A DNA stretch of 64,000 nt, from IMG/VR virus record IMGVR_UViG_3300042366_001473. One strand, written 5' to 3'. A program made the translations under genes and the position numbers. This document shows, in pieces, positions 1 to 64,000 of this stretch (positions within the stretch are counted from its first letter, which is position 1; each line of letters begins with the position of its first letter). This DNA comes from an uncultured virus (IMG/VR IMGVR_UViG_3300042366_001473). Lineage: Duplodnaviria; Heunggongvirae; Uroviricota; Caudoviricetes. The notes under the pieces were generated by a model that saw nothing but the letters and a program-made list of their open reading frames with translations, had not been told where the DNA came from and searched no databases.

Positions 1-1
1 G

Positions 2-169
2 TATTACGAGATTGATCTAACATTTGATCAAGAAGTAGTGATACAGCACTGTTTGATATATCAACACAATCTAAATCTCAAAACTTGGAAATTGTCAAAG
101 TTTCCAAACAACACACAAGACTTGCACAAATTGCTAGAACCCAACACACATCCAGTGGCCAACTATTGA
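2..169 (+). CDS. 3' end of a hypothetical protein entering from the left edge of the window
   Basis: Frame 2 is open from base 2 (YYEIDLTFDQEVVIQHCLIYQHNLNLKTWKLSKFPNNTQDLHKLLEPNTHPVANY) to TGA 167-169. It is absent from the ORF track because its start lies outside the window. Confidence 0.7.
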   Translation, partial: YYEIDLTFDQEVVIQHCLIYQHNLNLKTWKLSKFPNNTQDLHKLLEPNTHPVANY

Positions 170-612
170 GAACTGCTACGCAGTTCTTGGTGTATCGCTG
201 TCGCTCACACCAGTTGTTGAATCAAAGAGCGAAGCGATTAAATGCTTCATCCAGATCTTATGGTCACACTTTGCCCGCACAGGGCAAAGAAACTTCATCC
301 GAGTCGGGCAAGTCACTTAGCGTTACAGCATTGCAGAGGCGGTTGTCCGGTACCTCGAGCTGCGTCTTTATCACAACGGCGATTTGTATCACACACGCTA
401 ACATGCATACAAACGTGTACTATCACTAGTACGTCTTTTTCCCTTTTAAAATTCTGTTCAAACAATCAAATCGCAGGTGTTGAGCGATCGTGGTCCTGTC
501 AAGGATACTGATTGAGTGCTCGCGGCAGCGGCGAGGCTTCGGATCCCTGCGACACTGGGCCCAGGTTTCTACTGTTCGGCACACGAGGTTGACCTGTGCA
601 AGTCTTGACTGC
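169..612 (-). ncRNA. Candidate large structured non-coding RNA (or structured cis element) immediately 3' of the GIY-YIG gene
   Basis: This is the only long intergenic gap in the window. It is tiled with stems at 579-599, 519-535, 463-468/509-514 (enclosing 470-488 and 494-505), 417-432, 383-413, 336-356, 269-289, 188-212 and 169-187. The 417-432 stem has a GTGA (GNRA) loop on the minus strand, and the 383-413 stem extends by G-U pairs only on the minus strand. Confidence 0.6.
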
Positions 613-1047
613 TTAACTGTGTAGTTTGTTGATTATGTGACTGCCGTGCACACGAACCTGAATGTGTCCGTTGTACCAGTCTTGGGATTCTAGCACTCGT
701 CGTGAAAATTGTTCTCTTGCTTCGATATAGCTGCATTCTGATTTAGATTTACAGTAATAAAGTATTTCTCGTTTGAAGTTGTCTTTGCCTTGAGATTCAA
801 CATCCCGGGAGAGCTCTGGGCTGCTACCGTAATAGTCCTGCCAGTCGCTGTCCACCTTGGTGCGAATCTTTTTTTTCTTCTTGGTGCCGTTTTTGAGTTT
901 GACTGTTCGTTGAGTTGTTTTTGAGAACTTGGCTAGTTTTTTGCCTATGTATTTGCGATCGGTTCTGATGTTGGTGATTAGGTACACAAAGCCCACACAA
1001 TCTTCTGGGAGAGTTTCCACCGGTTGATTGTTGTATAGCCATGTCAT
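613..1047 (-). CDS. Stand-alone GIY-YIG family endonuclease
   Basis: GFVYLITN...KYIGKK motif, YYGSS, F-x-REIL, and candidate catalytic Glu (YIEARE) and Asn (WYNG). It has a Lys-rich insert and no C-terminal DNA-binding modules. Confidence 0.85.
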   Translation of the reverse strand: MTWLYNNQPVETLPEDCVGFVYLITNIRTDRKYIGKKLAKFSKTTQRTVKLKNGTKKKKKIRTKVDSDWQDYYGSSPELSRDVESQGKDNFKREILYYCKSKSECSYIEAREQFSRRVLESQDWYNGHIQVRVHGSHIINKLHS

Positions 1048-1080
1048 TGCATATAATTTATGATTGCTGCCAGGTTGCTT

Positions 1081-1719
1081 TTAAATTTTGTCTGTTAATA
1101 TTTGTATAAATCTTTTGGGGTACGAAGTTCTGGTATGAAAATTGTCACTGGAGTGTAATACATTTCGTTGGAATGAAAACAAGTTACCAGGTTTCCAGGG
1201 ACGACTTACATATCGAAGACTCAAATACTCTCGGTCTTCATCCCAACAATGGCTTAGGTTGTTTTGCCAAAAGTTTTGATCCACTGGATTTGTTGTTTTT
1301 TTATTGGTCTGTTTGAACTTATAAAAATCGTTGTGTTCGGCAGTTTGATCAAACAGTATCGTACGACTGTCGCAATTGCTCAATGCAATAATGACCGAAT
1401 AATAAGGGCGCCCAACATTGCTGGATCTAACATAATCAGTGTGAACATCCCAGGGCAAAGATAATTCTTGAAGCACCAGTTCAGACACACGATATTCGCC
1501 GAGCAGATTGTCTAATTTTGGTTTTATGATGCTGACAGCTTGATCAGATTGATCCCATGGCTGTATGGCCTGATTGGCAATTAAACTACCTTTGGTAAAT
1601 CTTCCACCGTTGGAATAATAAGGAACCATTTGCCATTTTTCAACTGCTGCGTTTACTTGTTCAAGCTCAATAGCAGTTAAAAAATTTTCAATCTCAATTA
1701 TTTCTTTCAAGGTATTCAT
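1081..1719 (-). CDS. 2OG-Fe(II) oxygenase-like protein
   Basis: IENFLT N-terminus, HxD (VHTD), distal His (VLHSS) and terminal KRFI. ATG at 1719 is preferred over the track's TTG start. Confidence 0.6.
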   Translation of the reverse strand: MNTLKEIIEIENFLTAIELEQVNAAVEKWQMVPYYSNGGRFTKGSLIANQAIQPWDQSDQAVSIIKPKLDNLLGEYRVSELVLQELSLPWDVHTDYVRSSNVGRPYYSVIIALSNCDSRTILFDQTAEHNDFYKFKQTNKKTTNPVDQNFWQNNLSHCWDEDREYLSLRYVSRPWKPGNLFSFQRNVLHSSDNFHTRTSYPKRFIQILTDKI

Positions 1720-1721
1720 AG

Positions 1722-2819
1722 TCAATTGGTAAGATAACCTACAGCATAGTTCTGATCAACTAAATTACAATGGCATTTTTGTTCACATTCAACCCAGGCT
1801 TTGCCTTGATTGTCGAATGTATCAAACAGTTTGGACCAAACTGGGTCATTCAGGACCTGATCCAGTGACCTAGATTTCAAATCCAACTTGCTTCTATGTA
1901 TCTGATGAAAACTATCTTTAAAATGTATAGTTTTTCGATCTGTGCTGATACTGTGGTATGGATAGCTGACCCAACTACATGGATGCAGTATTCCGTCGGC
2001 ACTGACGTATATTCCTCGATTTCCAATGCTGCACATGGGAGTTATCATTTGTTGATGCTGCTGTTTGATTTCTATAAAACGTTGCTGATTATGAGCTAGA
2101 TAAGATTGGTTCAGCTGTTGTCTGTCAGAGAGCTGTTCAAAGTATCTTTCATATCGATGAGTTTTGCTTATAAACTCTAGATCAGGTTCAAGCGGGTCAT
2201 GGACTCCACCGTATGCTTCTCCGTACTTGCTGCCAAATTTTGTACTGTACGTAAGTTGTAATCCATCGCACCCGGCGTTTTGTGCTTGGGCTCGTATGCT
2301 ATCAATGTGGGCCTGATTGAACTTAAACAAAATAGTGGCCCAGTACACAAATGCAGAACTATGTTGGCACATGATATCCATGCCTTGCATGATACTGTCC
2401 CAGTTGCTGCCAACTCTGTATAGATTGTTTGACTCATTATCGTACCCGTCGATACTAAAATTAATAGTGTCATACTCGTTACTGACTTTGGCAAAATCTT
2501 GCCACCAATCAGCTTTTCTATAGCTGCCATTGGTGATGGTATACACATGTATTTTGGGATTATGTGATTTGATGTAGTCTACGATCTCGATGTATTCACT
2601 GGCATAGATTGGATCTCCAATGTCACCACACATTGTGATACGTTGGACTGTGTTTTTAAGTAGATCAGGAGTTAGAATTTTTTTGAAAAAATTCAAATCC
2701 AGTTCTTTGTTTAACCACGGTACAGGGCTGGCATCATTTCGAGGACACCGAGGACACTTCAGTGTGCATTTGCCACTGACTTCAAAATGCCAATGATAAA
2801 GTTGCCAAGGATACATCAA
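1722..2819 (-). CDS. Radical SAM protein with C-terminal SPASM/twitch-like domain
   Basis: CTLKCPRC (CxxxCxxC), GDIGDP, TNGS, FSIDG, and C-terminal C...YVSADGILHPC...CEQKC. Confidence 0.9.
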   Translation of the reverse strand: MMYPWQLYHWHFEVSGKCTLKCPRCPRNDASPVPWLNKELDLNFFKKILTPDLLKNTVQRITMCGDIGDPIYASEYIEIVDYIKSHNPKIHVYTITNGSYRKADWWQDFAKVSNEYDTINFSIDGYDNESNNLYRVGSNWDSIMQGMDIMCQHSSAFVYWATILFKFNQAHIDSIRAQAQNAGCDGLQLTYSTKFGSKYGEAYGGVHDPLEPDLEFISKTHRYERYFEQLSDRQQLNQSYLAHNQQRFIEIKQQHQQMITPMCSIGNRGIYVSADGILHPCSWVSYPYHSISTDRKTIHFKDSFHQIHRSKLDLKSRSLDQVLNDPVWSKLFDTFDNQGKAWVECEQKCHCNLVDQNYAVGYLTN

Positions 2820-3418
2820 GGAGAAATTTCTATGTATTTTACTGTATTGTCAAACAACACACTGACAATTTTGTTTGCTACATTTTCTGGAAGCAAATGC
2901 GGATTGTTGTAAATGTCCTGATATCGATCAGGTGTGTTCTTGTATCTTGCTTTGTTGAAATTGGTTTTAGTTAATCCCAATCTAATCTCTAGCAAACAAC
3001 AATCAGGATACTCGACACGAAGCATGTCTCCAAATATAGACAATGAAGATTTGGTCAGGCTGTATACTAAATCTCCTGGCCAATACCGATTGTTGTTGGT
3101 ACTGGTAATGTTGACTATTTTACATGCTGGATTGATTTTTAATACGTTTTTGGTTAGTAAAATTGGCGCAAGCAAATTGGTATTGAAAATTTCAACAACA
3201 TCGTTGCTGCAATGATTTGCAAACTGTTGTTTTCCGCCTAGTCCGGTACCAGCACAATTTATCAACATGTCAAAGTCGACATCTAAGTCATCGATATGTT
3301 TTGTATTGGTTAGATCAAATGTGTTACGGTTGGGTGCAATTACTTGATGGTCCACTGACAAAGTTTCAAACAAAGCAGCACCAATGCCGCTTGATGCACC
3401 GGTTAAGAATATTTTCAT
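2816..3418 (-). CDS. Short-chain dehydrogenase/reductase (SDR)
   Basis: TGASSGIG Rossmann motif, INCAG and catalytic YSLTK. The true start is likely MKIFLTG at 3418, an ATGA overlap with the upstream stop. Confidence 0.9.
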   Translation of the reverse strand: MKIFLTGASSGIGAALFETLSVDHQVIAPNRNTFDLTNTKHIDDLDVDFDMLINCAGTGLGGKQQFANHCSNDVVEIFNTNLLAPILLTKNVLKINPACKIVNITSTNNNRYWPGDLVYSLTKSSLSIFGDMLRVEYPDCCLLEIRLGLTKTNFNKARYKNTPDRYQDIYNNPHLLPENVANKIVSVLFDNTVKYIEISP

Positions 3419-4920
3419 AGCTGGCCAATCTCGAATATTTTTTTTCTTGGGCCCACAAGGTGTTGCTTTGCCAGCGTCAGCAAACTGCTGAGTTCTTGGC
3501 GGACCCTTGGCTGAGGATACCCATTCTTGACACAATGTTCGTGAATTTCAACTCGCCGACGTATGCGCTCTGCAAGGTCTAGAGACGGATTCTTGGAACT
3601 TACCCAATTGTAAGTGCTGGTAAATCCCAGGCTGCCTTGAGCATCCAATACAATATCCAAATCCTTGAGCATCTCAGCACTGGTTATTGGTGTGTCGTCG
3701 ATAAGGTGCATGGTAGTTCCCCATCGAATTAGTTCGATTATTCCTTGTTTGGCATACAGGGAGTATTTTTCTAAACTGTTTAAGTTTTCAACATGATCTT
3801 GCAATGTCTCAGTAGGGTACCCGCAAATCATCAACCAAACATTTTTGATATTCCATCTACTGCATTGGTCGATGTGATAATCAATATCAAGATTGGTAAA
3901 TTTTTTACGCATGTGGTATCGAACATTTTCACTAAAGCTTTCAATACCAATGGTAACCTGCTTGCATCCTGCATAGTACATGGCTTCGTAGTGTGAGGCA
4001 GACATTTGAGACTGGGGTCTGCAAATAAATTGTCCAATGTAGCTGACATTTTTGAGATCAGGATTTTTGACTTTTTCCTCAGCTAGCAAACAGTTGAATT
4101 GATAGAAGTTACTGATGCTACCATTGATCAAACTGTCTGTAAAATCAAATTCTGTGACCCCAAGATCATAGTAATGTTGTTTGATTTCTTCTACCAACTT
4201 ATCAGCTTTTCTGAATCGAAATTTAGGCCAAGTCGCACCAATGTCGCAAAACGTACAGTTTCTTACACATCCACGACTTCCGGTAACATACACTTTTTTT
4301 GCACTATACAAAGACAGATCAAAGTTTTTGTAGTTGGGGATCGGGAATTGATCAATGTCCCAGTCGTTTTTCTGAGGTACTTGATTAACTCCGGGCACAC
4401 AAGTTTCGCCTTTGAGTATGGCATCAAACGTGGGCTCACCGTCGCCGATCACTACAAAATCAGCCAATTGGTTTTCAACAACCCAGCTAGAAAAGCCAAT
4501 TTTTGTATCAAAAAATTTACTGTTGCATCCGTTGCCGCCCAATACAATTTTGGATAAAGTTCTTTTTCTCAGCCATGGCAAAATTAATTGTGCCATCCTG
4601 AGACTCCACATACTAAAAATACTGATACCAATGAATTCAAAACTGTCAGGATCTATTTTGTTGATTTGCTCGCACCATAGATCAAACACCTTTTGTCTGA
4701 GTTCTTCAGAGATACCATGGTAGTCAATGGTGATACCTACCAACCAATCACTGAGTTCAGCAAGTTCTTTTTCGTTGAGTGTGCGGTGCAAAAAAATATT
4801 AAAGTCTAAAAACTCGTAAGCCTTTTGATTTTGTTCGCAGATTGCTGCCAAAACTGCCAATGCTCCGGGAGGTGCCAATGTGTCGTACATGGGGAGGTTA
4901 ACTAATAATACTCGGCTCAT
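3415..4920 (-). CDS. Cobalamin-binding (class B-like) radical SAM protein
   Basis: N-terminal B12-binding-like region (PPGALAVLAA, IGISIFS, IVLGG, GDGE), then GSRGCVRNCTFC, IGIESFS and GYPTET. Confidence 0.88.
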   Translation of the reverse strand: MSRVLLVNLPMYDTLAPPGALAVLAAICEQNQKAYEFLDFNIFLHRTLNEKELAELSDWLVGITIDYHGISEELRQKVFDLWCEQINKIDPDSFEFIGISIFSMWSLRMAQLILPWLRKRTLSKIVLGGNGCNSKFFDTKIGFSSWVVENQLADFVVIGDGEPTFDAILKGETCVPGVNQVPQKNDWDIDQFPIPNYKNFDLSLYSAKKVYVTGSRGCVRNCTFCDIGATWPKFRFRKADKLVEEIKQHYYDLGVTEFDFTDSLINGSISNFYQFNCLLAEEKVKNPDLKNVSYIGQFICRPQSQMSASHYEAMYYAGCKQVTIGIESFSENVRYHMRKKFTNLDIDYHIDQCSRWNIKNVWLMICGYPTETLQDHVENLNSLEKYSLYAKQGIIELIRWGTTMHLIDDTPITSAEMLKDLDIVLDAQGSLGFTSTYNWVSSKNPSLDLAERIRRRVEIHEHCVKNGYPQPRVRQELSSLLTLAKQHLVGPRKKIFEIGQL

Positions 4921-5306
4921 TTTAAATACTGTTTGAGTTGGCTAACTAAATCTAGATTTGAATTTTTTATGCCCAAATAATAATCAATATCTTCTTGTGT
5001 TGTTAGATTCAAGTAATCTATTTTTCCCTGCACAATTTTTTCTTGGTACCGATGATAGAACCCTGAATCCCATTTAAGTCTAACCATGTGATCGTACAAT
5101 TGCATATCAGCGCACCAGTAATCCAACAGATGATTGTCAACTCTGACCAATGGTTTGATTTTCCATGGTTCAAAGAATATTTCTACATTGCCGTTGCAGT
5201 TTATATCAACACAATATTCTTGTTGTTGTTGATAGTGCTCAACCACTGATCCATTGATTTCAAAACGTATCATAGTCAAATTAGAATGCTCAACGGTCAA
5301 CAGCAC
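4917..5306 (-). CDS. Hypothetical protein
   Basis: 129-aa ORF in the operon with a 4-bp overlap to the next gene and a GGA-type RBS upstream. No recognisable motif. Confidence 0.7.
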   Translation of the reverse strand: MLLTVEHSNLTMIRFEINGSVVEHYQQQQEYCVDINCNGNVEIFFEPWKIKPLVRVDNHLLDYWCADMQLYDHMVRLKWDSGFYHRYQEKIVQGKIDYLNLTTQEDIDYYLGIKNSNLDLVSQLKQYLK

Positions 5307-5316
5307 TGATTATTCC

Positions 5317-7398
5317 TTATGCATGCTCTATGTCTGTATTATAGCTGGTAAAGCCATTTTCTTTGACCACTCTGAGTATGTTCTCAACTCGTCCGGCCAA
5401 CTCGTCTCTGTGACTCACAAGCCAAACACTCTTGTTGCGTTCGCGGCTCATGCGTTTCAGTAGACCCAAGGCGTTTTCTACGCCAGATGTGTCTAAACCA
5501 TTGTCGATCAGTTCGTCAATGAACAGCAAGTTGATGGGGTGATAAAGGCTTTCCCATACATCACGGAATGCCCAGCTCATGCTGAGAATTAATCGGGTAC
5601 GCTCGCCTCTTGACAGATTGTCAAAGTCCAGTTCACGACCTAGTTCTTCGATATTTACCGACAAATCATTCATGAATTTCACAGTGTGCGGCAAGCCCAT
5701 ACGATCCAGATAGTGGGTAAGTCTGCTGTTGAGATAACTGAGATTTTGATCAATGATTTTTTTGCGAACAAAGCTGTCTTTGGAAGTCAACAGTTTCAGC
5801 AAGAAGTCTTGATGATCCTGTACTCGGGTCAGCTCGTTGAGGTGATCGTAGCTCACAGTTTGCAGAGCCTTGGTCTGCATATCAGCAATCTGTTCACCAT
5901 AGGGATCAGTTTCGGCATGCTTGTTTGTGATCTGTGTCAGCAAACTAGCAACTTGGCTGCTGTGTTTGATAGCTTTTGCTTCGGTGTCGTAGTGGGTAAC
6001 TGGTTGCTGACCAGGATCCACTTCGGGCATTTCTGCCAGTTGATCAGCATAAGGGTTGACTTCGGTAGTTTTATTTTCCAGTGTTTGACGAAGCGCATCT
6101 AACTCAGTGGAGTGACGTATTGCTTCGGCTTCTGTGGTGTAATGTGTTGTGGGCGGAACACCCAGCTCGCCCAGCTTCAACAACGCATTAGTGTGCTCTA
6201 TCCATTGACTGTTGGTGGCCAAGACCTGTAAGGCAGCTTCTTGTAGTGTTTTTTCTTTTGTAGCCAACACTGACTCGTGACTGACATCATGAAAGTCTTG
6301 TCCACATGCATAGCACTTGTGATTTCGGAGTTCTTCAATCTCGGCTCGTAGTTTTTCTACCAGCTTGACTTCTTTCTTCTCGTCCTGAACACAACGGGCG
6401 ATCAGTTTTTCAAGTTCGGCAATGTCTCGAGATTTTTGATTGTGAGCAGCTAACTGTGCCCATGCTGCTAGTTCAATATCAATGCTGATACGATTCTTGT
6501 CCGAATATGCACGACCTGCGGCTTCGACTTCGGTGTTGTGTTTTTGTTGCCAGGCTGTGCTGCGAGCTGACAGGCTGTTGCGAGCTTCTTGTTGTCGACG
6601 ACGATCACTCCATACAGTTAGGTCTTGGTGTGCTTGTAATTCTGCTTCAATGTTGATCTTGGAAAGTTCGTCATACTGACCAACTAGAATCTGTAGATCG
6701 CTGTCGTATTTTTTCTGCCATAGCACTTGTCTGCGACGCAGGCTTTCGATCTGTTCTTCTATGCGTTTGTTGGCTTCTTGCTCGGCACGTATACGAAATT
6801 CTTCTTGCGAGATCGCATCTTTGGTTTGTCGATTTAACTCTTTGACACGATCGGCTCGTTCACTCAACAGGGTAATGCCCAACAACTGCTCAATGATGGC
6901 ACGTTGCTCATTGGCCTTCAAACTCAGGAATGGTTCAGTATAGGTATTCAACGCCAACACATGTTTGAACATGTCGTGACTCATGCTCATGATGCGTTCG
7001 ATCACTTCCTGCGTTTCTTTGTTTTCGCCTTGTGCTTCGTCTGTGGCAGCTTGTGCTTCGTGGTTCACATAGAACTTCAGCACATTGGGCTTGCGACCAC
7101 GTTCAATTCTGTAGTCCTGACTGCCCACACTGAAGTCCAGACTTACCAGCATGTTCTTGCCGTTGGTCTTGTTCACAAGGTTGTCCTTGCGAATATTTGA
7201 CAGTGCATTGCCATACAAGGCGTAACTCAACGCATTGATGATTGTGGTCTTTCCTGTGCCGTTGCGACTGCCGTCGCCACCTAGGTCCAGGTTCTCGCCT
7301 AGTACCAGCGTCAAGTCCCTGCGATCAAAGTCAATGCCTTGTGTGGCATTGCCCACACTCATGAAGTTTTTGACAGTGAGTTTTTTAATGTGAATCAT
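5317..7398 (-). CDS. gp46: Recombination endonuclease ATPase subunit (T4 gp46 / SbcC / Rad50-like)
   Basis: KNFMSVGN, Walker A (NGTGKTT), coiled coil with Zn-hook CYAC, signature LSRGE, Walker B LFIDE and H-loop VSH. Confidence 0.95.
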   Translation of the reverse strand: MIHIKKLTVKNFMSVGNATQGIDFDRRDLTLVLGENLDLGGDGSRNGTGKTTIINALSYALYGNALSNIRKDNLVNKTNGKNMLVSLDFSVGSQDYRIERGRKPNVLKFYVNHEAQAATDEAQGENKETQEVIERIMSMSHDMFKHVLALNTYTEPFLSLKANEQRAIIEQLLGITLLSERADRVKELNRQTKDAISQEEFRIRAEQEANKRIEEQIESLRRRQVLWQKKYDSDLQILVGQYDELSKINIEAELQAHQDLTVWSDRRRQQEARNSLSARSTAWQQKHNTEVEAAGRAYSDKNRISIDIELAAWAQLAAHNQKSRDIAELEKLIARCVQDEKKEVKLVEKLRAEIEELRNHKCYACGQDFHDVSHESVLATKEKTLQEAALQVLATNSQWIEHTNALLKLGELGVPPTTHYTTEAEAIRHSTELDALRQTLENKTTEVNPYADQLAEMPEVDPGQQPVTHYDTEAKAIKHSSQVASLLTQITNKHAETDPYGEQIADMQTKALQTVSYDHLNELTRVQDHQDFLLKLLTSKDSFVRKKIIDQNLSYLNSRLTHYLDRMGLPHTVKFMNDLSVNIEELGRELDFDNLSRGERTRLILSMSWAFRDVWESLYHPINLLFIDELIDNGLDTSGVENALGLLKRMSRERNKSVWLVSHRDELAGRVENILRVVKENGFTSYNTDIEHA

Positions 7399-8101
7399 GC
7401 TTTAAAATATGCAAGGCTGTGGCCTTGTGTCCTTGTTCCAGTAAGTGGCCAGTTGGTCCAACCGGGTATTTTTTTAACTCGTCGGCCAAACACCATTGAT
7501 TCCATCCAACAAAACAGGAAGTGTCAATCATTGATGCTAATTTTTGTAGTTCTAGATGTTCTTGTTCAAGTTGCTGATCATTCATGAGATCAAAACACAA
7601 CAATGATTGTACACTAGAATTAAAGTCTTGCCAACTGCTTAACCACCGATCTAGATGATTTGACGCAGTATTGATCATGACATATGGTTTGTTGACTGAT
7701 TCAAACAATCGTTGCAACAACACAATGTTTTGCAACCATAACTTCGCAGCATACAATTCGTTGTGCCAGACCCGATAATGTATTTTTCCATATTCTGCAA
7801 AGTTAGGATCTTTGCTGTAAAGCCTGTGTATCAATTGAGGATTGAAGTTGACATCATGGTTGTTGTCTGCTCTATACCTGGTAAATCGAGTGGTGTAAGT
7901 CCAAGCAATATAGAATTTATCAAACTGATCTAGGTGCTTTATGGTCCGATACATTATGCGATCGTTGGTGCCACCACTGACACTGTCATTCAAAAAATCT
8001 GCGCCTAGTGCAGAAGACACAACAGATGGCCATGCACTACTTTTGGGATCTTCAAGATCATCACCGTAGGTATGACTGCATCCGTTGAAATACAATTTCA
8101 T
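7385..8101 (-). CDS. SGNH/GDSL-like hydrolase or acyltransferase
   Basis: N-terminal LYFNGCSHTYG (GDS-like block I), GGTN, and C-terminal GHLLEQGH. Confidence 0.65.
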   Translation of the reverse strand: MKLYFNGCSHTYGDDLEDPKSSAWPSVVSSALGADFLNDSVSGGTNDRIMYRTIKHLDQFDKFYIAWTYTTRFTRYRADNNHDVNFNPQLIHRLYSKDPNFAEYGKIHYRVWHNELYAAKLWLQNIVLLQRLFESVNKPYVMINTASNHLDRWLSSWQDFNSSVQSLLCFDLMNDQQLEQEHLELQKLASMIDTSCFVGWNQWCLADELKKYPVGPTGHLLEQGHKATALHILKHDSH

Positions 8102-9114
8102 AGTGTTTGATAAATCTTCAGCAAGAGCTTGTTATCGTAAAACTCACTTTCAATGTTGGTAAGTTGATCTGTAACAATCTGATCCACTGATTCAAACTTG
8201 ACTTCTCCGGGCGCCATATCTTCGTCTACACCGGCAGTCTTGTTGGGAATCAACGCCATCTCACGCAGGTTGTAGTCTCGCACAAAAGTTTCTTTGATAA
8301 AGTTGGCTTCTTCGTATGAGATCTCGATATCTAGGTTAACTCTGACATGCATCTTGGGTCGAAGCAGCGACGCAGCGTTGTCAATAAGGTTGGCCAGCCC
8401 GTACACACGGTACGTTGGTTGAGCAGGCCAAGCATGAAATTCAGGCGCTGATCCCCACTCCAACACAGTGAGACCTCGTTCGTCATCACCAGCATCTGCA
8501 TAATTGTGAGGGAACGCATTGCCGATGTAGGTAATATTCTTTTTGGTCTGCCGCTTGTGAAAGTGTCCTGTAAAAACATGTCCGAACCCTCCAAGATCTT
8601 CTCGACGTATTTCACCATGATCTGGCATCTCTACCATTGCATTCATCAGGTATCCTGGCAGTTCAAAGTGACCAAACAAATATTCACCGCTCATTTTTGC
8701 CAGTCGTTTGTGATCATCACCGCATAGCCAAGGAGCAATAGTGACGCCGCCACTGCTGAACCAATCATTGCAGATTTCCACACGCGGTAGGTGTTTGGCC
8801 CATTCTACACTTTGAATGTCACGTTTATCCCGATAGTACAAATCGTGATTACCTGGAATAAAATACACACGTTCAAAGTTGTTGTTCATGTGCTCCAAGG
8901 CCTGCAAACTGTAGTTCAGGGTGACTATGTTCAGGCTTGATCGATTGTTGTGCCAATCGCCCAGAAACATGCAGGTTTCGCAACCTTCTTCTTGGGCCTT
9001 GGCCGTGGCCCACTTCACAAAAGCCAAACAGTCTTCGTTGTGTAGAACACTGTTGGACTTGAGCCCAAAATGGATGTCGGTAAAGATTGCGGCTTTTTTA
9101 AATAAATTACTCAT
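8098..9114 (-). CDS. gp47: Recombination endonuclease nuclease subunit (T4 gp47 / SbcD / Mre11-like)
   Basis: Metallophosphoesterase motifs DIHFG, LGD, GNHD, GHFE and GHFH; lies next to gp46. Confidence 0.95.
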   Translation of the reverse strand: MSNLFKKAAIFTDIHFGLKSNSVLHNEDCLAFVKWATAKAQEEGCETCMFLGDWHNNRSSLNIVTLNYSLQALEHMNNNFERVYFIPGNHDLYYRDKRDIQSVEWAKHLPRVEICNDWFSSGGVTIAPWLCGDDHKRLAKMSGEYLFGHFELPGYLMNAMVEMPDHGEIRREDLGGFGHVFTGHFHKRQTKKNITYIGNAFPHNYADAGDDERGLTVLEWGSAPEFHAWPAQPTYRVYGLANLIDNAASLLRPKMHVRVNLDIEISYEEANFIKETFVRDYNLREMALIPNKTAGVDEDMAPGEVKFESVDQIVTDQLTNIESEFYDNKLLLKIYQTL

Positions 9115-10027
9115 CTACTGATTGTACTACATCATCCAGGCTGCTCACAACCGGTCCGGACATGGCAGCCATGCTTTTGGCACCTGAGTTTTGACGAGTC
9201 CAGCTTGGGTTCAACCCATTGATTTCCAGGATATCGTCACGAATGTTTTGGTTCTTTTTCTCTATGTTGAGAATCCGCGTAAAACTGTTAGTGATCGCAG
9301 CAGTGTAATACGCAAACGGGTTCTGGCTCTTGCTCTCGTCGAACTGTAGACCAATCTGACTAAGCTGTAGTAGAGCTTGTCCACGCATTTCTTCATTGTA
9401 TGTGTAGCCACGCCAGTTGCTCCTTGTGGCATAACGCTCGCACAGTTTCATAAACATGGTGGCCAGCTTGCGTGTCATATTGCCGTGATCGCGACAATAC
9501 TCGCCCGTTTCCAAATCGCCCTTCCAGTGACTCTTGCCCACCACAAACGGTACCTTGTTTTCGTCGATGCGATAGTGATAAAACGGCGGAAAGTTCAGTC
9601 GCACATGTGTGGGATCCAGCACAGGCTCTTCCACAAGATCCTCCAGAGGATCCACTGCTACTTCATCCAGGTCCAGGATGTCTTCTAGCTTCTTGCGCTT
9701 GGTAGCATTTTTGGGCACTTTCTTGGGTGCCAGCGGAATGTGTTCCCAGCAGGTAATTCTAAACACTATGTCTGTGTTGGGAATTTTGGTAGGGTCTACA
9801 ATTTCCCCTGTTTCGCGTTTGATACGGTCGGCACGATTTCTGCGGGCCTCGGCCACTGTGCGCTGATTGATCTTGTCAACACTGGGCAGTATGATATCGT
9901 ACTGATGATCAGTCACAGGATCTCTGTAGCTGCAATAGGTTTTTTTGCTGAGATGAATTTCTTTGAGGATATCTCTGTTGTTGAGATAGTTGACTTTGGC
10001 TGGTGTTTTGACCAAGGGTTCTGACAT
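9107..10027 (-). CDS. gp55: Late-transcription sigma factor (T4 gp55-like)
   Basis: NYLNN N-terminus and NWRGYTYNEEM...FDESKSQNPFAYYT motif, in the canonical gp55-gp47-gp46 order. Confidence 0.88.
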   Translation of the reverse strand: MSEPLVKTPAKVNYLNNRDILKEIHLSKKTYCSYRDPVTDHQYDIILPSVDKINQRTVAEARRNRADRIKRETGEIVDPTKIPNTDIVFRITCWEHIPLAPKKVPKNATKRKKLEDILDLDEVAVDPLEDLVEEPVLDPTHVRLNFPPFYHYRIDENKVPFVVGKSHWKGDLETGEYCRDHGNMTRKLATMFMKLCERYATRSNWRGYTYNEEMRGQALLQLSQIGLQFDESKSQNPFAYYTAAITNSFTRILNIEKKNQNIRDDILEINGLNPSWTRQNSGAKSMAAMSGPVVSSLDDVVQSVDE

Positions 10028-10053
10028 GGGGGAGGTTCTCCTAATATTTACTT

Positions 10054-10081
10054 ATTTTAACACAAAAGTATGACTTGTCAA
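10054..10081 (-). promoter_or_regulatory. Sigma70-type promoter for the gp55/gp47/gp46 operon
   Basis: Minus strand TTGACA (10081-10076), 16-nt spacer, TG-n-TAAAAT (10059-10054), followed by an AGGAG RBS and ATG at 10027. Confidence 0.7.
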
Positions 10082-10093
10082 CCTTTCTTAAAC

Positions 10094-10119
10094 TACGCTG
10101 ATAATTTTTTGGGTAAATA
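10094..10119 (+). promoter_or_regulatory. Late promoter (TAAATA box with upstream TACGC)
   Basis: TAAATA at 10114-10119 resembles the T4 late consensus TATAAATA and lies 18 nt before the first structural gene. Confidence 0.6.
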
Positions 10120-10137
10120 CTGTATAGGAACACAACA

Positions 10138-11229
10138 ATGTCCACAGAATTTCCACAACAGGTAAACCCCAACACAGACCCTGAACTGCCGCAGGCCAAT
10201 CCTGCGGATTTTGGCGCGACCGGCGAAACTGGCGCCGCAGAAAATTCTGCGCCTAAGCCTGTTGATCCCGACAACGATCCTGTTGTTAAAGAGTTCTTTG
10301 AACAGCGACGCCAAGAGCTTGAGACCCAGGCCAATGAAGATGACGACCCTGACAGCGACGCCAATGCAAGAACCAAGGCCTTGCTCAAAGAAACTCAGGA
10401 ACAGGCCAGCATTCAGCAGTACTTCAACCAAACCACCAAGGGCGACTGGCGTGTACGACTGCGTATTGCACCAGATGCTGAGTACCTGTATCAAGACAAA
10501 AGCAATGCGCTGTTGGCACCACTCAGGGTCAGCGACGGTGTGGTATTTCCCTATACCCCTATAATCAACACCAGCTATGCTGCCAAATACGATCCATATG
10601 ATCTAACACACTCCAACTATCGTGGATACTTCTACAAAGGTAGTCAGGTCAGCGATGTGCAAATTCAAGCCACATTCACAGCACAGGACACCCGCGAAGC
10701 AGAGTATGTGCTGGCAGTGATACAGTTTTTTAGATCAGCTACCAAAATGTTCTACGGCAAAGATCAACAGCGTGGATCTCCACCGCCCCTAGTATACTTG
10801 CGCGGCTATGGAGAATATCAGTTCAACGACCATGCCTGTGTGATCACCAATTTTCAGTACAACTTGCCCAACGACGTTGACTACATTGCAGTCACTCCCA
10901 ACAACATAGGGCTGAACCTGAGTAACAGACAGCAACAAGTTGGATCATCGCCAGTCAGCACCATTAGTTCAGCCATAGGACGACTCAGCAACTTGTTCAA
11001 TGCAGTAACTGGACAGCCCGGTGTGCCCAAAGGTGCTGTGCCAGGCACTCGAGGAGATCTGGGACAGACTCGTGCAACAGTCTACGGCTTGAATCAAGCC
11101 ACATATGTACCAACCAAAATTGACATGAACATTACCTTACTGCCCATACAGACCAGGTCACAAGTCAGCAAACAGTTCAGCGTCAAAGAATTCAGCAATG
11201 GCAACTTATTGAAGAAAGGATTCTGGTAA
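10138..11229 (+). CDS. Probable baseplate / tail-tube initiation protein
   Basis: First gene of the baseplate cluster. DWRVRL...GVVFPYTP...PPPLVYLRGYG pattern is tube/baseplate-like. The family call is inferred from context. Confidence 0.55.
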   Translation: MSTEFPQQVNPNTDPELPQANPADFGATGETGAAENSAPKPVDPDNDPVVKEFFEQRRQELETQANEDDDPDSDANARTKALLKETQEQASIQQYFNQTTKGDWRVRLRIAPDAEYLYQDKSNALLAPLRVSDGVVFPYTPIINTSYAAKYDPYDLTHSNYRGYFYKGSQVSDVQIQATFTAQDTREAEYVLAVIQFFRSATKMFYGKDQQRGSPPPLVYLRGYGEYQFNDHACVITNFQYNLPNDVDYIAVTPNNIGLNLSNRQQQVGSSPVSTISSAIGRLSNLFNAVTGQPGVPKGAVPGTRGDLGQTRATVYGLNQATYVPTKIDMNITLLPIQTRSQVSKQFSVKEFSNGNLLKKGFW

Positions 11230-11528
11230 TGGCCAACTACGACTCAACCAGTCCCTATTACACAACTCCATACAGTCAGTTTTTTCTTGACGTCATGGTG
11301 GATCGTCCCATACCCAAAGAAAGTGATGACTTAAAAACTGTCATAAACTTGACATATCAGTACAGACCCGACTTGTTGGCCTATGACCTGTATGGCACAC
11401 CCACACTGTGGTGGGTGTTTTATCAACGAAATCCCAATACGCTGACCAAGCCTCCTTTGGATTTTACTGTGGGCAAAGAAATTTACTTGCCCAAAGAAAG
11501 CACACTGAAATCGGTCTTGGGGTACTAA
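11229..11528 (+). CDS. gp53: Baseplate wedge subunit, gp53-like (LysM-like)
   Basis: YQYRPDLLAYDLYGTPTLWWVF motif; 99 aa; baseplate context. Confidence 0.75.
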   Translation: MANYDSTSPYYTTPYSQFFLDVMVDRPIPKESDDLKTVINLTYQYRPDLLAYDLYGTPTLWWVFYQRNPNTLTKPPLDFTVGKEIYLPKESTLKSVLGY

Positions 11529-11531
11529 ACA

Positions 11532-14033
11532 ATGTCAGTAGCAGACAATCAAGCCAATGACGACAACCCGCAAACGTCAGACGTAGCCAACCTTGGCGAA
11601 ATAGTAATTACTACCTCGCGCCCAGCAAAGACTGCGGCGGACAAACCCATTGTACCACAGCCCAACATACTGGACGGCTTTGAAACTACTAGCTATCAGG
11701 CTTCGGTCTACATGTTGACTCCGGCTCAGCTTACTGCATTTCAACGCACAGGAAAAAAATCAATTACGGGCTACAATTTGATGTTTCAAAGCGGAGGTGC
11801 ACCCAACAACATAGGAGGACCCCAAGGGTCTGCAGCAGGCGCTGGTGCACCAGATGCAGGACGCAATCCATTTTTTCCCAATGACTTTTATATAGATACC
11901 ATTACCCTGGAAAACATTCCTTTGGGAAAAGGTACCATGGCCGCGCACGGTTCAACCCAGTTGAAGTTCACTGTGGTTGAACCGTCCAACATTACCCTGA
12001 TAGACTGCATATACAAAGCTGTACAAGATCTACAGCCCAAAACCCGCAACGGAGCCATAAACTACGCAGCAGTGTGCTATCTCATGGTGATTCGTTTTTA
12101 TGGGTATGATAAAACTGGCAAACTGCAAGCAGTGGCTTCTACTGACCAGGCCTCCAAACAGTCAGACTCTAGGGCTATAGTTGAAAAATATATTCCTTTC
12201 CGAATCAAAGACATCAAATGGGAAGTAAGTTCCAGACTGGTCAGCTATGAGTTTGATTGTCAGCCTATTGGACAGATTGTGGCCGGCAGCACACGACGCG
12301 GCACCATCACTGCTGATTATGAACTCAATGGGCAGACTGTGGGCGAATTGCTGGTAGGCAGCGTAGCAGACAACAATGTCAGTGGTAGTGCTCCTGCTGG
12401 TGCAAGGTCTGATCCAAACCAGTCTAACGCTGAGACCACTAGATTGGCACAGGCAGGTACACCTCCACCCAATGCATCAGCGGCACAACAAAAATCTGCA
12501 TTGAGAACTGGTCTGGTTGGTGTCATGAATGCCTATCAACAACAACTGGTCAAAGATGGCAGAGCCGATGTTGCTGACGAATATGAAATTGTGTTTGCCA
12601 ACGGTGCTGAAAAAATCAGAGACGCTACGCTGTTCAAACCTGGATCTACTGTCAACAAAGGAGCCACTGACATGGGTCCTGCGCCACAGCAGGATCCCAG
12701 CGGTCTAAGCCCAGACAAAGGAGCAGTCAATCCCAACAGCAGAAATCAAGGCATCACCGCTGGCATGCAGATGTTGCAGGCCATTGACATAGCCATAAGA
12801 AATTCCGACTACATCACCAACCAGGCCACCACAGTGATTGCCGAAGGCGATGACGATAGATCAGAAGCTGGTAGCACAGCCACCACTACATCTTTTTCCT
12901 GGTATCACATTGCCATGAGTGTGCAGCAGCTGGACTACGATCCCAAACGCAATGATTTTGCATATCGAGTCAGATACACCATTATACCTTTCACGCCGCA
13001 AGATTTTCAAAGTCAGTATTTTCCAGTGCCCAAATTTAGAGGTGTAGTAAAAAGTTATCCCTACTGGTTCACAGGTGAGAACACTGCGGTACTGGACTAC
13101 AGAGCCAACTTCAACAAACTGTATGTACAAACTGTGACCGGCAGTTCAGCCGACAATTCAGTATTGGCTCGCAGTAGAGCAAACTTTGCAGCCAGCCAGA
13201 GAGAATTGCCGTTTGTGGATTTTCCACCTCGTAGTACAGAATCAGCACAAGGTGCCGCTGGCAAAGCCAACGAACTGGCAGCCAACGCAGCTGAATACTT
13301 GTACAATCCAGCAGACAACGGACAAGGAGAAATAACCATTATTGGAGATCCTGCTTGGATACAGCAGGGATCTGCTGTGGGCGAACTAAACCCAACTGCG
13401 GTTGACTATAGTCCGTTTACCAGTGATGGTACCATCAACTACGACACACAGGATGTGCTGTTTGAAATAGTGTGGCAACGTCCTGAAGACTATGATCTCA
13501 ACAACGGGCTTGCAGACCCGTATGCAAGAACACAGAATATCTTTGGAGATCGAGAGCCTCGTCAAAGCGTGATCTATCGAGCTATAGGTATTGTTAGTGA
13601 ATTTACCAAAGGACGATTCCAGCAAAAAATCAAAGGTGTACTGTACCGATATCGTGTGCCTGGACCAGCTGCAGGTAATGCAACAGGCAGTGAACCTGAT
13701 CAAAGTGATACAGAAACAAATCGTCCAAATGCTGCCAACGACCAAGCAGATCCAAGAAAAGCCGACAACCCTGCAGCAGTATTGTCCAGTTCGGCATCTC
13801 CTAGTGCAAGGTTGGAGCCAACACCAACCCTTGCTGTTACCCCAGTGAGTTCGGGGCAGTTTCCTGCTGTAGCACCCAACGCAAACAACCCAGTTTCTAG
13901 ATTGTTGCCCCCACTACCGGTAAGTAGTAATGGACAACCAATTGAAACACCTGCTAATAGTAGACTCAATCCATCCTCTGCAGCACCCGGAGCTGTACCC
14001 AGTGCGTCGCAACCAGGCGCAAGAGATTATTAA
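11532..14033 (+). CDS. Probable baseplate hub protein (gp27-like position)
   Basis: 833 aa, between the gp53-like and gp5-like genes, with an ITIIGDP motif and a low-complexity C-terminus. Confidence 0.55.
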   Translation: MSVADNQANDDNPQTSDVANLGEIVITTSRPAKTAADKPIVPQPNILDGFETTSYQASVYMLTPAQLTAFQRTGKKSITGYNLMFQSGGAPNNIGGPQGSAAGAGAPDAGRNPFFPNDFYIDTITLENIPLGKGTMAAHGSTQLKFTVVEPSNITLIDCIYKAVQDLQPKTRNGAINYAAVCYLMVIRFYGYDKTGKLQAVASTDQASKQSDSRAIVEKYIPFRIKDIKWEVSSRLVSYEFDCQPIGQIVAGSTRRGTITADYELNGQTVGELLVGSVADNNVSGSAPAGARSDPNQSNAETTRLAQAGTPPPNASAAQQKSALRTGLVGVMNAYQQQLVKDGRADVADEYEIVFANGAEKIRDATLFKPGSTVNKGATDMGPAPQQDPSGLSPDKGAVNPNSRNQGITAGMQMLQAIDIAIRNSDYITNQATTVIAEGDDDRSEAGSTATTTSFSWYHIAMSVQQLDYDPKRNDFAYRVRYTIIPFTPQDFQSQYFPVPKFRGVVKSYPYWFTGENTAVLDYRANFNKLYVQTVTGSSADNSVLARSRANFAASQRELPFVDFPPRSTESAQGAAGKANELAANAAEYLYNPADNGQGEITIIGDPAWIQQGSAVGELNPTAVDYSPFTSDGTINYDTQDVLFEIVWQRPEDYDLNNGLADPYARTQNIFGDREPRQSVIYRAIGIVSEFTKGRFQQKIKGVLYRYRVPGPAAGNATGSEPDQSDTETNRPNAANDQADPRKADNPAAVLSSSASPSARLEPTPTLAVTPVSSGQFPAVAPNANNPVSRLLPPLPVSSNGQPIETPANSRLNPSSAAPGAVPSASQPGARDY

Positions 14034-14042
14034 GGACAAACA

Positions 14043-15548
14043 ATGGCACAAGAAAGTGAACGCAGTCGAGGTCGGCCGTCAAACTACAAGTTAGATCGTG
14101 GCGGTGTTCCTGCGGAATCAGGGCCGTTTATTGGCACAGTCATGAACAACATTGACCCTGCACGGTCAGGACGGCTGCAGGTATATATTGAAGCATTCGG
14201 CTCTGGAGATATCAACAACGCAAACAAATGGACTCGAGTTCGATACCTGCCGCCGTTTTATGGCGCCACACCTGAAGGCAAAACACCCAACACTGGCACA
14301 GGCGAATACCCTGGCAATCAAAACAGCTACGGCATGTGGTTTACACCTCCAGACATTGGTGTCAAAGTGCTGTGCTTTTTTGTCAACGGCGATAGAACCG
14401 AAGGCGGTTACTATGTGGGGGTGATTCCTGAAAATGGTGTGAATCACATGGTGCCGGCTATTGGCGCAGCAGCCAACTATGTGGTGGGAAACAAGAATCA
14501 AGAAAGCTACTTTGCTGATTCGCCGCTGTTGCCGGTGACTGAAATCAACACCAGCAACAAGCAGTTGGACAATGCTGGAAGGTTCTATGACCAAGCCAAA
14601 CCAGTTCATGGTGTTGTAGCAAGCTCTATGTTTCAACAAGGTCTCAACAACGACATTGAACGCGGCCCTGTGCGCAGCAGCAGCCAACGAGAATCACCAT
14701 CTGCTGTGTTTGGTATCAGTACTCCAGGCACTGCAATTTATCAAGGCGGACTAACACCTGCAGATATCAGACAAAAACTCAATGCAGGAGAAGTCAAGCC
14801 AGCTGACATAGGCGTAATTGGACGCATGGGCGGCCATACCCTGGTCATGGACGATGGCGATATAGACGGCAACAATCAAATGTTCCGTCTGCGCACAGCC
14901 AAAGGGCATCAGATCACCATGAATGACACAGGAAACTTCCTGTACATCATTCATGCCAATGGACAAACCTGGATTGAGTTAGGCGTAGAAGGCACAGTTG
15001 ATGTATTCAGCACAAATTCTGTAAACATACGCACACAGGGCGATATTAATTTGCATGCTGACCGCGACATCAACATGTATGCTGGGAGAGATTTCAAAGT
15101 CAAAGCCAATGCCAGCATCACCATGGAAGCAGTGGTCAACACCACAATTACAGCACAAGCAGATCTAAAACTGTACAGCAAGGCCACCATTGGCATCAAA
15201 GCTGATGGCACGTTGACTCTCAACAGTCAAGGTGGATCTTGGGGCGGTGGCGACAGTTTGGTATTCAAAGCCGGGGGCATTGATCTCAACGGTCCTGCTG
15301 CTGCTACTGTGGAAGCGCCACGACCCTTGCAAAAAACCAAACTTGATGATACCACTTTTGACAACCTCAAAGGCTGGCAAGTTGAAAAAGAAAAATTAGA
15401 AAGCATTGTGGGACGAGCACCTACCCATGAACCTTATCCATATCACAACAAGGGTGTAGACGTTGAAGTTGTGTTTGAAGAAGGAACACCAGCTCCTCCT
15501 CCGGGCGCACCGCCTGTTCCTGCCGGTGTAGAGATTGTGGCAAACTGA
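14043..15548 (+). CDS. gp5: Baseplate central spike, gp5/VgrG-like (OB fold plus beta-helix, no lysozyme domain)
   Basis: N-terminal OB fold (DPARSGRLQVYI, GMWFTPPDIGVKVLCFF), RTAKGHQITMNDT, beta-helix repeats and a His-containing tip (THEPYPYH). Confidence 0.8.
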   Translation: MAQESERSRGRPSNYKLDRGGVPAESGPFIGTVMNNIDPARSGRLQVYIEAFGSGDINNANKWTRVRYLPPFYGATPEGKTPNTGTGEYPGNQNSYGMWFTPPDIGVKVLCFFVNGDRTEGGYYVGVIPENGVNHMVPAIGAAANYVVGNKNQESYFADSPLLPVTEINTSNKQLDNAGRFYDQAKPVHGVVASSMFQQGLNNDIERGPVRSSSQRESPSAVFGISTPGTAIYQGGLTPADIRQKLNAGEVKPADIGVIGRMGGHTLVMDDGDIDGNNQMFRLRTAKGHQITMNDTGNFLYIIHANGQTWIELGVEGTVDVFSTNSVNIRTQGDINLHADRDINMYAGRDFKVKANASITMEAVVNTTITAQADLKLYSKATIGIKADGTLTLNSQGGSWGGGDSLVFKAGGIDLNGPAAATVEAPRPLQKTKLDDTTFDNLKGWQVEKEKLESIVGRAPTHEPYPYHNKGVDVEVVFEEGTPAPPPGAPPVPAGVEIVAN

Positions 15549-15549
15549 T

Positions 15550-16956
15550 ATGGCATCATTTACTTTTACTCTCCCAGGGTCTGCCAAGTCCTTTAGCATC
15601 AAAGGACCTGACGGTTTTACTGAAGCACAGGCACGATCTATATTTGATCAACAAGCTGCTGCTGGCAGTTTTGTGGGATTCAACCCAGGCGATGTGTTGA
15701 ACTCAGCAAAACAAGCTGCTGCTGGATTGCCTGGCGCAGCTTCTCAATTGGCACAGTCGCTGACAGGCAGTACCAGCATCGTCAACGGCGCGGTGCTAAA
15801 CAATGCAGTAGGACAAGTGTCAGGGCAAATTTCACAAGCGGTGGGACAGGCAACTTCTGTGGCCCGTGCGGCTGTGACCAACGTCACAAACATTGTGAAA
15901 ACCATACCAGTAACCAACGGTATCAACCCAGCTGATTTTGCAAAACAAGCTTCGGCGTTATTGCCTATTGGCAATCTGACATCAGTGGATGTTCGAGCAG
16001 GCATGGCACAGGCCTCAAAGTTGGTAGGACAAGCAGCCGACGTTGTATCAAACACAGCAGGCGTGGGAAAATTTGGCTTTGATGGCGCCCAACTAGAATC
16101 AGCTGGCATACTAAAACCAGGGGTAGCAGCACAATATTTACAAAGCGGTGCCAACAAACTGACTGACGTGCTCAAAAGCCCCACAGTGTTCACTGGCAAG
16201 GATGGTATAAAGTCTCTAACAGATTTGTTGGGATCTGAAGTCAAACAAAACAGCATACAGCAAAGCTTGATGTCCAAAGGTGTAGAAGGACTCAAACAAG
16301 TAGGAGTTCCAGTCAACACTCTGACTCCCACTGCACTGGTGGGCACAGCGTTGAATGCTGCCAAAAATCTACCGGCTGCTGCAGATTGGGCCAAGGGTTT
16401 GCCAGTGCCACCTGACGTCAAAGGACAATTTGACAAAGTTGCACGTGATGGTGCATTTGCAGTGGACTTTGCCAATCAAAACATCACAAACTCGTTAAAA
16501 CAAGAAATTGTACCTGTTCCAGCCAGCGACACAGTGAATCGTGAAACACTCAACGCTGCTGGCAGCCGAGTAATAGGCAATGCCAAAGTGCCTGCAGTCA
16601 ATTATAACAGTGCTCCTAAAGTAGATATTGTTAAATTTGGCGATGCAGTCAGTGCCGAGCAATCAAAATACCCAGGCTTTTTGAAACGTGGACTTGCGTT
16701 GACCAGAACCGCTGATGAAAACAATCTGTCTCCTACTATCAGACAGCTGGAACAACTGGTCAGCGACTTGAATGCGTCTGATGGGGTACTGTTGTCACTG
16801 TTGCGCGAAGCCAACTTGATCAAAGCCCAATTGAACTTTACTCCACCACAATTGGCTCAGATTGAAACCAGCAGAGCTGATATTGCTAGAGCAATTGCTA
16901 TTTTTGAAAAAGCTATCAAAGGCTTCAAGGAAGTTGTTGCAGAATCTGCTGCATAA
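15550..16956 (+). CDS. Virion-associated protein with possible lysozyme-like domain
   Basis: ATG 15550 lies just after the gp5 stop. The central GVGKFGF...LESAGILKPG...FTGKDGIKS...Q segment resembles lysozyme-like domains. Confidence 0.5.
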   Translation: MASFTFTLPGSAKSFSIKGPDGFTEAQARSIFDQQAAAGSFVGFNPGDVLNSAKQAAAGLPGAASQLAQSLTGSTSIVNGAVLNNAVGQVSGQISQAVGQATSVARAAVTNVTNIVKTIPVTNGINPADFAKQASALLPIGNLTSVDVRAGMAQASKLVGQAADVVSNTAGVGKFGFDGAQLESAGILKPGVAAQYLQSGANKLTDVLKSPTVFTGKDGIKSLTDLLGSEVKQNSIQQSLMSKGVEGLKQVGVPVNTLTPTALVGTALNAAKNLPAAADWAKGLPVPPDVKGQFDKVARDGAFAVDFANQNITNSLKQEIVPVPASDTVNRETLNAAGSRVIGNAKVPAVNYNSAPKVDIVKFGDAVSAEQSKYPGFLKRGLALTRTADENNLSPTIRQLEQLVSDLNASDGVLLSLLREANLIKAQLNFTPPQLAQIETSRADIARAIAIFEKAIKGFKEVVAESAA

Positions 16957-16974
16957 TCTAGGCTAAATATTGCC

Positions 16975-17349
16975 ATGACTACATTTATTGGCTTCAACAC
17001 CATCAACCAGTTCAAAAAGTTCACACTAACTGAATTTGCTCTGATTCAGCGTGACCTGTTAAACGCCTTTAACATACGTCAAGGTGAACTACCTGGCCGT
17101 CCTGGTTACGGTACCGCAATGTGGGACTTTGTGTTTGAAAACCAAATTGAAGAATTGGCCAACAATATTCGCAGAGAAGTTGAGCGTGTGGCTGCAGGTG
17201 ATCCCAGAATACAGGTCACAGATATTCAAATATTTCCGCAGCAAAACGGCATATTGATACAGTTAGAGATTGCTGTAGTACCCAGTACCAACGCCGAAAT
17301 ACTCAGCATCTTTTTTGACCTTCAACAGCGTTCTGCTTCCTACGTATAA
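16975..17349 (+). CDS. gp25: Baseplate wedge subunit gp25-like
   Basis: DLLNAFNIRQGELPGRPGYGT...DPRI motif of the GPW/gp25 family; TAAATA at 16964-16969 upstream. Confidence 0.88.
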   Translation: MTTFIGFNTINQFKKFTLTEFALIQRDLLNAFNIRQGELPGRPGYGTAMWDFVFENQIEELANNIRREVERVAAGDPRIQVTDIQIFPQQNGILIQLEIAVVPSTNAEILSIFFDLQQRSASYV

Positions 17350-17350
17350 G

Positions 17351-17376
17351 TACGCCGTTTTTTTCGGCGATAAATA
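17351..17376 (+). promoter_or_regulatory. Late promoter with upstream TACGC and CGCCG-T7-CGGCG inverted repeat
   Basis: TACGCCGTTTTTTTCGGCGATAAATA lies upstream of the gp6-like gene. Confidence 0.6.
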
Positions 17377-17394
17377 ATACAAAGGTTGCACGGA

Positions 17395-20300
17395 ATGGCA
17401 CAGACTACTAGACAAACAGCTATATTTGGAGTTGAAGACTGGAAACAGATCTATCAAACTTATCGCGAAGCAGACTTTCAAAGCTATGACTTTGAAACGC
17501 TGCGCAAGAGTTTCATTGATTATATTCGTCTTTACTATCCTGAATCATTCAATGACTACATTGAAAGTTCAGAGTTTATTGCGCTGCTGGACGTTATTGC
17601 GTTCATGGGTCAGGCGCTGGCATTTCGTACAGATCTAAACACTCGAGAAAACTATCTAGACACTGCTGAACGTCGTGACAGTGTGGTACGATTGGCCGAC
17701 TTGGTCAGCTACACTGCCAAACGCAACACAGCAGCACAAGGTCTGCTGAAAGTGTTCAATGTGACTACCACAGAAAATGTAGTAGACTACAACGGCGTAA
17801 ACCTAAGCAACGTTACTGTGAACTGGGCTGACCCCACAAACCCTGACTGGCAAGAACAGTTCACTGCTATTGTGAACGCCAGTCTAGTGGACAGCCAGCG
17901 TGTGGGTCGTCCAGGCAATCGTCAAACCATACTGGGTGTACGTACAGATGAATACGCCATTAACCTGGTACCAGGATTTTTGCCAGTGGTGCCATACTCG
18001 GCCACTGTAGACGGCATCAACATGCCTTTTGAAGCTGTTACATCCAGCACAGTAGGTACTGATGTAATCTATGAACCCAGTCCTGTGTCAGGCACCAGTT
18101 TCAACGTGTTGTACCGCAATGACCAACTGGGCTTCAATTCAGACAACACTGGCTATTTCTTTTTGTTCAAGCAAGGTATTTTACAAAGTCAAGACTTCAA
18201 CTTGGCTGAACGCATCGCCAATCGCACAGTAGATATCAATATTGAAGGTATCAACAACGAAGATCGTTGGATTTTCCAACTGGACAACGTAGGCAGTATT
18301 GCTCGCGAATGGACCTATGTTGAAAACGTATACACCGCAGCAGCTGAACAAGTTACCACTCTGCGTCCAATTTATTCAACTACTAGCCGTGCCAACGATC
18401 AAATAACTGTGGTGTTTGGCGATGGCGTGTTCTCAGAAATTCCTGTAGGAACATTCCGTGCATATGTTCGCAGCTCAAATGGATTGCAGTACATTATCAA
18501 TCCTGAAGAAATGCAAAACGTTGTGATTCCCATCAGTTACACTGACCGCAACGGAAATCTGCAGACCATCACATTCACCTGTGGTATCACACGCCCTGTG
18601 ACCAACGCTCAGGCTCGTGAACCTATTGCTGCCATTAAGCAGCGTGCTCCTGCTCGTTATTACACACAAAACCGTATGGTCAACGGCGAAGACTACAACC
18701 TGTTTCCGTTCACTCAGTACAACAGCATTATCAAGAGCAAGGCTCTGAATCGTTCCAGCATTGGTACCAGTCGATATCTGGATCTGGTAGACAACACTGG
18801 CAAATATTCTAGCACCAACACATTTGGCAGCGATGGCGGACTGTGGGAACAAAATATTCTTCCTACAATTTTGTTCTCCTGGACCAACCGCAATGAAATT
18901 GCAGATGTTATCAATAATCAAGTACAACCAGCATTGACAGAAGCCACAGTCAAACAGTTTTATTACGCAAACTTCCCCCGTGAAGCAGCCAACACTATTG
19001 AAGTTGTGTGTACAGGGACTACTGCAACTGTCAATTCTGTTACAGTCAGCTCTGCCACTGCAGCTTTGTTTGATCAATATGTGTTTGACAACATGCCTGT
19101 GGTGTTTGGCACAGCCGATGACGGTGCAGTTTTTGGCGGACTGATTGGCGGAGTAACCTATTATGTCAGACCAGGCAGCTGGAATCTGACCGCACGAACT
19201 TTTACTGTAAGCACCGTGGCCAACGGTGGTGTGTTTCCGTTGACCACTACAGTGGGCAGATCAGTAACAACCGTGGCTACCACTGTGACTGGCAACACAA
19301 TATGGAATCAAAGTACCACACTGGCCAACGAAACCACCGGCTATTTCAAAACTGCCACAGGTACACCCGTAGCAGTAGGGTCCGAATCTGGCACAGTGTT
19401 CCGCTACGCTGTCAATGGCAGCTTGATCAAGTTTGTGGCTCCAGCAGGACAGTATTTTGATCGCAACAACCGATTGCAAACTGGTATCCCTACTCGCACA
19501 GAACAAAAAACTGAAATATGGGCCAGCCCAGTGCAGGTCATTGGTGACGGAACCAATTCAGGTCTGGGCAATCTCACCAACGGATCAGGGCCAATTGTGC
19601 TCAACAACTTTGTGCCAACTGGTGCCATTGTAGACACTATTATTTCGTTGTTCGTGACAGATTTGCCCTTGAGCATCGAACAACAGATGGCAGAACAAAT
19701 TGTGTTGTTCCGTAATTTTGGCCTGGGGTATGACAACAATGGATCAGTTACAGGAACACCCTACACTTGGTATCTAATACCATCAACGTACCTTGATCAG
19801 GATGCACCGTGGAGTCAGGCCAATGCAGGACAACCAGTGCCCGGCGGCGATGCCAGCTGGATGGTGCAGTTTGTGGTTGAAAATCAAAACTACACCATTA
19901 CTTTCCGCGGACTTGCATATTCGTTTGGATCAGTGCTGCAGACACGTTTCTTCTTTTACGAAGATCAACAGGTGTTCGACAGTCGCACTGGCACAGTGAT
20001 CAAAGATTTTATCAACGTGCTGGCCATGAACAGCCAGCCAGGCAACACACTGGGAATACCCCTACAAAGCGACATACCCATGACCATCATTGGTCAGCCA
20101 GTAGAGTCTGACGGTTATGTAGACGACTTTCAGGTGCTGGTCAGCTACCGTGACAGCGACCTTGACGGTGTACCTGACAATCCTGATTTCTTCAAAGAGA
20201 TAGTGGGCACTGTGCCAGTCACAGCCAACACCACTTCACCTTGGATATTCTTGGAACGCACTGTGGACTTTGACAATCTACAAAGATACTTGTTGGTAGA

Positions 20301-21126
20301 CAGTGGCCGAGTCATCAGTCAGTACGGCACACTGGACGAAATAGAACTGGCCAAAACAGAATGGAGTCCGGGTCAAGTGTTTTATGCCTACAGCGAAAAC
20401 ACTTTTTACAGTTTGTCAATCACTGTGACTGGTGTGCGTGAACTCACAGAATTTCAACAAGATGAATGGATTGCACGTTCAGGTAGACAAGGACTATACT
20501 ATCAGTATCGTCACAACTCACCGCTGACCAACCGGATTGATCCAGGCACTACCAACATCATTGACTTGTATGTGGTCACACAGGCATATTACACTGCTTA
20601 TCAAAACTGGTTGCGTGATACCACAGGCACTGTGACAGAACCTCAACAGCCCACTATTGATGAGCTCAATACTGCATACCAAGGATTGCAAAACTACAAA
20701 ATGATTTCAGACAACATTGTGTTGAACTCTGTGACGTTCAAACCGTTGTTTGGAGCCAAGGCAGCCGCTGAATTGCGAGCAACTATCAAAGTAATTCGTG
20801 CACAGAATTCAACTGCCAGCACATCAGAAATCAAGAGTGCGGTTCTGGCTCAGATGAATGAATACTTCAGCATCGACAAGTGGAACTTTGGTGACACGTT
20901 CTACTTCTCAGAATTGGCTGCATATTTGCACCGAACTTTAGGAACCATAATTAGTAGTGTGGTCCTGGTGCCGTTGAATCCTCAAAAGAGTTTTGGTGAT
21001 TTGTACGAAATAAGATCACAACCAAATGAAATTTTTGCCAATGGTGCTACCATTGACAATATTGATGTAATTGAAGCGTTGACAAGTACCAACTTGCGCA
21101 CCGCGCCAGGCAGTGGAGTAATTTAA
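17395..21126 (+). CDS. gp6: Baseplate wedge subunit gp6-like
   Basis: DFETLRKSFIDY...NDYIESSE...ENYLDTAERRDSV, FGDGVF and APARYYTQNRMVNGEDY. ATG 17395 is preferred over the track's TTG 17386. Confidence 0.85.
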   Translation: MAQTTRQTAIFGVEDWKQIYQTYREADFQSYDFETLRKSFIDYIRLYYPESFNDYIESSEFIALLDVIAFMGQALAFRTDLNTRENYLDTAERRDSVVRLADLVSYTAKRNTAAQGLLKVFNVTTTENVVDYNGVNLSNVTVNWADPTNPDWQEQFTAIVNASLVDSQRVGRPGNRQTILGVRTDEYAINLVPGFLPVVPYSATVDGINMPFEAVTSSTVGTDVIYEPSPVSGTSFNVLYRNDQLGFNSDNTGYFFLFKQGILQSQDFNLAERIANRTVDINIEGINNEDRWIFQLDNVGSIAREWTYVENVYTAAAEQVTTLRPIYSTTSRANDQITVVFGDGVFSEIPVGTFRAYVRSSNGLQYIINPEEMQNVVIPISYTDRNGNLQTITFTCGITRPVTNAQAREPIAAIKQRAPARYYTQNRMVNGEDYNLFPFTQYNSIIKSKALNRSSIGTSRYLDLVDNTGKYSSTNTFGSDGGLWEQNILPTILFSWTNRNEIADVINNQVQPALTEATVKQFYYANFPREAANTIEVVCTGTTATVNSVTVSSATAALFDQYVFDNMPVVFGTADDGAVFGGLIGGVTYYVRPGSWNLTARTFTVSTVANGGVFPLTTTVGRSVTTVATTVTGNTIWNQSTTLANETTGYFKTATGTPVAVGSESGTVFRYAVNGSLIKFVAPAGQYFDRNNRLQTGIPTRTEQKTEIWASPVQVIGDGTNSGLGNLTNGSGPIVLNNFVPTGAIVDTIISLFVTDLPLSIEQQMAEQIVLFRNFGLGYDNNGSVTGTPYTWYLIPSTYLDQDAPWSQANAGQPVPGGDASWMVQFVVENQNYTITFRGLAYSFGSVLQTRFFFYEDQQVFDSRTGTVIKDFINVLAMNSQPGNTLGIPLQSDIPMTIIGQPVESDGYVDDFQVLVSYRDSDLDGVPDNPDFFKEIVGTVPVTANTTSPWIFLERTVDFDNLQRYLLVDSGRVISQYGTLDEIELAKTEWSPGQVFYAYSENTFYSLSITVTGVRELTEFQQDEWIARSGRQGLYYQYRHNSPLTNRIDPGTTNIIDLYVVTQAYYTAYQNWLRDTTGTVTEPQQPTIDELNTAYQGLQNYKMISDNIVLNSVTFKPLFGAKAAAELRATIKVIRAQNSTASTSEIKSAVLAQMNEYFSIDKWNFGDTFYFSELAAYLHRTLGTIISSVVLVPLNPQKSFGDLYEIRSQPNEIFANGATIDNIDVIEALTSTNLRTAPGSGVI

Positions 21127-24100
21127 TGGCCCGAGTAAGATCAGTAGACTTTCTACCGGAAATTTTTAGAACAGATGCCAACAAGCAGTTTTTGGCAGCA
21201 ACTCTTGATCAACTGATTCAAGAGCCCAAGTTCAAAAAAACACAAGGTTACATTGGTAGAACAGTTGGACCAGGTGTAAACCCCAACGATCGATATGTAG
21301 TTGAGCCTAGTAAAACTCGCAGTGATTATCAGCTTGAACCAACAGTGATCAATCTGCAACCTGACACCGACAACATTCAAAACGCCATTACCTACCCAGG
21401 TATCAATGATGCCATTGCTTTGCAGGGCGGCAACAGCACCCGACCAGATCGACTGTATCAAAGCGCCTACTACACCTGGGATCCGTTTATTGATTTTGAC
21501 TCGTTTGTGAACTTCAGCCAGTATTACTGGTTGCCCAACGGGCCTGATGCAGTAGAGGTCGCAGCATCCACAGTTCCTACCACCGACAACTATGTGGTCA
21601 ACCGTGAAAATGGAGTATACACATTTTCGGGATTGACTGGCAACAATCCCAACATCGAGTTGGTACGTGGCGGCAGTTACACATTTCAGGTTGCTCAAAA
21701 CAACAAAGAAACTGTGAACTATCGTGTGGGTAATCAGGGCACAGCAGCATATGTAATTGACTTTGAAAACAATCCTGCACTGACATTGGTGCGCGGCAAT
21801 ACCTATGTGTTCAACCTCAACACACAAGGGGTGTATCCATTCTGGATCAAAACAACACCTACCACAGGCACAGGTAATGCATACAACGCTGGAGTCAGCC
21901 GCAATGGCAGCGCCGACGGTCTTGTTACATTTGTTGTGCCACAAGACGCACCCAACACCTTGTACTATATCAGTCAGAACATTGTGAACATGGGCGGCCA
22001 GATCACAGTTGTTGATGCTGTGCCCGGAACAGGACCAGGATTCTGGATTCAAACCAATCCTGGCATTTTGGGAAAGATTCCTACTACTCCCAACATCAGC
22101 AGCAGAGATGTGTTTGGAGTCAGCAACAACGGTGAAGATCTTGGCATAGTCACCTTTGATGTGCCCACACGCACAGCACAAGAGTTTTATTACAATCTTG
22201 ACCCTACAAGTCAGCCAGTTGACTTGGTAACTGAGCTAGAATTTAGTCAGATCAACAATGCCAGACTGGACCTGTTTGTGGCACAATACGGCGGTATTGA
22301 TGGCATTACCAGCCTAGCTGGCCGCAACATTGTGTTCTTGACCAACAACGAGTCTGACGACGCTTGGGAACGAACCAGTTTCTTTGATCCATTGACTGCA
22401 GGATCGGCCAACAACGGTTTGCCAGGCAGCTACGACACTACACTGTATGCTCAAGCCAACGTGGTACCAGTGCAGGACCGTCGTCAGATTTGGCAAATCA
22501 ACTACGTGGTCGACAACGGGCTCATTTACTTGAACTTGACCAAACTCATAAACATTGAACCGCTTCAAAAGTTTTCGGTAAGATTTGGAACGACCTACAG
22601 CAATACCAATTGGTACAAAACCAACATTGGCGAAATCTCACAAATCCCATTGTTGACAGCCAATCTAAACACACTGTACTATCAAGATGGCACTGATCCA
22701 GAAATATTTGGTCGTATCACATTGTTAGAGCAGCCTGAGGAATCTACGTTGTTTATCAACAACATTCTTGGCGCGACCAACTATACTTCGCCCAACGGTG
22801 TGGAATTTACCAATGGACTCAAAGTGGTGTTCCGTGGAGATGTTCGTCCTGCTAGCTACAAATCTGGTACTACTGAGTTCTTGTGCACCAACACCACAGC
22901 GGGCACCAACACCATCACAGTTTACAGCACAGCAGATCTGTACCCTGGGTTGGAAGTGGTGTTCATTGATCCCACTGGTGGCCTAATCAGCGGTGTGACT
23001 TACTATGTAAGCAGCGTGGTCAACTTGTTTGAATTCACAGTGTCTACAACTCCGGGCGGAATGCCAGTTACACTGACCACTACATCCGCTGAATTTTCAG
23101 CAATAGCTGTGGTCTACAAAGAATATTATGTAGACGGAGTAGGCACCGGTATTCGCTTGTTGCCAGTCACTGACTTTGTTACTCCCGAGCCATATGTTGA
23201 AGCCAGCAACGACAGCAGCTTGCCTGTGCCTGAAGAACCTGACTATCTTACTATTGATCGCAGCAGTCGTGACCTTAACGCATGGAGCCGATCAAACCGT
23301 TGGTTCCATATCGATGTGATCAACGCCACATCACAGTACAACGGTACAGTGGCCACATTGGACAACAATTACAGAGCCAAACGTGCTATTATTCAGTTTA
23401 GACCTGACCTAAAACTGTTCAACATGGGTACAGAAGGCAAACAGCCAGTGGACATTATTGATTTTGACGAAACTGATGCACTGAGTAATATACAAGGTGC
23501 TACTAGTTATTCTGTGGATGGCTATAATTTTGTCAATGGCACTCGAGTAATTTTTGCTGCCGACGAAGACAACCAAGTAAGAAACAAAATTTATGTGGTT
23601 GAGTTTATTACTCCTGACACAGTGCTGCCACTGATGGCACAGCCAATCATCAATTTGACATTGGCCAGCGACGGCAATGTGGCAGTGAATCAAAGCACAT
23701 TGGTGCTGCAAGGACAAACCTTGCAAGGGGACACTTACTGGTACGATGGTATAACCTGGACAAAGGCACAACAAAAGACTGCGATACAACAAGCACCGTT
23801 GTTTGATGTATACGACTCCAACGGCATAAGCTTTGGTAACCGTGCAGTATATCCAAGCTCAAACTTTGTGGGCAGTAAATTGTTTAGCTATGCTGTAGGA
23901 GACACTGGTATTCTTGACGCTGTGCTAAAAATACCTCTCAAATATCTAAATATTGCCAATGTGGGAGACATTGTTTTTGACAACAATCTTTACACAGACA
24001 CATTTGTGTACACTCTCGGCAGTGTGAGTACAACACAATCAGTCAGTGATGGGTTTGTGCGTGAGTATTCGTCTCGTACAGAGTATCAGTCATTGATTGG

Positions 24101-27100
24101 TTGGCAAAATGCTGCTACCACCAGTCAGATTTATCAACAATTTAAATTTACCTACTCTGGACAACCTTTGCTGATTGATGTCAGAGTAGATGACGTTACC
24201 ACAGTGCCTGTGTTGAAAATATATGTGGGATCGCAGTTTGTGTTGCCTGGCGATTACACTTATACACGCACCAACAACACCACTACCATTGTGTTGTCTA
24301 AGATCTATTCGCCCGACGATGTAATTGAAGTGTCAGCACTGAGTCAGCAGATCAGCAAAACAGGGTTTTATCAAGTACCTATCAACCTGGAAAACAACCC
24401 GTTGAACAGCAACAGCCCAACTTATACACTGGGCACTGTTCGTCAACACTATCAGTCTATCTGCGAAAATTTGCCTGCATTTGCTGGATCTATATCAGGC
24501 TCCAACAACACTCGAGACCTTGGCAACCTGGTGCCCTACGGCCTGATAATTCTTCAACAGAGTTCTCCAATGACCATGCTGGGCTATTTCATGCGCAGCG
24601 AAGAATACAATATTTTTAATTCGTTGGTCTACAACAGTCGTGAATATATCAAGATAAAAAACTTGATTCTCAACAATGTGACTCAGCAGCTGATACAGTT
24701 TGAAACTCCTGCCCAGATATTAGACGAAGCCATTGAAACTTTGACTGCAGGAAAAGTAGATACACAGCCATTCTATTGGACTGACATGTTGCCATCAGGC
24801 GCTGTGTACACTGACACCAATTACACAGTGAGCTTCACAACCACAGATGTATTTGACACAGTACAAGTTTACAATTACTCTAGCTCCAACTACTTAGGTA
24901 TGAACGTGTACCTCAATAGCGAAATCTTGACACGAAATCTAGACTATGTTGTGGCCAGCGACGGACCTCGAATCACAGTGTTAACTGCATTGACTCTGGG
25001 AGATCAATTGACCATTCGTGAGTACACTGCTACCTACGGAAGTTTTGTGCCCAATACTCCTACTAAAATGGGATTGTATCCAGTTTGGCGTCCTGAAACA
25101 ATCACTATACAGGCCACATCAGGTCCACAGTCAGTGATAGTCGGTCATGACGGATCAATTACACCAGTGTTTGGCGACATTCGGGACGATGTGTTGTTGG
25201 AATTCGAAACAAGAATTTTCAACAACATCAAGATGGATGGCAATCCTATTCCGCTGTCTACTGCTGATGTAATTCCTGGACAGTTCCGTGACACAGGATA
25301 TTCTGTCAGCGATGTAGACACTATTTTGAATCAGCAGTTTTTGAGCTATGTAGCCTGGAACAAACTTGATTACACCACTCAAGACTACAGTGTGTCTAAT
25401 CAGTTTACTTGGAACTACAGCACAGCACAAAGCAAACTCGATGGTGAAGACTTGCCTGGCGCCTGGCGCGGCATATACCAATACTATTACGACACCCAGC
25501 AACCACAACTGACCCCATGGGAAATGTTGGGGCTATCTGTAAAACCACTGTGGTGGGACGACACCTACGGTCCAGCCCCTTATACTTCGGGCAACTTGGT
25601 TCTATGGGACGACCTTGAAGCAGGTTATATTCGTGATCCTGTGGCCCCTTACTTTGATCCACGGTATGCACGCCCAGGGCTGACTGACGTTGTCCCCACT
25701 GGTGAGGAAGGAAACTTGCTGAGTCCTTTTAACTCTGTGGTTGGTACTTACAACGACAGCCAGTTCCGCAAGAGCTGGAGTCTTGCTGATGGCGGTCCAG
25801 TGCAAGCATCCTGGTACAACAGCTCAGATTATCCGTTTGCAGTGATGAGACTGCTGGCCCTTACTAGGTCTGCTGAATTTTTTGCACTGTTTGCTGACCG
25901 AGATCTGTATCGTTACAACATTGCACAAGATCAATATTTGTACAACAATCGCTACCGACTGGACGCCAATGGTATTGAAGTCTACGGCGACGGCGTCAGC
26001 AAAGCCAGTTACATCAACTGGATTGTGGACTACAACCGACAAAGTGGCCTAGACTCTACTGAAGATTTGACTGCCAACTTGGCTAGTTTAGATGTAAGAC
26101 TGAGTTATAGGCTGGCTAGTTTTTCAGACAAGCAATACATCAAGGTCTTTACAGAAAAGTCTAGCCCAAATTCTACCAACACAACTTTCTTGATTCCTGA
26201 CGAAAGTTACAATCTGGTATTGTACAAAAACCAGCCGTTTGAGCGTGTGAGTTACAGTTCTGTGCTGATACAGCAAGTACCCGGAGGGTATGCTGTGTTT
26301 GGCTACAGTACCGTGCAACCATATTTCAGTGTGCTACAAAGCCGACCAAATGGACAATTGCAAACCATCAGCGTAGCAGGTGCAACTGTGCGTGTGCCTA
26401 CTGCATATTCAAACACTGTGGTGCAGATACCCTACGGATATATTTTCAACAACACTACCAGTGTGGTTGACTTTTTGTTGAGCTTGGGCAAGTATTACGA
26501 AACACAGGGCTTGGTATTTGACAACATTGACAATGGTTATGTGCTGACCTGGGCTCAAATGTCTCAAGAATTCCTGTACTGGAGCCAGCAAGGGTGGAAT
26601 GAAGATGCCATTATCAACCTCAACCCATTGGCGACCAAACTCAGTGTGAGTCGTGATCAAGCAGTGGTTGACAGCATTCAAGCACAAACCAGCGAAAATG
26701 TGCTGTTGGATCAAAACCGTCAGGAACTGCCAACTCGAAATGTAAATGTGGTCAGAATTGACAACACATTCACTGTACAACCGTTGGTGGATCAAACTCT
26801 TAGCTTTGTTGAGCTCAAGTACACTTCCTACGAGCACATGATTGTGTTGGACAACGTCAGTGTGTTTGGTGATTTGATCTATGACCCGACCACCGGAGCT
26901 CGCCAGAGCCGCCTCAACTTGGTAATGACCAACAGCAGCGACTGGAACGGCAGTGTAGATGCTCAAGGTTTTATTCTCAATCAAGACAATGTGGAAGAAT
27001 GGACTGGCGCAAGAACCTACAGCAAGGGCGAAATTGTTCGTTACAAGAATCGATTCTGGAGCGCAGCAACCATTGTTCAACCCAGTGCAATTTTCAATTT

Positions 27101-30100
27101 CAGTGATTGGTTGCAAAGCGAGTATGAACAGATTGAACAAGGCCTGTTGCCTAACTTGGCCAACAAAGCTGACCAGTTGGAAAACAGCTACAACATCAAC
27201 ACAGCCAACCTTGATGCCGAAAACGACTTGTTTAGCTATGGACTGATTGGTTTTAGACCACGTGAATACATGGCAGCATTGAACCTTGATGATGTCAGCC
27301 AGATCAATGTGTATCGTCAATTCTTGGGCAGCAAAGGAACCATTCTCAGTGCTGAACTGTTCAAACAGGCTGACTTGGGCAAGGAAAGTGCTGAGTACGA
27401 CATTTATGAAAACTGGGCAGTTCAGCGTGCAGTGTACGGCGCCAACGCAAATCGCAGTTATGTAGAGCTACGACTGAACCGTGCATTGCTGAGTGCCAGC
27501 CCAAGTTTGATTCAAGTTACAAATCCTCAAGAACCCAGTATAGCTGATCAACAGATATTTTTAGGTAATGTGTGGAGACAGAGTTTCAAACTGACATCGC
27601 CGGACTATTTGCCAACCACTACTGAATTGCCAACTGATATAGGGCTGCCTGGTGCAGGTTATGTGAACCTAGACGACGTTGACATCACAGTGTTTGACAT
27701 CAATGACTCTGCCAACATTGCAGCCAACATTGAAAAAGTTGTTGACGGTGCCACTATATGGGCGGCCAAAGTCAACAACTATGATTGGAATGTGTATCAA
27801 TGCAACGCTGTGCCAGGCATCATAAGTCATGTTTGCGACAATTTGGATTTTACCAGTCGAGTGGTGTTTAGCCAGCAACACGGATTGGCCGTGGGCGACA
27901 AACTGATTATCAAGTACTTTGACAGCGAAGTTGACGGTGTATACGATGTGTTGACTGTGCCTGGATTGACAGAAGTAACCATTGCATTCCAGTTTGCGGG
28001 CAACCGCACAGTGGCCAATGGCAACGGTATAGGATTCACGCTCAAAAGTTTGCGTGTGGCACAGGCCAGTGATGTAGTTGACTTGCCTTATGCCAACACC
28101 ATAGACAATACTTTGACTGTTTGGGTAGACAACAATGGCAACAATCTATGGGAAGTGCTAGAAAAAGATGTAGTATTCGATCAAGTCACTGAACTGGCTC
28201 CAAAGGTTTTGGATGCACGAGAAGAATACGGTCGAGCAATCAGTCAGGCTACCAATCAGTTTGCAGCCATAGTTGGCAGTCCCAACTACCTTACTGGCAC
28301 CAATCCTTACACTCGAGGAGCAGTGTATGTGTATGTCAAAGACTTCAGCAGCACTTATCAGCCAGTGAGTCCAGTCACTGACGCAGATGCTATACTCACG
28401 CTGGATGTACAAACCAGCGCAGGCTCAGGTGTGCCAGCAGCACGCGGTTATGGATTCTCTGTGGACTTTGGCAGCACCAACTGGGCAGTTGCTGGTGCTC
28501 CCTACAGTTTGGGGTCTGCTAGCCAAGCCAACAATGGATATGCCGCTGTAATCTATCGAGATCAGGCTACCTACACTCCAGGTTCTAACCCTTACAGCAA
28601 CTGGCAACTATTGACCACTCCTGGCAGCGTCAGTGCAGATCAAGGCAAGTTTGGCTACAGTGTGGCCATGAGCCAAGACGAGCGTTGGATGTATGTTGGT
28701 GCGCCTGCAGTCAATAGAGTGTATGCATATGGACGAGTTGATTGGCAAGATCAAACAGTCACTGCTCGCGGCAACGGCGCCACCGAAACATTCTCTATTG
28801 GTAACGCAATTAGAATTGCGTTTGACACTCAATTACGTGTTACCTTGGACGGAGCAATCCAGCAGTTAAACACTGATTACACTGTGGACTCCACAGTGGT
28901 ACCAGCAGGATTCTTCACTGTTGGGACACAGTACACCATTGTGTCTGTAGGATCAACTAATTTTACATTGATTGGTGCCGCATCAAACACTGTGGGAGTA
29001 ACATTTACTGCCACAGGCCCTGGTACTGGTACTGGAACAGCCAGTGTTGGATTTACTTCAGTAACATTTACAACCCCTCCTGCTGACAATGTGTTGATTG
29101 CAATCACCCGCATTTCGCTGCTACAGTTGACAACCAACGGCAGCACAGTTCAGTTTGATTTGGCACCATATTTGTATCAAGTAAGTCTGTCAGACAGCAC
29201 AATCGACAGTTTTAGTGTTGAAATCAACACAGTGCTGCAACGTCCCAACATTGATTACACATTCAACAGCACCACCAAAAGAATTACATTCACCACTGCT
29301 CCGGGCTCTGCAGATGTGGTAGTTGTGCGAGCCAAAGGTTTCTGGCAGTACGTAGGCGCATTGACAGTTGCAGGCCTAGCATCAGATGCTGGCTTTGGAA
29401 CCAGTGTGAGTTGCACCACAGACGGTAGACAAGTACTGATTGGTACACCAACTGTGACTGCTGCTGGCAAAGTGCAGGCAGGATTGGTCTACGTTTTTGA
29501 CAGAAATGTTCAACGCTTTATCTATCAAGGCGGCAGCGACATTGTGTTTGATGTAGAAGGTAGCCCAGTTGAGCCAATAAGTGTTGTGGTCAACAATCAG
29601 TTTTTGATCAACGAAACTTACAGTTATCCTGGAGACACGTTTACTTTTGGAGTGGACGGTAACAGTGTGATTGTGAATCAGCCTCTAAGCGCCGGCGACA
29701 TTGTTGAGATAGAAACCAACCAGTTTGCATTGGTACAACAAGTTGCACAAAACGTCATTGAAGAGTTTTCAAATTTTGGGCAAAGCGTGGATATTTGTTC
29801 TTACAACTGTAGCTTGTATGTGGGTGCACCACAAAGCAGTTTGCAAATTTACAAAGGCGGCATAGTTGAACGACAAGTCAACCAGGCCAGAGTTTACGGC
29901 ACAATCACATCTACTGTGTCCAATCCCACACTCACTGCAGGCAATACACTGCGTGTCAACAACATTGATGTTGCTGTGCCAGCAGGAGCAGGAGCCAACT
30001 TGGCCGGGTTGGCCACAGCAATTAGCAACATTGTGCCCAACACCACAGCCTCTGTGACCTCAGATGGCAAAATAACAATCAGTGTTGCCAACACAAATGC

Positions 30101-33100
30101 AGCACCTGTTGGCAACAAACTACAAGTTGCGCCAGGCAGTATTGGAACTGCGTTTGACGACATTGGGTTTGACACATTTGTGTACACACAGGCTATACAA
30201 AGCCCTTATCCACAAAACTTTGCACAGTTTGGTTACAGCATCAGCATCGACGACTCTGCTACATCACTGGTGGTCGGAGCACCCACTGGTACCACATACA
30301 TCATTGCTGTGTGGGACAACAACACCACAGACTGGGACGCAGGCGCCACAGAGTTTTTCAGTGGCGTACCTCAGAGTGGTGCTGTTTACACCTATGACTA
30401 TTTGGCGTCATCGGCCCCGTCTGTGACCAATCCAGGTAAATTTATATTTGGTACTCAGATTGAAATACCGTCGTTGGTGTATGGTGACAATTTTGGGACT
30501 GCTGTAAACTACAACTCGGGTATCTTGTGGATGTCTGCACCCGGAGACGATATTGAAGACTCGTCGTTGTCAAACTTTGGACGTGCGTATGTTTGGAGTA
30601 ATCCAACTCGTTCTCCCACATGGGCAGTCAAGCGAATTCAACAACCTACTGTGGATATCCGACTGTTGAATTCTGTGTTCTTGTACGATCAAGTTACTTC
30701 AGCCACTACCGAGTTCTTGGATTTTTTCAATCCCTTGCAAGGCAAAATACTGGGCGCCGCACAGCAAAACATTGATTACATTGGTGCTGTTGACCCAGCA
30801 GGCTACAATGCTGGTCCACAAAACAATCGCGGATCAGTATGGGGTCCAATTCATGTGGGCCAAGTGTGGTGGAACGTCAGCAACGTGAGATTTATTGATC
30901 CTGCCCAAGACGACATTGTGTACGCTAGCCGTCGATGGGGACAAATCTTCCCTGGCAGTACTGTAGATGTTTATCAATGGATTGAAAGCACAGTGGCACC
31001 CGCTGACTATACTGGTCCAGGAACTCCGTTGAACACATTGAGTTTTGTGGTCAATACTTCTTTAAGCCGTCAAAATGTGTTTGACACTAGATACTATTTC
31101 TGGGTGCGCGGTATCAGCACAGTGGCAACACAGCAAGGCAAAACGCTGAGCATAGACACAGTGGCTAGATACATTGAAAATCCTCGAGCCACAGGTATTG
31201 CATATCTTGCGCCAATTGATGCCAACACGGTTGCTATCTACAACTGCGAAACTCTAATTGAAGCACAAGACACTGTGCTGCATATTGAGTTTGACAGACA
31301 ACTTACCAACGACAATGTACACGTTGAATACGAACTAATTCCGCAGGATCGCAGCGACGGGTTCTTAAGCGATGGATTGTACAGAAAGTTTCAAGACAGC
31401 CTGTGTGGCGTTGACACCGCTGGTAATCAAGTTCCTGACATAAATCTAAGCCCAGCTGAACGCTATGGTGTGCAATTCCGTCCTCGTCAAAGCATGTTTG
31501 TGGATCGATTTGCAGCATTGCAGAACTATATCAACAAAGTCAACAGCGTGTTGGCACAGTATCCAATTTCTGAAATCAGAAGTTTCAATCTGCTGAACAG
31601 TGCTGATCCTATCCCGCTGGCAGGCACAAGCCAATGGAACATGGAAGTGGCTAACCTTGAAATTCTTGGATTTCAAAATATCTATGCAGTACCACTGGAT
31701 TATAGATATTTGGTTCTGTCTGATGCTGACAATCAAGGTCTCTGGACCATTTATCAAGTAGAATCCACCACTGGCAACAACCTGGGAGTTCGTGAACTGG
31801 TGTTGGTCAAAGTACAGAACTTCAACACCCCCGATTACTGGGACTATATCAACTGGTACAGACCTGGATACAATTTCAGCATCAAACCCATTGCAGAAGT
31901 TCCTACTTTTAGCAGCCTTGGCACCATTGACGTTCCTGTTGGCAGCTCTGTAAAAGTAACTGCCAACGCTCAAGGAAAATTCGAAATTTACCTGCTGACC
32001 GACCTTGGGTGGGAACGAGTAGGACTCGAAGACGGTACAATCAGTGTGAGCAACGAAGTGTGGGACTACGAAATTGGACGTTTTGGGTTTGATTCAGAAG
32101 TGTTCGATGCTCAGTATTACGATCAAGAACCCAGCATCGAATCAAGAAAAATTATTCAGGCCATCAACGAAGAATTGCTGATCGACGAGTTGGCCATTGA
32201 GCGCAATCGTGCACTGATTTTGATGTTTAACTTTGTGTTGAGCGAATTTGCAGCACCTGAGTGGCTGGTCAAGACCAGTTTGGTTGATGTTGATCACAAA
32301 CTTCGTGAACTGTTGCCGTTCCAGAATTACAGCAGAGACAATCAAGAATTTGTGCTGGATTACATTCAAGAAGTCAAACCTTATCATGTACAGATCAGAG
32401 AGTTTAACTTAAAATATTTTGGTTCAGACACCTACCTAGGCGATATTGCTGATTTTGATGTTCCTGCATATTTCAACACCAGTCTTGAAATTCCGCAGTT
32501 TACCAGTCCAATACTGTTGCCTTATGCACAAAGTGCAGCTCAAGTCAGCAATGTACTAAGCGACGCAGCCGCTACTGACACAATTTGGGCACAATTTCCT
32601 TACAATCAGTGGTACAACAACTATTTGGTAAGCATTGATTCTATCACAGTGGTCGATGGCGGCTCGGGCTATACCGAAGCACCTGAAGTCACAATCACCG
32701 GCGATGCAGCAATCGCAGCAACCGCAGCAGCAGTGATCAACAGTGCAGGCCGCGTGGTTGCAATCAACCTGACTTCGTCTGGATCAGGCTACAGATCGCA
32801 ACCTACAATAACATTCTTTGGTGGCAACGGAGTCAGTGCTCGTGCATACGCAGTGTTGAGCGGGTCAGGAAGAGGCCAGCTGTACAACACACCAACAATA
32901 TCAAACACTGTCAACGACTACAATTTGGTACGCTCGTTCAAAACCACAATCAAGTATGACCGGTATCAGTATCAGACCCAAGTTCAAACTTGGATACCCG
33001 GTGCCACATATCTAGACGGTACCTTGGTTAGATATGACAATCGTGTATGGCGTGCCGCAAGCCCAGACAGCACTGCGGTGTCGGATCCAACTTTTGATCT

Positions 33101-35828
33101 AGACAACTGGCAACCAGTGGCAGCAAAAGACCTCAGCGGTGTAGATCGTACCATGGGATATTATGTTGCTGGTATCAACTCTCCTGGCCTAGAACTACCG
33201 TTGCTGATAGACGGAATTGAATATCCTGGTGTTCAAGTATGGGGCGACTATTTTGGCGGCAATGCCATAGTTGATGCTGATTATCAAAGCACATTTGATG
33301 ATGCTGCCTTGGGAACTCGTCCTATTGACGTCAATGTTGACGGCGGCGAATTTATTGGCCCTTACGAAGGCCATGCACCTGAAGAACTGGTCAACGGCAG
33401 CGAATTTGACACACTGGACATGCGTATCTACACTCGTCCAGGGTCTGACTGGCAGTCCAATGGTCACGGATTTGAAATTAGCACAGTAAACTATGTGTAC
33501 AATGCAGTCACTGATTTCAGACTAAGCTGGGCTGACCAAACTGATCACCCTGTACAGGTTCTGGTCAGCAACCAAACCACTGGCCGTGATGCAGTTCTGG
33601 ATGTTGACTATTTTGTCAATTGGGACGATCGCAACATTGACATAATTCCCAACGCTGGATTTGACAACGGCGATATTGTAAACATTGCAGTGTATGAACT
33701 AGGTGGCGGCAGTCAGTTGTACCGTGTGAATTATGTTGGCGACCAAATCAATGACAGTATTGTGATTGTGCCAGTCAACACCAGCGAAATCACTGCTGTT
33801 GCAGTATTTGTCAACGGTGAAATTTCGGGTACACCAACATGGATTCCTTACATTGAGTCCGCAGCCTGGAGCATTACTGGCACATACACTCTAAACACCG
33901 TGGTAAACTCTGCAGGCACATACTATCGAGCTGTGCAAGCGGTACCAATTGGTATTGCAATCACTGATACTGCGTACTGGGAAAGTTTTGTGCCTACACT
34001 GTTGAGTCAAGTGACCTTGGCCACAGAACCACTTGCTACTGATGGCGTAGCTATTGTGGTATTTGGTACCACAACCCCCAACAACTACAGCTGGAGTACA
34101 CCACAACGACAGTACATTTTTGTTGATCAAAACATTATTGACACCGGCACTATTACCCTGGACAACAGCCTGCAAGGCACCAACACAGTCAACATGATTG
34201 TGACACGCAACGGTCTGAGATTGAATCCACCTGCTGGTATTGAATGGCACGGCGACGGAAGTTCTACCAGCTTTGGATTGCCACAACGACTGGGAGAAAG
34301 TTTTGTTCAAAGCTCAATCAATGCACCAACTGATGTTCAAGTTTGGGTCAACAACGAACTGCAGGTGCAGAGTGTGGGTGCCATTGTTGGCTCTTACAGT
34401 GTTACCAACTGGACTGGCAGCAATACGCCTGGACGTCAAGTGGTGTTCAACACTGCTCCTACTCCCGACGATGTAATACTGATTGTGGTCACTACTTTGG
34501 CAGCCTATAACGTAGCAGACAGCACATTGCAGTTGTCTTTTAATCCTACCCTAGGTGATGTAATTGCAGTAACTACCTGGAACGATACTGCTCAGCAAGA
34601 AATACTGACACAGGTATTTGTGGGACCAGTGGTTACCAGTATTGTGGTGTCTGAAGGATTTGACAGCACCGTATTTGACGATGGTTCGATCACTGGAGGC
34701 CCGGGAACATTTGACTACTCTGTGGGCGTGGGCCTCAACAGAAACGACTTCTTGTTACAGCGCGAAAACGTTGTTGCTGGAAGATTGTGGGTCACACTCA
34801 ATGGCACAAGATTGTTTGAAGGTCAAGATTTCACCGTTGAAAACAACTACTTGATTTTGGCCACTGGCCCTATTGAGCTATCAGATACCATGGTAATCAC
34901 TCAGTTCACTGACAGCGTCGTGCCAGAAGCTGTGGCTTTCCGTATTTTCCAAGACATGCGCGGTGTACAAGCAACTTACCGAATTACCGACGCTACCACC
35001 ACTGTGCTAACACAGGCATTGTCAGCATCTGCAGACATAGTGTATGTTGCCAATGCGTCAGCACTGACTGCACCCAATTTGCCAGCAGGACGTTTGGGTG
35101 TGGTCACAATAGATGGCGAACGCATTATGTATCGTGAACGAGATATAGCACTGAACACACTCAGAGGTCTGCGTCGTGGCACAGCTGGCACTGCTGCTGC
35201 TGACCATGCTGTTGATGCCGAAGTGTATGATATCACCGGTGGCAATTTGTTGGCACAACAATATCAAGATTATGTGGTTAGTCAGACATTTGTGGCTGAC
35301 GGCAGCACTACAGTATTCAGAGTAACTGATTTTGATATCAATGTGATTGATCCCAAAGACTCCAGCACTGGCTACATCAATGATCTGATCGAAGTCTACG
35401 TAGCCGGTGTCAGACAGTACCCAGTGGGTGTAAACAAATTTGGAGACTTAACACCATCGCAATACCCGTTCTTTGTGGCATCGCTGAGCGAATTGGTAAT
35501 TGATTTTTACACAACCAACGATCCTGTGGATCCTGTGTTAGCACCACCTGCTGGAGTAGAAATCACTGTGCTGCAACGTCGTGGCAAATCTTGGTACAAC
35601 ACTGGTCCTGTGATTTCAGCATCTGCAATGATTGCTGGAGAAAGCTACTTTATAGACTTTGTGGGTACCACTAATTTTGTTGCAGTTGGCTCATTGGAAA
35701 ACACTCCTGGCGTGCTGTTTACCTGCACAGGTCCGGCCAGCGGCACAGGCACTGTGACAACAGCATCTGACGGGGTTGCACTGCAAGAAAGCACCACTAT
35801 TGCCGCAAGGTTTTTGTGTGGAAATTAA
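21126..35828 (+). CDS. Giant (4900 aa) multidomain virion structural protein (baseplate wedge / fibre-like)
   Basis: Uninterrupted ORF following gp6. Contains FG-GAP-like repeats, CBM5/12-like motifs, GGSGY repeats and YIQEVKPYH. Confidence 0.8.
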   Translation: MARVRSVDFLPEIFRTDANKQFLAATLDQLIQEPKFKKTQGYIGRTVGPGVNPNDRYVVEPSKTRSDYQLEPTVINLQPDTDNIQNAITYPGINDAIALQGGNSTRPDRLYQSAYYTWDPFIDFDSFVNFSQYYWLPNGPDAVEVAASTVPTTDNYVVNRENGVYTFSGLTGNNPNIELVRGGSYTFQVAQNNKETVNYRVGNQGTAAYVIDFENNPALTLVRGNTYVFNLNTQGVYPFWIKTTPTTGTGNAYNAGVSRNGSADGLVTFVVPQDAPNTLYYISQNIVNMGGQITVVDAVPGTGPGFWIQTNPGILGKIPTTPNISSRDVFGVSNNGEDLGIVTFDVPTRTAQEFYYNLDPTSQPVDLVTELEFSQINNARLDLFVAQYGGIDGITSLAGRNIVFLTNNESDDAWERTSFFDPLTAGSANNGLPGSYDTTLYAQANVVPVQDRRQIWQINYVVDNGLIYLNLTKLINIEPLQKFSVRFGTTYSNTNWYKTNIGEISQIPLLTANLNTLYYQDGTDPEIFGRITLLEQPEESTLFINNILGATNYTSPNGVEFTNGLKVVFRGDVRPASYKSGTTEFLCTNTTAGTNTITVYSTADLYPGLEVVFIDPTGGLISGVTYYVSSVVNLFEFTVSTTPGGMPVTLTTTSAEFSAIAVVYKEYYVDGVGTGIRLLPVTDFVTPEPYVEASNDSSLPVPEEPDYLTIDRSSRDLNAWSRSNRWFHIDVINATSQYNGTVATLDNNYRAKRAIIQFRPDLKLFNMGTEGKQPVDIIDFDETDALSNIQGATSYSVDGYNFVNGTRVIFAADEDNQVRNKIYVVEFITPDTVLPLMAQPIINLTLASDGNVAVNQSTLVLQGQTLQGDTYWYDGITWTKAQQKTAIQQAPLFDVYDSNGISFGNRAVYPSSNFVGSKLFSYAVGDTGILDAVLKIPLKYLNIANVGDIVFDNNLYTDTFVYTLGSVSTTQSVSDGFVREYSSRTEYQSLIGWQNAATTSQIYQQFKFTYSGQPLLIDVRVDDVTTVPVLKIYVGSQFVLPGDYTYTRTNNTTTIVLSKIYSPDDVIEVSALSQQISKTGFYQVPINLENNPLNSNSPTYTLGTVRQHYQSICENLPAFAGSISGSNNTRDLGNLVPYGLIILQQSSPMTMLGYFMRSEEYNIFNSLVYNSREYIKIKNLILNNVTQQLIQFETPAQILDEAIETLTAGKVDTQPFYWTDMLPSGAVYTDTNYTVSFTTTDVFDTVQVYNYSSSNYLGMNVYLNSEILTRNLDYVVASDGPRITVLTALTLGDQLTIREYTATYGSFVPNTPTKMGLYPVWRPETITIQATSGPQSVIVGHDGSITPVFGDIRDDVLLEFETRIFNNIKMDGNPIPLSTADVIPGQFRDTGYSVSDVDTILNQQFLSYVAWNKLDYTTQDYSVSNQFTWNYSTAQSKLDGEDLPGAWRGIYQYYYDTQQPQLTPWEMLGLSVKPLWWDDTYGPAPYTSGNLVLWDDLEAGYIRDPVAPYFDPRYARPGLTDVVPTGEEGNLLSPFNSVVGTYNDSQFRKSWSLADGGPVQASWYNSSDYPFAVMRLLALTRSAEFFALFADRDLYRYNIAQDQYLYNNRYRLDANGIEVYGDGVSKASYINWIVDYNRQSGLDSTEDLTANLASLDVRLSYRLASFSDKQYIKVFTEKSSPNSTNTTFLIPDESYNLVLYKNQPFERVSYSSVLIQQVPGGYAVFGYSTVQPYFSVLQSRPNGQLQTISVAGATVRVPTAYSNTVVQIPYGYIFNNTTSVVDFLLSLGKYYETQGLVFDNIDNGYVLTWAQMSQEFLYWSQQGWNEDAIINLNPLATKLSVSRDQAVVDSIQAQTSENVLLDQNRQELPTRNVNVVRIDNTFTVQPLVDQTLSFVELKYTSYEHMIVLDNVSVFGDLIYDPTTGARQSRLNLVMTNSSDWNGSVDAQGFILNQDNVEEWTGARTYSKGEIVRYKNRFWSAATIVQPSAIFNFSDWLQSEYEQIEQGLLPNLANKADQLENSYNINTANLDAENDLFSYGLIGFRPREYMAALNLDDVSQINVYRQFLGSKGTILSAELFKQADLGKESAEYDIYENWAVQRAVYGANANRSYVELRLNRALLSASPSLIQVTNPQEPSIADQQIFLGNVWRQSFKLTSPDYLPTTTELPTDIGLPGAGYVNLDDVDITVFDINDSANIAANIEKVVDGATIWAAKVNNYDWNVYQCNAVPGIISHVCDNLDFTSRVVFSQQHGLAVGDKLIIKYFDSEVDGVYDVLTVPGLTEVTIAFQFAGNRTVANGNGIGFTLKSLRVAQASDVVDLPYANTIDNTLTVWVDNNGNNLWEVLEKDVVFDQVTELAPKVLDAREEYGRAISQATNQFAAIVGSPNYLTGTNPYTRGAVYVYVKDFSSTYQPVSPVTDADAILTLDVQTSAGSGVPAARGYGFSVDFGSTNWAVAGAPYSLGSASQANNGYAAVIYRDQATYTPGSNPYSNWQLLTTPGSVSADQGKFGYSVAMSQDERWMYVGAPAVNRVYAYGRVDWQDQTVTARGNGATETFSIGNAIRIAFDTQLRVTLDGAIQQLNTDYTVDSTVVPAGFFTVGTQYTIVSVGSTNFTLIGAASNTVGVTFTATGPGTGTGTASVGFTSVTFTTPPADNVLIAITRISLLQLTTNGSTVQFDLAPYLYQVSLSDSTIDSFSVEINTVLQRPNIDYTFNSTTKRITFTTAPGSADVVVVRAKGFWQYVGALTVAGLASDAGFGTSVSCTTDGRQVLIGTPTVTAAGKVQAGLVYVFDRNVQRFIYQGGSDIVFDVEGSPVEPISVVVNNQFLINETYSYPGDTFTFGVDGNSVIVNQPLSAGDIVEIETNQFALVQQVAQNVIEEFSNFGQSVDICSYNCSLYVGAPQSSLQIYKGGIVERQVNQARVYGTITSTVSNPTLTAGNTLRVNNIDVAVPAGAGANLAGLATAISNIVPNTTASVTSDGKITISVANTNAAPVGNKLQVAPGSIGTAFDDIGFDTFVYTQAIQSPYPQNFAQFGYSISIDDSATSLVVGAPTGTTYIIAVWDNNTTDWDAGATEFFSGVPQSGAVYTYDYLASSAPSVTNPGKFIFGTQIEIPSLVYGDNFGTAVNYNSGILWMSAPGDDIEDSSLSNFGRAYVWSNPTRSPTWAVKRIQQPTVDIRLLNSVFLYDQVTSATTEFLDFFNPLQGKILGAAQQNIDYIGAVDPAGYNAGPQNNRGSVWGPIHVGQVWWNVSNVRFIDPAQDDIVYASRRWGQIFPGSTVDVYQWIESTVAPADYTGPGTPLNTLSFVVNTSLSRQNVFDTRYYFWVRGISTVATQQGKTLSIDTVARYIENPRATGIAYLAPIDANTVAIYNCETLIEAQDTVLHIEFDRQLTNDNVHVEYELIPQDRSDGFLSDGLYRKFQDSLCGVDTAGNQVPDINLSPAERYGVQFRPRQSMFVDRFAALQNYINKVNSVLAQYPISEIRSFNLLNSADPIPLAGTSQWNMEVANLEILGFQNIYAVPLDYRYLVLSDADNQGLWTIYQVESTTGNNLGVRELVLVKVQNFNTPDYWDYINWYRPGYNFSIKPIAEVPTFSSLGTIDVPVGSSVKVTANAQGKFEIYLLTDLGWERVGLEDGTISVSNEVWDYEIGRFGFDSEVFDAQYYDQEPSIESRKIIQAINEELLIDELAIERNRALILMFNFVLSEFAAPEWLVKTSLVDVDHKLRELLPFQNYSRDNQEFVLDYIQEVKPYHVQIREFNLKYFGSDTYLGDIADFDVPAYFNTSLEIPQFTSPILLPYAQSAAQVSNVLSDAAATDTIWAQFPYNQWYNNYLVSIDSITVVDGGSGYTEAPEVTITGDAAIAATAAAVINSAGRVVAINLTSSGSGYRSQPTITFFGGNGVSARAYAVLSGSGRGQLYNTPTISNTVNDYNLVRSFKTTIKYDRYQYQTQVQTWIPGATYLDGTLVRYDNRVWRAASPDSTAVSDPTFDLDNWQPVAAKDLSGVDRTMGYYVAGINSPGLELPLLIDGIEYPGVQVWGDYFGGNAIVDADYQSTFDDAALGTRPIDVNVDGGEFIGPYEGHAPEELVNGSEFDTLDMRIYTRPGSDWQSNGHGFEISTVNYVYNAVTDFRLSWADQTDHPVQVLVSNQTTGRDAVLDVDYFVNWDDRNIDIIPNAGFDNGDIVNIAVYELGGGSQLYRVNYVGDQINDSIVIVPVNTSEITAVAVFVNGEISGTPTWIPYIESAAWSITGTYTLNTVVNSAGTYYRAVQAVPIGIAITDTAYWESFVPTLLSQVTLATEPLATDGVAIVVFGTTTPNNYSWSTPQRQYIFVDQNIIDTGTITLDNSLQGTNTVNMIVTRNGLRLNPPAGIEWHGDGSSTSFGLPQRLGESFVQSSINAPTDVQVWVNNELQVQSVGAIVGSYSVTNWTGSNTPGRQVVFNTAPTPDDVILIVVTTLAAYNVADSTLQLSFNPTLGDVIAVTTWNDTAQQEILTQVFVGPVVTSIVVSEGFDSTVFDDGSITGGPGTFDYSVGVGLNRNDFLLQRENVVAGRLWVTLNGTRLFEGQDFTVENNYLILATGPIELSDTMVITQFTDSVVPEAVAFRIFQDMRGVQATYRITDATTTVLTQALSASADIVYVANASALTAPNLPAGRLGVVTIDGERIMYRERDIALNTLRGLRRGTAGTAAADHAVDAEVYDITGGNLLAQQYQDYVVSQTFVADGSTTVFRVTDFDINVIDPKDSSTGYINDLIEVYVAGVRQYPVGVNKFGDLTPSQYPFFVASLSELVIDFYTTNDPVDPVLAPPAGVEITVLQRRGKSWYNTGPVISASAMIAGESYFIDFVGTTNFVAVGSLENTPGVLFTCTGPASGTGTVTTASDGVALQESTTIAARFLCGN

Positions 35829-35847
35829 TGTGGATAAATAAAGAACC

Positions 35848-35994
35848 ATGTCAAACACTGAATCAACAAAGCCAGCCGCAACTGCTCAGCCAGAAAAATC
35901 TCGTCCCAACGAGCAAGGTACCATAAGTGTGCAAGCACACATGCGTATTTTTGATCCAATTACCAAACAGGTATTTGTGGAGGGACGAGCATGA
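35848..35994 (+). CDS. Small 48-aa protein (not in ORF track)
   Basis: MSNTESTKPAATAQPEKSRPNEQGTISVQAHMRIFDPITKQVFVEGRA. TAAATA at 35835-35840 lies upstream, and it overlaps the next gene by ATGA. Confidence 0.75.
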   Translation: MSNTESTKPAATAQPEKSRPNEQGTISVQAHMRIFDPITKQVFVEGRA

Positions 35995-36596
35995 TCACTC
36001 CAGGATTGGCCAAAATCACAGGGCATGTCAAGATTCATGACCCCGACAGCGGTGAAATTTACTACAACGATCACAATGCTATTCACTACGAAAACATCAG
36101 TATTGCCATGGCACAAACTCTCAGCGATCGTAACATAGGCTACATCTACGAAATGGCATTTGGCAATGGCGGAAGTTCTGTGGACCCCACAGGTGTTATT
36201 ACCTATTTGCCCCCTAATACCGTGGGTCAAAATGCTGACTTGTACAATCAAACCTATGCAAAAGTGGTCAACGACAACTCGGCTGCTGACACAGATCCTG
36301 CCAACAACAAAATGACTGTGCTGCACACAGCAGGCAATGTGTACACTGATATTTTGGTACAATGCTTGTTGGACTACGGCGAGCCTGCACAACAGCAGGC
36401 GTTTGACAATTCAACCAATTTCAACGGCGAATTTGTGTTTGACGAACTGGGACTCAAAGCATGGAATGGCTCAGCTGACAACTTGCGATTGATCACGCAT
36501 GTGATTTTTCACCCGGTCCAAAAGAGCTTGAACCGACAGATTCAAATTGATTACACGTTACGTATTCAGACATTGAGCAACATCAATGCTGTATAA
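35991..36596 (+). CDS. Virion structural protein (baseplate/tail-associated)
   Basis: MAFGNGG...FDELGL...LITHVIFHPVQKSLNRQIQIDYTLRI; lies in the structural operon. Confidence 0.65.
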   Translation: MITPGLAKITGHVKIHDPDSGEIYYNDHNAIHYENISIAMAQTLSDRNIGYIYEMAFGNGGSSVDPTGVITYLPPNTVGQNADLYNQTYAKVVNDNSAADTDPANNKMTVLHTAGNVYTDILVQCLLDYGEPAQQQAFDNSTNFNGEFVFDELGLKAWNGSADNLRLITHVIFHPVQKSLNRQIQIDYTLRIQTLSNINAV

Positions 36597-36599
36597 ATA
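36592..36599 (+). promoter_or_regulatory. T4-type late promoter TATAAATA
   Basis: Exact T4 late consensus, overlapping the upstream stop codon and followed by an AGGA RBS before ATG 36626. Confidence 0.7.
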
Positions 36600-36625
36600 T
36601 AAGGAAATAGGAACAGGTTACTGAC

Positions 36626-38410
36626 ATGGCATATACAATTACTCTCACTGATGGTACGGTTTTTGCAACAATAGCTGATGGTACAATCAATACCAACAGC
36701 TCAATGACCCTAGTGGGCAAAAACTACGCTGGATACGGTGATTTTCTCAACGAAAACTACATTCACTTGTTGGAAAGTGGATCCAATACCACTGCTCCCG
36801 GCGCACCGTTGACTGGTCAGCTTTGGTGGGACAAAACCAACAGTTTGCTAAAAGTATACAACGGCACGATATTCAAAACAATCAGCGCCGCCACCAGTTC
36901 TTCAACTGCTCCTACCTCCAACGTCACAGGCGACTTGTGGTACGACACAACCAATGCACAGTTGAAAGTATGGACTGGCGCTGCATTTATTGTGGTTGGG
37001 CCAGCATTCTCCAGCAGTCAAGGCACATCAGGTGCAATTCCTGAAACTATCGCAGACAGCGTAGGTGCTACCAAGTTTATTACCAGTATCTATGTCAACA
37101 ACAACCGTGTGGCTATTGCATATGACGGTGCGCAATTTGTGCCACAGTCCAGCTTGTTATCTACCTTTCCTATAATTTATCCTGGCATCACACTGACCAC
37201 AACCAACAGTGCTATTTTTGCTGGCACAGCCAACAATGCCAGTAACCTAAACAGCTTGCCAAGTTCGTCGTTTATGCGTACCAACGCCAATACGTCCACT
37301 ACCGGCACACTCAATGTTCTCAACAATTCAGGCCTAACAGTTGGTGCAACCAATGCTATCAGCATGACACAAAGCACCAACGACGGCCTAGTACGCAGTT
37401 CAATCAGCGGCGCCAACTTGGTTATTCAAAGCAATGTGGGCGGCACTATTTTCAACGTGGCCAGTGCATTAGGCACAGGCGTATTTGCTGTGTCCAACGC
37501 TGCTACAGTGGGTACCACATTGGTAGTCACTGGCAACGCCTCAGGTGCCAACATCAACACTGCAGGCTTGGTCAGTGCCACAGGCAACATCAACGGTGGC
37601 AACATCAACGGTGCAGCATTGGTCACAGGTGCCACAGTCAGTGCCACAGGCAACGTCACAGGCAACAACATCAGCACCAGCAACGTGATTACTGCAGGCA
37701 CCACAATCAGTGCTGCTGGCAACATCACCTCTGGATCTTTCTTTATTGGTAACGGCAGTCAGCTCACTGGACTCAGTGCTGCGGTCAGCGTGACTCAGAT
37801 TCAAAACGGTACCAGTTCAGTGCAAATTGGCGCCAGCGGAGGCAATGCCAACGTCACAATTGGAGGCACCAGCAACGTGGTTGTTTTTACTACTGGTACC
37901 ACATTCTTTTCTGGCAACGTCAGTGTGGCGGCCATTGAAAAAACAGGAGCCAATGCTGTGGGCAACATTGGTTCAAGCTCTAACTACTTTAACCGCGTGT
38001 TTGCCACAGCTACCACAGCACTGTACGCTGACGTTGCAGAACGATTTGAAGCTGACGAACTGTTGGCTCCAGGCACAGTGGTTGAACTAGGTGGCTCCAA
38101 AGAAATTACTAGAGCCAAAAACGATCTCACTGAAACAGTGTTCGGTGTCATAAGTACACGGCCTGCATACACCATGAACGGAGGTGCCGGTGATGACATC
38201 ACTCACCCTGCGGTGGCCATGACTGGTCGAGTACCTGTTCAAGTAATCGGGTCTGTACGCAAAGGCGACAGATTGGTCAGTGCTGGCAACGGTGTTGCTA
38301 GATCAGCTCAAGCAGGAGAAGCAACAGCATTCAACGTGATTGGACGAGCACTGGTTGACAAACTGGATCCCGATCAAGGTACAATAGAAGCTATTGTTAC
38401 GATCAAATAA
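36626..38410 (+). CDS. Tail fibre / spike protein with C-terminal intramolecular-chaperone (peptidase G2-like) domain
   Basis: N-terminal LVGKNYAGYG and GQLWWD/GDLWYD motifs, SATGNI-type repeats, and C-terminal YADVAERFEAD...GVIST...GRVPV...KGDRLV. Confidence 0.75.
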   Translation: MAYTITLTDGTVFATIADGTINTNSSMTLVGKNYAGYGDFLNENYIHLLESGSNTTAPGAPLTGQLWWDKTNSLLKVYNGTIFKTISAATSSSTAPTSNVTGDLWYDTTNAQLKVWTGAAFIVVGPAFSSSQGTSGAIPETIADSVGATKFITSIYVNNNRVAIAYDGAQFVPQSSLLSTFPIIYPGITLTTTNSAIFAGTANNASNLNSLPSSSFMRTNANTSTTGTLNVLNNSGLTVGATNAISMTQSTNDGLVRSSISGANLVIQSNVGGTIFNVASALGTGVFAVSNAATVGTTLVVTGNASGANINTAGLVSATGNINGGNINGAALVTGATVSATGNVTGNNISTSNVITAGTTISAAGNITSGSFFIGNGSQLTGLSAAVSVTQIQNGTSSVQIGASGGNANVTIGGTSNVVVFTTGTTFFSGNVSVAAIEKTGANAVGNIGSSSNYFNRVFATATTALYADVAERFEADELLAPGTVVELGGSKEITRAKNDLTETVFGVISTRPAYTMNGGAGDDITHPAVAMTGRVPVQVIGSVRKGDRLVSAGNGVARSAQAGEATAFNVIGRALVDKLDPDQGTIEAIVTIK

Positions 38411-38423
38411 TTAGGACAAAAGA

Positions 38424-39389
38424 ATGGCATATTCAGTAGGCGGTTTAATTCAAGCTACGGACTACAACGGGTTTGTTAGCACCACGGCAGGAGCCAACAT
38501 CAACGCTACCTGGGGAACAGGTGTTACATCAGCAGGGTACGGTCAAACTGACTTGACCACTGTGAGTGCAGCAGGCACAGTTACCGCAGCACAATGGGCT
38601 AGTTTGGTCAACACTGTTGCTTCTATGGCCAATCATCAAGGTACCACAATCACAGCAAGAACTGCACCCACTGCTGGCACACTTATTGCAGTATTGGCAG
38701 CAGTCAACACAGACATTACCAACTGCTACAACAACCGTGGCAACGCAGCAGCCAGCGGCAGTCAATACACAGCATGGACTGGTACCAACAGCAAAACAGC
38801 AGCCACATCGGGTGCAACCTGGACTATTACATTTACTAACACTGTGACGTTTGCCAGTGCTGCTGCGGCACGATATTTCTTCAATGCAGGCGGCCGCATC
38901 AAATTGGATTTCAGCAAAACTGCCACAGGTCAGACTGGCGACCCAGAATGGAACGACCTAGCCAATACTTTGTGCGGAGATATCTTTTTCACCGGAGGCG
39001 CCTTTAGCCAAACCATTGCTGGTGCAGCATACACTGGCACCACAAAAATTGGCGGCACAGGTACTCCCACAACATTGGCCACTACTACTGGTTTTTATGA
39101 TTTAACAGCAGGCGCTGCTGCCACAACAATCTATCAACAAGCAGCTGACACAGCACCTTACACCAACAACTTTATTCGTGTTCAGGTGGCCCTAAATGCA
39201 GCATCGACTATACTGACATTTACTACACTTTGGTCAGCCAGTGACGGTGATCCAATTTCTGGCGGTACAGCAAGTTCAGGCGCAACGGCTGGCACAGCAC
39301 CTACCACAATCTGCACCTACTTCCCTCCCAGCACCACGTACCTGACTGCAAGCTGGGGCACACCAACTGTAGCTGCCACAACTGCTTAA
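38424..39389 (+). CDS. Thr/Ala/Gly-rich virion structural protein
   Basis: MAYSVGGLIQATDYN start and ARYFFNAGG motif; last gene before the terminator. Confidence 0.65.
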   Translation: MAYSVGGLIQATDYNGFVSTTAGANINATWGTGVTSAGYGQTDLTTVSAAGTVTAAQWASLVNTVASMANHQGTTITARTAPTAGTLIAVLAAVNTDITNCYNNRGNAAASGSQYTAWTGTNSKTAATSGATWTITFTNTVTFASAAAARYFFNAGGRIKLDFSKTATGQTGDPEWNDLANTLCGDIFFTGGAFSQTIAGAAYTGTTKIGGTGTPTTLATTTGFYDLTAGAAATTIYQQAADTAPYTNNFIRVQVALNAASTILTFTTLWSASDGDPISGGTASSGATAGTAPTTICTYFPPSTTYLTASWGTPTVAATTA

Positions 39390-39392
39390 CCA

Positions 39393-39418
39393 AAAGGGGC
39401 TGTTGCCCCTTTACTTTT
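39393..39418 (+). terminator. Intrinsic terminator ending the structural operon
   Basis: AAAGGGGC-TGTT-GCCCCTTT hairpin (39393-39412) followed by ACTTTT. Confidence 0.8.
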
Positions 39419-39438
39419 CTCTAAAATTCCCTTATAAT
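39410..39438 (+). promoter_or_regulatory. Sigma70-like promoter driving the modification island (possibly leaderless)
   Basis: TTTACT (39410-39415), 17-nt spacer, TATAAT (39433-39438). The ATG follows 5 nt later with no RBS. Confidence 0.6.
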
Positions 39439-39443
39439 ATGTT

Positions 39444-39752
39444 ATGGATACTGAAGCCTTGATTGCACATTCGCGAGCCCGTTTTGATCATCAAACAGCA
39501 CGTCGACTACTAAAAGAAAAATACGAAGCACGTATGTTATTTGCTTACGCAGGTGGTATGTGGCGTGCTGGACCAGAACTACTGACTATGTTATCAGTCT
39601 GTCCTGACAGAGAATCAGCAGTTATTCTTGACTTGTATGAAAATCCAATCCGGATCAATGTTGGAGATCTCGAAATGGCCGTACAACAACGTTGGCAAGA
39701 GCAAATGAATGCTTGGCTAGTGGAACACGACGCAAACAACAAAAAACGATGA
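39444..39752 (+). CDS. Hypothetical protein
   Basis: 102-aa ORF, translationally coupled to the next gene (ATGA). Confidence 0.75.
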   Translation: MDTEALIAHSRARFDHQTARRLLKEKYEARMLFAYAGGMWRAGPELLTMLSVCPDRESAVILDLYENPIRINVGDLEMAVQQRWQEQMNAWLVEHDANNKKR

Positions 39753-40552
39753 CCACTGGCGCACTTATTTTTGCGTTCAACAATGAACAAACCAACTACC
39801 TTGCTATGGCTGAGTGGAGTGCTAGAAACATTCGCCGACACCTTGACATACCGGTTGCCATTGTCACAGACTGTGTGGACCATGAAAGAAATAGAGCGTT
39901 TGATCGAGTCATTAACGTGGCACCGCAAACAGGAGGCACACGTTGGTTTGAGGATTACGCAGCAACTGTGTCTTGGCACAATGCAGGTCGAGTTGACTCT
40001 TACTCTTTGACCCCCTGGGACCAGACTCTGGTGTTGGATGCTGACTATGTTGTAGCCGGATCAGAGTTGCGCCGTGTACTGCAAAGTGACACAGACTTTA
40101 TGTGTCACAGAACTGCTGTCAACATGGCCACGGGCCTTCCCATACCAGGACTCAATGTTTTTGGTCAACACAGCATGCCCATGTGGTGGGCCACGGTAAT
40201 GATGTTTCGTCGCAGCAACACTGCACAATACATATTTGACTGCATGCAAATGATACGAAACAACTGGCAACACTATCGAGACTTGTATGGTATTGACAAG
40301 TTGACCTATCGCAACGATTTTGCACTCAGCATTGCTTTGGGCATTGTGTCAGGTCACACTGGTCAGGTCACAGAAATACCTTGGCCTTTGCTCAGTGTGC
40401 TGCCTGACACAGAACTTGTCAAGCTAGACGACAGCATGTACCAGGTCAACTACAATGATTCAGACAACAGCCCAAGATGGGTGACTTGGCAAGGTACAGA
40501 CTTTCATGCCATGGGCAAACAGCACTTGGAGAAAATAATTGCGTCCCATTGA
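39749..40552 (+). CDS. GT-A fold glycosyltransferase-like protein
   Basis: Start MTTGALIFAFNN (ATG 39749); TPWDQTLVLDAD (DxD) and RNDFALSIA. Confidence 0.7.
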   Translation: MTTGALIFAFNNEQTNYLAMAEWSARNIRRHLDIPVAIVTDCVDHERNRAFDRVINVAPQTGGTRWFEDYAATVSWHNAGRVDSYSLTPWDQTLVLDADYVVAGSELRRVLQSDTDFMCHRTAVNMATGLPIPGLNVFGQHSMPMWWATVMMFRRSNTAQYIFDCMQMIRNNWQHYRDLYGIDKLTYRNDFALSIALGIVSGHTGQVTEIPWPLLSVLPDTELVKLDDSMYQVNYNDSDNSPRWVTWQGTDFHAMGKQHLEKIIASH

Positions 40553-41306
40553 AGAACAAGGCTATATCATTCCTGCTTGGAATGTAGGCAAAACTGACTA
40601 TGTGGATTGTGCTCGGGCGTTGGCAAAGACACTGTTGAAACACAATCCCGCGGCACGTATCTGTTTGCTGACCAACGAGCCCTATGCCGCTGACTCAGCA
40701 TTGTTTGCTTACACACACGTGGTTGATGACATCAACACTGAAAATCCTTGGGCCAACGATTGGATGGTTTTCCGTCAAACCCCGTTTCGTGAAACTATCA
40801 AACTGGAAGCAGACATGCTGATTGCCACTCCAATTGATCACTGGTGGACTATGTTTAGACATCGTGATGTTGTGATCAGCACTGGTTGTAGAAACTGGCT
40901 TGGTGAGATCAGTGGTGCTCGCAATTATCGACATTGCTTTGATCAAAATCAACTGCCAGATGTGTACAATGCCATAACCTATTGGCGTCTAAGCAAAACT
41001 GCCCAGACGTTTTTTGATCTAGTACGGGAGATATTTGCAAACTGGACAGAGTTCAAAAAATTACTAAAGTATCCCGAAGACGTTCCCAGCACTGATCTTG
41101 TGTATGCCATGGCTGCCGCAGTGATAGGCACAGAACAGGTGACCATGCCATTTGCAACTTACCCACAAATTGTACACATGAAGCGACATCATGCCAACAC
41201 TACTACAGAGGACTGGATGAAAGAACTAACATTTGAAATGGATCCTGTTCGTATCAACACTGTGGCACAATGGGGAGCAGTACATTACAGGGCACAACGA
41301 TCATGA
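40539..41306 (+). CDS. GT-A fold glycosyltransferase-like protein (paralogue of the upstream gene)
   Basis: [24 protein letters not shown] (ExD variant), STDLVYAMA and HMK. Confidence 0.65.
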
Positions 41307-41623
41307 TTGAATATCAAATGAATTTTGCTGACCCAGTGCCTGTGTTCTTTCGACTGTATCATGACAGTCAAGGTGTTCCGTTATTCTACAGCATGGAAGA
41401 TGTGCCAGGTACATACATAGAAATTGACGCAGACACTTTTGCCCGCAGCGCCACCAATGTGCGAGTGCGCGGTGGCAAACTAGTAGAACTGACTTGGCAA
41501 ACTACTGCACGACTGGAGCATGCCGAAACAGGAACGCCATGTCATCCTTGTGATGTTGCTGTAGTAGTGTCTGATCAACAACCACACCAATGCTGGAGCA
41601 AACAAACTTATGAAACAAATTGA
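41303..41623 (+). CDS. Hypothetical protein
   Basis: ATG 41303 in an ATGA overlap; [17 protein letters not shown]. Confidence 0.7.
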
Positions 41624-42533
41624 CATAGCAGATCTAGACTGCATTTTTCTAACCTATGATGAACCTCAACGCGAAGAATTTTGGGTCAAAATCAAGAACA
41701 TGGTGCCCTGGGCCAAACGGGTAGACGGTGTCAAGGGCAGCGATGCAGCGCACAAGGCCGCAGCCTTGGCATCTGGCACTGAAAGATTTATTCTCATTGA
41801 TGGAGACAATCTTCCCAATGCAAGCTTTTTTAATCAAACGCTACATTTTCCTACACCTGATTATGAACAAGCTGTGTTTAGATGGCGAGCACGTAATCAT
41901 ATCAATGGACTGATGTATGGCAACGGAGGACTCAGTTCGTGGACCAAGACTTTTGTTGCGGCCATGCAGACGCATGAAGCCACCGACGGTAGAACAGAAA
42001 CACAAGTAGAGTTTTGCTTTGACCCTGCGTATTGGGCCATGCACGACTGCTACAGCAAAACATACCCTAATGGATCACCTTTTCAAGCCTGGCGTGCAGG
42101 GTTTCGCGAAGGCGTCAAAATGAGCCTACAACGTGGACGCAAGCCCACTGTGGAAGAATTCAAAACTCAGGTACTGCGCAATCTTGACAATCTCACAATC
42201 TGGCACAATGTAGGCAGTGATGTCGAAAATGGAGAATGGGCAATTGCAGGAGCACGGCAAGGAACATACATGACCATGCTCACAAACTGGGACCATACTC
42301 AAGTACAAGACTTTGATGCATTAGCAAAATTATGGGACACAGTCAAAGATTCGCAGCCGCGTATATTGGCCAACCAGTTGGGACCTGAACTTGGTACACA
42401 ATTAGATTTGCCAATGGCTATATTAGAGGCTGAACAAAGTTCATTTTTTAAACATCACTATAGATCAAATTGGCACAATCAAGGCATCATGATTCGAGAA
42501 ATTGATGTAATCCGCAAGCAAGAAGGTTGGTAA
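41610..42533 (+). CDS. Glycosyltransferase-like protein (GT-A / GT2-like)
   Basis: [30 protein letters not shown] (DxD), NGLMYGNGG and [11 protein letters not shown]. Shares motifs with the C-terminal domain of 59917-63720. Confidence 0.7.
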
Positions 42534-42610
42534 TTTTTTGTCTAATGCTTGATGCGTTTTTGGATCGTAATGAATATTCCAATACTTACTCTTAACCTCA
42601 AAGGTCACAA

Positions 42611-43312
42611 ATGATAATTGCTTTTTGTCCCGGTGCTGGCGGCAACCGATATCTGCAGCGTCTTTTAGGAAACTCCTGGGACAAATTTAACATCAGTTAC
42701 GACAACACAAATCGCGATCAGGTATTTCAGCACAGATATCTATTAGACACTGTTCTATCAAATCCGTTAGATCACACGTTAACACACTGCATGAACAGTC
42801 AACAAATTGCCAAAGTTTTTCCAGGGCAATCAATAACCTTTATCAAATCTGATTTGCAGTCTAGTTTAAGAAGAGAGTGGATTCTGCACGGACACAAAAG
42901 ATTTGTAGATCTACAAATTCAAAACGACGTTTCAAGATTGTTGCACTATCAGGCCATCAAAGATCCTGCCTGGCCCGAAATCAATTGCACAGAACAACTG
43001 GATCAGTTGCCTGCACATATTCTAGGCGAAGTACAAGCAGACTATTCAAAAGTAATTAACCAAAATATTGATGTGCCGGACCTATTAGAATCCATAGCTC
43101 AAGAGTGTTTGGATAAAATAAATTCTGCTTACGAGATTATTTCTTGGCACAAAAATTATTACAACAACTGGCCAATGGATTTTTCGCAGGCAGAACATGT
43201 GATTGATATTGATCAAGATCAGGATGATTTTTGTGTTTTTATGGCACAAGAACTTGATCTTTATCGCAGTGATATATTTGATATGGTATGGAAAGCAGTT
43301 TACAATGAATAA
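42611..43312 (+). CDS. Hypothetical protein, possibly sulfotransferase-like
   Basis: N-terminal FCPGAGGNRY glycine loop and a YQAIKDPAWP motif. The functional call is weak. Confidence 0.5.
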   Translation: MIIAFCPGAGGNRYLQRLLGNSWDKFNISYDNTNRDQVFQHRYLLDTVLSNPLDHTLTHCMNSQQIAKVFPGQSITFIKSDLQSSLRREWILHGHKRFVDLQIQNDVSRLLHYQAIKDPAWPEINCTEQLDQLPAHILGEVQADYSKVINQNIDVPDLLESIAQECLDKINSAYEIISWHKNYYNNWPMDFSQAEHVIDIDQDQDDFCVFMAQELDLYRSDIFDMVWKAVYNE

Positions 43313-44705
43313 AGGCGACGAAACCGTAGACAACAAAAGCAGGTTCTTAAACTCAGCTGAACAAATGAAACAGGATCTTGGTCCTGCACTGTGCTTGGCC
43401 AAATGGAAGCAAGTGAGTTTTCACTTGCCTACAGGTCTCAACAACTCATGTTATCATCCTCCCTTGCACAAGATCACCAAAGCTGATCTGGCTCGGCCCG
43501 GCGGCCTACATAACACTGATCACAAAAAGGCTCAGCGTGTGATGATGCTGCGTGGTGAAAAGCCCTCAGAGTGTCAGTACTGCTGGAACATGGAAGCCAA
43601 CGACAAACTGTCGGATAGACACTATCGGTCAGGAGAGCCCTGGGCCGCAGTAGACTTTGAACAGATTCGTAATTCAACAGGAACAGAAGATGATATCGTA
43701 CCCAGTTACGTGGAAGTTAACTTTAATCACGCTTGTAATCTCAAGTGTAGTTACTGTAGCCCTCAATTTAGTAGCTCATGGGCTGATGAAGTTGATAGGT
43801 TGGGAGGATATCCGACTAGTACTACCCATAACGATCCTACTCACTTTACCGGTAATCGCAAACCTATCCCAGTTCGGGAGGCTAATCCATATGTTGAAGC
43901 GTTTTGGTCATGGTGGCCCACACTGTATCCTAAGCTAGAACATTTCCGCATGACTGGCGGCGAGCCCTTGATGGACAAAAATACCTATCGAGTGTTTGAT
44001 TATGTGTTGGCAAATCCTAGTCCCAAGTTGCATCTAAACGTAACATCAAACTTCTCAGTGGAAGATGCATTGTTTGAAAAGTATCTAGGCTATGCCAAAC
44101 AACTATGCACACCCAACATTGAACACTTCATGCAGTACGTGAGCCTGGACTCAGGACGTGGTGCACAGGCCGAGTATATTAGACACGGTATGAGTGCTGA
44201 TCGAGTGGTACGCAATGTGAATCGTTTCTTGACAGAAGTGCCCACTCGCAACAGTCTAACGTTTATTATCACAATGAACAACTTGAGTGTCACTGGATTT
44301 CAAGACTACATGGAATGGATCCTGCAACTTAGACGCACTCACAGCACAACCTATCAGCGTGTGTGGTTCGATACACCTGTTCTTAGAGAACCTGCGTGGC
44401 AGAGTCTGCAACTGTTGCCTGAAAGTTATGCAGTACAACTAGAAAAGTCACGTGACTTCATGCTGGCCAACATGACCACAGAAGCCAATCCCCTGCACGG
44501 ATTCAAGGACTATGAAGTACAGCGTCTAGAACGTGACATTGCCTGGATGCGAACAGGCCAAGGACAAGATCACACTGTGGCCAAAGCAGATTTCCATCGT
44601 TTTTTCTCAGAGCACGATCGTCGCAGAGGCACAGACTTTAAGAAAATGTTTCCTGAAATGGCCACCTGGTGGCACGAATGTGAATACTATGCTAGGGTCA
44701 CATAA
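43305..44705 (+). CDS. Radical SAM protein with N-terminal twitch domain
   Basis: Start MNKGDE (ATG 43305). N-terminal CLAKW...SCYHP...CQYCW, then CNLKCSYC and TGGEP. Confidence 0.9.
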   Translation: MNKGDETVDNKSRFLNSAEQMKQDLGPALCLAKWKQVSFHLPTGLNNSCYHPPLHKITKADLARPGGLHNTDHKKAQRVMMLRGEKPSECQYCWNMEANDKLSDRHYRSGEPWAAVDFEQIRNSTGTEDDIVPSYVEVNFNHACNLKCSYCSPQFSSSWADEVDRLGGYPTSTTHNDPTHFTGNRKPIPVREANPYVEAFWSWWPTLYPKLEHFRMTGGEPLMDKNTYRVFDYVLANPSPKLHLNVTSNFSVEDALFEKYLGYAKQLCTPNIEHFMQYVSLDSGRGAQAEYIRHGMSADRVVRNVNRFLTEVPTRNSLTFIITMNNLSVTGFQDYMEWILQLRRTHSTTYQRVWFDTPVLREPAWQSLQLLPESYAVQLEKSRDFMLANMTTEANPLHGFKDYEVQRLERDIAWMRTGQGQDHTVAKADFHRFFSEHDRRRGTDFKKMFPEMATWWHECEYYARVT

Positions 44706-45795
44706 GATTGCAGTAGACACCTGGGCCGAAGTCTATGACTTGTTGAAGCCCTATTCTGACGAAGAATTCTGGCAATGGCCTGCTGAGTTAGATCCCAACA
44801 CTGTGTACATTGTGGGCCGTGTGCTGTTGAAACAGCACTGGACAGAAATCACAGAGTGGGCTACTCAGTATCCAGGGAGCATTGTGTTTTCAAATCCTGC
44901 TGAAGGATCTGAAACTGTGTTGCTGCAACTCCGACGATTGCGTATCGCTGACCATGTGCGCGATGGTCGCATTGGTTTGTTGACCTCTGGCGACTTAGAA
45001 CCAGGGTGGCGTTATTGCAAAACAGATTGCTACTTCTCTAACATAGTGGAGTACACAGAAAACAAGGCAGCACAGATTGAAGGTGCCTTGGAATACAAAG
45101 AACATCGTCCTTATGAATTTTTGTTCCTTAACGGACGATTGCGACCACACCGCAAGTACCTAATGGATCATCTAAGAGCACAAGGCATGTTGTCACATGC
45201 ACTGTGGACCAATTTGGGCAGTCAAGTCGAAATGGCATTTACGTCTGCGTTGGACACAGGCAAAACAGAACCTATACGTTTGTTGCCGCCTGAATACGAA
45301 ATAGATCGTGCTGTGCCGCAGTTAAACGCAGTCCCTGACGCAGGCTTTGTCAAACATCAACTGTTCAACAACACCTGGGGCGATGCTATTGTGAATCATC
45401 GTTGCTACACAGACACCTGGTTCAGTTTGGTAACAGAAACCATTTTTGATTATCCGCACACATTTCGTACAGAAAAGATCTACAAGCCTATTCTGATGGC
45501 ACACCCATTTGTGGTTGCAGCCAATCAGGGCTATTTGCGAGATCTACGCAACGCAGGATTTCAAACATTTCACACATTGTTAGACGAAAGCTACGACCAA
45601 ATTGATTGTCCACAAGCCAGGAGTGAGCGTATAATAGATACAGTACGTGCCATAAGTTACTCGGGCTCTGGGGATTTCTGGAAGGCCAGCCGCGACATCT
45701 GTAAATACAATCAGCAACATCTTGTGGAGTACAATCGTGAGCAACGTGCTCTACTGCCACAAAATCTACTAAATTATCTAAATGAACGATCTTGA
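44689..45795 (+). CDS. GT10 (fucosyltransferase)-like 'TEK' family protein
   Basis: Start MLGSHK (ATG 44689); SLVTET...RTEKIYKPI...HPFVV...GFQTF...DESYD. Confidence 0.55.
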   Translation: MLGSHKIAVDTWAEVYDLLKPYSDEEFWQWPAELDPNTVYIVGRVLLKQHWTEITEWATQYPGSIVFSNPAEGSETVLLQLRRLRIADHVRDGRIGLLTSGDLEPGWRYCKTDCYFSNIVEYTENKAAQIEGALEYKEHRPYEFLFLNGRLRPHRKYLMDHLRAQGMLSHALWTNLGSQVEMAFTSALDTGKTEPIRLLPPEYEIDRAVPQLNAVPDAGFVKHQLFNNTWGDAIVNHRCYTDTWFSLVTETIFDYPHTFRTEKIYKPILMAHPFVVAANQGYLRDLRNAGFQTFHTLLDESYDQIDCPQARSERIIDTVRAISYSGSGDFWKASRDICKYNQQHLVEYNREQRALLPQNLLNYLNERS

Positions 45796-47122
45796 ATTTC
45801 GCCAGCAAGTACTGGACACACTGAGCCCTAGTTTTTGTGGCGCAAAGTGGTTTAATGCTACCATTTGGCTTGGTAGCGGCATGAGCACCAGCTGCCACCA
45901 CCCGCCAGCTCATTTGGTGGACATTGATAAAGTCACAACCAACCCTAAGCTGCTGCACAATACACCGCAAAAGAAAGCTGATCGTGCCAAAATGATTGCA
46001 GGTGAACGTCCTGCAGGTTGCGAATACTGCTGGAAAATTGAAGACATGGGTCGTGATGCTGTCAGCGACCGTGTGTACAAGTCAAAGATTTACCCCATTG
46101 CTGCATTAAAGGAAGCATATGAAACTCCAGTTGACCAAGATGTTGATTTGCGAACTCTTGAAATTGCTTTTGATCGGACCTGCCAGTTTGCTTGTAGTTA
46201 CTGCAATCCTGCTTTTAGCTCAACATGGGTTAAAGATATTAGGAATAACGGACCCTATATGGGCCTTGTGTCTGACGGTCGTAATCACTTTACACATGAG
46301 CACTCAAGTGCTCAACTGTATCGTTTCGGGGAGACCAATCCGTATGTTGAAGCTTTTTTTGCATGGTGGGAATCAGATCTGCATAGCACCCTACAAGAGT
46401 TAAGAATCACTGGTGGAGAGCCCTTAATGAGCGGCCATACCTGGAAGCTGATTGACTGGTTTCGCAACAATCCAGGGCGAAGCAACACACGCCTGGCCAT
46501 CAACTCAAATCTAGGTGCAGATGTAGATGTAGACCGACTGTTGGATTCAATACAAGGACTGGATGTAGATATCTATACCAGTCAGGAAGCCGTGGGTGTC
46601 CAAGCTGAATACATACGTGATGGCCTAGATTACACAGCCTGGCAGGCAAATGTAGAAAAGATCTTGGCCAGTAGGCGTGTACGCACCCTGCACTTTATGG
46701 GCACAATCAATGCACTGTGCCTGCCCAGCTTGTCTGACCATTTGCGTTATCTACTAGAATTAAAGCAACGCCACGGGCGTGACGCAGTAAGTTACACCTT
46801 GAATATTTTGAGATTTCCCAGTTTTCAAAGTGCGCTGGTAATGCCACATGACCTACGTGCTAGATTTGCTGCAGAACTAAAAGAACTACACTACCGCAAT
46901 CAGCACAATCCCTTGTTTCATGAACATGAACTGGATCACTTGCAGAGGTTAATCGATTACTTGGATGTAGTTGAAACTCCGCATTCAGAAGCATTTGACA
47001 TGCCTCGCTTGCTCAACGACTTTCATGAGTTTTTCTCACAGTACGACCGCCGCCGCAACAAGAACTTTGCCGAAACATTTGGTATCAGGGCTGATATTAC
47101 CAACTGGTACAACACACTATGA
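45782..47122 (+). CDS. Radical SAM protein with N-terminal twitch domain
   Basis: FCGAKW...SCHHP...CEYCW; CQFACSYC; TGGEP. Confidence 0.9.
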   Translation: MNDLEFRQQVLDTLSPSFCGAKWFNATIWLGSGMSTSCHHPPAHLVDIDKVTTNPKLLHNTPQKKADRAKMIAGERPAGCEYCWKIEDMGRDAVSDRVYKSKIYPIAALKEAYETPVDQDVDLRTLEIAFDRTCQFACSYCNPAFSSTWVKDIRNNGPYMGLVSDGRNHFTHEHSSAQLYRFGETNPYVEAFFAWWESDLHSTLQELRITGGEPLMSGHTWKLIDWFRNNPGRSNTRLAINSNLGADVDVDRLLDSIQGLDVDIYTSQEAVGVQAEYIRDGLDYTAWQANVEKILASRRVRTLHFMGTINALCLPSLSDHLRYLLELKQRHGRDAVSYTLNILRFPSFQSALVMPHDLRARFAAELKELHYRNQHNPLFHEHELDHLQRLIDYLDVVETPHSEAFDMPRLLNDFHEFFSQYDRRRNKNFAETFGIRADITNWYNTL

Positions 47123-48378
47123 CCTATAACTACAACTCATCAGACTTGGTAAAGCCAGTGGACCTTACCGACCGTGAAGAATTCTTGCTACAAGATTCCA
47201 AGACCTTTTGCATCTATCCTTGGATTCACCTGCATGCATATCCCACAGGTGAAGCATATCCTTGTTGTCATGCTGAAATGGGCGTGGGCCAAGTAGGCAA
47301 TTGTCGTACCAATACTCTTGAAGAAATATGGCGTGATCAGCCCATGGCACAGTTGCGCAAAGACATGCTGAGTGAAACCTCCAACGCTGCTTGCGGTCGT
47401 TGTTATGAACAAGAAGCATCAGGATTCTTTAGTGGTCGTAAAAGCGCCAACAAGCATCACGGACATCACATCAAAAAGCTAGAGTCAAATCCTTTTGAAA
47501 TGACTTACTGGGATATTAGATTCAGCAACCTGTGCAATTTGAAATGTCGTAGCTGTGGACACATCTTTAGCAGCCAATGGTATCAGGATCAGGCCAAGCT
47601 GGCCGGCGGTGACTGGAAAGACCGCAACACAGTGCTGAACTATGCTGGGCGCACAGAAACAGACATGTGGTCACAACTAGAGCCTCATCTTGACTACGTG
47701 GAACAGATTTACTTTGCTGGTGGCGAGCCCTTGCTGATGGAGGAACACTATCGTATTCTTGACGAACTGGTACGCAGAAAGCGATTTGATGTGCGACTGA
47801 TCTACAACACCAACTTTACCCACACCGACCTCAAAGGCCGATCAGTGTTTGAGTATTGGAGCCAGTTCAAATCAGTAGCAGTTGGTGCTAGCCTAGACGC
47901 ATCTGGTGCTAGAGGTGAATACATACGCAAAGGCACAGACTGGGCAGTGGTAGAACAGAATCGCCGAGACATGATGAGAATATGCCCCGAAGTAGACTTC
48001 TATATCAGCCCCACTCTAAGCATCATGAACGCCCTGCACCTGCCAGATTTTCATCGTGACTGGGTTGAGCAAGGCCTATTACGAGCGCAAGACTTAAATG
48101 TAAATATCTTGCAAGATCCAGTACACTACAGAATAGACATTGCTACTACTGAGTATAAACAACAGATTAAGCACAAATTTGAACAGCATATTGAATGGCT
48201 GAGGCCACAAGATCAATTGTCCAGAGCCACAGTGGGATTTGAGAGTGCAATTAATTTCATGATGCAGACTGACAACACACACCTACTAGACACATTTTGG
48301 CGCAAGACCTATGAGCTAGATTCTATTAGAAATGAAAACATTATGAACATAATTCCTGAATTGCGAGCATTAAAATGA
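47119..48378 (+). CDS. Radical SAM protein with N-terminal twitch/SPASM domain
   Basis: FCIYPW...YPCC...CGRC; CNLKCRSC; AGGEP. Confidence 0.9.
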   Translation: MTYNYNSSDLVKPVDLTDREEFLLQDSKTFCIYPWIHLHAYPTGEAYPCCHAEMGVGQVGNCRTNTLEEIWRDQPMAQLRKDMLSETSNAACGRCYEQEASGFFSGRKSANKHHGHHIKKLESNPFEMTYWDIRFSNLCNLKCRSCGHIFSSQWYQDQAKLAGGDWKDRNTVLNYAGRTETDMWSQLEPHLDYVEQIYFAGGEPLLMEEHYRILDELVRRKRFDVRLIYNTNFTHTDLKGRSVFEYWSQFKSVAVGASLDASGARGEYIRKGTDWAVVEQNRRDMMRICPEVDFYISPTLSIMNALHLPDFHRDWVEQGLLRAQDLNVNILQDPVHYRIDIATTEYKQQIKHKFEQHIEWLRPQDQLSRATVGFESAINFMMQTDNTHLLDTFWRKTYELDSIRNENIMNIIPELRALK

Positions 48379-49586
48379 ACATACCACACCCTACATTCTG
48401 TGTGCTGCCCTGGATTAGTCTAGAAGCCAGCCCTGTTGGTACTGTGAGACCTTGTTGTCTAGCCGACGACGAACTTGTGGATGATGCTGGCAAAAAGTTC
48501 AATTTGCTTACAGCAGACTTTGGCAATATTCAGAACAGTGGTGGCATGCGTGAATTGCGACAACAATTTCTTGCAGGCGAAAAACCGCAAACTTGTAGAA
48601 AGTGCTGGAACGAAGAACGATCTGGCCGTACTAGCAAACGTATGCACACACTGGATCGGCTCAAGCATATAATTGGCAATCAGACCTGGACCGAAGATGC
48701 CAAACCTTTGATGTTTCTGGATCTCAAGCTGGGCAATATCTGCAACCTAAAATGTCGCATATGTGGATCTTGGAGTTCAAGTCAGTTTGCTACCGAAGAG
48801 ATCAACGATGCACCTCCTGAAGAAAAGAAAAGTACCTATGCATATCAAATGTTGCGTGCCGGCGCCTGGCCCAAAGAAAATCTGCAGTTCTGGAATCAGA
48901 TCGACCAGCATTTAACAGACATTCGTTATATTGAGTTCACTGGCGGCGAACCATTCATGATTGAACAACATTTTGCCATGCTGCAAGGTATTGTGGATCG
49001 TGGCATCGCGCATCAAGTTGAAATACACTACAATACCAATGGCACACAATATCCAGAGCAAGCTATTGAAATTTGGAAGCATTTTAAAACTGTGGAAATA
49101 GCATTTTCAATTGATGACCTAGGCGCAAGATTTGAATATCAGCGTTCAAACGCTGTATGGTCAGACGTAGTATTCAATATTGATCGTTTCCGTTTACTAA
49201 GGAAAGACTATCCCAACATCCGACTACAGTGTTGCAGTACTGTAAATGTGTTCAATGTTCGATATATTGATCAGCTGGCTAATTGGATTGCTGGTCAAGG
49301 ATTTGACTTTGTGTACTGGAACATGATGCATGACGCCTGGTATTTCAGTATTGCAACCCTGCCAGAATCAGCCAAGAACGACATCATATTGCACTTAGAA
49401 TCTGCCAGCATTCCGTCTCAATGGCGTGACGAATTTGATCGAATTTGTGACTTCATGCGTCGTGGTGCATCAACTGATGGATTCATGTTGCGTATGAAAG
49501 TGCGTGACCTAGATCGTAAGCGCCAACAAAACTTGGCCACAGTTGCACCCGAACTTGCTGAGATAATTGATTACCGGTATGAGTAA
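48375..49586 (+). CDS. Radical SAM protein with N-terminal twitch/SPASM domain
   Basis: FCVLPW...RPCC...CRKC; CNLKCRIC; TGGEP. Confidence 0.9.
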   Translation: MNIPHPTFCVLPWISLEASPVGTVRPCCLADDELVDDAGKKFNLLTADFGNIQNSGGMRELRQQFLAGEKPQTCRKCWNEERSGRTSKRMHTLDRLKHIIGNQTWTEDAKPLMFLDLKLGNICNLKCRICGSWSSSQFATEEINDAPPEEKKSTYAYQMLRAGAWPKENLQFWNQIDQHLTDIRYIEFTGGEPFMIEQHFAMLQGIVDRGIAHQVEIHYNTNGTQYPEQAIEIWKHFKTVEIAFSIDDLGARFEYQRSNAVWSDVVFNIDRFRLLRKDYPNIRLQCCSTVNVFNVRYIDQLANWIAGQGFDFVYWNMMHDAWYFSIATLPESAKNDIILHLESASIPSQWRDEFDRICDFMRRGASTDGFMLRMKVRDLDRKRQQNLATVAPELAEIIDYRYE

Positions 49587-50571
49587 AATTCGTTTCATTT
49601 ATCAACAAGGCAACCATCCTTGTTTTATAAGCGGGGATATTCAGCGTATTGTAGAGCCATGGTACAACATAGAAGTTTATGATGCTGCCAAGACCTACAA
49701 TCCATGTGACACAGTGATATTGATCACACATGTTGAAGAAGTTGAAACACGCAACTCAACAGGATGGTTTACACCGTTTGAACAAGCAGGCTTTCGTGTA
49801 GTAGTAGATCATTTATGGGACAGCGATGTTGACACACCTAGCACTGTAAAAAACGGTAGACTGATTTTGCGAAACGGTAACTGGGTTTGGTATCGAGAGT
49901 GCATACGTTTTATGGAGCAAGGCTATCATAACTATGTTCCGCAGCGAAACTATACGCATGCATTTTTTATGCCTATGCACAAAACACGCTGGCACAGAGA
50001 TCAAGCACAGGAAAAACTGCGACCAGTATTGGATCAGGCCCTGTGGAGCTATGTTGAAAAAGACATATTTGTGCCCGGTGACAAAGATCATACTATCGAC
50101 AATAGTATTTTTTGGGAATTTTATATCAACCCCATGTGGTACAACTCTACATTTTTCAGCGTGGTTGTAGAAAGCTACATGAGGTCAGACCCCTGGATTG
50201 CCTGTCCAACGGTTCCCAACTACCGCACAGAGGTCAGTGAAAAACTTTTTAAGCCAGGCATGTTTTATCATCCTATGGTTGTATACGGCAGTCTTGGCAC
50301 ACTTGAATACTTGCGCAGAGAAGGATTTGAGACCTTTGACAATCTTTGGGACGAAAGCTACGACTTAGTTGAATCAGACCAAGGCAGACACAATGTTGTA
50401 ACTGAGTTGATACTAGATAATGTTGCCAGGTTCCGCAGTGGCAATATTGGTATTGATTCGTACACTGAACAAAAATTACAGCATAATCATGCTAGATTCT
50501 TTGATCGCGATCAAGTTTTACAACGCTTTGAAAAAGAAATCATTGGAGATTTGCAAAAGTTTCTAGGATGA
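49579..50571 (+). CDS. GT10-like 'TEK' family protein
   Basis: Start MSKIRF (ATG 49579); SVVVES...SEKLFKP...HPMVVYG...GFETF...WDESYD. Confidence 0.55.
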   Translation: MSKIRFIYQQGNHPCFISGDIQRIVEPWYNIEVYDAAKTYNPCDTVILITHVEEVETRNSTGWFTPFEQAGFRVVVDHLWDSDVDTPSTVKNGRLILRNGNWVWYRECIRFMEQGYHNYVPQRNYTHAFFMPMHKTRWHRDQAQEKLRPVLDQALWSYVEKDIFVPGDKDHTIDNSIFWEFYINPMWYNSTFFSVVVESYMRSDPWIACPTVPNYRTEVSEKLFKPGMFYHPMVVYGSLGTLEYLRREGFETFDNLWDESYDLVESDQGRHNVVTELILDNVARFRSGNIGIDSYTEQKLQHNHARFFDRDQVLQRFEKEIIGDLQKFLG

Positions 50572-51173
50572 AAAAAAGAGTTTACATTTGCGGCGATAGT
50601 TTCTGTGTCAGTGATCCTGAATACGGTCCGTGCTGGGTAGATTATTTGGCTCAGCAGCACTCAGTGACAAACTTGGCCTGTGTGTCTGCAACAAATTTAA
50701 TGATATCCATGCAAGTTGATCAGGCCATTGCAGAATCTGCAGATTATATAATAGTTCAGGGCACTGCATGCACACGCAGTCAAACAAGACACAACGGTGC
50801 AGTAGTACCTTTTAGTTATCACACAGCCAATCAAACAACCACACCTTTTGATTCAACTCAATTGAAAATTCTCAAACAATACTACACAGAATTTTTTGAT
50901 CTCGAGTTAGCTGTGTATGAGAACAAGTGCATAATCGAGAATACTCTTCATAAGTTAGTACAGAGCAGTATTCCATTTTTATTCGACCAAGGCGGCTTTG
51001 AACATTCTAGTTTTGGTAGTACAAATATATACTTTGAACAGTTTGACCAGTATCGTAGCAAAATAAATCTTTGGGATTATGCTAGAACTAGAAGCTATCG
51101 CCCTTATTACCACATAGTTGATAGCGATGTACACAAACATGTGGCTGAATATTATACGAAAGCAACTGAATGA
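50568..51173 (+). CDS. SGNH/GDSL-like protein
   Basis: YICGDSF block I and C-terminal YHIVDSDVH. Confidence 0.6.
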   Translation: MKKRVYICGDSFCVSDPEYGPCWVDYLAQQHSVTNLACVSATNLMISMQVDQAIAESADYIIVQGTACTRSQTRHNGAVVPFSYHTANQTTTPFDSTQLKILKQYYTEFFDLELAVYENKCIIENTLHKLVQSSIPFLFDQGGFEHSSFGSTNIYFEQFDQYRSKINLWDYARTRSYRPYYHIVDSDVHKHVAEYYTKATE

Positions 51174-52135
51174 AAAAAGTATTGGTCTGTGGTGCAGGCG
51201 GATTTATTGGTGCACACTTGGTTCGGAGTTTGAGAGCACAAGGACACTATGTTGTAGGCGCTGACCTACATCGTCCAGAGTTTAGTCAAACTGATGCCAA
51301 TGAATTCCATATTGTGGATCTTCGCAACCAACGCCAAGTCACAAGATTGATTACACGGGACATAGATGAAATATATCAGTTGGCAGCAGACATGGGCGGC
51401 GCAGGATATATCTTTACTGGCAACAATGACGCTGAGATCATGCACAACTCGGCAATTATTAATTTGAATATCTTGCACGAAATGGTGTTTAAGAAGATTA
51501 AAAAAATATTTTACAGTTCCAGTGCATGCATTTATCCTGCTTACAATCAACAAGATCCTGACAATCCTGTAATGAGCGAGGCCAGCGCATATCCGGCAGA
51601 ACCTGATTCTGAATACGGCTGGGAAAAATTGTTCAGTGAACGTTTGTATGCAACCTTTGCTCGTAACCACAGTATCGATGTTCGAATTGCCAGGCTGCAC
51701 AATGTATTTGGTGCTGAATCCGCTTGGACCGGGGGTAGAGAAAAATCCCCTGCTGCGCTGTGTCGCAAAGTTCTACAATGCGAAGATCAAGGCATTGTTG
51801 ACGTTTGGGGTCCAGGTACACAAACACGCAGTTTTCTTTACATTGACGAGTGTATAGAAGGTATTCATCGATTAATGGACAGCAATTACACACAACCTAT
51901 CAACATTGGTAGTCAACGAATGATCACTATTAACCAGCTGGTATTTTTGATTAGCAAGTTGGCCAACAAGTCTGTGAGCATACGCAACATCGACGGTCCT
52001 CTTGGAGTTATGGGCCGTACCAGTGATAATACTTTGGTGCAACAAGTGTTAGGGTGGGAGCCACCAGATAATTTAGAACACGGGTTAGAACAGTTATATA
52101 CTTGGATATGCCAACAAATTTATGAAAAAACCTGA
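51170..52135 (+). CDS. NAD-dependent nucleotide-sugar epimerase, GDP-mannose 3,5-epimerase-like
   Basis: GAGGFIG, LAADMGG, SSACIYP (Cys), YGWEK and GGREKSPAALCRK match GME-family motifs. Confidence 0.85.
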   Translation: MKKVLVCGAGGFIGAHLVRSLRAQGHYVVGADLHRPEFSQTDANEFHIVDLRNQRQVTRLITRDIDEIYQLAADMGGAGYIFTGNNDAEIMHNSAIINLNILHEMVFKKIKKIFYSSSACIYPAYNQQDPDNPVMSEASAYPAEPDSEYGWEKLFSERLYATFARNHSIDVRIARLHNVFGAESAWTGGREKSPAALCRKVLQCEDQGIVDVWGPGTQTRSFLYIDECIEGIHRLMDSNYTQPINIGSQRMITINQLVFLISKLANKSVSIRNIDGPLGVMGRTSDNTLVQQVLGWEPPDNLEHGLEQLYTWICQQIYEKT

Positions 52136-53414
52136 TACTCTTTGTCTTGCACCTTGGACTCACACATATCTTAGCCCGCAAACTGAACGACGATTGTGTT
52201 GCGCTAGTCGTGAACCTGCACAGAACTTTGAACAATATATAGATACTAGTTCAGGCACAGGTCAGTATATTCCTGCCACACTGGAGCAACACTGGAACAG
52301 CGAACACATGCGGAGTGTACGTCGACGAATGATGGCCGGCGAAACATTACCCGAGTGCGATGTTTGTAATTCAAAATTGTTAAACACCAGCGTGTACAGA
52401 GACTACTTTGGTCATCTGTTTGGGCACAAAATATCAGAAGTATATGCCACAACTGATGCCAGTGGAGCCACCACAATGCAACCTGTTAGCTGGGATTATA
52501 GGTTCAGTAACCTATGTAACTTTAAGTGTAGAACTTGCGGAGACATGTTGTCGTCATCCTGGGAAACAGAACAAAAAACTCACAACATGGTTGATTGGGC
52601 AAATTCTAAAAACAACTGGATGACTCCCAGTGTACGACAACAAATCTCGCAGTTTCAAGATCAGCAGATTGAACAAGAATTCAGTGATGCTGTAGAGCAA
52701 CACCGAGTAGAAGAAATATACTGGGTTGGCGGCGAACCTCTAATGTATGAACAGCATTGGCGCTACATGAAAAGAATTGTGGAACTAGGGGATGGAAAAA
52801 ATGTTTACGCTAGATACAACACTAACCTTAGCAGAATTGATTATCGCGGGTGCAATCTTTACAGCGATATTTTGGATCATATACAAGATTGGCAAATTTG
52901 CGCAAGCATTGACGGCACTGGAGCAATTGGTGAATACATTAGAACAGGCCTCGACTACAATATTTTCTGCAGAAACTTCGAAGCAGGACGCCAACATCAA
53001 CAAAACCGTAGACAAATGAGACTGGACTTTACACTTACTCTACCAGGTATGTTTGAAGTAGATGCCATACAGGCATTGGCACAGCAGTATGATGTAGAAT
53101 TGTTGAGCAAGGTAATGTTCAGCTTTTCTCCAGACATTGTGATGAGTCCTTTGGCCTTGCCACGACATTTGCTGGACCCTTGGTTGGATGAATTGATTGC
53201 AAAATGCACAGCAACCAGCATGAGAGATGTGCTAACGCAGTTAAAATCAAGACCTACTTTTGAACAACAATGGCCTGACACTTATCAGTCTGCTCTTGCT
53301 CAAGGCAAGGCTCGTGTGTTAAAATTAGAAAGTATTCGCACAGCGCCCACAGACATGGCCACAATATTGAGTGCGAGACCTGAAATAAAGAAATGGTGGG
53401 ATCAAATTGCTTGA
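52122..53414 (+). CDS. Radical SAM protein with N-terminal twitch domain
   Basis: LCLAPW...RLCC...CDVC; CNFKCRTC; VGGEP. Confidence 0.9.
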   Translation: MKKPDTLCLAPWTHTYLSPQTERRLCCASREPAQNFEQYIDTSSGTGQYIPATLEQHWNSEHMRSVRRRMMAGETLPECDVCNSKLLNTSVYRDYFGHLFGHKISEVYATTDASGATTMQPVSWDYRFSNLCNFKCRTCGDMLSSSWETEQKTHNMVDWANSKNNWMTPSVRQQISQFQDQQIEQEFSDAVEQHRVEEIYWVGGEPLMYEQHWRYMKRIVELGDGKNVYARYNTNLSRIDYRGCNLYSDILDHIQDWQICASIDGTGAIGEYIRTGLDYNIFCRNFEAGRQHQQNRRQMRLDFTLTLPGMFEVDAIQALAQQYDVELLSKVMFSFSPDIVMSPLALPRHLLDPWLDELIAKCTATSMRDVLTQLKSRPTFEQQWPDTYQSALAQGKARVLKLESIRTAPTDMATILSARPEIKKWWDQIA

Positions 53415-54450
53415 CCAAATCACAATAACATTACGCAGCTCACGCACCGGCAGCACTTTGCCAGTGTATATTGATGTTCCTGACACCAGTCTTGGACGTA
53501 AATGGCACGCCGCCTTGCAGCATCTAGTGCAGAATCAATATCATTTGGAAAAGAACTACTGTTGGCTGGGGTGGACTGAGAGCGAACGCACAGCTGAATA
53601 CATTTGTGGAGAGATCAATCGCAGCATCACAGCCGTGAATCAAGCCAACCTAGGCTATCACATTGTGTGCCCTGATTACAATGTGGAATCAGTGATACAG
53701 TCAGACCTAGACATCAATCATGAACGCATGAATTGGTTGCACCGCTACTTTGAAGATCTACAAGGTGTGTCAGGAGCCATGAGTCCGTACTATACCGCAG
53801 CAGATGATGTTACTCGCTGGCACATTCGACAACTAAATCTCTTGTGTCATGAACTGGAAAGCCTGGTGCTCAGCATGCGTAAAGTGATTCAAGCACCTGA
53901 GTGGCGTCGTCCCAGTCAATTGATGTGTTGGCTGCGAGCACCCCGATTTGAATTAGGGCCCGAAGACTACGAACTGTTTGGCATTGAAACAATTAATCGA
54001 CAGTTAGGCGGAGTGTATGTGGGAGTCAACAAAGCTGTGGGCAAAGCACATTGGGAAGTGTTCAACGACGAAGGTCGAGATTCGCGGCTCAGCGAGTTGA
54101 CCACAACTTCACTGCGAGCACAAACACAAGCCGCTGGGGACTTTGATATTGAATGGGCACGTGATCCGGGTGCGTACTATTGGCAACAAAAACAACTGGC
54201 AGAGTTCAGAACCTGGCTAACACAAAACGGATTTGACCCCGAAGACAAAAGTTTGACCATAGGGCATCCCAAAGTGGCTCAGGTCAATTTGATCAAGAGT
54301 TTTGGTACCACAGACTATGAACAAATTTGGGCACAGCTGGCTCAACACCTGGATGTGTATAAAATTCAAATTGGCAATATTTCAGCTACATACACATACA
54401 ACTGGAGCGATCCAGACTATGCTGAACAGCAAATAAAGGAATTGAAATGA
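53407..54450 (+). CDS. Hypothetical protein
   Basis: 347-aa ORF (TTG start) overlapping both neighbours. No motif recognised. Confidence 0.75.
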   Translation: MLDQITITLRSSRTGSTLPVYIDVPDTSLGRKWHAALQHLVQNQYHLEKNYCWLGWTESERTAEYICGEINRSITAVNQANLGYHIVCPDYNVESVIQSDLDINHERMNWLHRYFEDLQGVSGAMSPYYTAADDVTRWHIRQLNLLCHELESLVLSMRKVIQAPEWRRPSQLMCWLRAPRFELGPEDYELFGIETINRQLGGVYVGVNKAVGKAHWEVFNDEGRDSRLSELTTTSLRAQTQAAGDFDIEWARDPGAYYWQQKQLAEFRTWLTQNGFDPEDKSLTIGHPKVAQVNLIKSFGTTDYEQIWAQLAQHLDVYKIQIGNISATYTYNWSDPDYAEQQIKELK

Positions 54451-54548
54451 ACTGGATCAAGAGATTATGGGCACGAATCACCCTGGAAATTCGTTATCGT
54501 AAAAAGCTCAAAGAGCTCCGCAAACGAGATCCATTTATCTACAAATGA
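54447..54548 (+). CDS. 33-aa basic peptide ending DPFIYK (not in ORF track)
   Basis: MNWIKRLWARITLEIRYRKKLKELRKRDPFIYK, with an AAGGA RBS and ATGA overlaps at both ends. Confidence 0.8.
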   Translation: MNWIKRLWARITLEIRYRKKLKELRKRDPFIYK

Positions 54549-56032
54549 ACATACTGGGAATAGCAGCCGGCTTTCATGATGCAGCAGCCACAGTAATATC
54601 TCCGCAGGGCGATATTCTTTTTGCTGGCCACAGTGAACGCTACAGCAAGAAAAAAAATGACGAAAATCTGTGTCTTGAATTGATTCAAGACGCAATAGCA
54701 CATGGCGGTGCCATTGATCATGTTGCATACTATGAACGACCGTGGCTAAAACAATTGAGACAACTGTATTCAGGCCAGGGCATAGAATGGAACAAATTGA
54801 GTGCTCGGCAAATCATCAATGATCAACTTGACCACAAAATTCAACTGCCGGCACACATCAGCACGCACAATCATCATCAAAGCCATGCAGCCGGAGGTTT
54901 TCAAACCAGCCCGTTTGATCGTGCCACTGTAGTTGTAATAGATGCTATTGGTGAATTTGATACTGTAACAATATGGGCAGCTGAATATGATCGAAACAAT
55001 CAAGCAACTTATCGCAAACTTTGGAGTCAACGGTACCCGCATTCAATTGGACTCTTCTACTCTGCAGCTACTGGCCGCGTTGGCCTACGCCCACTAGACG
55101 AAGAATACATACTAATGGGCATGGCCGCTTATGGCGAACGTGGCTTTGGTGAACTTATGAAGCAGGATCTTGTGGAGGATGCCTGGAAAGTTCGTTTTCG
55201 TGATAACTTGCACACAGGACTAACTCACAAATATCTCAGTCACATAGGCGATGTAGATATTGCAGCAGGTGCCCAGGATCTTGTGGAGGACCTAATCATG
55301 AATGTGATGGCTCGTGCCAAAGGATTTGGGTGGAGTCGCAATCTTGTGTACGCAGGTGGAGTTGCGCTAAACTGTAGTGCCAACAGGAGGCTAGGTGAAC
55401 TATTTGACAACATTTGGATTATGCCTTGTCCCGGTGATGCCGGCAGCAGTCTGGGTGCTGCCGCATTGGCTCATGGCGGTAGGATCAATTGGCACAATGC
55501 TTTTCTGGGTCACAATATTGGCGGTGCCTACCCTGTGAATGAGATTCTAGACGAGCTTGTGTCCTCTCGCATCGTTGGTGTTGCCAGCGGCCGTGCTGAG
55601 TTTGGTCCACGAGCACTAGGAAATCGTAGTTTGTTGGCCGATCCTCGCGGCCCTGATATAAAGAATCAAGTAAATGGAATCAAACGTAGACAACAATTTA
55701 GACCCTTTGCGCCGGTTATTTTGGAGGAACTGGCTGATATGTACTTTGATATGCCTCGTGGCTTCGGTAACAGTAGGTATATGCAAGTCATCGCTCGTTG
55801 CAGGCATCCTGACCTATTTCCTGCTATCATTCATGCTGACGGCACTAGTCGTGTACAGACTGTACCCAATGACGGATCCGGTATAAGACAGCTACTGGAA
55901 AAGTGGTATGTAATGACTGGGTGTCCGATGTTGTTAAACACTAGCCTTAACATACGTGGGGAACCTATGGTCAACGATCGCAAAGACGCAGACAGATTTG
56001 AAACGTTGTATGGTGTAAAGGTTTGCAGCTAA
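54545..56032 (+). CDS. Carbamoyltransferase (NodU/CmcH/TobZ family)
   Basis: GFHDAAA, HHQSHAA, DAIGE, GGVALNC, PGDAGSS, EFGPRALGNRS, FRPFAP and LNTSLN. Confidence 0.95.
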   Translation: MNILGIAAGFHDAAATVISPQGDILFAGHSERYSKKKNDENLCLELIQDAIAHGGAIDHVAYYERPWLKQLRQLYSGQGIEWNKLSARQIINDQLDHKIQLPAHISTHNHHQSHAAGGFQTSPFDRATVVVIDAIGEFDTVTIWAAEYDRNNQATYRKLWSQRYPHSIGLFYSAATGRVGLRPLDEEYILMGMAAYGERGFGELMKQDLVEDAWKVRFRDNLHTGLTHKYLSHIGDVDIAAGAQDLVEDLIMNVMARAKGFGWSRNLVYAGGVALNCSANRRLGELFDNIWIMPCPGDAGSSLGAAALAHGGRINWHNAFLGHNIGGAYPVNEILDELVSSRIVGVASGRAEFGPRALGNRSLLADPRGPDIKNQVNGIKRRQQFRPFAPVILEELADMYFDMPRGFGNSRYMQVIARCRHPDLFPAIIHADGTSRVQTVPNDGSGIRQLLEKWYVMTGCPMLLNTSLNIRGEPMVNDRKDADRFETLYGVKVCS

Positions 56033-56607
56033 TGTTGATTCAATCAGTTGATTCTTGTGGCTATTTGTACTCTGTTGCAGAGGTATTTCCTAGCAATATT
56101 TTGTCACAGATAATATCATGTTCCTGGAACACAATGTCATATCAACGATTGGAGATAGGAAGAAGCAAGCGCAAGATGTTTTGCGGACCTGACCTACCGT
56201 TTTTCTTCGATGTGGAAGATTATGCACGCAAAACTCTACGTCCACAAATTGAACAAGCATGTGGAGTAAGGTTTGTAGATGAAAAGTACTGGAGTCTGAG
56301 CTGGTGGATAGACGAACCCGGCTTTAGACCTGGTATGCACTGTGATGGTACACTGCCATCGGCTATGCAAATATACCTTTTGCCCAACAATGATACCACG
56401 ATAGGTACAACATTTTTCAACACCAATTCAGACAGTGATGTTGTGCATCGATTCCCCAGTGTTACAAACACCGGATACCTGATGTTTAATTCTCACACAT
56501 GTGGCGGTGTTAAAAAATTATTATGGCACGATATGGAACGTGAGGTTCCTGAATCAGTGCAACGAATTTGTTGTTACATTACCTTGGGCGAATATACCAA
56601 GTTATAA
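56032..56607 (+). CDS. 2OG-Fe(II) oxygenase-like protein
   Basis: Start MLIQS (ATG 56032); MHCD (HxD), GTTF, NTGY, WHDM and a terminal Arg (QRIC). Confidence 0.7.
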   Translation: MLIQSVDSCGYLYSVAEVFPSNILSQIISCSWNTMSYQRLEIGRSKRKMFCGPDLPFFFDVEDYARKTLRPQIEQACGVRFVDEKYWSLSWWIDEPGFRPGMHCDGTLPSAMQIYLLPNNDTTIGTTFFNTNSDSDVVHRFPSVTNTGYLMFNSHTCGGVKKLLWHDMEREVPESVQRICCYITLGEYTKL

Positions 56608-57630
56608 GTAATTTTCAAGCCCACCACGTCGTCGAATATCCTGTGTACAGCAACTGATGCCGCCGTCCCAGAAGTAGCTGTGTCGCAATTCTGAGATAAT
56701 GGGATTGATACGATGCTTTTTACAGTAGTCAAACACTTCTTTGTTGTAGGCACTGAAGATCACATTTTGTTCATCTAGCACAAGACAGTTGACATCAAAC
56801 ACTGTTTCGGCCACAAAGCCAGTCCACTTGTTCAAGTAAGTGTCCACAAACTTGGTAAACTCTAGTGTAGGAGTTTGACCTTGTACATACCATGCACCAG
56901 GGCTTTGCTCGTATTTGAACTTGCCCACTTCCATTGCTGCCCAGATTGAACTGTCCCAAATCTTGCACACATCCCATCCTGGGAAATCTCTGCCAAGATC
57001 TAGATTCACGTCGTGTTTGCTGCTGAGAATTACACCAGGTTTAAGAATGGCAAAGACAGCATCACCGTGTCCGTCTGTGACTGCTTCGTGTATGCGATAT
57101 TCGGGACCCAACACATTGTCCACAATCCAACGAGTTTGATCGGGTCGTAGGAAGTCTGAGTTGTCAAAGAACACATCTCGACCCACACGTACAATGCAAC
57201 TAGCACTGGCACCATTGAGAATGCAATCCGAATCCCACCGACTGGTGTGAGGGTTGACCACTTGATCGCCGTACCTACTGCAAATTGTGTCTAGCTCTTC
57301 CATGTTGAGCACACGTAACAATTTGTTGCCCAGCGTAATCTGCCAATCGCGAGGTGTCAATGGCGGCAGCGGAGCACCTCCTCCTTCGGTTTGATGCCAA
57401 ACAAAGTTGTCCTTGCCAGGCAAGTCTGGTCGATGTACAGTGGCACCGTACCGTTCGATGGTGCGGCAAAGATTGTCAAGATCTTCTTCTGTCTCAGCTA
57501 GGATTTGCTGCAACTGATTGCGCACCTGTGGATTGTCAATGAAGTCAAAATAGTCTGGTGTGTAGGCACGGCCCACAATGACTTCTTCTAGTGGTTGCCA
57601 TGATGTGTAGGAATTAACGGTGTTGTTCAT
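56602..57630 (-). CDS. Amidinotransferase (glycine / inosamine-phosphate amidinotransferase family)
   Basis: VNSYTSWQPLEEVIVG, PRD, HGD, FDVN and DGGISCCT, giving an Asp-His-Cys triad pattern. Confidence 0.88.
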   Translation of the reverse strand: MNNTVNSYTSWQPLEEVIVGRAYTPDYFDFIDNPQVRNQLQQILAETEEDLDNLCRTIERYGATVHRPDLPGKDNFVWHQTEGGGAPLPPLTPRDWQITLGNKLLRVLNMEELDTICSRYGDQVVNPHTSRWDSDCILNGASASCIVRVGRDVFFDNSDFLRPDQTRWIVDNVLGPEYRIHEAVTDGHGDAVFAILKPGVILSSKHDVNLDLGRDFPGWDVCKIWDSSIWAAMEVGKFKYEQSPGAWYVQGQTPTLEFTKFVDTYLNKWTGFVAETVFDVNCLVLDEQNVIFSAYNKEVFDYCKKHRINPIISELRHSYFWDGGISCCTQDIRRRGGLENYL

Positions 57631-58804
57631 TTATTTTCTCAAGTAAGCTATTTAGGCGTTGGCTCTTGTTGGCCACAAATAATTGTTGGTTGTGTTCTAT
57701 ATCTTCCCGAGCCGCAGCAAATAACTCAGGCAATCTGGGTTGAGCTGCTGTAATACTTTGTTGTAGTTGTTTCCATCGTTGAGTATGATTGGTTATGGTG
57801 TCATAGCTGTTGTCCAACAAGTGATCAAATGTTCTATAACCCAGATCTCGCAGTACTTGAAGACTGCCTACACCACCTGCTACAAAAAACAACTGACCGT
57901 GTTTGATGGGCTTGAAAGTTTTTTCAGTCACAAACGCACCGCCGCTTTGATCCACGTCAAATTGACTTTCCAACACAATCTGACAATAACTGTCTGCGTA
58001 GTATTTGGGTTCCATTACAGCGTGATTGTTACGATCGCTGTCAGATAGTTCGTCACTGAAATAGGGAGCATCTTTGAGAAATTTTGTGCGATCATGTCTT
58101 AGCCGTGCAATCATATCAACTTCTATTGGGCAGTCAGTGTCGGCCCCTGTGGCTGATTCACAGTAGCTCCAATAGCTGTTATCTAACATGCCGCTGCGAT
58201 GCAAATCTGCCATGACAGTGGCTCGCCACCACTTGTGCAGTCTGCTGAGACATGTAAATTCTTTGGTACGATGATCACTGTGCACTGGCAATGGATCAGT
58301 TTCTATGTTGCGCTGATAATACCATAATTCAAAATCATTGAACACCACAAACCCTGGTATGTGTTCAGCAGCACTGTTGGAACTCACAAACACATAACAG
58401 TCAGGCGGCAATTTCAATTGTGCAGCCAGGGTATCTAGCCGTTGTTTGATACGCCGCGGATTGTCGCCTTCGTGATAGTAAAACAACACCCGAATTTTGC
58501 CGTAGTACACTGCCTGAAATACTGCTGTGGGCAGCAAAGTAAAGTAATCTATGCCAAAATCAAAAAATCCTATTCCCACAGGGTAAAAGGTGTTGTCAGG
58601 ATAAGAGTCGTGTATATTGTATATGTTGATATCAACCCCGTGTTGATTGCAGTATTCCTGCAGTCGTAACGGGATAGTATAGGGAAAATGTTTACCAAAC
58701 TCTCGCCAGGACTGTGTGTATGGTCTTGCCTGATGCTGTGCAAGTGCAGGGTATATTCTGCCCTTGAGCACTTGATCAGCTACAAAGTTAAAGTTCAATT
58801 TCAT
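57614..58804 (-). CDS. GT10-like 'TEK' family protein
   Basis: QIVLES...VTEKTFKPIKHGQLF...GYRTFD...DNSYD. Confidence 0.55.
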   Translation of the reverse strand: MKLNFNFVADQVLKGRIYPALAQHQARPYTQSWREFGKHFPYTIPLRLQEYCNQHGVDINIYNIHDSYPDNTFYPVGIGFFDFGIDYFTLLPTAVFQAVYYGKIRVLFYYHEGDNPRRIKQRLDTLAAQLKLPPDCYVFVSSNSAAEHIPGFVVFNDFELWYYQRNIETDPLPVHSDHRTKEFTCLSRLHKWWRATVMADLHRSGMLDNSYWSYCESATGADTDCPIEVDMIARLRHDRTKFLKDAPYFSDELSDSDRNNHAVMEPKYYADSYCQIVLESQFDVDQSGGAFVTEKTFKPIKHGQLFFVAGGVGSLQVLRDLGYRTFDHLLDNSYDTITNHTQRWKQLQQSITAAQPRLPELFAAAREDIEHNQQLFVANKSQRLNSLLEKINEQHR

Positions 58805-59918
58805 TCAGCATCTCATTGAGTTCTTTCCACAGCACAGCTTCAAAGCCGCCACCATAGAAGTGATTCCAGTTGTGTTCAATTACTTCTTGGCACTGAACAA
58901 ACAGGTCTTGTTTGCCCTCTGGCGATAGCTCATCAAGGCTACGCAACAAACTGGCAATGCGTTGGATACGCACATCGTCTTCTGCGTCATCATAGCTTTC
59001 GTCCCATATGCCTTCGAACGTGCGGAACCCATAGCTACGTAAGTATTCCAAACTTCCGCGTGTGCCCACAATCACAAAAGGCATGCCCAGGGCAATGGGC
59101 TTGAAAGTTTTTTCTGTTAAGTGATGTCTACGACCAGTGGCCACAGTTTCTGTCACCAAATACAGCAAGCTTTCTGCACACTGATCAAACAAACTAAGCC
59201 AGCAGCTATGCATGGGATGGTCAGTTTCTCCCTCAAAGTTAATAGGCAAAGACTGTGCAGTAAATACTGATTCAATGTCAGTGTACTTTGTGATCAATGG
59301 TTTGACAGCTTCCAGTATAGAAATGTTTTCAGCTGGACACACAGCAGGGCAACTGACATGATTGTTGGTCATGTTGTTTTTGAATATGTGGTACAGCATT
59401 TCCAGTCTGTGTTTTCGTTCTCCAGCCACAATACGATTGGGCGCAATAAATGTTTTTGTGATCTGTCGTTGTGCAAGGGGCGTAATCAAAAATGTCTTGT
59501 CGTATCCTCGATACCAATCCAGTGCTGCCCATCCGTGAAAAAAGTAGTACAATGGTTTCCATTCAAACTTTTTGCACACTAGATCTACGTTCTCACTGTT
59601 GTACTCGCTGGTAAGCAGATACCCAGCGTCTTGGACTTTATATTCATGCTGTTTTTTTGACAACGATCGGTCATGTGTGATATCTAAATTATAGTCGTGC
59701 ACTTTGAAAAAAGTATTTGTGTGTATGTTCAAATGTATTGGCTCTTGGTCAAAAAAGAATATATAATTGTGTTCGTGTACATCATCTCTACCGTAGTTCA
59801 TAACGCTGTCTGCATCACTTCTGCCAAATGGTTCGCAGAAGAAAGCCCTAAAGCCTGGGCGGTTGGCTTTTAACCAAGGCCAAAATGTATTGTTGTAAAT
59901 TTCATCTATTCTAAGCAT
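58788..59918 (-). CDS. GT10-like 'TEK' family protein
   Basis: LVTET...LTEKTFKPIALGMPFVIVG...GFRTF...WDESYD. Confidence 0.55.
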   Translation of the reverse strand: MLRIDEIYNNTFWPWLKANRPGFRAFFCEPFGRSDADSVMNYGRDDVHEHNYIFFFDQEPIHLNIHTNTFFKVHDYNLDITHDRSLSKKQHEYKVQDAGYLLTSEYNSENVDLVCKKFEWKPLYYFFHGWAALDWYRGYDKTFLITPLAQRQITKTFIAPNRIVAGERKHRLEMLYHIFKNNMTNNHVSCPAVCPAENISILEAVKPLITKYTDIESVFTAQSLPINFEGETDHPMHSCWLSLFDQCAESLLYLVTETVATGRRHHLTEKTFKPIALGMPFVIVGTRGSLEYLRSYGFRTFEGIWDESYDDAEDDVRIQRIASLLRSLDELSPEGKQDLFVQCQEVIEHNWNHFYGGGFEAVLWKELNEMLNEIEL

Positions 59919-62900
59919 GTTTGACGTATTTTATTTTGCATCGGGACACAAGCCCAATTTGTTTGCTCATGAACGAGCAGTTGAATCTATTCAGCATGCG
60001 CAACAACTGAGTCGCACAAGGTATTTTTGGATAGCAAACTACTTAGCAGACTACTCAGACTGGGATTGGCTTTATGAGCCACCACCATGGCAAGCACATC
60101 AGCGACATGCATGGTTAGATCAATATCAAATTGATGCAGGTGTTTATCTTATTCCCAAAGCTGGATATACTGAAACAAATTATCACAGCGAGCGCACCGT
60201 ACACAGACTGCCTGATATCAGCTACTGGCACATACCCAAATGGATTGATCCTGCTAGTATAAACTATACATGGGCACCTAATCCCACAGATCCTCCGTAC
60301 ATATATGAGTTTCCTGTAGAATGGGATTGGGATAGAGTAGGTGGCCCAGAATACCGTGTGCCCGGAGCAACAGAACGCAAATACATGGATGTGTTTGTTG
60401 CTCGTACACAGTCGGATCGCAAAGACTGGCAGACACATGATAACGTAGATGAACATGATCCTGTGTTTAACTGGCACCCAAATCCATTTGATCCTCCAAT
60501 GATTTATGTGTTTGGCAATCAACATTGGCCAGCAGAATCTCGTTCTAGTGTAGAGTATCATGTGCCCGGTGCAACTGTAAAAAAGTACATGCACAATATT
60601 CGTACACAACGACTACCAGACAAAAGTAAATTTTGTTGTTTGTATCCTTGTGAGTTTGATTGGGCCTGGGAACCAGATCCTGGAGATCCGCCTTACATTT
60701 ACGTGTTTGGTAATCAGTGGTGGAGTGCAGAGAAAATGGCCACAGTTGAGTATCACGTCACCGGTGCTACTGAACGCAAATACATGGACATGACTGCCAG
60801 GATACTTGCGGACAAGACCAACTGGCAAGTACCAGATTATGTTGATCCGTTAAGCGTGGATTATTCTTGGCGGCCTGATCCAGGAGACAACCCTTACATA
60901 TATGAATTTGCTACTCAGTGGCAACCCAATGGCGGTGCTTGTTATGTAGTACCTGGTGCTGTAGAACGCAAGTATGTAGAAATATTGCATCGCAGATTAC
61001 CTAATAAACAGTTGTTTAAGAATTTAGAAATTATACAAGGATTTGATTACTCCTGGCATCCTGACAATACAGAACCGCCTTACAATTATGTGTTTGGCAA
61101 TCAACATTGGCCAGGTATAGAAATGCCCACTGTGGTTTACGAAATGTCTGGTGCAACACAGGAAAAATTTGTTGACAATGTGGTTGCTCAACTAGGTGAC
61201 AACATGGCCAACTGGGAGTTATGCGAGGATGTTGATAATAGTAGGTGGGACTGGACCTGGGTTCCTAATCCTAAAGATCCACCCTATATTTACGTGTTCG
61301 GTAATCAATGGAATCAGCCAGAGTTCAAAGCCAGTGTCAAGTATGTTGTTCCGGGCGCCATCGAAGTCAAGTACATGGATAGACGCACACGCAGACTGCC
61401 GCAACCACGCCTGTTCGGACATAACCTAGCGGTCAGTGAATTTGACTATTCGTGGGAACCAAATCCTTTTGATCCACCAATGACCTATGTGTTCGGTAAC
61501 CAATGGAACTCGGCTGTACTAGAACCCACAGTAGTGTACAATGCCGGCGGCACTGAAATCAAGTATGTAGATGATATTGTTGCTACACTAGCACAAGACG
61601 TGGCTGCTTGGGAATTGTTGGATGACATTGAATCGTTTGATTACTCCTGGCGGCCCAATCCCACAGATCCTCCTTATACGTATGTGTTTGGTAATCAGTG
61701 GCTCACGCCTGAACAACGTCCCGCATTACAGTATGCAGTAACAGGTGCTACACAAATCAAATACATGGATCATCCGCGAGCACAACGTCGTGGGGATCAT
61801 ACACGGTTTACACAACACTATCCTGCGAGCTTTGATTGGTCGTGGGAACCCGATCCAGGATCACCACCTTATAACTATGTGTTTGGTAATCAGTACTATT
61901 CAGCAGAAGTAATGCCCACTGTAGAATATCACATGCTGGGTGCTACAGAACTCAAGTACATGGATATCCCTGCACAGTTGTTGCCTCAACACGATAATCA
62001 CTGGCACACCGTCATAGACTGTGAATGGGATTATACCTGGAGACCCGAACCTGGATCACCACCCTACATCTATGTGTTTGGTAACCAGTGGTGGCCAGCA
62101 GAGAAAATGCCCACTGTAGAATATCACATGCCCAGTGCCACTGAGCGCAAGTACATGACAGGACCGGTTGCTAACTTGTTGACGAATATGACCAATTGGA
62201 CCATTCCTGAATATGTGAACACTACTGATATGGACTTCAGTTGGCAGCCAGACCCAGGCGAACCAGCCTACATCTATCAATTTGCCACACAGCATCAAAA
62301 GACTGGAGGACCGCAGTATCGCATGCCTGGTGCCACTGAGTTCAAGTATGTGGACATGATGAGGGCAGAAGTCAAGCAAGAAGCTGCACCTATATTTGAA
62401 ATTGATCACCTGGATGGCAACGCAGGGCAAATTCCAGATGTAGTTAAAAAAGTACGTTACTTTGACAACTACAGAGATACACTAATACGTTTGGCCCGGA
62501 GCCTTGTGGGGCAATACGAGCATGTGTGGATATGCAGTTCAATTTGCGATTACACTGGCTTTGACTTTTCATGGCACCCAGAGATCTGGCAAAGTACAAT
62601 GTTGCATGTATTCCCCAGCAATGAACAAAAGTTTGGGGACACATTCTACATGCATGTACCTACCTTTGCCGAACGTGCCGAAAAGAAAGCTTTGCTGGAA
62701 TGGTATAGTGTGAACTATGTATCCCGCCGGAGTGTACCACGTAGATCCATGCCTGTGATTGAACACACTGCTGATTCGCATGTGGATGCAGTCAAGAATG
62801 TAGATTGGGCCGGACCCTTGGCATTGTTCACCACAAATGGTGTGCCTATCACAATGCCCACCGTTCCTCTTTGGCGTCAAGAAGTCAAAACTATTGTGCC

Positions 62901-63720
62901 GTTGAGCACAGGTGCCAGTGCAGTGATTGTGCCAAAAGTAGCTCGAGGTGATGTTAAAACGCAACTGTACGATTATGCACATATTGACAAGACACAACGT
63001 AAACGTCATGGCGATCAGCCACTGGACATTGTGTTTATCAGCAATGGCGAACCCAATTCTGCATCTAATTATTTGCAAATGCAGATGTATCTAGCCAACT
63101 CATCACATACCAACAAAGTACATATGGTATCAGGAGTAAAAGGTCGTGTGGCAGCTTATCATGCGGCAGCACGAGCCAGTACCACACCTTGGTTCTTTGC
63201 TGTGTTTGCCAAGTTAGAAGTTGACGCCAAGTTTGATTGGACCTGGCAGCCAGATCGTATGCAACAGCCCAAGCACTATATCTTTCATGCTGGCAATCCT
63301 GTCAATGGATTGGTGTATGGTCACCAAGCCATGATTGCCTACAACAAGAAGTTGGCGTTGGAGAACACAGGTGTTGGCCTGGACTTTACGCTAGATCAGG
63401 CGCACGAAGTTGTACCTATTCTCAGTGGCACAGCCAACTATGCTGAATCGCCTTGGATGGCCTGGCGCACAGCTTTCCGTGAAGCACTTAAACTACGTGC
63501 AAGTTTACCCAACGTGGAAAATGAATACAGACTCAATGTCTGGTTAAAAGAAGACTCCGGCACCATTGCCAATGGACATTGGAGTCATAAAGGCGCACAG
63601 GATGCTGTGGAGTACTATGAAGAGGTCAAAGGTGATCCCACTGAGCTCCGCAAGAGCTACGAGTGGGATTGGCTCGCAAGCTATGCGTTTGTCAAACGTT
63701 CTTTAACACCTGATCAGTGA
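59917..63720 (+). CDS. Trp/Pro-rich tandem-repeat protein with C-terminal glycosyltransferase-like domain
   Basis: Eleven ~65-aa repeats followed by DIVFISNGEP...GVKGRVAAYHAAA...NGLVYGH...AWRTAFREALK, homologous to 41610-42533. Confidence 0.8.
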   Translation: MFDVFYFASGHKPNLFAHERAVESIQHAQQLSRTRYFWIANYLADYSDWDWLYEPPPWQAHQRHAWLDQYQIDAGVYLIPKAGYTETNYHSERTVHRLPDISYWHIPKWIDPASINYTWAPNPTDPPYIYEFPVEWDWDRVGGPEYRVPGATERKYMDVFVARTQSDRKDWQTHDNVDEHDPVFNWHPNPFDPPMIYVFGNQHWPAESRSSVEYHVPGATVKKYMHNIRTQRLPDKSKFCCLYPCEFDWAWEPDPGDPPYIYVFGNQWWSAEKMATVEYHVTGATERKYMDMTARILADKTNWQVPDYVDPLSVDYSWRPDPGDNPYIYEFATQWQPNGGACYVVPGAVERKYVEILHRRLPNKQLFKNLEIIQGFDYSWHPDNTEPPYNYVFGNQHWPGIEMPTVVYEMSGATQEKFVDNVVAQLGDNMANWELCEDVDNSRWDWTWVPNPKDPPYIYVFGNQWNQPEFKASVKYVVPGAIEVKYMDRRTRRLPQPRLFGHNLAVSEFDYSWEPNPFDPPMTYVFGNQWNSAVLEPTVVYNAGGTEIKYVDDIVATLAQDVAAWELLDDIESFDYSWRPNPTDPPYTYVFGNQWLTPEQRPALQYAVTGATQIKYMDHPRAQRRGDHTRFTQHYPASFDWSWEPDPGSPPYNYVFGNQYYSAEVMPTVEYHMLGATELKYMDIPAQLLPQHDNHWHTVIDCEWDYTWRPEPGSPPYIYVFGNQWWPAEKMPTVEYHMPSATERKYMTGPVANLLTNMTNWTIPEYVNTTDMDFSWQPDPGEPAYIYQFATQHQKTGGPQYRMPGATEFKYVDMMRAEVKQEAAPIFEIDHLDGNAGQIPDVVKKVRYFDNYRDTLIRLARSLVGQYEHVWICSSICDYTGFDFSWHPEIWQSTMLHVFPSNEQKFGDTFYMHVPTFAERAEKKALLEWYSVNYVSRRSVPRRSMPVIEHTADSHVDAVKNVDWAGPLALFTTNGVPITMPTVPLWRQEVKTIVPLSTGASAVIVPKVARGDVKTQLYDYAHIDKTQRKRHGDQPLDIVFISNGEPNSASNYLQMQMYLANSSHTNKVHMVSGVKGRVAAYHAAARASTTPWFFAVFAKLEVDAKFDWTWQPDRMQQPKHYIFHAGNPVNGLVYGHQAMIAYNKKLALENTGVGLDFTLDQAHEVVPILSGTANYAESPWMAWRTAFREALKLRASLPNVENEYRLNVWLKEDSGTIANGHWSHKGAQDAVEYYEEVKGDPTELRKSYEWDWLASYAFVKRSLTPDQ
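60220..62360 (+). repeat. Eleven in-frame ~65-codon repeats (consensus FDYSWxPDPxDPPYIYVFGNQW...PTVEYHxPGATExKYMD)
   Basis: Counted directly in the translation; boundaries are approximate. The DNA motif GTGTTTGGTAATCAGT recurs with variation. Confidence 0.9.
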
Positions 63721-64000
63721 CATATTCCACATCTAAGTCTGACAACTCAGGATAGATAGGCAAACTCAACACACGCTGGCTCAGTGCAGTGGCTACACTC
63801 ATCATGTTGGGCCCGGGGAATTGTCTCAACACAGAGTTATCGTGCAAGGGTTGCTCATAGTGTATTCGTGTGTCAATACTGGCGTTCCACAGTTTCTCTT
63901 GCAGTCGATTGCGCTGATCAACATCAATCACAAACTTGTGAAACGCATGATTGTGCTCATTGTGTTCGTTGATCAAACAGCGTATGCTGGTATTTGCAAA
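63692..64000 (-). CDS. DegT/DnrJ/EryC1/StrS PLP-dependent sugar aminotransferase, C-terminal part (continues beyond window)
   Basis: Frame is open to base 64000; HKFVI...IDTRIHYEQPLH...VLSLPIYPELSDLDVEYV. Confidence 0.85.
   Translation of the reverse strand, partial: FANTSIRCLINEHNEHNHAFHKFVIDVDQRNRLQEKLWNASIDTRIHYEQPLHDNSVLRQFPGPNMMSVATALSQRVLSLPIYPELSDLDVEYVTDQVLKNV

Follow-up and report, generated by a model that had tools for sequence, protein, structure and literature searches.

A predicted pseudoknotted RNA of about 440 nt behind an exchangeable small nuclease gene in uncultured T4-like jumbo phages

The locus and its coding content

The window considered here is a 64,000-nucleotide (64-kb) stretch of DNA from an uncultured virus of the Caudoviricetes, and its sole sizeable non-coding stretch is the minus strand of positions 169-612. 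When open reading frames (ORFs) of at least 90 aa on either strand are taken as coding, 430-612 is the only stretch of at least 150 nt that is left uncovered in the 64 kb. The gap is bordered by a 144-aa ORF (613..1047, minus strand), which is preceded by a 214-aa gene that stops 33 nt before it, and by a convergent 344-aa gene, whose 3′ end occupies 2..169 on the plus strand and stops at 169, outside the RNA described below. The flanking genes are complete. The convergent gene, which is not assigned to a family and has no PHROG family match, is found downstream in 19 of the 137 loci that have an RNA match and at least 1.5 kb of sequence. A reading made beforehand from the letters alone (the sequence-only reading) had placed a non-coding gap at 169-612, starting from the stop codon of a GIY-YIG nuclease gene, and both its coordinates and its anatomy proved right.

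A coding interpretation of the gap was rejected. A 114-aa plus-strand ORF (85-429) overlaps the RNA and lacks conservation, while ORFs that begin at the first of two twin motifs described below have 5-49 codons, with the ATG missing in 22 of 69 sequences and with a spacing between the motifs (47-58 nt) that is not restricted to multiples of three. No tRNA or tmRNA was found in the window, and positions 1-3000 gave no match to named phage records. Three matches in bacterial and archaeal genomes, all of them metagenome-assembled, are read as probably mis-binned phage contigs and offer no clue to the host.

The nuclease and its leader

The 144-aa ORF encodes a free-standing SegE-type GIY-YIG nuclease that has no other domain. 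Residues 3-129 match the whole profile (1-123) of PF19835 (SegE_GIY-YIG) with 116.8 bits, against a cut-off of 25 (E 9.2e-34), and this is the single match of the family in the window's 349-kb genome. An alignment-based AlphaFold2 model (pLDDT 92.7), which replaced a poor single-sequence model (pLDDT 49), predicts one domain with an inserted β-hairpin. The protein had been described from its sequence as a minimal catalytic domain with a basic arm, and this description is borne out, the arm being in the predicted structure a long, lysine-rich β-hairpin (residues 40-66) that lies within the domain. Neither Pfam, whose domain fills residues 3-129 of the 144 aa, nor the model shows a separate DNA-binding domain. 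The best structural match of the model is the catalytic domain of I-TevI (1ln0_A, Z 8.4, rmsd 2.6 over 82 residues), and others are the GIY-YIG domain of UvrC and T4 EndoII, both with Z 5.7. Foldseek returned nothing at E up to 0.001, with I-TevI at a probability of 0.94, and a profile search of solved structures gave one weak match (3r3p, E 0.18). Residues Y22, Y33, G35, K37, E109 and N126 are invariant in 30 relatives, and Y22, Y33, E109 and N126 are taken as catalytic positions by analogy with I-TevI. Most of the best 150 relatives listed have 130-190 aa, and the gene is under purifying selection.

Between the 214-aa gene and the nuclease start codon lies a short leader (1048..1080, minus strand), defined on the upstream regions of 123 distinct loci (70 of them listed). 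In relatives it reads ..CAGGCAGCA..GATAACTA N6-9 ATG, and the copy in the window is diverged (..GGCAGCAATCATAAATTATATGCA ATG). A leader of the GATAACTA type also precedes the PD-(D/E)XK gene that replaces the GIY-YIG gene in locus L449, and weaker versions are present in L098 and L454. It was not retained as a general phage signal, the motif having no match elsewhere in the 64 kb.

Evidence for the RNA and its strand

Comparison of related loci indicates that the minus strand of 169-612 encodes a non-coding RNA of about 440 nt that contains multiple pseudoknots. Covariation in an alignment of 33 relatives supports a fold of 15 helices, four of which form pseudoknots. Compensatory double changes are found in 52 of the 87 modelled pairs, a number equalled by none of 500 shuffles and to be compared with 23 at most in slid controls, and 95.2% of the paired cells are kept paired in the RNA alignment, against 81.9% in shuffles. 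Among the modelled pairs, G-U cells outnumber A-C cells by 4.6 to 1 (499 and 109), which identifies the minus strand as the RNA strand and agrees with the minus-strand G-U signal already noticed in the bare sequence. Folding energy is ordinary, with z = -0.76 for the minus and -1.17 for the plus strand (20 and 14 of 100 shuffles fold equally well), and it was dropped as evidence of structure because these values are not distinctive. The element can therefore be called highly structured, as it had been, by its covariation but not by its energy.

At divergences that leave an identity of 0.37-0.40 at four-fold sites in the adjacent gene, the RNA keeps 0.66-0.67, and it is present in one copy per genome. 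A scan limited to promoters of the sigma-70 type found none between the nuclease ORF and the RNA. In searches for expression, word shares were small, and with four runs compared, contigs of relatives span 201-1050 in three RNA-labelled ones; they carry no strand or end information, DNA carry-over is possible, and such contigs over ORF and RNA do not count as proof of a transcript. Judged from the alignments, 169-612 appears to hold a real RNA on the strand of the nuclease gene and to be no accident of spacing.

Architecture of the RNA

In the window the RNA starts at the nuclease stop codon, and its 5′ domain (460..604, helices 1-6) corresponds to the Rfam motif RF01718. An extra pseudoknot of 3 bp is formed by 602-604 with 591-593, in the loop of the first hairpin (595-599/579-583); its pair 603/592 reads GC 47 times and AU 27 times in the 76 sequences used for pair-type counts. 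A junction helix (509-514/463-468; six pairs, three doubly changed) encloses the helix 484-489/469-474, also with six pairs and three doubly changed, and a hairpin at 503-504/495-496. Altogether, helices 2-6 comprise 23 pairs, 10 of them doubly changed, with 96.9-100% of the cells paired.

An A-rich linker (433..459), poorly conserved in the alignment and entropy profile, connects this domain to the middle domain, which opens with two covariation-supported hairpins (382..432, helices 7 and 8). The hairpin 417-432, with the GNRA loop GUGA, has five of its six pairs changed on both sides; the long hairpin 382-414 has 11 of 13, and its loop makes a long-range pseudoknot, 396-400/318-322 (five pairs, three doubly changed), in which 59 of the 76 sequences have CG and 17 have UA at 397/321. 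This pseudoknot belongs to the pseudoknotted core (318..400, helices 9-12, again defined by covariation), where 373-377 also pairs with 342-346, inside the loop of hairpin 353-356/336-339, and 360-363 pairs with 325-328. Each of the pairs 362/326, 361/327 and 360/328 shows at least four pair types in the 76 sequences, 362/326 topping the mutual-information ranking, and the core sequence GAGGUACCGGACAACCGCCUC is nearly invariant. The stems and the multi-branch junction named in the sequence-only reading were all recovered with covariation support in the 33 relatives, its GNRA-capped stem and loop-distal pseudoknot among them, the latter as 396-400/318-322.

Next comes the twin-motif region (245..316), which was characterized through pair counts in the 76 sequences. 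It consists of a first motif, GUGAC N7 ACUCGGAUGAAG (293-315), a hairpin (269-289) and a second motif, GUGACC N6 AUCUGGAUGAAG (245-267). Bases at homologous positions in the two motifs change together and stay alike rather than complementary: 300/252 are GG in 50, AA in 25 and GA in one of the 76 sequences, 296/248 are GG in 51 and AA in 25, and 294/246 are UU in 46, AA in 22 and GG in eight. The stem of the intervening hairpin is always paired across the three classes of the RNA, as UUUGCCC/GGGCAAA, UUCACCG/CGGUGAA and GGAACCG/CGGUUCC. Positions 212..237 (alignment and terminator scan) comprise the conserved element AUCGCUUCGCUCU and, after it, an A-rich linker that varies; in the window, 249-230 makes a terminator-like hairpin with a U-rich tail, and 222-231 contains insertion hot spots. 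The RNA then ends in two hairpins. In the first (189..211, helix 14), which is interrupted by a GA/GA internal loop and capped by the GNRA tetraloop GACA, six of eight pairs are doubly changed. In the second (169..187, helix 15), of 8 bp and with the loop G-Y-A, all eight are, and seven pairs covary in the 76 sequences. Conservation stops with this terminal hairpin, which abuts the stop codon of the convergent gene. An inverted-repeat-like pair, AUCGCUUCGCUC / GAGCGACAGCGAU, is seen at 194-236.

The only variable unpaired stretches (433-459 and 212-224) are A-rich linkers that change in length, the other variable parts being paired stems. No guide-like segment was found in the alignment or entropy profile of the RNA as aligned, and no variable unpaired stretch in it keeps a constant length; nothing there points to the RNA-directed nuclease suggested earlier.

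Relation to the Polynucleobacter-1 motif

The 5′ third of the RNA is a known motif. In a cmscan search, positions 604-460 of the minus strand matched RF01718, Polynucleobacter-1, over its entire model (1-141 of 141), with 79.1 bits against a cut-off of 37, and no other Rfam family was found at E up to 1 in window 1-3000. Beyond this third the RNA is absent from the Rfam model and runs for about 300 nt further. By the criterion set in the sequence-only reading, novelty is lost in part: the 5′ third is confidently matched, and the loop pseudoknot is already drawn, with a question mark, in the 2010 description.

In the examined parts of the 2010 description, the Polynucleobacter-1 seed comprises 16 sequences from fresh-water or estuary samples and from Burkholderiales (Weinberg et al. 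2010, PMC2864571). Some rows of that seed reach GCCGUUG..AGGUACCGG..AACCGCCU, and the accompanying drawing labels UAGCRU/YRCUR as 'pseudoknot?' (PMC2864571); the two features correspond to the 342-377 region of the window and to the 396-400/318-322 pairing. The seed alignment includes a Polynucleobacter locus (NC_009379.1, 2130772-2130906), with 135 nt, where the 5′ domain stands alone in a bacterial genome, and in the table the motif is rated as likely cis-regulatory ('y') (PMC2864571). No mention of the nuclease link, of T4-like jumbo phages or of sister classes of the 5′ domain was seen in the examined parts of these files, nor do these parts show the twin motifs, the hairpin at 269-289 or either terminal hairpin (PMC2864571). 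In contrast to the cis-regulatory rating, the RNA comes here after a gene: downstream of 108 unique RNA loci there is a convergent gene in 82, from at least 20 families, a same-strand gene in 23 and none in three. Among the papers listed on GIY-YIG enzymes, RNA-guided systems and non-coding RNA, titles and the beginnings of abstracts mention no GIY-YIG-linked RNA.

Linkage to the nuclease gene and exchange of the nuclease

The home of the RNA is a single clade of uncultured T4-like jumbo phages, and because all loci come from this clade, the linkage counts are not independent events. The RNA lies last in a putative transcription unit downstream of an SbcC/Rad50-like gene, whose product is 75-90% identical at its C-terminus across loci, and the mostly convergent genes beyond the RNA fit such an end of the unit. 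At all 75 loci with enough upstream DNA, which were fetched through the RNA alone, a small nuclease gene lies upstream on the same strand: 64 have an abutting GIY-YIG gene, nine a GIY-YIG gene with one extra ORF in between, and two a PD-(D/E)XK gene. Starting instead from the SbcC-like gene, 55 loci could be assessed, and every one of them has nuclease and RNA as well (50 GIY-YIG, five PD-(D/E)XK). No nuclease-free locus is found in either set (0 of 75 and 0 of 55), and nuclease presence in them is not sporadic, with no empty sites. L464 was considered as an empty site and discarded, since accessory genes occupy it as far as its available DNA reaches. When the loci are gathered through the nuclease, the RNA is present downstream in 62 of the 64 assessable GIY-YIG loci of the subfamily and missing in L072 and L077, so that both the retention of the RNA behind nuclease homologues and the linkage as seen from the RNA turned out as expected.

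The association does not extend to all small GIY-YIG proteins. In a sister subfamily of equally small GIY-YIG proteins (33-45% identical), the RNA was found in none of 80 loci, which have almost no gap after the stop codon; these loci were gathered with a single distant protein, the alignment of distant relatives being too diverse for a locus search. Small size does not, therefore, demand an RNA partner, contrary to what the compactness of the enzyme had first suggested.

The nuclease itself is exchangeable. A PF24608 nuclease, of the PD-(D/E)XK fold, stands in place of the GIY-YIG enzyme in L098, L274 and L251, and the RNA core and the twin motifs are the same behind either nuclease, which lends the RNA-guided interpretation no support. 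The genome of the window lacks PF24608, and five records of the PD-(D/E)XK type lack PF19835. The ORF within the leader-RNA frame is mostly GIY-YIG and sometimes PD-(D/E)XK, but never both. Three classes of the RNA share a common core and 3′ part and differ in their 5′ domains; class-2 and class-3 RNAs follow proteins 79-86% identical to that of the window, and class-1 RNAs follow proteins down to 54%. The 5′-domain class does not track GIY-YIG relatedness.

Comparison with other nuclease-RNA systems

The OMEGA nucleases IscB and TnpB belong to the RuvC and HNH types and contain parts that bind RNA; the omega RNA was formerly known as HEARO RNA. In these systems there is one RNA family per protein family, and the guide lies at the edge of the element. 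The present locus resembles them in having a compact nuclease gene directly beside a large structured RNA of the same strand, in a mobile or phage context. It differs in that the nuclease is a bare GIY-YIG or PD-(D/E)XK domain, rather than a RuvC or HNH protein co-evolving with its RNA, that the same RNA core is indifferent to which of the two precedes it, and that no guide-like segment was found.

In group I introns, such as the T4 td intron with I-TevI, a nuclease ORF is housed in a structured RNA frame that can accept members of different nuclease families. The likeness consists of a nuclease ORF in a conserved RNA frame, and the closest structure is precisely the I-TevI catalytic domain. 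Unlike in an intron, the ORF precedes the RNA instead of being looped out of it, no host gene is split, and there is no match to a group I model at E up to 1. GOLLD and ROOL are large, ornate phage and bacterial RNAs of unknown function. With more than 400 nt, many helices and pseudoknots and a phage-borne nature, the RNA described here is similar to them, but it is smaller, matches no Rfam model besides RF01718 and has a fixed partnership with a nuclease gene.

Possible roles of the nuclease and the RNA

The explanation that we favour, while giving it slightly less than an even chance, is drawn by analogy: a Seg-type nuclease gene may have settled within a transcription unit that serves a conserved stable-RNA gene, just as segB of T4 sits among tRNA genes. 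SegB is a GIY-YIG enzyme encoded inside the tRNA cluster; it recognises a motif conserved in tRNA genes and promotes its own spread along with theirs, and it is missing from the related phages T2L, RB1 and RB3 (PMC2330249). Both cases have a small GIY-YIG Seg-type gene among stable-RNA genes of a T4-type phage; they differ in that related phages lack SegB, whereas no nuclease-free locus was found here, and in that the tRNA cluster is replaced by one large pseudoknotted RNA. The unit would run from the SbcC/Rad50-like gene, with the RNA last, and we infer that the nuclease transcript most likely extends into the RNA, which would form its 3′ portion. The enzyme would be a free-standing, homing-style endonuclease that uses the signals of the stable-RNA unit and drives the inheritance of the linked RNA allele. 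Past its 5′ third, the RNA consists of the pseudoknotted core, the twin-motif region and the pair of terminal hairpins. Its role would be that of a folded scaffold for proteins, exerted in trans and without guiding, and the co-varying twin motifs would bind a pair of molecules of the same partner. Sporadic occurrence is usual for homing endonuclease genes, and the absence of nuclease-free loci counts against homing; taken with the purifying selection on the gene, it fits a needed function at least as well as a selfish one. Cleavage sites, empty sites and homing events did not turn up either. It also argues against homing that the nuclease, as modelled, is devoid of the DNA-binding domain of characterised Seg and I-TevI enzymes.

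It is possible, if less likely than the lodging of a nuclease gene in an RNA unit, that nuclease and RNA form a functional pair, in which the RNA would bind, license, restrain or target the domain-less enzyme, directly or via a third protein, as one system that might act, for example, against host or rival-phage DNA. The universal co-occurrence of both within a highly plastic region points in this direction, as does the nuclease stop codon, which abuts or overlaps the start of the RNA in most loci. At this place each genome has exactly one nuclease, of either fold, which reads as in-place replacement by a functional analogue. A nuclease predicted to have a long lysine-rich β-hairpin and no DNA-binding domain would suit an RNA partner, and the conserved single-stranded twin motifs would suit the binding of two protein copies. 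However, the RNA core and the twin-motif variants do not differ between two unrelated nuclease folds, the class of the RNA is not congruent with how the GIY-YIG proteins are related, an unrelated ORF separates nuclease and RNA in nine of the 75 loci, L072 and L077 have a GIY-YIG gene of the subfamily with no RNA, the same-size sister subfamily has the RNA in 0 of 80 loci, and there is no variable segment of constant length able to serve as a guide. Two more radical proposals are improbable: the frame of leader, exchangeable nuclease ORF and RNA might be a new type of partnership, where a nuclease of either fold would be licensed, restrained or directed by the RNA by way of its twin motifs, perhaps with a third protein, or the RNA might be a new large ribozyme acting on the nuclease transcript.

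We consider it quite improbable that the RNA is a cis-acting 3′ untranslated element with no function in trans, which would stabilise, terminate or tune the mRNA of a potentially toxic nuclease. Such a role would agree with the location of the RNA last in the unit and before convergent genes, with its covarying terminal hairpins, with the terminator-like hairpin 249-230 and with the retention of the frame upon ORF swap, but a stabiliser or terminator needs far less than 440 nt, four pseudoknot helices and long unpaired stretches that do not vary. Besides, the RNA follows another ORF, and not the nuclease gene, in nine loci, and in the 2010 seed a bacterial genome has the 5′ domain by itself (NC_009379.1, 135 nt). 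Least probable is an element acting as DNA (an origin or priming signal, iterons or protein-binding sites), in which the twin 12-nt direct repeats would be DNA sites and the hairpins by-products: the twin motifs do change together in identity, as would be expected of sites bound by a single DNA-binding protein, and there is an inverted-repeat-like pair at 194-236, but the 52 compensatory pairs and the G-U excess over A-C on one strand disfavour it, as do the covariance-model match to an RNA family and the pseudoknots, which are meaningless in duplex DNA.

Significance

An 'orphan' Rfam motif of 2010 is thus the 5′ domain of what appears to be a much larger RNA. Besides several pseudoknots, this RNA has 5′ domains of at least three interchangeable kinds, and its home is now defined as a clade of T4-like jumbo phages that are uncultured. 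RNAs this large and complex are usually ribozymes or ribonucleoprotein scaffolds, which makes the RNA of about 440 nt a concrete candidate for biochemistry and cryo-EM. A compact nuclease beside a structured RNA is by itself no evidence of RNA guidance, and nothing shows that this RNA guides the nuclease. The exchange of GIY-YIG and PD-(D/E)XK enzymes before the same RNA is a clean natural experiment, which can reveal either selfish nucleases that colonise stable-RNA genes or a phage that pairs a bare nuclease with an RNA.

Genomic context

The window comes, as the minus strand, from an IMG/VR virus record of 349,369 nt that is rated 97% complete (positions 11034-75033). ORF calling places the 144-aa nuclease gene at 613..1047 (-) and, on the plus strand, a convergent gene of 344 aa that ends at 169. 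When any ORF of at least 90 aa on either strand is taken as coding, 430-612 is the sole uncovered stretch of at least 150 nt in 64 kb, and the gap at the nuclease stop codon, whose size had been called unusual in the sequence-only reading, is thus exceptional. Between an SbcC/Rad50-like gene (5317-7398; phrog_77, E 1.3e-105), which we take to be T4 gp46-like, and the nuclease gene lies an accessory island (1081-5306). It includes a radical SAM gene assigned by Pfam (1722-2819), a 501-aa gene with a radical-SAM-like Cys motif by eye (3415-4920), a FabG-like reductase (2816-3535), and two ORFs (214 aa and 129 aa) without clear family. In loci of relatives that were anchored on the SbcC/Rad50-like gene, the nuclease and its RNA stand 40-4600 nt downstream of it, behind 0-5 accessory genes, and one locus, L464, holds at least 5. 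The genes downstream of the RNA are mostly convergent (82 of 108) and fall in at least 20 families, so the RNA stands at the end of a transcription unit rather than as a 5' leader.

A conserved RNA on the strand of the nuclease gene

The folding energy of the 444 nt is uninformative (minus strand, z = -0.76; plus strand, z = -1.17). A cmscan of the 64 kb gave a single Rfam match, to RF01718 (Polynucleobacter-1), which covers the whole model at 604-460 (-) and, at 79.1 bits, exceeds the gathering score of 37. Relatives of the protein occur in at least 590 viral stretches, and in 54 of the 80 loci kept the 444 nt past the stop codon are 70-94% identical, also beyond the Rfam part. The structure, written as 87 pairs in 15 helices, was counted on 33 sequences: 95.2% of the cells are paired versus 81.9% in shuffles, and 52 of the 87 pairs are changed on both sides, a number reached by 0 of 500 shuffles. 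Shifting the 3' partners by 1-3 columns leaves at most 23 double-changed pairs and at most 42% of cells paired. A set of 76 distinct full-length sequences, with a median identity of 67.5%, brings out the same helices. In the modelled pairs G-U far outnumbers A-C (499 vs 109), so RNA and nuclease gene share a strand. The region holds no conserved ORF, and its identity is 0.66-0.67 where that of the nuclease gene at four-fold degenerate sites is only 0.37-0.40. Read from these alignments, the comparative evidence for the RNA is strong. The genome carries one copy. In three runs recorded as RNA, contigs of relatives span both ORF and RNA, these contigs carrying no strand or ends.

Architecture and classes of the RNA

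From 5' to 3' on the minus strand, a 5' domain (604-460), which comprises the Rfam motif and a 3-bp pseudoknot (602-604 with 591-593), is followed by an A-rich linker (459-433), a hairpin with a GUGA cap (432-417) and a long hairpin (414-382), whose loop (396-400) forms the core pseudoknot with 318-322. In the core, 373-377 also pairs into the loop of the hairpin 353-356/336-339, and 360-363 pairs with 325-328. The twin-motif region (316-245) consists of GUGAC N7 ACUCGGAUGAAG, a hairpin (289-269) and GUGACC N6 AUCUGGAUGAAG; after it come a conserved AUCGCUUCGCUCU element, a linker that varies, a GNRA-capped hairpin (211-189) and the terminal hairpin (187-169). All the stems listed from the sequence beforehand are present in this covariation-tested model. 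Within the RNA, ahead of its two final hairpins, lies a terminator-like hairpin (230-249 (-)) with the stem GAAGC/GCUUC and a U-rich tail; this stem is not preserved in close relatives, e.g. L038.

The twin motifs, of 12 nt each, change jointly at homologous positions in identity, not in complement: among the 76 sequences, 300/252 is GG in 50 and AA in 25, 296/248 GG in 51 and AA in 25, and 294/246 UU in 46, AA in 22 and GG in 8. The pair 305/257 co-varies as well, and no partner column for the motifs was found inside the RNA. This is the pattern that would be expected of two sites for one partner; its cause could be a protein or a nucleic acid common to both motifs, or a contact made in parallel.

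In the literature searched, the Polynucleobacter-1 motif appears only in Weinberg et al. 2010 (PMC2864571), whose table gives 'y' for RNA, 'y' for cis-regulatory, Burkholderiales and fresh water/estuary, and whose supplement S2 gives 16 sequences. Some rows of the seed alignment (S5) reach the equivalent of 342-377, and the drawing (S6) labels UAGCRU/YRCUR 'pseudoknot?', so that, judging from these parts of the supplement, some of the RNA's middle section was already visible in 2010. This section is missing from the Rfam model (141 positions), and neither the twin motifs nor the terminal hairpins were found in the 2010 table, the S2 row, the S6 drawing or the first S5 rows.

RNAs of classes 2 and 3, exemplified by L055 and L017, keep the 3' half alone, behind different 5' domains. 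RF01718 is recognised by Rfam in L098 and L102 and in 0 of 16 class-2/class-3-type loci, and the 269-289 hairpin differs in sequence among classes with its pairing kept. The alternative 5' domains span ~190-320 nt (class 2: L055, L061, L065, about 2927-3110; class 3: L017, L044, L069, L078). They match no Rfam family at gathering level and, on this comparison, are further undescribed RNA domains.

Linkage of the RNA and the nuclease

Linkage was sampled in three ways, and since one phage clade is the source of all loci, the resulting counts are not independent events. Through the protein, 64 loci reach 450 nt or more past the nuclease gene, and the RNA is conserved there in 62; in the exceptions, L072 and L077, a 380-aa ORF takes its place. 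Through the RNA alone, two pattern scans gave 142 distinct loci, of which 75 extend 700 nt or more upstream: a GIY-YIG gene abuts the RNA in 64, in 9 the GIY-YIG gene lies 250-1050 nt further upstream with one extra ORF between, and 2 have a PD-(D/E)XK gene, leaving none with neither. These extra ORFs, without significant Pfam or PHROG family in the 9 loci, encode 257-341 aa and overlap the nuclease stop codon (L095 687-1460, L100 604-1455, L161 438-1460, L049 2929-3726); one group has a GCSISHGVG motif, SGNH-hydrolase-like by eye. Through the SbcC/Rad50-like C-terminus, 80 loci gave 50 with RNA and GIY-YIG and 5 with RNA and PD-(D/E)XK; of the others, 18 end in or just past the nuclease gene, in 6 the downstream sequence is shorter than 1.6 kb, and the last is L464, rejected as an empty site because accessory genes fill the sequence to its end. 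Three MAG contigs labelled Bacteriovoracaceae, Pacearchaeota and Bacteroidetes (L202, L203, L204) each carry this nuclease gene and are probably mis-binned phage contigs.

The nuclease and its replacement

The ORF matches the full length of Pfam PF19835 SegE_GIY-YIG (E 9.2e-34; residues 3-129, profile 1-123 of 123), and it is the only such gene in the genome, which has no PF24608 gene. An AlphaFold2 model built from the alignment (pLDDT 92.7) predicts a single domain, and the basic arm noted earlier is a lysine-rich beta-hairpin (residues 40-66) inserted within that domain. The catalytic domain of I-TevI is the top structural match (Z 8.4; 82 residues at an rmsd of 2.6), followed by a 5hmC-specific restriction endonuclease (Z 7.4), the UvrC GIY-YIG domain (Z 5.7) and T4 EndoII (Z 5.7).

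At L098, L274 and L251 the GIY-YIG gene is replaced by a gene for a 173-aa PF24608 (PDDEXK_15) protein (E 2.5e-29 in L098), next to RNAs with the same core and twin motifs and class-1 or class-2-like 5' domains; PF19835 is absent from the five PD-(D/E)XK-type records (17-71% complete). Both nuclease types share a leader, GATAACTA N6-9 ATG, often with CAGGCAGCA ahead, that occurs nowhere else in the window. A related CAGGCAG motif directly follows the stop codon in many loci. In relatives such as L279, L153, L064 and L232, CAGGCAG(C/T) stands ~25 nt before the start and right after the stop, bracketing the nuclease ORF with a short direct repeat that may have been left by an insertion or may serve as paired processing sites.

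Possible relationships between nuclease and RNA

None of 80 loci of a sister subfamily, whose GIY-YIG proteins are just as small (33-45% identical), carries the RNA, and the gap past the stop codon is at most 62 nt in 61 of 65 loci, so small size is no sign of an RNA partner. Most of the best 150 relatives listed are 130-190 aa long, the RNA class does not track GIY-YIG relatedness, and where the RNA varies, it does so in paired stems or in A-rich linkers whose length is not constant. Together these do not fit a guide RNA tailored to the nuclease. The interpretation proposed from the sequence is supported in part: the RNA and its linkage to the nuclease stand, and RNA guidance lacks support.

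The reading ranked first, tentatively and at a little under an even chance, proposes that a Seg-type nuclease gene has settled within the unit that expresses a conserved stable-RNA gene, whose product would be a trans-acting scaffold. T4 segB, which sits among tRNA genes (PMC2330249), is a precedent. The main objection is that no locus sampled is nuclease-free (0 of 75 through the RNA), which is unusual for a selfish gene and keeps alive a true functional nuclease-RNA pair, possible although doubtful. Less likely than either the lodged nuclease or the functional pair are a purely cis-acting 3' element, which is improbable, and an element acting at the DNA level, which is very improbable; the leftover probability belongs to explanations not thought of. 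The observation of a structured RNA next to the nuclease is confirmed, and this RNA, a far larger version of a motif already described, has a gene partnership that is new and striking.
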